Below, piece by piece: positions 1 to 64,000 of a stretch of DNA of 64,000 bases. The first letter of the stretch is position 1, and each line of letters begins with the position of its first letter. Under the pieces are notes generated by a model. That model did no database searches and was not told the origin of the DNA. It was given only the letters and a program-made list of their open reading frames with translations. The stretch is from assembly GCA_964035545.1 (NCBI GenBank), contig OZ037765.1, forward strand, positions 19,964,995 through 20,028,994, read 5' to 3'. The stretch comes from Bugula neritina. Lineage: Eukaryota; Animalia; Bryozoa. A program made the position numbers and the translations under genes.

Positions 1-1079
1 GCTGTGACTTTGATATGATTGAGTCATTGTATAATTTCTGTATGACATTCAACTCCTGCTCCATCTCTATTCTTTCATCCTGTTGTAAATTACCAGAATA
101 TTTTATGAGTTTTAATATCAAGTTGAAAATAAAATCAGTATTATAATTTATAGTTCAAACTAGTAGGAAGCTCTATTTCTAAAAGCAAAAAAAATTCAAA
201 TTTAACAATAAGGTATTATTTAGACATGACGTAGTGATAAACACAACATTTTACTCACTGCTGACTTATTTTGTAAAACTCTCTTAATCCACATTCTCTC
301 TCCTTTACCAAACACAGTAAATGAGTACACAGTAGTTGAAGTGATAGACATGATGAGTGATAATATTAGTTTAGTAAATCTCTGCTCAATAAACTCTCTT
401 GGCTGATGCAAATCAAGTTTGTGACTTTGTGTTGTCAGAGCTATGTTTTTGATTGTTGAGTGTAAGGAAGTTAACAATGCATTTAAAGTTAAATTTAAAG
501 TATCTTATTATAATTTTATAACCACATTAACTTTCTCTACTCAAACAAAAACATTTAAAAAGCAATATAACCGTTTCAACATCTCAGCAGCAGTTCATGC
601 AAAAAATATACAGATAGGATAAGTTTATAATAACAAAATTTTGGAGCCAAATTTTAAGCAAAATTATATATTTATGGCCATCACATAGATAATTTTGAGC
701 GATATATATTCTATACAAGCTTTTTTATTTGACATGAAGCATGTTTAATGCTAATACATAATATTCTATTGCAGGGTGCTTTAGAAACAGCTTGCAAAAA
801 TACAAGTTTGAAATTAAAGAGATAACTTACATTTTGTAAATGCAGTTTCTATTAATTGTAGCAGGCAAGGTTTTGTTCTTAAAGCTTTTAAGGACAAATT
901 GAAAATCTTCAGCAAAGTCACTGCGTACAGAGCTGCTATAATTAATTTTGATATCCAACAGCATATATTGAAAATAATCAGTTCAATATGTTAAAATATG
1001 GTAGTTGCTGAGCAAATCTTTCTTTCATAATTATTTATTATTTTTACAATTATTGCTTACCTGTTGATGATCTCAGCAT
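1..1079 (-). CDS. Possible 5' part of an unidentified spliced gene running off the left edge
   Basis: Minus strand ATG CTG AGA TCA TCA ACA G|gtaag at about 1079-1061. An ORF segment ends KRVLQNKSA|gtgagt at about 259. An acceptor at 80/81 opens DERIEMEQELNVIQKLYNDSIISKSQ to the edge. Phases can be joined, but the middle acceptor is weak and I recognise no family. Confidence 0.3.
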
Positions 1080-2401
1080 GTTTTACTAAAAAATGCATAC
1101 AAAAGTAATACAATGTACAATTTCAAGAATAAAAAAGATTTTAAGTTGGAAGCAGCAGAACGGTTAGTCAACTCCTAGAAAGTGTTTTAAATTGTTCAGC
1201 TTTAAAACTGTATTAATATTGCAATCCATTGCCGCCAGAACACCGCTACCCAAACAGTTATCAACGTGCTACTTTAGGACTGCTAGGAGAGCATGCAGAA
1301 TTGAGATCACATTATATAGTAATCGGAATCTGCATTAGCCAATAATAGGTTGGGGCTGTTTTCTTCCGTTCATTTGCAGAACAAAGAAAACAATTTGTAA
1401 AATTTAGTTGAGTAAGAAAGCTCTAAATTTTAGCAGCAATCGATGACGATTTGTCAAAACGAACACTTGGATTTCATTCTTAAAACATTATAACTGGTGC
1501 AGCAGTTATAATTTTTCAAGAGTAAAATTTTTGATGAATTGGTATTGGACTAATATATCAGTAGAGGTGCAAGGAAGAATACTTGTGATTATGCAAGAAG
1601 CCTGATTGTGAAGCATTAGCTTAAAATTAAAGGTTCATGCAAATCTTTGCGAGTTGAATTGATTGAAAAATATTCAAAGCATCTGTAGTCTATTGCAAAT
1701 TATCACTAATGCTTTCAAAATTATTCATTGAATAATATAATAATACTTGAAGACCACTCTCATGAAATTAATCTACAGTACCTATATTGGAAATTTGACA
1801 AAAAAAACCTCATTAACATTTGGTCTTAACTCACCACCCTATATCACAACACGGGTTTATTAATTTTGGTCTGCAACAAAACTGAGAGAAAAAAAACTGC
1901 AGTCTTCAACTATGTTTTCGTGTGTGAGCGCATTGACCAGTATGGCTTCATAACTTGCAACTTAACAATCACACAAATACTTGTGGAATTTTAGTAATGG
2001 AAACTTTTTTAAATTATTGAATTAAGCAATGTGGAACTGCACTATTTGTAGCATTTACTTAGCTAGCTAAATTGCGTAGCATTTTATAAGATGAAAACAT
2101 AATATACAGGTATAATTTATTTCTAATAATATAAAATAATAAAATTTAAAAGCATTTCAGTAAAATCAATTGGCAAATATTTGGTAAAATAAAAATTTCA
2201 GAGCCAAACTACCAACTAATCATATAAAAGCAAAAAGGGATAAAATTATCATAAAATTTACAGACAATTGAAATCGAATTACAATGAGGATGCAGAAAAA
2301 ATGCATGACTTGATACAGGATAGAACAAGTTGGTTAAAAACAATATTTTTGCGTTTAAGAAAGTCAAATTGAACAAATATTCGTTTTAATGTGTACTTTT
2401 A

Positions 2402-5400
2402 TCAACAGTTTTCTTGTTTGAGTTTCATCAAAACAGATTTCAGAACCTCTTCACCCAGAGCTTTCCCGAGTGGTGGCGGAACAGCATTGCCAACCTACAA
2501 GTGAAAGAACATGTTTAAAATTTGGAATACGTAACTTACAAACCAACTTTGAATGCGATTCTTTTTCTTGAGCTGATGTCAAAGTTTGAGTTGAGAAAAC
2601 TTTTGAGAATAAAATAACATCAAATAAACTTTAACACTTTATTATATCCAATACATGTCACTTTGTCTATTGAGATTGACATGCATGCAGTTATATTGAT
2701 TTTATTAAGTCCCTTTGATCAGCTACTTGGGAGCGCATACTATATACAAGAACTAAAGCTAGAAATTAAATTTAATTAGATAATGGTAAACAACTTTGCT
2801 GAGTTTTGCAAACATTCTAAAGGCTAATTAGGAGTAAATAGAAACAGCTGAATAATATAGGAAGTTGATCATTTTATTTTTTTGGGGTAAAGTTAATTGC
2901 TCAGAAACAAAAGTAAAATTATAGCATTTGAACAGTTCCACAGAATGCTTATGTAATTGACAGCTGTATCTGCCAAGTCTAATGTACTGTAGAACCACAC
3001 ACCTGTCTATGCCTGTCAAGTGTAGAGCCATAGAATGCAAAGGAGTCTGGGAAACCTTGAGACCTGGCACATTCTCTCACACTCACAACTCTGTGTTGCT
3101 CGGGGTGGAGCACTCGGCCCTACAAAATTTCATTTTTTGGGAACCAATTTGTTAAAACATCACTAAAATTCAAGCCAACAACTCACTAGTGACTGACGGA
3201 ATGTAACAAAGCAGCTTTGAACTGACCTGTTGGACTCGACGGATAACTAATCAATCACTCAATCAATCAATCAATCAACTGACCTGCTTGCCCATAGGCT
3301 CAGGGTTGGTGACTGTAGTGGAGAAGAAGCCATCCCACTCCAGTCGGCCATAGAGTCCCGCCCAGTGATTGTGCCTGTTTCCTGTGTGAGGCAGACACCA
3401 GGGAACTAGAGTGTTGAACTGCCGGAACTCAGGGTCACACTTCCCGCCGTCTGAGCACGAGCAAACACCTCTCAGCGCTCCACTCGCACTTTTCCCGTTC
3501 TTTGGATCTCGGTGTGTGTATTTCCTATACAGCATCAATTCAAATAATAAAGTTCACTTTAACGTGAACAAACACCTAGTTGCTGAAGGAGAAAGAGCAT
3601 CTAGTTGGTGCGACATGCAGATCTGTCCATCAGTGCCTTTGCTGACATCACCAATATATCATACGTACATCAAAACTGTCACAACTAGTTCTTGAAGCAA
3701 AATTAATAAACAGAGTGGGTTGGGAGCTCCACACAACAATTTAAGGTGATATTATAATCTAAACGCTTTTTGTTAGCAACACATCAGGCCATAAAAATGT
3801 TTAGGCAAAGAATGTGCACAGTTATAGTGTTGCAATTTGCATTCCTTATACCCCTGAACAGTGTTTATAAAAATTCCTATTGCTATATTCTTAAATTTGA
3901 ATCACCAACCCTACAGCAACAAGAAAAGTCAGCAAGTCCGAAATACATTTGCTTCCATGATATCAATGTAAAACTACAAGAAATGACTGAGTGATTGCGA
4001 CTGGTGTCCCAACAACGTGCGCTGGCAATCTCACAAAATGCTGCCAACCTTATGAAATCGTGTGACCAGCTGCATATTTGGAGTTTATTTCATTGGACAC
4101 ACCACGAATGCTCATCTAATAGTAGGCACTTCCACACAACCCGTAGTATGTGTAACCTATGCGCTTTACTAGTGTTTAATTAGCATGCCAAGTCAACAGG
4201 AAAAGGGAGAGAAATCTGAGAATGTGACTCACAGAACTTTAGCCTTGGTTCCATCACTTAGTCGCACTTCAATGTTGGGGAGGAGTCTCCAGTCAGACCC
4301 AGGATGAGTGGGGATGTGAGACATTCTAGCAGCTACCAGTGGGTTCATCTCTTTACACACATGATCTATCAGCTTCTCTTGGTTACCCCTTATCTACACA
4401 CATATCATGTTGATACAAATTATACCACTGGCCATACTATTATCTTCTGATTTTGAATCCATTCTTTTTAAATAAAATACAACCGGAAGTCAACAGTTTC
4501 AGTTAACTTTGTGTTGCATTATAGCATTGTTGTTATACAGACTTTAAGAGAAAAAGCTATGTAAAGCTTTTGGATAAAAAGCTAATGCTTTATGTACATA
4601 CTGTCTGGGACCTAGTAACATGTTCTATGCTCAATAAAGCTTATTCACGTAATACTACACTTTGTATAAATAATAAATAATGCAGACAAACCTTCTACAC
4701 ACAACAAACACACGAATGACCGACTCTATACTATCTCATGATGTAATGCTAGACAGCAGTGAATAACATACAACATGAGTACGGAATCTAGAAGAAACAA
4801 ACCAGTCTCTGGAAGTGAGTAGTTGCCTCGTGGCTGTAATTCATAGACGACAGTTTGTGTCCATTGTTAATCTTCGGCAGATCGGACATACAATCTCTAA
4901 CAGTAATGGTCCGGTAGGGGGCGCTGTGTGTGCGAGTAATGTTGGACAGGTACTAGAGAATTAAGATTGGAGAAATATAGAAGACAAGCCGTGCAAGTAG
5001 ACAAAGCATAGATGACAAACAAATTTATAAGTAAAGTAAAACCCATAAATATATGACTTAATATTCAATATTTGCAAGTATTGATAAGCACAGCACAAAA
5101 GAAAATATAATAAAATATTTAGTAATCAAAATGTTTACCTTGACATCTCCAATAACAACACTAAGCTGTAGAGCTCGAGGGGCAAACACATGCTTTGGCT
5201 CAGGATAAAAAGGTAATATTTCTCCAGGAGCTGCAGCCATTATTATAGCCCTGCAAAGTGGGTTCACATGAGGTTAAACCTGAGGTTTAGAGTAGGTAGG
5301 AAGATTTACAAGGGTCATTTTACATACTTTAGTACACACTGGAAATCTCCAGTTTTTAGCTATTTTTCACAATTTAATTGCTAATGTACATGGGGTTTTG

Positions 5401-8400
5401 CCCAAAACTAGTAAAATATCAATAAATACACCTGAATAATCAAGGTTCTTCTTAATTTTGCTTGATTTCCCATGTTTTTCCTAATTATTCAGCCACTTTC
5501 GATTGCGGACCGTTATGGTTTTTTCATAACGGAATGCAAGTTCATAAACAACTTGAAATAAATTTGGTCAATTTAATCAAGGTATATGTATATGGAGCTA
5601 ATATTTAAAGTTAATTCATACTACATTGTTATAAAAAATAAATTTTAAGCATCACTGAGTATAGCAATTGCCAAGATTTGAACCATAGTTTTACGGTAAT
5701 TTTACACTCGTTTTTTTCAAAAAAGAAGGCAACTCTCAGTAACTTTTGCCTAAAACACCAACCGACGGCCATGCTCATCACCTTAGCTGTAAAATGATTA
5801 AAAAGCTTCACTTGGCATACACACATAAACTAGCAGTCAGACGTATTCTCACCTGCGTCTAGTCTGTGCGACGCCGTAACAGCCTGCCTGCATCACGCCG
5901 AACGTACACTGATATCCCATAGCTGTGAGACAACGCAGAGCCATCTTCAGCACCATAGAGTTTTTGTAAGACACAAAGTTTCTCACATTCTCCAGTATGA
6001 AGAACTTCGGCCGGTAGTAGTCGCAGTAACTGAGGTAGGAGGCTATCAGTGAGTTCTGAAAAGGAAGACGAATAAAACATTTATACTTATATTGTGGCAG
6101 TAAACAGAGTCTTTGCCAACTATGTACCTCGTTGAGCTAGTCAACTCATTTCCTGTATGCATCAGTTTGTTACTCAAAAACTTTTGCCATTGAGCTAATT
6201 GTTATCTACTGGTTGGGAGGGTTGTTTATTCAAAAAGGCATTATTTTTAGCCGCAGAAATTAATTTTAAAAATAAAAAAACTGCGCAAACTTTTACTCAT
6301 TGAAAAAGCAACACATCTTTAAGGCTATAATTAGAATACCTTGAATCTAGAATATTCCCGTTGGTTAAATCTGTTCATTCCACTGAACCCCTGGCAGGGA
6401 GGTCCTCCACACAACATCTCTACTTCACCTTTTTGAGGAAGTGTTTGACCCTGCCTATTCTTAGTCTCACCCTGTGAAATACAGATTTTCAGATATTAAA
6501 GACTGGGCAATGTGGTGCATGCTTTATAAACTGAGACAACATATTTATAATTATTAAAATTGTCAGAAGAGACACATAGAGAAGAAAACTTCCATTCCTA
6601 TGAAAACATTTCTAGTTTTGCCTTGGTAGGTAGCGCAACTACGCACTTTTATAGTTTCAGAAGTTATATGGAGTTACAAAATTAAAGCCGACTTCCACTG
6701 ACTAGATCTAGACCAAAGTGATGCAAGGATCAGGTAAGATGCAAAAGTGTGGTAGAGTTAGGCAAAACCCACCACCCAAGCAGGACATAGCAGTGAAAGG
6801 TAAACAAAGGTGCAGGTAAAACAACTTCATACCCCTATTAAATTCGTCAGAAAATTTCTGACAGCGAAATGAGAGTCAACCAACCTGGATGACTAGTTTT
6901 AGCAGCTCATTACAGTCATCTGTGAAAACAGTGCAGTTGGCAGCGTTGAGGGCGTAGGCTCTGGCAGCAGGTTCCACCTTCTCTATGGCCCACCTGCTCT
7001 CAGCTATACCACACTGATGTAAACCGGCTGACAGTCCTATCAACCAACATATGACAGGTAACCATGTTATGAAGCTTTGGAATACTCTTACATTGTAGAA
7101 GTATTTCTCAATGTAGAAGACAACTCTTAATCAATTGACTAGACAGTTGCCAGTCGTCAATATACTCTAGAGTTGGAGTGTAGCTCTTTATAGCTGTACA
7201 GACATGTATAGTAACAGATGTACAGATAATCTGAAATCTAAGGTCAGCATACAACATGTAACCGGCAGTACCGCTCTTCTCACTTGTATATTATATATAC
7301 AGCACATTTGATATATAACATTATATTATAAATACAGCCTACATTTTATATTATATTATAAATACAACATATATTATGTATTACATTATATTGTATATAT
7401 TATAAATACAACATATATTATGTATTATATTATATATTATAAATACAACATATATTATATATAGCACATGCCATATTGTATGAGCTACAAACAAACCTCC
7501 ACAACCAGCAAACACATCTAAACATTTTAGTTTCTTGAATCCATTCATTTCACTGTCGTCATCTCCAACCTTTGCCTTCATCTACAAAAATAATGGAGTG
7601 GATCATTAGAGGAATCACATAACAGCAAACATGCATATTAGTTTGGGCTTTGGGCCATTTTTTCAGTCTATTTCAATTGATATCACTACAAAGTTATTTA
7701 ACATTTCTTTTGGTTTTACCAGGCAAAGCTTGATAAGCCTACACTGTGCTTTCTTTTGCATAAATTATAAGGTTCAAGCTTCAGGTTCATGTTAATGTAT
7801 TACTGTATGTATGCTTTTGCTAAACTCAACAAATGAAATGAAATTTGAGAGACTATTTAGTTTCATGAAAGAAAACAGAAACACGTACTCTAATGCACTA
7901 CAGGAGTAGAAGAAATAATATTTTTTTCAGTGTAAACCAGAAAAACTTAGAGTTAAAAGGATAAACATTATAGAAAAGCCCAGCAACAGAATAGCACTAC
8001 AGCTAGCCCAGGTGAACAGAACGTAAATGGTCGACAGCGGGCAAAAGAAACTTCTATTAACTAAGTGTGACCTTGTTCACGTATGGCAGTCTAAGAATCT
8101 TATTCTATTGCCTGTGGCCTCCACCAACAGGTGAAGGAAGGAGTGTATTAGTGTGAACTACTAACCTTGAACTTGTTAGCATCTTTGGGAGGTTCTGTAA
8201 ATTCCCTCTCATCAGCATTATAGGCCTGAATGAATTGTATAAAATAACTGCATGTAATCACATGGATATATGCAAATACAGAGTAAAACCAAACTACAGT
8301 CTAAAAGGCATGGAACAGACAGAGTAATAACATGAGCATTATATCTGTTTCAGAAACCAATACTTTTCAAGTAGAAAACCCACAGAGCTGTGAAAATAAA

Positions 8401-11400
8401 GCAAAGTTGTACCTCTGAGAAATAGAAGTGACCGTCTTTGAAGAATTTTTCTTTCAACTCTCTGCCCCGCGGCGTCTCACTATCCTTCTTAGGAATGTAG
8501 TAGACATCGAGGCTGCCATTTGAAGAGGTCAATGAAACATTTATCTCTTCCTCACTCCAGTAGACTATATTGAGATCAGTCTTATGTATCAGATCATCCT
8601 TCATGTGAGTATTCTCTGGCCTGTATGTATACTAGAATGTAGTTATACTGTATACTAGAGAGTAGTTATACTGTATACTAGAGTATAGTTATACTGTATA
8701 CTAGAGAGTAGTTATACTGTATACTAGAGTGTACTTATACTGTATACTAGAGTGTAGTTATACTGTATACTAGAGTGTAGTTATACTGTATACTAGAGTG
8801 TAGTTATACTGTATACTAGAGTGCAGTTATAGTGTATACTAGAGTGTAGTTATACTGTATACTAGAGTGTAGTTATACTGCATACTAGAGTATAGTTATA
8901 CTGTATACTAGAGTGTAGTTATACTGTATACTAGAGTGTAGTTATACTGTATACTAGAGTGTAGTTATACTGTACACTAGAGTGTAGTTATACTGTATAC
9001 TAGAGTATAGTTATACTGTATACTAGAGTGTAGTTATACTGTATACTAGAGTGTAGTTATACTGTATACTAGAGTGTAGTTATACTGTACACTAGAGTGT
9101 AGTTATACTGCATACTAGAGTGTAGTTATACTGTATACTAGAGTGTAGTTATACTGTACACGTAGAGTGTAGTTATACTGTATACTAGAGTATAGTTATA
9201 CTGTATACTAGAGTGTAGTTATACTGTATACTAGAGTGTAGTTATACTGTATACTAGAGTGTAGTTATACTGTACACTAGAGTGTAGTTATACTGCATAC
9301 TAGAGTATAGTTATACTGTATACTAGAGTGTAGTTATACTGTATACTAGAGTGTAGTTATACTGTATACTAGAGTGTAGTTATACTGTATACTAGAGTGT
9401 AGTTATACTGTACACTAGAGTGTAGTTATACTGTATACTAGAGTGTAGTTATACTGTATACTAGAGTGTAGTTATACTGTATACTAGAGTGTAGTTATAC
9501 TGTATACTAGAGTGTAGTTATACTGTATACTAGAGTGTAGTTATACTGTATACTAGAGTGTAGTTATACCATGATTGTATACCACATTGTTAACATTTTC
9601 ATTTGGCGCTATGCTAAATCACAGTGTGGTTGTGCTTCAAGTTAAAGAAGAAAAACAATATTCAGCATAGCATGTTCAGCATATGGATAGCACAAAAATT
9701 AATTTCAATACTAAACACAGTTTTTATGGATCAAAAAAATGTCTCTTACATTTACGGAAAATATTGCCCGTTTTCAAAAACCAAGTGCATGTAGTAGTAA
9801 TGACTAGATTAACTGAGAACGAATTGGTTAAAATTTACACAAACATCTAATGAAAACAGAAGCTAGTATGGCACAGCAGGGATGTATTGCATATTGTTGT
9901 CAATGGCCGGTTTTTACAAATTAATTTGATAGCAAACATCTATATGAATAAATATAGGAGGTTTTACTGCCGGTAGTTTGAAAGATTTGTTAAGTAAAAA
10001 CATGAATAGAAAAAATAACTTCTGTTTTTGAAGTACTATCGCAAGGTTTATAGCTAAAAACCAAGCAAAATCAACCGTATTTTTCGGTATAAACATCAAT
10101 GGACTGTTCTATCATTCTCAACTCTATATTAATGCAAGTAGTTCTCAAACCTGTAGAACTTTGCCACTCGAAGGTGCACATCTTCAATGTTGTCCTTAGT
10201 ATATATTTCTAAAATTCTAGCGACTAGAAAAGGATCGGGGCATGCATCGTTGGACCCTTTAACGTAGCTGTTTGATCGCCTATACACTTCAGGATACATG
10301 ACATCATCGTCGTACTGAAATTTGACAGAATTACATAAAAACTTATTAAATGTGTAGTACAATTTGATGAGGTTATAGCATGAATAGCTTCTTATATTGT
10401 GCAGTCACACATTTTCCTACTTTCATCAAGTGTCATAGTAGAATATAAAAGAAGTTAAAAGAAAAAAAGCAGACATGCAAGTCTCTGCAAAAGAACAGCA
10501 TAAACCTAATATTGCAACATTTTGAAGTTGAAAATCAAAAGCAACAAATTTATCAAATATTAGCAGGAAAAAATTATCAGGGTTTACAGCATATATTAAA
10601 ACGCACCTTAGAGCTAAGATCTTTATGTGTTGACTTTCTGTTCTTTCTATATTTAAAATTGTATGCATCTGGGTCCAGGAAACAGCCGCCGCCCACTCTG
10701 TACTTATGACCTTGGTACTCCACTGTAGCATACAAGCTCCTCTTACCAGTAGATGAATCCAGTTTCTGCCCAACTACCATCTTTTCCCTCTGGAAAAAGA
10801 ATTATAAAGACAATCCAACAAATGCTCATGGAGACCATTCAGTCAGATAAAAAGATGGCAGAAGGCATTACAGCTGATGTAGCCAGACGTTTGTCATACA
10901 AGAACTGGCAGCTAGTTACCAGGTTGGTGTACATGTGCCTTAACTATACATTGATTACAGTTACAAAATAAACATCAGTAAAATAATGGGAAAATAGGAA
11001 CACAATATGGCATAGTAGTGATGATTATTAGTAGAAATGCAATGTATGAATAGCATATAACTTAAGACACAAGCTAGCCAACGACTGAAAAATTAATTGA
11101 CAATGAACCAGGGTTAAAATTTAGAACATAGAATGTTAATATAATTATTTTACTTGCAGCATAAAATGATGCTACAAAATATTATGTATCTAGTATTTCA
11201 CATAATATCAGACACAATTTCAAAATATTAAGCCAATACTACTTCAACATGTTAGGCTGAGCAAAATTTTACCTTTTCCTTCTTGGCATTCCTCACACAA
11301 GCATCGCAAAACTTGGCTTTTTGATCTATGTTCTTCACTACAGGGATGTCTTCGAATCTGGCCAGTTTGGTGTCATACCTGTAAAAGTGATTAGCATACA

Positions 11401-14400
11401 TAGCAAATCAAATACTATTGTAGCAAATCTCTCTCCTGAACATTACCAAAGGCTAGCCTTACTACAACTAATGACGCAGCAGGTGAAATGTATTGAAAGC
11501 ATCACTGATGTGAATAGTTTAATTCAAGTTGATGAGAGAGTAAATTATGTATGAGTTGACCAGCCGAAGAATCCCATTGCTAAACAGAATAGAAACACTA
11601 AAACTCTGTCAGCACGAGAAAAAGTATTTCCCACCACAGCTCCTCCCATTTTGAATGAGTCATTACTGGTGACCCAAGCTGTTTTCATTACATACCCCAT
11701 CAATTTAGAAATATAGAAATTGTGGCACATCAAACTTAATGGGATAAAACCTGAGAAGACACAATTTAAAGAATTCCTGACACATCACACTTATGCATTA
11801 TTAAAATATTCAAACATATATCTAAGATATTGTCTACAGTCTGTAACTTTAAGTTTTTAAGCCAGTTTAGTGATTAGGCTGTGTGTTGCAGCAGCTACGA
11901 ATAGCATGCAGGGAAAGTCAGCAATAAGTAGTATCAGTTATATAATACAGCATATTTTAGAGCCAAACCAAAACATAATCTGCATGCACCCAGAAACTCC
12001 AAATATTTCAGAACAGTTTGCACAAAACTTATTAAAAACCACAATTATTGGGGTATACAACCCTCAGTCTGCAAATGACAGCTAAGATATATTAAGATAT
12101 ATAAGGTATAATTATATTAGATATATAATGATTTAACAAAGGACAAATATATAGTGTCGGGGATTTTGTTTAGTAAATGTGATTAAGTACCTGTTAAAGT
12201 TGACATTAGTTTTGAGTTGACAATATGTCACAAGGTTACAACCATCCTTTCCAGAATACAGCCGTAACAACACATGTACAACATACCAAGACACTGCGTA
12301 CTAGCTACTCACCATTTCTGACAGAAGAAAGAATTATCCTGATCAGCTGGTATAGGACTCTGACCATCTACCAGCCCACCGAGGTCAAACCAGTCCTCAG
12401 CTGGTTTCTGGTAAATGACGTCTGCTCTACCTTCTATACTAGCAGCTTCCATATCGTCACACTCATCGACGAGGAATAGTTCGGTCTTATCACCCGCTTC
12501 CTCGAGTACCGTATCAGTAGCTCGCCTACAGGAAGTAGAATGCGAGATCTGCATAATTCTCACATGATGTCACCAGTCAGCCACAAAATATCTGACACTC
12601 AGATTCTAAAGTTTCCGCAGAGCAACCAATAACATGAAGTGAAAACTAATTCCAAAATAACCTTGATGTTTGAAACGTGAGTTTGCCGAGAAAAATACCA
12701 CAAACCTATTATACTATCTGCCCAACTCTAAATAAATTTTTGTGGGTTTATAGCCGCCATCCCTGTGAGAAGCCCTGACAGATAAGGTTTTTTAAGCATG
12801 CTACGGACTTTTCACTAGTGTGGCAACTCTAACAAGGAGAGGTTAAACAATGAGATCTTACAAAGTTCACTACACGTAAAGTTTAGTATATAAAAGAATA
12901 TTTTGGAAAGAGTTGGAAAAGTTTAAAATCTGCTGTAAGTAAAGTTTTTCTTACATAACATTTTGGTACGTATCCAACAAGTATTGATGTATCGCAAGAC
13001 TGTTCACTATATAATCAAATAATGATCAACACACTTGACTAAGCAGACGCATGCATATGCATTACTCTGACCAATAAAACTGCTGGTAACTTACGTAAAC
13101 CAATGAACATGAAGATGAGAACCACCCTTGCCATCTTTCCACATATACTCAATTCTACCAATATCATTCACAGCGGGCCTATCTTCATCGGCCACAGCCA
13201 CAAAGTCCCCGACTTTGTACTCTTGCCCACCAATCTCCACTCTAGAGTAATACTCCTTAGCCTTGATTGTGTCTAGAGGCTCGCCGATGAACTTGACTGT
13301 ATTTCTCTTTGACCCTGTCCTACAAATACAGTAATTACAACATAACACACAGTTATTAGCAAGGTAGCAACTGTAGAGTGAACAGGGAGAAACCCCAGCC
13401 CACTTACTTAAACTTCTTCTTAGCTTTTTCTTTCACATCTTTGGCTTTCTTATCCATTTCATCCTCATCTTCCTCGTTGTCTTCTGCAGTCTCAGCAGTT
13501 TGCACAGCCATGTTGGGGCACCTTACAATACATGGTCACGCCGTGTAACTATGGTAACAGAAGGGTATTGAAAGCAATACCATTTCTGATAACCCTGTCA
13601 CCAATTACTTTCATGACTACCTATCACCCTACGCATAGCTCTCATCATGTCTTAATGCAATTGCATAACATGCGGACACTCCAAACAAAACATATTATGT
13701 TAGTTACAAAGGCTATGATAAAAGTTATTATGCACATGTGAACAGCTCAAAGTTGAAGGTAATGACTAGTAATTGCAACACATGCATGTATATGTTGAAA
13801 AAGTAACTTGGTATGAATCACTTCACTAATATTCAACAGCTGTATAGCCCTACAGAACATAGTTGTTTCATATCAACTAATTATTTTATTATACGTCTAG
13901 TATTAAAAATAAATACCTAGGAGCAGCCGTGGTCTAGCGGTTAGTAAATACAAGCCAGTATTTCGAACCCAGTAAAGGCCATTGGTGATGTTAGGAAAGG
14001 CTTTCTAATTGGTTCCTTACCACAAGGAGCGCTCGTAGGATAGTGACTATAAACCCAAGTGAGCTTTACTTAAAAATAAACTACCTGCGAAGTAGACAGG
14101 CCTGCTTCATAGTCCCGTTGCCCCCGAACTTGCTCATGTTCTTACAGTTGTTACACTTGCCACAGTCTGGCTGGAGACAGACATCACATTGTCCACACCT
14201 TCTTCTCCTAGCAGCGCTGCCGCTGTCCTCAATTTCTTCCTACAGACATAACAGTGCTTATCAACCAACCCAAACATGCTCTGCATTTAAACTTCAGGCT
14301 AATGGTTGTCAGGCTAATGATTTTCACATTATGGTTTCAATTATCAGTGAAACGAACTGAAATCTTCATTATTTTATTATACGCAAAAGTGATGGTGGTT

Positions 14401-17400
14401 TGTAGTTGACCCCTTCAGCATAAAAATTTACTTTTTCTAACATTGAAGCAAGGAAATTAACCGAGACTAACTTTTCACATTGCAATATGCATGAAAGATA
14501 TGAGGTACCACTACAATTATATGATAGACAAGTAGATAAACCACATGGAACACTCACACTGAACATTTGATTGAATACACTAGTGACCAGTGGTGTTGTG
14601 GTAGCGTATGTCATAGTAGCATGTCCTTTATCTTTCTTCAGGGGTTTCACCATCTTCGGCCTCTTCACCTTTGTTCCAAGAGTTACACCTGCAGAGATGA
14701 ACACCTTGAGTGAGAGTTACTTATGGCTTATGTTGAGTATATTGAATATATAATAGTAAAGTAACTCAAAGTAACGTTACTAATAACTCGAGTAGTACTA
14801 TAGGCGGATCACAATACACGCTATGCTAGGATTAGCACCTCCATCCACTGTATCACTGATTCTCACCAAATATTAAGAGCCTCAATATATTATGGTTATT
14901 CAACATTTACGTTGCTTTATGTACATACTGTTAAACTCTCTCTCTACGACTCAACCTAATACACGTGTTATATGCTCGATAAAGTTTATTCACTTAATAC
15001 TACAATTTATATATATTTAATATCCATCTGTTTCAGCATCACATCTTCTGATATGTTTCACGCTTACAGTTCGGTAAGAAATGCACATGTTGAGAGACTC
15101 AATGATACTACACTGGTAACATAACACCTATTATGACACATTACTGGCAGTCCTTGCCAGGTACCCTTCATACCACATGCCACACTAAACAGGTTGGTTG
15201 CAAACAGATAATTCACAGAAACCGACCAGCCAGTTTGATGAGAGATCTGATGCATGGCGTGCTGATGAGCAGATCTTCGTCGCTGTCGGCACCGGCGTCA
15301 AAGCTCTGCACCTGGTCGCATACAAACTGGGCGTGTCTTATCAGAGTGTCTTCAGTCAGTGCACAGTTAACTCCTTTAGGCAGAGTGGCTCCCTACAATA
15401 ATCTTGGTGTGCAAGACAAGGTATCAATGGTTGTCAGTCCCATGATTTGCACACAGATCAACAAGCTAGGATAAAGTGACAGTTGCATTCAACTCACATT
15501 TATATTTATTAAAGTCGCTCCAAGAATTGAGTCATGTTTAGTCAGATGCGAATGACTAATCTAGCTGAACACTCAGCATTTCTGCTGATGGGTGAAATGC
15601 TAGTCACGCATGGATGCCAATTAGCAACAACATAATATGTGAAAAACATGAAAATCTACCATACAGGTAGGCCATGCTGCAAGCTAGTTATTATTCTTAT
15701 TCTATTTGACATAGTTACACAGCTTTAATTTTCAATTTATTTTATTTGAGTGTACACAATTATAATGAGCTCTCTCAACAGAGTGTACCGAAAAAATGCA
15801 AAGTTAAATGTTGCTGAGAAATCCTATTTCGTAATGAAAAATAGACTTGTATTATAAAACCATCAATAGTGATGGAATTGTAAATTCAGAACTTATACAA
15901 TTGCTAATAATATATTGATGCAACGAAATTAATACAGAGAAAACTTGCCAAAAAATTTCTCCGACCTGCATTTACATATATTCAGCCAACGAGCCATTGA
16001 AGAGTTAGCACATAACTAAACATATTCATCTCATTGTACTGAGCTAAAGCCTAAATGCTAACCTCTAATCTCTGAAGAAGATCTTCATACGAGGCACAGC
16101 CATTCTCAAGTAGGCATGATATTACCAGGTTACTCATGAACGTCTTTTCTTTAACCACACTCATGTGTCCGGAATATTCTACACTTGGCTCCATCAGGAA
16201 GTACTCAGCAAAGGCTACAACAATACTTTAAAATGGTAATTGTGACATTTGACCCCCAGTTGCGGGAGCTTGAAACAAGAGTGCTAGTTGGTATGACTTG
16301 TCTTCTCTTTAAAACAACCAAATAATATGAGTCATATTGGATTGCTGCTCATCACACGAATAGTAAAATGTTGTACGAGCAAGGCACAAGCAGCACAACA
16401 ATTATAGTAAACAAGGAACATATAAATCTTTTGAACAACTCAGCTGGAATATTCTATCCTGTAAAACAATGTTATGTTAAATACAACCCACCTGTGCTGA
16501 ATCCAATCACAGGGAAATAGCCATCAAATCCGTGGACAAACCACTCATTGATGGGACCCATCTCTTCAGTAGCAATACCACCCTCATTCGAACCATCATC
16601 AGCATATATGGGTTTCACGTGTCCACAGAAATACAATTCTTTATTCTTCTCTATAAGGCCATCGTCAAATGAGCACAAATGTCTGCATTTTCCATACACA
16701 CTGCAAGACACAAAATGCATTTTTATTCTATACCCAACTGTTCTGAATGTGTAACATTTCACATGCAATGGCTAATGGCAAATATGTAATGCATCAAGTA
16801 ATATACTCTTTTTATTAAAAAAGAAACATATAAGTTAATCTACATGTTTGCTAACTACTATTGACCATGCCAGTAGCGTAGCTTGAAGTATGAATCGTAT
16901 TCTCCTGACAATTATTTCATTAAAAACAAGCAAATAAATGAATTTACATGCTGGAATTTGTGATAAATACTCTAGGCAGTCAGTTGAAGGAGAGACAAAC
17001 CTGAAACCTGTGATCTTGTGTTGGACTCTTTCATCAGTCATAGCTGAGCTGTCTTCTTCATAGATGTTTAGCTCAGGGTTAGTTAGAGTTATGTACTCCG
17101 CGTTGGAATTCTTAGGTGGATTCACTGTGACCAGGTCATCATCCAAATATTGCCGGCAGTCGGGACATCTTTTCAGGGCAGAAGACAAACCAGTAGATGA
17201 CGAACTACAATAGATATAAACTCCATTAACATAGCATGGGTTGGCTACCATTCATAACTATACTATATATTATATGCCATCAGCCCTAGTCATAATTTCT
17301 CCTGAGCCACACATGGAAAATTCCTTAGCCCACTTTAGTCATAAAAAAACTCTTTCCACCAGGGGCTTCTCAAAGGGATAGTGGTTATAAACTTGAGCAA

Positions 17401-20400
17401 GTTATATATTATATGCCAGCAATAAATACTATCATATATACAGGACGCTACCTTTCAGAACTTTCGGCTTTCATTTTTTTCTCGCTACCATCTGTTGTTG
17501 AGGAGCTTTTACGCTTTCCAGCCATCGAGGCAAACATGGACATAATAGACTGTTGACCTTTGATCTTTGCTGCCCTCCCCAAACTATCTGATACACATAA
17601 GATTGAAAAACAATTAGTAGGGCATGAATAAAATGTTTTTATTTAAAAAAGTAATACAAGTTTAATTACTTTTCAAAGCCATGAGTGTAGTTGAAATGAT
17701 AGTGACTTTACAAAATTATATTCTGTTACCCAAAACTATAATTGTACAACCATGTCACATAATAACTGTAGTATTATATATTCAAGAGAAGTTTTTCAAA
17801 CAATTTTATTCCATTACTTCGATATTAAGCAACAATTACTCTTATAACTTTATTAGATAACAAACTTAAAAAAATATTTTAATTTAGGGTGTTTTCAGCT
17901 ACTTACTTGCATAATTGCTTATAAAATGTAAAACAATGTGACAGAATCATTCTATTATGCTTCCTGAAGGCCTTAGAGAAATAAAAATAATTACTATTAT
18001 TAAATCAATTTTAATAAATATTTATGGTCAGCTAACTGAAGAGTTGTCTTCACATTACATCATTCTATCGGCAACCCTCTGTAGTTTTTTTGAACTTAAG
18101 AAGTAATCTAGTATTGTAATAAAATGACACTAGAAAATTCCACTGTTCATCAAACATTCACAATTGGCCCACAAATTCGGTTGCCAAAAAATTGAAAATT
18201 GCTGGATGCACAACGTGACATTATACATTATACAACATGGAGGCTAATAACCTGTACTATTGTTTCATAGTACACGTACCTACTAATTTCTACATTTGAT
18301 TATTTTTGTAACTTAACTGCAAAACGCAAAGGTTTTATTTTAACAGTTATTATATAACTTTTGGTAATATTGCATCATTTGCATGCACCTTATCAGTTAT
18401 CTCATCATATTTTACAGGATATACTTTAAAACATTATATTTATACCTGCATCCTGGCTGCTATAAAAAAATAAGCAAAAAAGACAAAACAGATCGTAATA
18501 TTTACTAAAGAAACTTTTTAGAACATCAAGTGAAAATTTAAGATAAAAAATACGTTAAAGCTAAATATATGTTGAAGATGAGGCAATTTTCAAACCTTTT
18601 CCACTAGGTGGTTTCGTTTCAACCACCTCAAGATCTGTATCCATGGTATTGTTCTCTTTTTCTCCATCACTAGTGGACTCTTTAGGCTCATACTCGGAGA
18701 GTATCTCAAGAACTTTTCTAGTAAACCCTTCCTAAGTTAAAAAAGCTGTTGACAATCTAATGCTTTCTGCAATTTAATGACTGGACAAAAAATTTACACA
18801 ATTAACAACATAAGCAACACAATTACTCTAACAGCACAACTACTCTAACTATTATGATACCTACAAACCTTGTCAATCGTCTTCTGTTTATTTTGCTTTT
18901 TGATATCTGAAAGTTTTTCTAAAACTGATTCAGGCAAATATTCGTCGATTTCACCCAGCATGTGGTTGATGTAATTCTAAATTGGAAAATGATTGCAATA
19001 TATGAATATTCAATTCCTGTATGCTTTATTTAATGAAATGATGTACTAACAATTATTATTATAAGAAAAATTCTATTATTTATTGTTTCAAACACAAGGA
19101 AGCTTATTTTCTAACCTTTTGACTTGTCTGCCCATTTTCATATTCTTTATACAAGCTTGATATTCTAAAAGAAATAACTACAGTTGAAGTAAACAGCAGT
19201 AGACAAAGAGAATTTTTTTTCCAAATTTAGAAAAGATGAACTAGCAATAACACCATTCTTAGAACAGTTTTTTCTGGATAAATGGTTTTAATTTCCTCCT
19301 TAAATAATGTTCAACAAATGGTAGTAAAGATTTATATGAATATGCTACCACCCACATAATAGGGTTTTTAAACTATTTCTATAATTGTCCCTTAACTTCC
19401 AAAGTATTGCACAATTCAACTGGAAATTCTGAACTTGCAGTCTGCATTCAACGATGTGCTGCTAAAACTGTGAGACATTCAATATACCAACAATCGTGTT
19501 TCAATTGAATGGCATTTATTAGAGCTATAAGTTTAACTGATGCCAGGAATGACACTGTAAAAATAATAATGCATGAACAACTAGCTAAAATGTTTACAAA
19601 ATACATAATGTAGTTGCAGCTTTACCATTAAAATAATTAGGGCTACACAATATGATCATAGCACATGGACAATGTTAGAAACTAGATGTACATGTCAAAG
19701 AAAAGGTACTACAAAAAATATTACTTGGAATTATTACCTAATTAGTTCCATAAATTGCTGTGCAAAATCTAGCAAATAATCTACCATTACTACTACTAGA
19801 CCAAACCTGGAACAAACCTGATATTTAGTTTAATCAAAGTTACTTACAAACTAAGTGCTTAGTTTTACACTAAACTATCAACAAATTTATGGATTAGCAG
19901 AACCTCAAAAACAAAATAAAATAGGTGGATGTCAGATTAACAGAAATAAAGACTATAGAATATTTACTTGGTATGTTGTTTCAATGCAACTATATCACTA
20001 TTAGTTAGCCACTTGCAGTTTGACTTGTATAAACAAGATTGACTGAAAATACACTACAACTAAACAAATTTTATTTTTAACATTGCAGATACTTTTTCAA
20101 TGTTGGATTAATTTCTCCCTAGTTCACTGATTCAACGCAGAATTGAGAATGCTCAAAACATTAGGAATAAATAAAAAATTAGAACTATATTATGATTATC
20201 TAATCAAATATAAAATGTTAAATTTAAAGAAATTATTATTTTATAAGGCATGGTCAAAGGTTTCATTCCAGATAAACGCTTTTCACTTAGACGCTTCCCA
20301 GTTAGACGCTATTTTTTTGGTACAATATATTATACAGTAATATACCTATACATGCCTATATAACTGTTGTATTGATTGTTAGACATGAAATAATAGTTAA

Positions 20401-23349
20401 TGTAAACATGAATTATCTGGAACATTTCAATTTTCACGGATTTGTGTCGGACAAAAAACAGTAATACATTAATAATGGACACTATCATTAATGAATACTC
20501 ATTAATGACATATTTTTTCAAACAAGAAGTATAGAAAATGCAAAATTAAGAAGTTATTGCATATCAAAGAAATTTATTTAAGTGCTAAATAACAAACAAT
20601 GGATCCAAATTTATTTAAATATACATACATGTATATTTCAATAATATTCAAATAAATTGCACATAAAATACATTATGTATTGTATAAATAAATAGTGTCT
20701 AACTGGGAAGCGTCCATATGGGAAGCGTCCAAGTGGAAAATTTAAGCTAGCATCTAATCGGGAAGCGTCTATCTGGGATGACACCTAGTCAAATGGTAAT
20801 AACTTCATGTTATTATTATGAATATTATAATTATTAAATTTACTTACAGTTTTATTATCTATTTAGTACTAATGCTATTAGCATTAAACCAAGTAACTGT
20901 ATAAGTAGTATTACTTCACTATTAGTATTGCAAATAAGAACTAATTTAAATTTAAATTTGTATGGTATTTATATTCATATTGACTTTGAGTTACCGTACT
21001 TATTATCACATTCATATTGAATTTGATATATGCATTCCTATCAATAACTAATACATATAATATGTTATTAATTATCATTATCAATAAACATCATTATGAT
21101 GATCATAATCATAACCGTTGAGTGATAACCGATAACAGTAAATCATATTTTATAATTTAAGAAATTATAATGAATATCAATATGATATTGACTATCATTA
21201 TTATTATCATCATCAACTGGTTGTATCACACTTCACAGCTTTTTGATGGTGTAATCGTTTACCATCACTGATAGGCCATCAGCCTAGTTCCACTAGACTT
21301 GAAGGGATAGATCTAGAACTTTTCTCAAATATAAAGTATTATATTTATTATTATGTAACTCCTAGTTTTTGTTTTTTGGAGGACACGGACACGATGATCT
21401 TTGTGAAGGATAGCAAGGGAAGAATCTTGTGTGGAGACGATGGTATAAAGAAAATATTGGGGAGAATACTGTGATAATATGCTCAACACTAAAAATTACA
21501 GGATGGACTTATTAGAAATGATAGAATAGAGGGACCGATGAAGCAGATAAGGGAATTCGAAGTCAAAATACAGCTAGAAAAGATGAAAAATAGAAAGGCA
21601 ACTGAACCAGATGAGTTCCCCCATAGAGGTTGTGAAGAGACTCGAGCATACAAATCTAGCTTGGATGACGCTGTACTACAGGATGTACAGAAAAATGGGA
21701 TACCACTAGAATGGAGAAAAAGCAAGATTACACTACTGTATAAGCATAAAGGAGATCCTTTAAACTGCTCAAACTATAAAGGAATAAAGCTTCTCAGTCA
21801 CTGCCTAAAGCTCTGGGAGCGAGGCTCAGGGAAATGAGTAAGACCAGCAGCAAGCAATATGGCTTTCAGAAGGGGAAGTCAACAACACAGCCCATGTTTT
21901 ATCTAAGAATTTTCCAGGAAAAAATGAGGGTACACCAAAAAGACTTGCATATGATCTTCGTCAATCTAGAAAAAGTATACAATGCGGTACCTAGAGAGTA
22001 GAGACCTAATCTGGAACTGACCGAGGAAGCGTGGAGTTCCAGAGACATATGTAAGTGCCATCAAAGACATGTACCAGGGCAGCAAAACATCAGTTGTGAC
22101 AAGTGTAGGTGAAACAAATGAGATGGATATAGAAGTAGGATTACATCATAGATCTGCACTAAGCCCTTGCCTTTTCATCATGATCTTGGATGTCATAACT
22201 GAGGAGATTCAGGAAGACACGCCATAGGCAATGTTATTTGCTGATGACCTTGTTCTTTGTGATGAGACCAGGGAGAGGATGGAAAAGAGACTAGAGAACT
22301 GGAGGGGGGGGGGTTTAGAGGATGCAGGTTTAAAAGTTAGTAGGTCAAAGACAGAACATCTGCATAGTCGGATATCTACAAAGGAGAGAGATGAAGGAGT
22401 ATGATGGAGAAGGTTCAACTGATCTGCCGCAGGTATCAGCATTCAAATACCTGGAAACCACAATAGACCAAGAAGGAGGATGTGGAACTGAAATTCCAGA
22501 GAGGATAGAGAAGGGACGGAATAGATGGAGAGAGTTGTCAGGAGTGCTTGTGATAAGAAAATTCCCACTAAGCTCGAGGTTCTGTTGTACAAGATGGTAA
22601 TGAAACCTACACTGATGTATGGAAATGAGATCTGACCAGTGACTCAAGGACAAAAGGACACAATAAGTGCAACTGACATGAGGGTGCTCTGACACATTTA
22701 CAATATAGACTGAGAAAAACCATGTAACAAATGATAATATAAGGCCAAAATAGAAGCGATCGCAATAGGCATGAAGAGGAAACATCTTCAATGGTATAGA
22801 CATACGTACGGTACGCAAAAGAGATAAAGAGGAAGATAATTTAGAATGGTGGTTGAGATGAAGATACAGGGAAAGAGAAACTCAGAAAGAGAGGGAGGCC
22901 AAAGAAAAGGTGGGTGGATACAGTGAATGATGACATGCTGAGATGAGACCTCTCAGATGAAGGTGTTGATGACGGAATCAGGTGGCATTTTCTGATAGCA
23001 CTTAAAGCCCTGCAGGACCAGTACCACCACCTATCCCGGACCACAGCGGACCAAGTGAGAAAGGTGAGAAATTATCATTATGTAAATCCTAGAAGTAGAT
23101 AGAACATAAACATCAAAACTTAGTGATACTGATAATCATAATTTAATATTAATTATTAAATTTAATATCTCATTAAATGATTAACGAATCATCATTAAAT
23201 TTAATGATTAAAAATGAATTTAATAAATAATAAATTAAAATAATAAATTTTATGAATAAAAATTAAAATAAAACTTTTCAGCTTGGTACGGCTTACCTTT
23301 CTCTAGTATCAGTAGGTAACATGCTATAATTTAAAGCTGATTGAGCCAT
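2402..23349 (-). CDS. DNMT1: DNA (cytosine-5)-methyltransferase 1, about 29 coding exons
   Basis: GT-AG exons give the canonical domain order. DMAP1-binding N-terminus [18 protein letters not shown]|[16 protein letters not shown] (23349-23297, 19164-19116). PIP box QQSIMSMF (about 17452-17587). RFTS CPDCRQY...[20 protein letters not shown]...[13 protein letters not shown] (17204-16063). [27 protein letters not shown] (14239-14085). BAH1 13319-11273 and BAH2 10789-8166. MTase motif [10 protein letters not shown] (7581-7497), catalytic GGPPCQGFS (6471-6340), ENV (6055-5853), [27 protein letters not shown] (3524-3284), [11 protein letters not shown] (3119-3003). Last exon [14 protein letters not shown]...NC* (2494-2402). 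Confidence 0.97.
3250..3278. repeat. (TCAA)n microsatellite
   Basis: atcaatcactcaatcaatcaatcaatcaa, directly beside a DNMT1 donor site. Confidence 0.8.
4587..4665. repeat. Dispersed repeat fragment, copy 1
   Basis: gctttatgtacatactgt...atgctcaataaagcttattcacgtaatactaca recurs at about 14913-15005. Confidence 0.65.
7288..7465. repeat. Degenerate AT-rich minisatellite (about 30-37 bp unit)
   Basis: tattataaatacaacatatattat repeated about 4 times in a DNMT1 intron. Confidence 0.7.
8621..9568. repeat. 23-bp minisatellite, about 41 copies (ctgtatactagagtgtagttata)
   Basis: Near-perfect tandem array that begins at the 3' splice site of DNMT1 exon 8620-8413. Confidence 0.97.
12735..12825 (-). mobile_element. 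SINE 3' fragment
   Basis: The reverse complement matches the SINE tail ttctcacagggatgg(c/t)g(g/a)ctataaacc seen in the fuller copies. Confidence 0.6.
13920..14069 (+). mobile_element. tRNA-derived SINE, internally deleted copy with a TSD of about 16 bp
   Basis: Head ggagcagccgtggtctagcggttag (A-box), ttcgaacc (B-box), body ggccattggtgatgttaggaa, tail gactataaaccc. Flanked by ttaaaaataaatacct (13903-13918) and ttaaaaataaactacct (14070-14086). Confidence 0.8.
14913..15005. repeat. Dispersed repeat fragment, copy 2
   Basis: Matches 4587-4665. Confidence 0.65.
17275..17400 (+). mobile_element. SINE 3' half
   Basis: agtcataatttctcctg...ccttagcccac...ttctcaaagggatagtggttataaac matches the SINE body and tail. 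Confidence 0.65.
20259..20785. mobile_element. Non-autonomous DNA transposon (MITE), 527 bp, 8-bp TSD
   Basis: Left TIR ggtttcattccagataaacgctt versus reverse complement of the right end ggtgtcatcccagatagacgctt. Inner inverted pair cttcccagttagacgctatt / aatagtgtctaactgggaag. Subterminal gggaagcgtc repeats. Flanks tggtcaaa (20251-20258) and tagtcaaa (20786-20793). Confidence 0.85.
21366..23071 (+). mobile_element. 5'-truncated, decayed RTE-clade non-LTR retrotransposon (RT pseudogene), antisense in DNMT1 intron 1
   Basis: Broken RT frames [106 protein letters not shown], with stops and frameshifts. Short-repeat tail gtgagaaaggtgagaaa. 21-bp TSD ttattattatgtaactcctag (21345-21365) / ttatcattatgtaaatcctag (23072-23092). 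Confidence 0.92.
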
Positions 23350-23464
23350 TTTATTACTTTTAAAATATCATTCAATAAAAATTTGATCTAAAAGTTAGCC
23401 AGCTCAGCCTAAAACCACTTAAAATTGATGCCTACAGTTACACACTCCTTTCTTACAAGTAAAA

Positions 23465-23525
23465 AGTATTCCCGCCACTCGGTATCCAATAGAACGTATT
23501 GGTAATTTCCCAACAATCAGTACAA
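23465..23525. promoter_or_regulatory. Divergent DNMT1/TMEM8 promoter core with an E2F site and paired CCAAT boxes
   Basis: TTCCCGCC at 23469-23476, CCAAT at 23486-23490, ATTGG at 23498-23502 and Inr-like TCAGT at about 23517. About 120 bp upstream of the DNMT1 ATG, in a locally CpG-richer patch. Confidence 0.65.
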
Positions 23526-25026
23526 AAATGTGGTTTCAATGAAGGTTCTATAGCGTATCATTTCGGAGATCGCTTGATGCAGCACGACTTTTGGAATCAC
23601 TTCAAGCATTGGTTAGTAGAAGGTCTCAAATTGGCAGTTGTAGTTCGGACATTGGAATCTCAATATTATTATAAACGCACACTGCATTCGGTGGCTCTAA
23701 AGTTGATGCTGCATTTAGCAACTTCTTATAATGTTATTATAATATTTTCGTGAAAAAGCTGTCTTTTTCCGACAGTTGCGTCTTGCGTCACAAATACTTT
23801 AGCGAGCCTTGTTTAAAACATTAACTCTTGCTTCCTGTGTTTATTATAATAATCATTGACAGGAACTGCATAATTGATAATTAATCATGGTGATTACCAT
23901 AAAATAAATTCAAATTGACAATCCAAGACTTTAACTAATGATAATTATTATTTGAGTTAATAGTTTATACGAATATGCTTTAAATTTATGATAATGCGTC
24001 AAAATTCGTGTTTTATTTCATTTTTTTCACAATTGACGCATTGTCATTGTGATTGTTAATGTAATCAGTAACTCTAACTGTAATTCTGTAATGTAATCAT
24101 AATCATAATATAATAATCTAATGTACTTATAGTTATAGTTATACTTGTAGTTGCGTTATACTTATTGTGATTGTGGAAGATAGTACTAGTGGTAGTAGTA
24201 GTAGTAGTACTAGTAGTAGTTCTACTTCTATTAGTACACCTAGACTTTTACTTCTTAGTTCTTAATCTTAGACTTAGGGCTAGGCAGTTGAAGTTTCTGT
24301 TAATGTAAATGTTAGTCTCTTACTCTTAGTGTTAGTGTCAGTTAGTTACTAGTAATGGTTAGTGATACTAATAATCTAAGTCATAGTGATACTGATAGTG
24401 TTCCTCATAATCATACTGAGTTACTCTAACTTTTAGTTTTAGAGTTTTACTTTAGTTCTTTACTTCAGACTTCAGAGTTTCAGTTTAATCTAGCCCTATG
24501 TGAATGTCTATACTTTTTAATTTCAAGTCTGAGACTGATTTTAGTTTAACTTTAAATTTAAGTTCAGTCTAGTCACACTTACTGAATCTACTTTTAGCTT
24601 TCTATTTAGAGTTGGGGGGCTTAGCGTTTCGGCTTTTAGTTTTAGTGATGATAATGAGTATGATAACTGTGCTTATAGTTATACTTATACTAGTACTTAC
24701 ACTAGTTACACTATAGCTCAACATCAATATGAATATGAGTATTAAATTTTAATTTGATGCTAGATCAACAAAATTTTGATTTAACCAATGCAAATATCAA
24801 TATCAATATGAAAAATGAAGAGTTATAACCTATAACTGTATAAATGAAAATATTAGTATAGGAATAGCTGTTATCATCATCAGTAAGTATATGAGTATGA
24901 CTATAACTTAAAGTCAATTTCTAAATACAATGTTCTACCTAACTCGGACTTCAAACAGTTAGCGTGGTTTCCGATAATGTTTCTCTTATGATGTGTAATA
25001 TCTCTTTCTTCTGTGTAGATTAGATC

Positions 25027-28000
25027 ATGTTAAAGAATGAAGAGAGGGTGCTTATTTTTGCACTTGGTAAGTATTTATACTGTCATTGATGAAAAGCATT
25101 TAAAAAGGAAGCATTTTTCTCAAAAATTGTTTGATAATAGGCGTGGAAGGCTGTTGCACAACGTTTTGTAATAAAAAGAATAGACTGACCCCTCCCCCTC
25201 CCTACCAAAAGTTGTACATGTAAGTAGTTCAACCAAGTACAGAGTTATTTTAATTATAACCATTTTACAAGATAAAAATATATTAGTCATTTTAGTGTAA
25301 TGATGCACATGATTTTTATAATTAACTAAAATTGCAACAAAAAAGCTATTTAACTTGCTGCTGTTAATTGTGTGAATTGTTTCATGCATGACATTATAGA
25401 TGTCACTTGTTGAGTACTTCTTATTATGCAGTAATTATGTTTTACTTGTATAATTTTATCTAAAAGCTCTCCAACTAGCAATAATTACTGGTAAAAATCT
25501 AGTTATTATTTATATGACAGTATATGTGAAGACAATTTTATGTTCACAAAACAGTGATGTTTTTGTACCATACATGTATAGTTAAGAAAGCTTGTACGTT
25601 TATCAGTTGAAGACAAATTTAGCTGGGATGTAATATCGGTGTGTAGGCAAGCAAGCATCGTCTTACATAAAATGTATTGACTAAATCTTAAGATCACAAG
25701 ACTCCTGCAAACACAACTTCGCCCAGTCATGGGTTAGACTCGTGAAAAGGCATTGATTTTAGTTCAACTGTTGATTCTAATTTTAACTATACAGTCTATA
25801 ACTTCCTCAACAAACTTTTAGTGGCACCTCTTTTGTGTTCAACTCTATTTGCTTGAGACAAAATAGATTAAAGCAGAAATAAATTCTAAAATTTTTATGG
25901 TTTGTTCATTTGATAACACATATTCTCTAAACTTCTTGCATCACAAAAATTACAAACAAACTTCGCATTTGATCATTTTTTCACTTTTTATCAAAAAAAT
26001 AGATGAAAATGTGCAGCAAAGTAAAAAAAGTAATACAAAAATGTAAAAGATTATTTATATTATCTCTAAATCAAACTTTAGGTAAAACATTTAGACTAAT
26101 CTTTGAGATAAGAATGGGACCAATTTTAAGTAGTATTAACTTAAGTGAGTAGTTAGATGTTTGTATGTTACTTGTTGCTATTTAGCTTTAATAGGTGAGT
26201 TGTTGTATTATCTGACTAAAGAGGAACTGTGTGATACTTCTTGGTGAAAATCCTAAATAGATTATCAATTGATATCATTGCTAAAAAAAGTCTATACATT
26301 TAGAGATGGTCATTGAAAAAAAGTTTCTGTATTAAAATATACCACTATTAATGTTTCAGTGCTTTTTTACCATAAAATACCACTCGTGCACTTCTTTTGT
26401 AATAATCCTTGCTTTTGATTTCACCCTAGTTGTTGCCTCTACAACGTATGACACAGTAGCTAACTTAGCTGGCAGCACATACGAAGTCAAAGAACCACAT
26501 GCTTTGAGAGAGTTTCACGATTATGGAGACGTATATTTTTCTCAGTTCAGCATACCAACTGGAACTAATTATGCAGTGTGGACTTTCATTCTGCTCTCCA
26601 ACCCTCTGCAATCAAAATGTCAACCTAATAACATATCAGCCACAGTGTAAGATTTTTCTTTTGTAGAATGTTTTTCTTGGCATCGATTGGTATCCAGTGA
26701 TGATTATTTTTATTTTAACTTTCAATGTATAAGATTCTATTATTTAAATTAATAACTTTCACTAGTCAATACTTACTATTTTAATTACACAGTTGAGTAT
26801 AAATAAGGAACTTTTAATAACTTTCTTATAATGTGGCTTAGTTTGCAGTCAAATGCTTGAAGGAATTTGTTTGCAACATCGTTAGTTTCTGTAATTTGCC
26901 TAGCTGGCTATTTCATGACACAGGAAGTTGGCACATATTATATCTATATACTGCCTGCTAAGTGTTTATGAATAATGGAGACTAGCATTTGTTAGTTTTT
27001 ATCAGAGCAGCGCAATATGATAACAGTAAGGTGTTTTCTTACATTGTTATGCAATAATTTTAGCTACCTTCAGCACGAAGGCTATCCCATATTTACTCCA
27101 TTCAATGAATCTTTTCCACAATCATTTGACACCGACAGTTCTTATTTTACCAAGGTGAGATGCTAAGTTGTAATGATAGTGTGAGTCTAAAAAATAGGCC
27201 CTTGCAAGTTTTGAGATTACAAAACAAGATTTCTTTCAAAGGCCATTGCTTTGATATTTTGAATACAGTTTTAATGTAATATTTGCTATAACATATACAT
27301 ACTTGTGTAGTTGAAGATGTCTATATGTTTTACTTTCACAATGTTTATTTTTATTGCTATTTCAAAAAAATTATACACCTCAAAGTAATACAAAACATAA
27401 TACCAATTCAAAGTAGTTTTATGTCCTTTTGTTAGTTTTAAACTAATTCACTGCTTAAATAACTCATTTATTACTGGGTAGTTGTATATAACATTAGTCC
27501 GCAAGTGTCTCTTGCTGTAGACCCACAGATGTTTTATCACCCTGTGTTTTCGCTATTTTGTTTTACATTTGAGCAAGGTATAAGCTATATTTTATAAGGA
27601 ATATTTAACATTTATTGCAAACTGTTTGAACTGATTTTTAAACTTTGTATAGTGTGTTGTGTGACGTTCGCAAGTTGGCTGTAACTGTGCAAACTCAGTT
27701 GTACTTTAGACTTCACTCAAATTGTATAGTCATCTTCATTGTGAATTTAGCTTAAATAAAAAAAGTTTCCCCAGATTGATATGATTTCTGAGAATATTTT
27801 GATGTCTGATGCATTTTTAAAACCACAAGAGTCTATTCTGGCTTGCACCTATTTTTTACTTTACATTTAAAACTTTCAAATCATATACAGAATTTTTGTT
27901 CATTTATCCAGAATCTCAGTAACTTAACTAGTCACAGCTAGTCACACTATGTGGTTTATTCGTTATAGCTAATGCTGGTTTATTTGTAGGTGTCTTTAGA

Positions 28001-31000
28001 CACAAGTGGTATTCAAGGGAGGCGAGTGGATCTCTTTATCCGTTCCCCTGCAGCTGGGCGGTGGTTTGTGGGTGCTTATGCTGATCCCCAGTTTCTTAAT
28101 AAGAAGATTCGTCCTCAGGTTTAGCAGCTTAGTTTATTTTATTTATTTAGTTTTTCTGCCCAAACAAAAAATCCGTTTGTATGTTTTATTGATTTTTAAA
28201 ATACTATATTTTTGAGCAAATCATAATAAAATGTACTAAAACCAAAATTTTTAAACATTTTGATAAAACTTTCAAAAGTCGTCTACAAAACATTTTTAAA
28301 TTGAATTTGAAATTTTTTTAAAGACATGGAGAAAAAATGTTATTTATTCTTTTACGAAGTTACTACTAAAATTGCTCAGAATGGTAAAGAATATCTTAAA
28401 ATAGTATTTTGATTAGTGTACATAATATGTTTGTTATTTGTTTAGGTATTGGTTTTTATTAGCACCTTTATTTGTATGTTTGTGTTGTTAGTAAGTTAGC
28501 ATAACAGTTCCGTGTGACTATAAAACCCATGTAAGTTTATAGTCACCATCCCTGTGAGAAAACCTCTGGTAGAAAGGTTTTTCTTTTTAAATTGGGCTAA
28601 GGACTTATTCAGGTGGGGCGTAGGAGCAATTATGACTGGATGCTCTTTCTAACATCACCAATGGCCTTTGTCCAGGCTCGAACCTATGAATCCGTGCTTA
28701 CTAGGCAAACGCTCTAGCCCCTAGACTACGACTGCTCCCTCGTTTTGTATGACTTTGTATTGTTTTATAAATAACCAAATTTAGTCTTTGGTTCTTGTTT
28801 ACAGGGCTTTAGTGCAGTTGCGTGCAAGCATTTTCTCAGAGTATCAACAACTCACTCTACAGATACTAGCTATCCACAGGAACCTGTCCCGCTCAGTATA
28901 CCCAGAAATATCGTAGTTGATGATAGTACTAAAATCTTATCGTAAGTAACATTTTATTAACCTTCTACTTACTGTTGACTTTTATATTGACTAATACACT
29001 ATAATATAATATATTATATTATAATGGTGAGTTAGGCAATATAAAAAGCAAACGGCATGCTCAATTAAAAGCAAGAGTGCTGTGCAACTTGAAAATGTTT
29101 TCAAATTTTGTCTATTTATCACTGCGTTTCCATGCTTTATAGTTCGAATGGATTTTTCATTCATGTTTGGAAACAGTTGCATTGAATAAAACCACAACCA
29201 TAAGCTCATGCAAACTACAGACACATATTCATCCATACGAGCATAATGCAAAGTCATGGAAACGCGGTGTTTGTGTATGATGCAGATTGTTTTTATTAAC
29301 AGCTGTTTTGATATTTTTCAGATATTTCATAGAGAGAAATGTGTATCGGTATAACATATCAGTTGTTAACTGCAAGGTCTTGTCACCACCTGATGCCAGG
29401 TGTCAGTTTAGTCTGATATCAAAGGAAGACATGCTCCCTTCCATGGTAAACAGGCACCACATAGACTGTGATTGGGATAACAACACTGAATGCCAGCTCA
29501 GCATGTCTTCTCCAGCAGTGAACCACTGGCATTATGCTGCCATTACTATCCCGGATGCAAACGTCTCTGTATCCCTAGAAATAACAGTTCTTATAAAGGC
29601 TGAAGGTAACTATTAAACAGTATTTGGTCTAATCTGTGTGAAATAGTCTGCAGAAATACACAGTAGAGTTTCTTGTTATTTTTACAAGCATTGTAAGATG
29701 TTTACTTTGCCTTTGGTAGACCTTTCGTTTGCCTGACTTTGCTAGAATCATTAAGTTTTTTATGATGTCGGATTGCAGATAACAATTTATGCTGCAATAA
29801 ATTGCAAGGAATTTACTTTTAAGTGAGTATTTGAGGATTTCAAAAAATAACTTTGTTTTTTTAACTAGATCCCATTGTCCTTGTTGCAAAAAACACCAAC
29901 ATAATGTTCACATTGTGTGCGTGCTTTTAGAGTGGCTAGTATCCAAGGCATTAGCAAAACTTTGAAAGCTGGAGTAGAACTTTAGTCAGGGTTTTTCTGA
30001 CATTAATCATATGCTTTTTAATAGCTAATAGAGGTTGTAGATTTTTGAAGCCATAGAAACCTGTTTCAGCTAAATAATAATGTGTAAGTGTTGATACTTT
30101 TATGCGTGTGTGTTCGAGCGCATGTATTTGCTGTAGTTAACAAACAGGCATATGTTTTTGAGTTTGGACTAACTTGTAAGCTAAGATAATTTAAACCAAT
30201 ACAAACTGTAATTCCATGTTTGGTTAGTATAATTATATTTGCCCCTTAAGCATGTCTGTTACATCTGTTCATTTTGTGTAGGTTGTGGCAGTGGCATTCA
30301 GACGTTTACTTGGTGCTCAGTTGATCAGTATTACACAGACTCCATGGCGACTGACATGCTTGCCGTCAACTTCGTACAGGAAGTACCTTTGTTCACCACC
30401 ACAGAAGTCATCATCAGAGATGATAAACCTTACATCGCTTCCTTTACTATAGAGTCTTTAGTCCATGGAGGAGGGACTTTAAAGTATCTTCTAAAAGCGG
30501 CCGATGTATGTAGTTTTGTCCATTCTATGGTTTATTTCAAGTGTGATAAAAACATATTATGCTGGAACTCTCTAAGTTAACATTGCCAGAATACAGTATT
30601 AGCTAATAATGAAAAAAGTGCTATAAAATCATTGATACAAGTGTGAGTAGTTGTAATGGGATCAATGAACAGTTTGTCTGTCGTCTGTATAGTGATTTCA
30701 CAAACATAAGTTGCTTTTAATGAAATTTAGAAAACAATATGCAAGCTGTGAAATGTATCCTTGCATGTGTGGCACCTACCTAACAATATTGGCTGTAAAG
30801 CTTGATAGTGATGTTCTACCAAAAGTACTGTTGATTATGTGTTGTACAGACTATAATTGTTTTCCAAATACCATATATTCCTTTTTATGTGATTGTTCTA
30901 TTTTGATTTCTGTGAGTGAAAACTTTCATTAACACATCAGGTGAGATTTTTATTTTAAAGCTTTTTGTTTTTTTTAGAGTTTACTCAAGAATGGTGCTAC

Positions 31001-34000
31001 AATTTATAACTGCATTAGCAGAGATAGAATGGTGATAGAAATGGAGGACATTAAGAACTGTTCTCAGACCGCCAACACGTCTATGAAATACACCGAGAAT
31101 GCTGACATGGCTTATTATATACCTTATCCTCAGTCAGGTAGTGTATTATATACTGTATACTCAGTCAGGTAATGTTATATATTATATACTGTATACTCAG
31201 TCAGGTAGTGTTATATATTATATACTGTATACTCAGTCAGGTAGTATTATATATTATATACTGTATACTCAGTCAGGTAGTGTTATATATTATATACTGT
31301 ATACTCAGTCAGGTAGTGTTATATATTATATACTGTATACTCAGTCAGGTAGTATTATATATTATATACTGTATACTCAGTCAGGTAGTATTATATATTA
31401 TATACTGTATACTTAGTCAGGTAGTGTTATATATTATATACTGTATACTCAGTCAGGTAGTGTTATATATTATATACTGTATACTCAGTCAGGTAGTGTT
31501 ATATATTATATACTGTATACTCAGTCAGGTAGTGTTATATATTATATACTGTATACTCAGTCAGGTAGTATTATATATTATATACTGTATACTCAGTCAG
31601 GTAGTGTGATATATTATATACTGTATGTATATCCAAGGGCTATATCAATCTGGTTGTTGAAGCTTTGTCTAGTGCAATAGGATAAAGTTAGCAGGCATTC
31701 TATAGCTGGTCATCAGTCCTAGTCCAATCAATAGTTGATACAGTTTAGCTGATGCTACAAGTATTGCACACTTTGAGATTTACAATTGTGTTAGAGAGTG
31801 TTTGGGTATCATGAAAAGGATACAAAGAATAATCAATTTATGCTGATAGTGTATTGGTGTGGGGATATTTATTAGTGTATATTCTACTGTTCTAATGACT
31901 ACTGTTAGATTTGTTTCCTAGTGATGCAGTGTATCATTACTTGCAGTGATAATAATACCCCTAGCTGTTTACAGAACAAATTATAGCGTGTTATATAGCA
32001 CCAGTGTTACATATCTTACTTGGCATATGCATAAACCTCTTATTGTCCAGTTAAAAAGATGATGTTATATATTCAAATACCAAAGCTTGCTGTGAGTTAA
32101 ATATGTTTCTTACTTTTTTGCTCTAGTGGCTCATACACCTACCAGTCACTACCTAGGATAGGCTCATAGTCTGATACATGTACATTATGTTGTCTTGGTG
32201 TATTAGACTAGGTTTCAGTTGCTCTATGCTGGTAAATCTTCATAAATAAAAAAATGCCTGTCATGATTTAGACTCTGTAATCTGGTCTCAATACTGTAGG
32301 TGTGTGGTACATCAGTGTGATAGCAGAATGTTACGACACGTCAACCAATAAATTGATAGACTGCACTGATACTATGAAAGTTTATACTAACATCACCCTG
32401 CGCAGGTGTGTCAACAGTCAGTGTGGTGATTATGGTAACTGCTATCTGTACGCTCAAGGTGTTCTCTACTGGTCTGTGTGCAGGTGTAAAGCAGGTATGG
32501 AATTACAGCATTACAGAACTTTTTAAATATCTCTGGTGAAAGTTTGTGGATTGTGTTGTTGAATTTTTTTTTCTTTGATTAAAACATGATAAAATTTAAA
32601 TGTCACAATAATTTTGTCTAGATTCAATTTTTGCAGTCTTTTATTTAAGCAAAACCGTGTACATTATGGGGATTATATTTATAATAATCAGAATACTCTC
32701 TCTACTGTGCCTAAACTGTTGCTATGTTACCTTTGTAAATATCTCTAATGAAAGTTTGTGCATTGTGTCATTGATTGTTTAGACTTTAGGAAAGATTTTC
32801 TTCTGAAGTAAAAAAATTAATAAAGTTTAAATTTCACAATAATTTTTTGTGATCAATTTTGCAGGTTTTCTATTTAAAGCAAAATGTGTACATCAAAGTT
32901 ATTATATTTCTAATACAGAATGAGCGCATCAGAGTGACTATATTTCAATAATATCCGTAATGCTCTTTCTATGTTCACTGAATTTACCCTGGCTAGAACT
33001 CTGCTATATAGTTAAGTAATCTGTATTGCAGGCTATAGAGGATATGGGTGTACTGATGATACTGAGGCTATTAGCAAATCTTTGCAAAAGTTGGAGATGT
33101 TACTACTCATTCTCAGCAATATTCTGTTTGGTGTGGCTGGAGCTGTGGCTATTTATAGAAAGTGGTTCTCAGAAGCTCTCCTTTACTTCTTTGTCTTGTT
33201 TGCATCTTCAGTACGTATGATGGCTTGTCAAATTTCCTTTTATTCTGCTGGTTTGAATCAAGTGTAATATTGGCTTTATCTTGTCTTTTTCTAGAAACTA
33301 CAGCAAAATATTATTCAATTTGTAGTGTAAAGTGTTGCTAAAATTCATTATTGATTTCACATATCAATATTAAACTTAGAATGGTCTTTATGATAGTGAA
33401 ACATAGAATACTGGTTTGTCTTTATGATAAATTATATTATTTTTTAGTTTTATCATGCCTGTGACAATGGCACCATTTATGCTGTGTGTGTTGGGGACTA
33501 CTCAATGCTTCAATATTTTGACTTCTACGGTTCCATCCTGGCTGTTTGGGTCACTGCTATGGCAATATCTGAGATACCTCCGAAACTGAGGTCCTTTCTG
33601 CATATGGCTGGTGTGTTGGGTATTCTCATTGGTACACAAATCACTCTCACTGGTCTCTGGAACTTCGTGATTCCTTTAATTATTGCCGTGGCTATATTAG
33701 CTACATCCTGGGTAAGTGGCACCAGATGCCTTCTAAATTGATAATATTATGTAACCCACTACTAGTCTTGTTCGGAGTCATTTGCCCTTGATTGTTTTTA
33801 TAACCTAATTCCACTTTAAGGCACTAGTTCTTATGAGGAGGAAATCTCCTGATTTTATCAATTTTCTATAGTAAATTACTTTTCTTTAATTTTCCAAAGC
33901 AATATTTTACTCTTTTCCAATATTAAAGTGTTGCTTTGAATCTGTCAGACGAATTACAAACAACTGATTAGGAAGATTTTTGCCCTTCAATTCTTAAAAT

Positions 34001-34673
34001 CTTTTTATTAAAGATTTTACTTCTAAAATACATCTCATCATATTGATTAGCCATCAGTCTTGCAACATATTATATGAAAATATAGAATATCATCAAAAAC
34101 ATAGCAATACTTCAGTAAAATGATTTTTTTCTTGATGAAAACCAGTGGTTCATCTCAAAAATTTAGTATTTTTTATACTTAGCATATGTAGTGGTAAATG
34201 TACCACGATTTTTGCATATAGCAGATGTTTTTACATCTATATTTTTATATTTTTAGGCCCGACTTTGTAGGAGAACTAAAGCTTGTTATCCCAAGTTTAA
34301 GATTTGGCTAACTCAACTATTGCCTGGTATCATATGCGCTCTGATTGGTCTAGCACTGTACAGTTTCGTAGAGACAAACAGTAACTACTTCTACGTACAC
34401 AGCATCTGGCACTTGCTCATGGCTACAGCCGTCACCTTCCTTCTACCCAGAAATGAAAAGCTCACATTCTCTCAGATTAAAAGTTGCTTTAGTAAATTTA
34501 ATATTAAGCGTAGACGAAATACTATAGCTGACGAAAGAGCAGCTACGCCCACTCAGACTGTTATGATAGTCGCGGGTGGTAGCGATGAGACGGTCACTAA
34601 CAGCGATGAAATTATTCCGATAAGTGATGACAACAACGAGGATATCCGGGACTCTCAAGCTATTATTATTTAA
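25027..34673 (+). CDS. TMEM8: TMEM8/PGAP6 family membrane protein (signal peptide, ectodomain, EGF-like domain, 7-TM CREST/DUF3522 domain), 12 coding exons
   Basis: Exons at about 25027-25066, 26430-26646, 27064-27154, 27990-28118, 28805-28941, 29322-29605, 30282-30505, 30978-31137, 32300-32494, 33032-33210, 33449-33711, 34257-34673. Motifs IPYPQSGVWY, EGF CVNSQCGDYGNC...CRCKAGYRGYGCTD, LLLILSN, SSFYHACD, LQYFDFYGS, ETNSNYFYVHSIWH. Confidence 0.93.
28523..28740 (-). mobile_element. tRNA-derived SINE, near full length (about 215 bp)
   Basis: Reverse complement reads ggagcagtcgtagtctaggggctagagc...ggttcgagcc...ggccattggtgatgttagaaagagcatccagtcataattgctcct...ctcacagggatggtgactataaac. Confidence 0.88.
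31131..31625. repeat. 36-bp minisatellite (cagtcaggtagtgttatatattatatactgtatact), about 14 copies
   Basis: Tandem array starting at the TMEM8 exon 8 donor. The first unit is 31 bp. Confidence 0.97.
32525..32920. repeat. Diverged tandem duplication of about 210 bp in a TMEM8 intron
   Basis: aaatatctct..tgaaagtttgtg.attgtgt...tttaaat.tcacaataattt...aagcaaaa..gtgtacat occurs at about 32525 and 32737. Confidence 0.75.
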
Positions 34674-36166
34674 GTTTTATCTCATTTCTGGTAAATTCAA
34701 GTTTCTGGGCAGTAAAATAATACTCACATTCACAGATTCGACTTGCCTACTTCTTGTCATCTAAATACTATAAATGTTTTCATAATTGTTGTTTTTAATT
34801 ATTTATGTAACCAATGAAATATTTTAGTCCGAATTAATTTCAGTGCATCTTCTTGCTGCTAGGATTTTATTTTATTATTAGTATGGTAGGGTAAAGGGTT
34901 TGGTAAATTTCTAACTGGTTTTACGGGCAGAGCCTTATTTCTGGTGCTTAGCTTTTAGGAATTAATTAAGTAAAAATGTGCCAAATATATAATTATTAAC
35001 TTTAGAGGTATATTGGTTATTATAACTTTTTAAAGTATAACAATAGTTTCTGATCTCTATGTGCGCTGCTAAACTGTGGTTGAATCCACAATATTTTTTC
35101 TATTTTAACCTTTTTCTTCACAATTTAAATTACAAGTCATAACACGTTAAAATGTTGATCATGTACAATTATTTGTCGCTCTAAGCGACCAAATATCTAA
35201 TTCTAAACTACTGTTATAACTGTTTTTAATTGTGAACACAAATGTTTGTTGAAAACTTTATTTTAGTAGTGTACTACTATTTGTCATTTTTCTCTTCACA
35301 TCATAGATTTCTTTATAATACTATATTGGTGGGATTTTTGTACAATGTTCAGTATTTACAATACAATCAATGATGGTAGTGATTTTGTATTGTAATTATA
35401 TATTACTCATTATTATAATATAAACTATACTATATTGGCCTTTTAGTATAATATGTATGTATTGATGTATGTGTGTGCATACACCTACATATGTACACCT
35501 ACACACATATGTACACAAGTGTGTATGTGCGGAGGTATGTATACAATTTCGTTAAAGAAGCTTTCACTAGCATATTATCTTAGATTCTAACCAGTTTCCT
35601 ATACATAAAATATGGTTATGTATATTATAAATTTATTTAGCTTAATGCTGGGTACACTATATACACAACATCAAATTGACAAATAAATATTCATAAGCAA
35701 TCTTGAGAATAACATAATGCGCACAAACTACTAAAAATAAAATATTTTATAGAGGAAAATGTTATTTCCCTTGTTTTAAAGTTTTTCAAGTTCCAAAATC
35801 AATACGACAGATTCAAAACTGTGGGAACGTTTTCACAAACATAAATATGCATCTTTTTACTATTTTTGTCAAGATGATTTGCTAACACACATGGCTAGTA
35901 CAAGATTATGAATATATATATGCACTGATAATATGCGATCTGCAACAACATCACATAGTTGCACAACGTCAAAGTATACACTACAGATTTACAACATAAA
36001 TAACAACAATGTAAAAACATCTATTTATATGAAAAGTACAGCACAATGGCTATTATATTGGTAACTGAAATGTAATTTTAGAAAGTTATATTCAAACACA
36101 GAGTGCTGATTATGAATTTGTGACCTAGTTACTGAGTCATCCAACAACTGAAAATTATTTATTTCC

Positions 36167-56263
<20,097 letters not shown>

Positions 56264-57203
56264 TGCCCTACCAGTCACCACTCAAAACGTGTTCAATAAT
56301 CCTGGTAAGTTGTTTTCAGTCGTTATGAATGAACACAGACTTTCATACACGAGTGCTTTTGAAAAGATTCAAAGAAGTCAATAAGTAACAAGCACTACGG
56401 CTAAGTAATAAATAATCCTACTGACTGACCAATAACAAGTTTGACTACTCAAGTGATGATTAGTTTAGCAATTGCCTGCAGTTTACCTAATCAAAATGTT
56501 GCTGCAATGTTATACTTATTTCCATTTTATATGTCTGTCTTATCTCAAGGACACGCTTATCTGCTCACTTAGCAAGCTTCACTAACTTATAATCCCAATG
56601 ATCAAATGAAGTTTGATAGTTCCTTTGATTTTGTAGTAATGAGCCACATAGAAAATGCAGTGTTTGTCTAGTCTCTAGATGTACATGCTGTATGAATTCA
56701 TACAAATTAAATTGTTATCTTAATTTTTGTTGATATGATCATAAATGCAATGCTGTAGATATTTGCATGCTGCATATTATGCTGTGGACAATGTGCTAAA
56801 TATTTATCTAATAATAATTTTTAGATGATAAAAAATAAATTTAATTTATATAACACTAATAGTAATAGAATAACTAAAAGCTACATAAATGTAGACAATT
56901 AAACTATACTCTAAAAGTATGGTATTGGAATACTTGCTATTCCTTTATAGAATAATTTTGTATCATTATACAAAAATAACTGTGCCTTTCTATTTTACAT
57001 AAAAATGTTCTCCAACCCAGCTTTTGAAACCATTTCTTTGCTTTCAATAAAACCTAGCTCTGGCTAAATTAATTTGTAATAAAATCATATATAAACTTGT
57101 CTAAACTCTTCAAGCAAAAATTCTTGTTTGGAGATATTAACAAAATTTTTAACTTGCCAAGAATATATATTTAAAGTTAAAATGGAATTGGTCAGCACAT
57201 TAC

Positions 57204-57257
57204 CTTATGAATAGCAGCTGCTCTTGTCTCAAAGTCAACATTAATACTTGAAGCCAT
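57204..57257 (-). CDS. TRPA1: Putative alternative (distal) first coding exon of TRPA1, MASSINVDFETRAAAIHK
   Basis: 54-nt ATG exon ending AAG|gtaatg in phase 0. It joins exon 2 as AIHK|AASSDD, equivalent to the proximal exon TVHQ|AASSDD. Confidence 0.7.
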
Positions 57258-57263
57258 GCTGTT

Positions 57264-57297
57264 AACTGAGTTGTCTTGTTTGTAGCGACCTTTTATA
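57264..57297 (-). promoter_or_regulatory. TATA box and initiator for the distal TRPA1 first exon
   Basis: TATAAAA at 57297-57291 and TCAGTT at 57269-57264. The Inr A (57267) is exactly 30 nt downstream of the first T of the TATA box. Confidence 0.7.
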
Positions 57298-58845
57298 GTT
57301 CTTAGACAATTAAACATTACTTCTTACTCTATTACGTCAGCAGAGTCAACAGTCTTCCTAATTTTATATTCAGATATCGATATCCGCTGCCAATATTTGC
57401 TGAATACAATAATAAACTGATGGGTCTCACTTGACAATAAAAGTCTTGGAGTCTTTTTGTCAATGTATTATGAAAGAGAAGTCAATATTCAATAAGTTAT
57501 GTTGACATGTAAACCAAATTTTTCCATCTTGCATGCTCAGGACAAAAGAGTACGAAATATCTATAATATATCACAACAAAGTCTAGCATTGACAGGTCTA
57601 ACTTGCTGACTCACGGATAATTACACAGACACTGGGCACTTGATATAGCACTTTGCTATTTGTGCATCTTCAATTTAACCAATAACTGTTTAGCACATTG
57701 TAGTGATGATAGCCTATGATAATCTGCTAATCAACTTCATTTCCTGTTTGATTACAGATAGCATGTAAAATGTGTTTCTTTCACTGGTCAAGCAGCCATT
57801 GATGAACTTAATATGATGACTGTACCTATTATGAACATGATGGTGTTTAAGTTTGATGAAAATTTCAAACAAAGTATCAAGCATAAAAATTTTTTTCCTT
57901 CTAGTTTGTGCATTAAACTGAGAGCTATGAATTGACATTCTCATACACTGTAACTCCTATTGTACTAACAGTTGACAGTTTACCTGCTATAGCAGTTGAA
58001 ACTACCTGTAGGATATGCAGTTAGTAAAGAGGTTTGACACCACAACAGGTTTATTTTTGGCATGCATCATGCATGTTAAAATTCACAAGCCTTTATCTTA
58101 ATGCTTGTAAACAGTTATATTAGCCAATCATTGATAAGCTTATATTTTGCTGTTTGGTGTACTATTTTCCCTCTCTTGTTAGCTCAACCAAAATTTCCAG
58201 AAGAATTTCAGACAATACTTTGCTGTTGATCCAAGTATTTCCATGTACCTAAATGGTAATTGAATTTTTAAATAATATACAAGAACCCAAGCATATATAG
58301 GTATTAGATTTACACTTGTATGCCATAATTATATGTAAACTGTGCATGTAATGTACAAACTTGCTCCCACATCATAGTTATTTAGCTAATTACTAGAGCT
58401 ATAATTACTGCAGACTTTATAGTCCGGCTCATATTATATAAAAACAATATTTTGTTAATTAAACAGTGGTACTGTAATTTATAAAAATGAAAAATAAAAT
58501 AGCCAAGATTTATTGCATCTGAGCTTGTGGTGCCTGCAAAAATTTTTTTGAAAAGAACATTGGGCTGCAACACTAATTATTTTTGGAAAATCATTTTATT
58601 AAGCTTTGAATAATGCATAAAAGTTTTTTCATGCTTAAAATTATTCTTGCCACTTATAGTCTACACTTGAAGTTTTACATGTAATAATGATGCTGCAGTT
58701 ATTTTTGTATTGATTTTTTTGGTTCTATTTACCAGTACATAATCTCACACACAGTGTTTCTAAATTTTGCATCAGAAATATTGTTACATTTATATAAGTT
58801 TATTATAAAAAGTTGCTTTTAATTTTGCAAAAGAACAGCAAAAGC

Positions 58846-61800
58846 TTAAGCACATTTGCTTGGATTCTCTTCTGCAATTTCTTTGACAGCGGTAGCAAAT
58901 CTGTCAAAGTTTTGGAAGTCACCGAGTCCGTAGGCAATGTCATCTCCTTTTCCGGTAATAATTTCTAGCTCACAGGCTCGGGCGTTAGCAACTCCCATTG
59001 CAAAGACGTTTACACCTGTAAAGAGAAGTAGCCTACTATAAAACCCATTTACATGACTTATATGAACATAAAGAGTGCCAACATGTAGGTAGATAGAATC
59101 TTTTTAAAATGTAATGGTAAATGTCATTATATAGAGAATTCAACACTTTCTATCAACCATGTTGGCCAAATAGCTTTGATTAATGGAAAAAAATTCACCG
59201 GTACTTTTCTGAAACGATTCCTATAAATCTAATAGGACTTGTTCTACCGATTAGGCAGAATTATATGCCTTTTAAGATACATGGCTATAGGCATTCACCT
59301 TCTATTATATTATCACTAGTAATATGATATATTTGAATAATTAATTTCCAAAGTGTCTATTAAATAGCTTTTAAGGCTTTATTTTTTGACATATTTACTC
59401 AAATTAGAACAACAATCCTTAAAAAGAGGTGTGCAGTCTTGTTATGTTTCATAAAAATGAATTGGCGCTAAACAATAGCTATACTGCATCAGTGTGAAAC
59501 ATCGATTATAATTTTGCAATTTGTGCAATTTATGTTTAATATAGATATTATATACCGTGACCCAGTTTTCTAATAGCATTGGCTTCAGTTCCAAGGACAC
59601 GACAATTCCTGTTACATTGACCATCAGTAATAATAATGACGTCAGTAGAGACTTGGGGGTTGCTAAGTCTGCTAGATCCCTAAACGAGAGTGAAGCTATT
59701 ATTACCATGCACACATATTATAACTTACATATATGTGAATTACGTTCATGATTCAGGGCTCAAAATTCTTAGGCAAAAACTCATAAAATTTCAACTTAAA
59801 CTAAAACTTGGCGCTTTTTTAATATACCTAGTCTAAAACAACCGAAAGTCAAGCTTTTAGATGCTGTTTATGCTCTAGGGTTAAGATGCTTCAGTAGTAC
59901 AATAATACTACGTTATAACATAAATAATACACATTTTAAAGATATTTTAGTTTTTAAATTCTATTCACATAACACCATAAAAGCAAATCCTTTTTTTCAT
60001 AGCACATTTGATAAATATATCTTCATTTTTTACTTTTTTTTTTTTGAGGATTGTTATAATTTATAATTTTAAAAATTAGGCTGTTTTAATTATGCATTTA
60101 ACAGCAAAATTTGAGTTAAAAATTGGTGACCATGACAACAATGTTTGCAAACCTTTCCGAGTACACTATTCTTCACATATGCCAAAGCATCACCAGTGGC
60201 TGTTGAACCTTTACGGTGTTTTATACTCAGAATCTTATCTTGAAGATATCCCAAACCCTTAGAGCTTTCACTGAAGTCTACTTCTGTGGTCACTCTAGAG
60301 TCAAACAGGACCACGGAGATCTGCTTGCTGCCTTCTTCTGTGACAGCGTTTCCTGTTCGAAACATACGAAACATTATTTATGATTCATAATCATAGCAGT
60401 TATAATTTTTATAGCAACCATTATAATGAATTATGATAACCACGTCTCAAAATATAACATCAAAAAATAAATCAAAAGGTGAGAACATCATTTAAATTTT
60501 AAGAGCCAAACTGCCATATTAATTTACATCTCGTTTAATTTTATATCCCTAAGCAATTTATAAACACTAATAATAACATATATAATCCCATATACCAAAT
60601 TTAGAGGGACAAAATGATTCAATCAGCACGTTGATAGCCTTCTTTGCTTTATCGAACTGAGCTTGTGGGATGCTGCCAGATGAGTCTAACACAAACACAA
60701 TGTCACGGTTAGCCAGTCTGTCTTCCTCTGATCTCTTGCCTTTGATTAGAGAACTTGAGATGCCACTAGAGACACCCTTGGTGATTCCGCCCCATGGGAA
60801 ACTTGGAAAGATTGGCTTGTTGATGATGTTGCTACTTCCCAAGCATGCATCCTCAAATGCTTGACTAACTGGGCGAGCTAGAAGCTGTAACAAAGAGTTT
60901 GATCATGATACAAAATTGAACTTATATTGAAATTCTTTATGTAAACTTGATTTAGGTCAGTTGGTAGTTATTGTAGATATTGTACCGCCCTTATAAGTTA
61001 ACTCTTTTCAGTGTGTAGACTCAAAAAGTTTCTTTTTTTTTTTTTAATTTTTGTAAGTTTCTAGTATGTTGCATTTATTGAAAGTTAATTGTTGTATTGG
61101 ACCATGAGAATACAAGACTCTATATACTAGCATATTGCTCCGCTTTTAGCATTTCATTTTCTACTGAAACTACATAAACTGATAGCCTGCACATTTGAGT
61201 TATTAGGTATGTGAAGATACATATTGTTGCTAGCTAGACTTGCTTTTTAATTTTAGCTTACAATACTATCAGTATAAACGCATATTGAAACACAAAATTG
61301 TTAAAATTAGTAGCATAAATCCATGAGAACACAATTTCTTCTCATCAAGGCATAATCTCAGTTTTATTTTAACATTTTGAATATATATCAAATAGTAGTA
61401 ATCTGAAATGTCCTAATAGTTTGTTTACATATGGATGTTTTTCATAAAATATTATATATTTGAAGGATAACTCTAAAATATACTCATTTTAAAAAAATAA
61501 TTTATGACATATTGAGTCATAATGCAACTGTTTAAATAACGTAGCTTACCGACTTTTGTCCCAGCTGGTTAGCAAAACCTGCTGCTGCACTTTTAATAGC
61601 TGAAGCAGATACTACAAAAATGTTGCAAATATTTTATATTCATAGTAGCTAAACTGAAGCATTTATTTGTGACTTGATGATAATCCTGGCAATATCATCA
61701 TCTACTATTTTTAATTATATTACTTAAGAATTATTTTCAATTTGTAAAATTACATACAAAGTTCCAGAATTGAAAAAGAATAGTAAACATGCTCACCTGC

Positions 61801-62157
61801 ACTGACTACAGCTCTTTTACTCCTATAAAGTAAAAAATTATTTAATAAATATTAATTTGGTCAGAAGACAGCTTGCTGCAATGATTTAAAGAAAAACTAT
61901 ATAAATTCACAAGTGCATTTAAAATATAGGATTAAAAAGCAATTTGGAATTTAGAATTTGAATGTAATATTTTTTCAACTCTTCTTTCAAATATTGAAAA
62001 TGCTCATCTATGATCTCTTTGAGCCTAGAAACTTTTTTATTGAAATATAATATATATTCTTATAATGTTGAATAAACTTGTTTAATTATCTCACTTACCA
62101 GCTTTTGCAGGAAGCCGAGACAAAGAGGCAAGCGAGCACCAAACAGGCAACCTTCAT
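58846..62157 (-). CDS. Secreted single von Willebrand factor A domain protein with a dibasic-processed N-terminal peptide, 7 exons
   Basis: Exons at about 62157-62099 (signal peptide MKVACLVLACLFVSASCKS), 61822-61797 (WSKRAVVSA), about 61610-61550, 60884-60596, about 60354-60153, 59679-59556, 59015-58846. Complete MIDAS: DIVFVLDSSGS, GSTATGDAL, VIIITDG; also VNVFAMGV. Ends NPSKCA*. Confidence 0.9.
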
Positions 62158-62249
62158 CTTGTAAGTTGATGTGGATAGTGTTTCAATACTGCTAAGAAAA
62201 GTTCTAAGGTGATGCTGCCACATGACAGTGTGAAATAACACTTGGTAGT

Positions 62250-62257
62250 TGACGTCA
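62250..62257. promoter_or_regulatory. Perfect CRE palindrome TGACGTCA in the 391-bp divergent intergenic region
   Basis: Exact 8-mer lying between the two head-to-head ATGs (62157 and 62549). Confidence 0.45.
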
Positions 62258-62548
62258 TGGAATACTTGGACTTACTATCAGCATAGCCTAATGATCATCA
62301 TTAGAAGTTGTTCCTAGTTCAAGATAGTCTAACTTTAGTTACATACATTTAACATTAGTTCACAATGTCAAGCTAAATGTTAAAACTGGTACTTTTTAAA
62401 TAATTAGGACTGCGTGTAATAAATGTTATAGTAAGGATCTCAGTCTAATTAATAGCTGCATGAGAAAAACCAGGTGCTGAGCTTTCTCTCAGTTATGGAA
62501 TCATTTTTTTAATGTTCAAAGGCATTGTTATATAGAGTAGGCATAATA

Positions 62549-63878
62549 ATGTATCTGGGGACTGCTTTTGCTTTATTGTCAATATTGTAAGTGCTTATAT
62601 GTATACACATTTTATAACATGTATATAAACACTTATTTGTGTGAGATTGTCAAAAATTTATCAACATCAGCATTATTTTGATAATCTACTGTGAATTTTC
62701 ACTTCAAACAGCATTTTTTATTTTAGTGTGCAAGCTTGTGCTTTGTATTGTTGAGGCTTTGGGTGAAATGTTACATAGAGCATATGTTTTCTTTTCACTG
62801 CACAACTCAATAAACACTAAAATTATGTGGGATTTCCCAATAAACTATGTCTTTTAAATGTTTATCAGCTACAATTCTATAAAATAAATTGGCACACACT
62901 GTCTATTTTTATTGGGTTGAAAAGTTGCTTTTAAAATATAAAGACATCACTTATAAAAAATGTAGTCAACAAGCAACAGTAAAAATATCTGCGCTTAAAT
63001 CATATACAACTTTATAATAGCTTAATCTTAACTCAAGTTAGTGATTTTATTGCATAAATTTTGTCATTTTCTTACCTTACTATCTATACATTTGTATTAG
63101 GTACGCCAGTACTTGTGTCAGAGGGAATGAGGATGTGCTGAGGAGCTTGGTTGCTGGTCACTATGATGCATCAAGTGTTTCAGTAGCCCGAAGAGCTCTT
63201 CTTCAAAGTAAGAGGTTTATATTTTACATCTCTTATATTATATGATTATATAGATACAATAAGAAGCCAATGTGCATGTTTTGTAAAAGTCACAATTACT
63301 TTATAATTCACCACGATTTTATATATCGTTTTAGTATTATAATATAGTCTCTATTTAAAACAGTGATTGTAACCAAGATGTTTGTTTCGGTGCAATAACC
63401 ATCATATCTATATTCTCTGTTAACTGAAAAATATATGAAATAGCCATATTCACAAATGTTCAATTATATGCTAAGCCTATTATAAAAAGTATGATGCATA
63501 TATGTGTGCTACAAGTTATAACTTTTTGTTATTATTATTGGTTAAAAATTATTTTGTTACATAAAGCTTTCGAAAACAAAACCCACATATACATACATCC
63601 AAAAATATTATTGTAATTTAATAATATCAACTTTGGCTTTAGAAATTAATTGAATTTTCTAGACTAAGATCTCTGAAGTTGTATTATACAGGCGCTGGCA
63701 TCTCAAACCTGGCTAATGCATTTGCAAGTCAAATAGGAACGCAACAAAAGTCGGCTGCTGTTGATGCTAAAGGAAGAATTCTACCTTACATTCCTCAGTA
63801 CCAGATCTCTCAACAGACTAGTTATGTTGATAGTTGTCTTGGCTACACCAGAGGAAAGAGAGAATTCCTGCATCAGCT
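62549..63878 (+). CDS. 5' part of a secreted precursor paralogous to the VWA gene (continues past the window)
   Basis: Phase-consistent exons 62549-62586, 63101-63207 and 63692-63878 give MYLGTAFALLSILYASTCVRG NEDVLRSLVAGHYDASSVSVARR ALLQSAGISNLANAFASQIGTQQKS...SYVDSCLGYTRGKR EFLHQL. Confidence 0.8.
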
Positions 63879-64000
63879 GTAAGTAAATATTAAATTACAA
63901 GTGAAGTTTACAAACAATATTTATACTTATTTATACATTTCTAACTTAATAGGAACAAACATTGTTTGCTCAAAAATGAAGTTTTATTAATCTCATAGTG

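Follow-up and report, generated by a model that had tools for sequence, protein, structure and literature searches.

Two head-to-head genes at the end of a 64,000-nucleotide stretch of Bugula neritina DNA (the window) raise the question of whether their products are precursors of free amidated peptides, as an initial annotation proposed, or proteins that keep the peptide on the VWA domain that follows it. In the joined exon models, gene A lies on the minus strand and gene B on the plus strand, with start codons 391 bp apart. Gene A has 7 exons, each with AG/GT borders, and a 930-nt coding sequence for a product of 309 residues; gene B has 6 exons, the last 3 of which lie beyond the window end, and a product of 323 residues. 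Both models use canonical splice sites and occupy the positions first assigned to them, and the peptide strings quoted from each are present (KR-AVVSA..FANQLGQKS..FEDACLG..LIKGKR in gene A and RR-ALLQSAGISNLANAFASQIGTQQKS..YVDSCLGYTRGKR in gene B). The two products share a layout in which a signal peptide (assigned by eye from the hydrophobic N-terminus) and a K/R-R site precede an N-terminal module (N-module); G-K-R comes next, and a VWA domain whose MIDAS is intact completes the protein.

Exon 1 of gene A (62099–62157, minus strand, as for all exons of this gene) holds the start codon and the signal peptide MKVACLVLACLFVSASC..., and ends at a GTAAGT donor. Exon 2 (61797–61822) encodes S-K-R (KR codons at 61813–61818) followed by AVVSA, the start of the N-chain. 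Between them lies a candidate extra exon of 45 nt, LKEIIDEHFQYLKEE (61980–62024), with the acceptor TTTCTAG and a weak donor, GTTGAA; it keeps the reading frame of its two neighbours and resembles the acidic pro-segment found at the same place in orthologues. The conserved helix AIKSAAAGFANQLGQKS, encoded by exon 3 (61550–61611), recurs in L007 and corresponds to helix 53–66 in the AF2 model of the orthologue P0154. Exon 4 (60596–60884) contributes FEDAC(63)LG (Cys codon at 60843–60845), a disordered linker and G-K-R (60732–60740), and continues with the spacer SEEDRLANR, the first VWA strand and the MIDAS motif DSSGS (60672–60686). The remainder of the VWA domain comes from exon 5 (60153–60352), with the MIDAS Thr region GSTATGDAL (PF00092, E 2.5e-05), exon 6 (59556–59679), in which VIIITDGQCNRNC supplies the MIDAS Asp and a CxxxC pair, and exon 7 (58846–59015), which encodes ARAC(268)ELE, then Cys308 at the C-terminal end, and closes with the stop codon. 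An intronic T-run lies at 60017–60052.

Gene B (plus strand) begins with the start codon and signal peptide MYLGTAFALLSIL... of exon 1 (62549–62586; donor GTAAGT). Exon 2 (63101–63207) completes the signal peptide and encodes the pro-segment GNEDVLRSLVAGHYDASSVSVA-RR (RR codons at 63189–63194), followed by ALLQ; the orthologous Watersipora exon reads GNEDVLRSLEAGQYDERSIDTAKR-ALLQS. Exon 3 (63692–63878) encodes the helix ISNLANAFASQIGTQQKS, YVDSC(97)LG, G-K-R (63853–63861) and the start of a connecting peptide, EFLHQ. A second site, AKR, and the VWA domain follow in exons 4–6, at window-equivalent positions 64381–64523, 64751–64953 and 67289–67582 (1881–2023, 2251–2453 and 4789–5082 of L005). 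The extension past position 64000 that the initial annotation had called for therefore yields a VWA match for the plus-strand gene just past the window end (E 6.8e-10).

In gene A, PF00092 scores 28.6 bits over exon 4 and 25.0 bits over exon 5, against a cut-off of 23.8. The predicted metal site is complete in both genes (DSSGS, GSTATG and TDG in A; DTSGS, TSTAT and TDG in B), and its residues are invariant (D130, S132, S134, T210 and D245 of P0154). In structural and full-length family analyses, the joined A and B models were represented by their database orthologues P0005, P0154 and P0107, and searches with the two genes themselves used their exons. The fold is nearest to collagen VI N2, mussel PTMP1, VWF A2/A3 and integrin I domains. 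Identity between A and B is 47% over the whole length, 56% in the VWA domain and 28% in the N-part. Taken alone, the N-modules show only weak similarity (local score of 36 versus 23.7 +/- 4.3 for shuffled sequences, with 29 of 2000 shuffles reaching 36), and the homology of the pair is secure because the family alignment backs it. Together with the gene models, that alignment bears out the description of A and B as paralogs with prohormone-like signals; the B. neritina genome holds 4 genes of this VWA-protein family.

The full-length relatives found come solely from bryozoans (Watersipora), brachiopods (Lingula) and unnamed transcripts, and sequence comparison places A and B in a small, undescribed bryozoan/brachiopod family of secreted single-VWA proteins. 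Orthologous uninterrupted coding sequences on mRNA-like JGI contigs of ~1 kb align collinearly with both models. A listing of sequencing runs gave only two that share words with the queried sequence, a metatranscriptome with 0.10 of the words and another run with 0.65. Family proteins span 294–350 residues, with PF00092, PF13519 and PF13768 as their only recorded domains. In RefSeq the relatives are uncharacterized or "collagen-like", and the labels collagen alpha-1(XIV)/(XXII)-like arise because the VWA part best matches domains of the collagen VI, PTMP1, VWF and integrin kind. We rejected a collagen XIV/XXII identity, as no Gly-X-Y triple-helix, FN3 or TSPN domain is on record; membership in Pif/BMSP, as no member has a chitin-binding family on record; and a PTMP1-type tandem VWA pair, as each gene has one VWA domain. 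P0046 was likewise rejected as a member, since its profile match, from position 9, comes without the Cys motif and G-K-R. No paper on the family was found by accession search or by a literature search on von Willebrand proteins in Bugula neritina; VWA is unmentioned in the Bugula neuropeptide prediction and in the brachiopod and phoronid neuropeptidomics papers, and papers on the shell proteome of Lingula report plentiful VWA proteins that are not mappable to the family accessions. Pfam searches of the N-parts gave no family match, the sole entry being an insignificant one to PF24153 for P0159 (E 0.33), and an ESM Atlas search by features returned no usable match. The statement that this architecture belongs to no described family thus agrees with the literature and Pfam searches.

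The N-chain ends in G-[KR]-R in 21 of 23 distinct genes; the two members without Gly are P0159 (LSKR) and P0011 (FTRR). Alignment A2 shows R45, D83, C85, G87, G113, K114 and R115 (P0154 numbering) to be invariant, so the conservation of G-K-R in homologs, on which the initial annotation hinged, holds. R45 is the Arg of the N-terminal dibasic site, and its gene A counterpart lies in exon 2. The linker preceding G-K-R varies from 4 to 31 residues across members (18–31 in A-types, 4 in B), is far less conserved than the VWA domain (0.51 versus 0.92) and is disordered (pLDDT <50). The residue before the Gly is mostly hydrophobic. In B-type genes, G-K-R is shifted to adjoin the DSCLG motif and the VWA-proximal site is AKR, EKR or ERR; because of this shift, we conclude that the Gly goes with the point where the N-chain ends and not simply with a cleavage site. 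P0107, P0138 and P0158 have two G-K-R-type sites, some members have dibasic-flanked spacers, and a second dibasic site 7–12 residues downstream recurs in several lineages. Because P4 of the G-K-R site is mostly non-basic, sequence and established knowledge suggest a prohormone-convertase site more readily than a furin site. The hallmarks of a neuropeptide-precursor layout are all present, namely a signal peptide (again by eye), dibasic-flanked peptides and a Gly amide donor. The genome also encodes copper monooxygenase (PHM-type) domains, for which PF01082 cannot tell PAM from dopamine-beta-hydroxylase-like enzymes. These features suggest that the chain would be cut at G-K-R and the N-chain amidated.

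The cysteines and the predicted structure bear on whether such an N-chain would leave. In every subfamily, the Cys count of the N-part is odd, at 1 or 3, and that of the VWA part is 5 (C155, C248, C252, C282 and C322 of P0154, all invariant in alignment A2); the two extra N-part Cys of Lingula-type members, which flank the first G-K-R, occur both together or not at all. The N-module, of ~40 residues, pairs an amphipathic helix, A-A-x-x-F-A-x-x-[LI]-G, with the invariant motif D-x-C-[LIV]-x-G. A complex model of P0154 residues 46–90 with 116–323 and Mg scored 0.70, against 0.25 for the best of 3 controls, a level that 51 of 78 solved complexes attain in calibration, against 2 of 108 mismatched pairs; the score is a model confidence, peptides and predicted chains lie outside the kinds on which the tool was tested, and the added Mg departs from the calibration. 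At least 89% of the contacts recur between runs, with partner pLDDT of at least 77, and the lowest-error contact joins C282 to C85, both invariant. The AF2 monomer of P0154 has pLDDT 55–77 over residues 50–87, and that of a Lingula member leaves most of the N-part undocked, with residues 61–125, including the D-S-C motif, at pLDDT <50. Because of the Cys parity and the docking with an invariant Cys contact, a disulfide-linked two-chain product is likelier than a free peptide. The initial interpretation thus survives in part: its paralogs, prohormone-like signals, VWA domain and conserved G-K-R stand, and the release of a free peptide of 55–70 residues that it proposed now looks the less likely outcome.

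The best reading, which we hold with evenly balanced confidence, is that A and B each encode an extracellular VWA protein of two disulfide-linked chains, nicked by a convertase and probably amidated. The pre-pro-protein would run from the signal peptide through a short acidic pro-segment to K/R-R, the N-module, the linker to G-K-R, a spacer and the VWA domain. A prohormone-convertase-type enzyme would take off the pro-segment and nick the chain at G-K-R, and in gene B and brachiopod-type members a second dibasic cut would excise a connecting peptide of ~7–12 residues. Carboxypeptidase and an amidating enzyme would then probably convert the Gly to a C-terminal amide. The N-chain would be retained, packed on the alpha5-alpha6-alpha7 side of the VWA domain and held by a putative disulfide, Cys63–Cys268 in A and Cys97–Cys282 in B, by homology with Cys85–Cys282 of P0154. 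The mature two-chain protein may bind a ligand through the MIDAS metal, in an adhesion- or matrix-type role. In integrin I domains, the alpha7 helix controls how tightly the MIDAS binds, and we entertain, as a doubtful proposal taken as a whole, a lophophorate-specific signalling device or switch in which the amidated N-chain is either a tethered regulator on the alpha7 side of the VWA domain or cargo released on reduction or ligand binding.

The two-chain reading has to be weighed against an ordinary single-chain matrix protein, which would lose only its signal peptide, and perhaps its pro-segment, and whose G-K-R would stay uncut in the secretory pathway, conserved instead as, for example, a patch for basic binding or a site for an extracellular protease. 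In its favour, the VWA domain folds like those of collagen VI, PTMP1 and VWF, the N-module docks as a subdomain would, and VWA proteins are common components of the matrix and shell matrix in Lingula and molluscs (PMC4595640). However, an exact G-K-R is invariant at the end of a linker that otherwise varies in length and sequence, the motif has moved in B-types yet still ends the N-chain, and several lineages have the downstream second dibasic site; we consider a single-chain protein rather unlikely. At the opposite pole stands a true prohormone, from which convertase would free one amidated signal peptide (two in the Lingula type), leaving the VWA domain as a co-released partner or granule carrier. 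Neurophysin is such a granule carrier for vasopressin, and the signal peptide, acidic pro-segment, K/R-R and mostly hydrophobic-G-K-R sites, doubled in three members, all fit, as do the dibasic-flanked spacers, the Gly kept in nearly all genes, the location of G-K-R in a disordered linker and the undocked N-part of the Lingula model.

A freed peptide, however, would bear an unpaired Cys and leave the VWA domain with five, and the docking model brings the invariant Cys pair into contact. What is conserved, moreover, is a folded helix and a D-x-C motif, not a short C-terminal pharmacophore, and the silence of published bryozoan and brachiopod neuropeptide surveys weakly points the same way; we judge a true prohormone unlikely. 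Some invertebrate antimicrobial and toxin precursors have an acidic pro-segment, then K/R-R, then a helical Ala/Lys-rich peptide, and the resemblance, along with restriction to few lineages, could suggest a toxin, antimicrobial or defence precursor in which the activity would reside in the helical N-peptide, as a cationic, amphipathic agent. This is highly improbable, as the helix is predicted to pack on the VWA domain, the N-part has little net charge, the family lacks large lineage-specific expansions, with 4 genes in the B. neritina genome, and the sequences, unlike fast-evolving toxins, are well conserved between bryozoans and brachiopods.

Several known systems resemble the two-chain reading in part. 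Vasopressin/oxytocin-neurophysin precursors also have a signal peptide, an N-terminal peptide, G-K-R with Gly as amide donor and a Cys-containing folded peptide-binding domain, but their peptide has 9 residues rather than 60–80, neurophysin takes the place of VWA, the attachment here is predicted to be covalent and the sequences are unrelated. As in insulin/relaxin, two dibasic sites flank a short spacer in gene B, P0002, a third Watersipora copy and Lingula-type members, and excision would leave linked chains because cysteines are predicted to bridge the cut; the fold is unrelated, one chain is a 200-residue VWA domain and A-types have a single dibasic site, so the analogy is one of logic only. 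The molluscan Pif97/Pif80 and BMSP are likewise secreted lophotrochozoan VWA precursors with a dibasic cut, at RMKR (PMC11291548). Chitin-binding domains and a large, acidic product from the C-terminal part distinguish Pif; the bryozoan/brachiopod family has no chitin-binding domain and would be cut N-terminal of VWA, at G-K-R. Collagen VI alpha3 N-domains, PTMP1, VWF A and integrin I domains match the VWA domain best in both structure and sequence, with MIDAS, but have neither the N-module nor the five family cysteines, and the family in turn has no collagen triple helix and no second VWA domain. Integrin alpha subunits and calcium-channel alpha2-delta, which holds a VWA domain with MIDAS, become two disulfide-joined chains by a secretory-pathway cut; they are large, membrane-anchored, without an amidation-type Gly and non-homologous outside the VWA fold.

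The unnamed N-terminal module and its processing logic, in which amidation-type G-K-R sites are predicted always to be disulfide-bridged, are so far undescribed for VWA proteins. If the two-chain reading is true, neuroendocrine-type maturation would serve in making an adhesion or matrix protein for the extracellular space. The family would then also mark the clade and be a candidate for study in larval adhesion, the cuticle or the shell, in a group whose animals foul ships and aquaculture gear. Were the N-chain a tethered regulator or cargo, evolution would have co-opted hormone-type processing to arm an adhesion domain outside the cell, and a free peptide would define a peptide-hormone family that is new and unusual in its carrier domain. 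A practical gain is that "collagen-like" RefSeq names can be corrected.

The 391 bp between the start codons (62158–62548) are a presumed bidirectional promoter. They contain a perfect CRE palindrome, TGACGTCA, at 62250–62257, to which we give little weight because it is absent from the Watersipora counterpart. The head-to-head order itself is conserved in Watersipora; because of this and the closeness of the two starts, the earlier idea of co-expression is plausible, and A and B are probably co-expressed from this shared region.

The two genes lie in AT-rich, intron-containing DNA of animal type (G000:C1:19964995-20028994; source assembly, 216 Mb) and diverge from start codons separated by 391 bp; their nearest relatives are bryozoan. 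Gene A occupies seven exons on the minus strand (58846–62157), with canonical AG/GT at all borders and a 930-nt coding sequence for 309 residues. Gene B starts at 62549 on the plus strand, with three exons inside the window and three more that we located in 10 kb fetched beyond its end; its product totals 323 residues, and a single gene B exon is a fusion of the last two exons of gene A. The initial annotation, whose quoted sequence strings are all present in the two genes, had asked whether gene B also encodes a VWA domain. It does, just past position 64000 (E = 6.8e-10), and the MIDAS elements (D-x-S-x-S, Thr and the T-D-G Asp) described as intact in gene A are kept in both. A 45-nt in-frame stretch of gene A intron 1 encoding LKEIIDEHFQYLKEE (61980–62024, minus strand) would give gene A the acidic pro-segment known from its orthologues, which it resembles. 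The acceptor is good, and the weakness of the GTTGAA donor leaves the stretch a candidate cassette exon. The intergenic region also holds a perfect palindromic cAMP-response-element core, TGACGTCA, at 62250–62257, which is absent from the A/B intergenic region of Watersipora; the window contains two copies against 0.34 expected, the second being coding sequence in gene A exon 6 (59637–59644).

Homology searches were run exon by exon, the joined A and B models being used in local translation and alignment only. A word search with gene A exon 4 turned up two metagenome-contig ORFs, each the size of an exon and each retaining the ACLG motif, G-K-R and LANRDIVFVLDSSGS. An exhaustive profile search recovered full-length relatives, two of which could be named, from Watersipora subatra ('uncharacterized protein' and 'collagen alpha-1(XIV) chain-like') and from Lingula anatina ('collagen alpha-1(XXII) chain-like'). 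With a profile of eight full-length members, nine proteins score at least 362 bits, followed by generic VWA proteins at 108 bits; scoring covered the 8000 candidates with the most words in common, and wider kin are possible. Collagen XIV/XXII identity was ruled out by the lack of a triple helix, Pif/BMSP by the lack of a chitin-binding domain and PTMP1 by the presence of one VWA domain rather than two. The N-parts, which precede the VWA domains, matched no Pfam family apart from one hit without significance (E = 0.33), and an Atlas search produced no usable match. We found no paper on this VWA family, whose architecture the initial annotation did not recognise as a described one.

The processing signals proved genuine, and they are conserved. 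In an eight-sequence alignment, the arginine of the first dibasic site (K/R-R), D83, C85, G87, G113, K114, R115 (numbering of the Watersipora orthologue P0154) and the five VWA cysteines are invariant, and G-[KR]-R occurs in 21 of the 23 genes that show the end of the N-chain (the exceptions are the database proteins P0159, LSKR, and P0011, FTRR). The linker ahead of G-K-R measures 18–31 residues in A-types and 4 in B; its conservation is low (0.51 versus 0.92 for the VWA domain), and its pLDDT is below 50 in the AF2 models of both P0154 and the Lingula member. B-types have G-K-R relocated beside DSCLG and a second site without glycine (AKR, EKR or ERR) 7–12 residues downstream, and the Lingula type runs from G-K-R through a spacer to K-P-K-R. 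The glycine therefore tracks the end of the N-chain and not cleavage itself, which is what an amide donor would be expected to do. An extra hydrophobic-G-K-R follows the conserved helix in Lingula and two other database proteins (P0138 and P0158); in bryozoan A/B genes the corresponding site has degenerated to G-Q-K, G-R-K or G-Q-R. P4 of the G-K-R site is mostly non-basic, a feature known to favour prohormone-type convertases over furin. The source genome contains PHM-type copper monooxygenase domains, whose Pfam family is not specific to PAM.

The initial interpretation of the pair as precursors of free amidated peptides is partly borne out, in the conserved signals, the VWA domain of gene B and the novelty of the family, but release of the peptide is the less likely outcome, because both products would carry unpaired cysteines. 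Beyond the signal peptide, the N-part contains a single cysteine in A, B and P0159 and three in the Lingula type and in the type on contig C9, and the VWA part has five in every case. The additional two cysteines of the Lingula type are either both present or both missing, and they flank the first G-K-R, so that each predicted cut would be bridged. Docking of P0154 residues 46–90 against 116–323 plus Mg also points to a tethered N-chain. The model scored 0.70 (best of three controls, 0.25), a mark that 51 of 78 solved complexes attain, compared with 2 of 108 mismatched pairs; the score is a model confidence, peptides and predicted chains are untested kinds for the tool, and Mg departs from the calibration. 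The runs concur in at least 89% of contacts, with a partner pLDDT of at least 77, and the least expected error falls on C282–C85, both invariant family-specific cysteines. The modelled N-module runs along α5, α6, β6 and α7 of the VWA domain, with no MIDAS residue among the contacts listed. The AF2 monomer of P0154 agrees moderately (pLDDT 55–77 over residues 50–87); that of the Lingula protein disagrees (pLDDT below 50 over residues 61–125).

Most likely, then, genes A and B encode convertase-nicked, secreted two-chain VWA proteins. The pro-segment would be removed and the chain nicked at G-K-R, a short connecting peptide would be excised in members with a second site, the new C-terminus would probably be amidated, and the two chains would remain docked and disulfide-linked. 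The layout of peptide, G-K-R and binding domain resembles the vasopressin–neurophysin precursor, and the logic resembles the two-chain maturation of insulin and the cut, disulfide-linked integrin α and α2δ subunits, but there is no homology to any of these outside the VWA fold. The MIDAS-bearing VWA domain is most likely the working part; its nearest matches in fold are the collagen VI N-domains, mussel PTMP1, the A2/A3 domains of VWF and integrin I domains, which suggests extracellular, metal-dependent binding. In the docking model the N-module covers one face of α7, the switching helix of integrin I domains, and we speculate that it may set the affinity state of the VWA domain. From the VWA kinship, and because VWA proteins are abundant in the shell matrix of Lingula (PMC4595640), our guess is that the family serves in the adhesion of larvae or zooids, in the cuticle or in the shell matrix.

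Four members of the family are encoded in the source genome: A and B on C1, and a more distant tandem pair at G000:C9:6466413-6475151 (fetched stretches L003, L004 and L014). The latter have a shorter N-part, lack the D-x-C motif and carry three cysteines before the site and five after; they read RR[AS]KR directly followed by ALCGA..CC..VSS[LM]AN[ST]LL..YGKR, then KPSVDLIF[VL]IDDSGS. The Watersipora model P0021 appears to join a tandem of such genes in error. Several orthologues are uninterrupted, mRNA-like coding sequences that align collinearly with the A/B exon joins; at least five distinct members are complete and intron-free on contigs of ~1 kb from environmental JGI samples (3300032727, 3300032481 and others; L011, L012 and L015–L017), which points to plentiful mRNA whose source may be planktonic larvae. 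The A and B orthologues of Watersipora are also head to head, and a third, A-like gene follows the conserved pair in tandem (L013 16476–19174, Watersipora subatra OY755158.1); its linker is rich in glycine, and its sequence runs ...WNGKR-EMS-KR-EDGVRLANRD.
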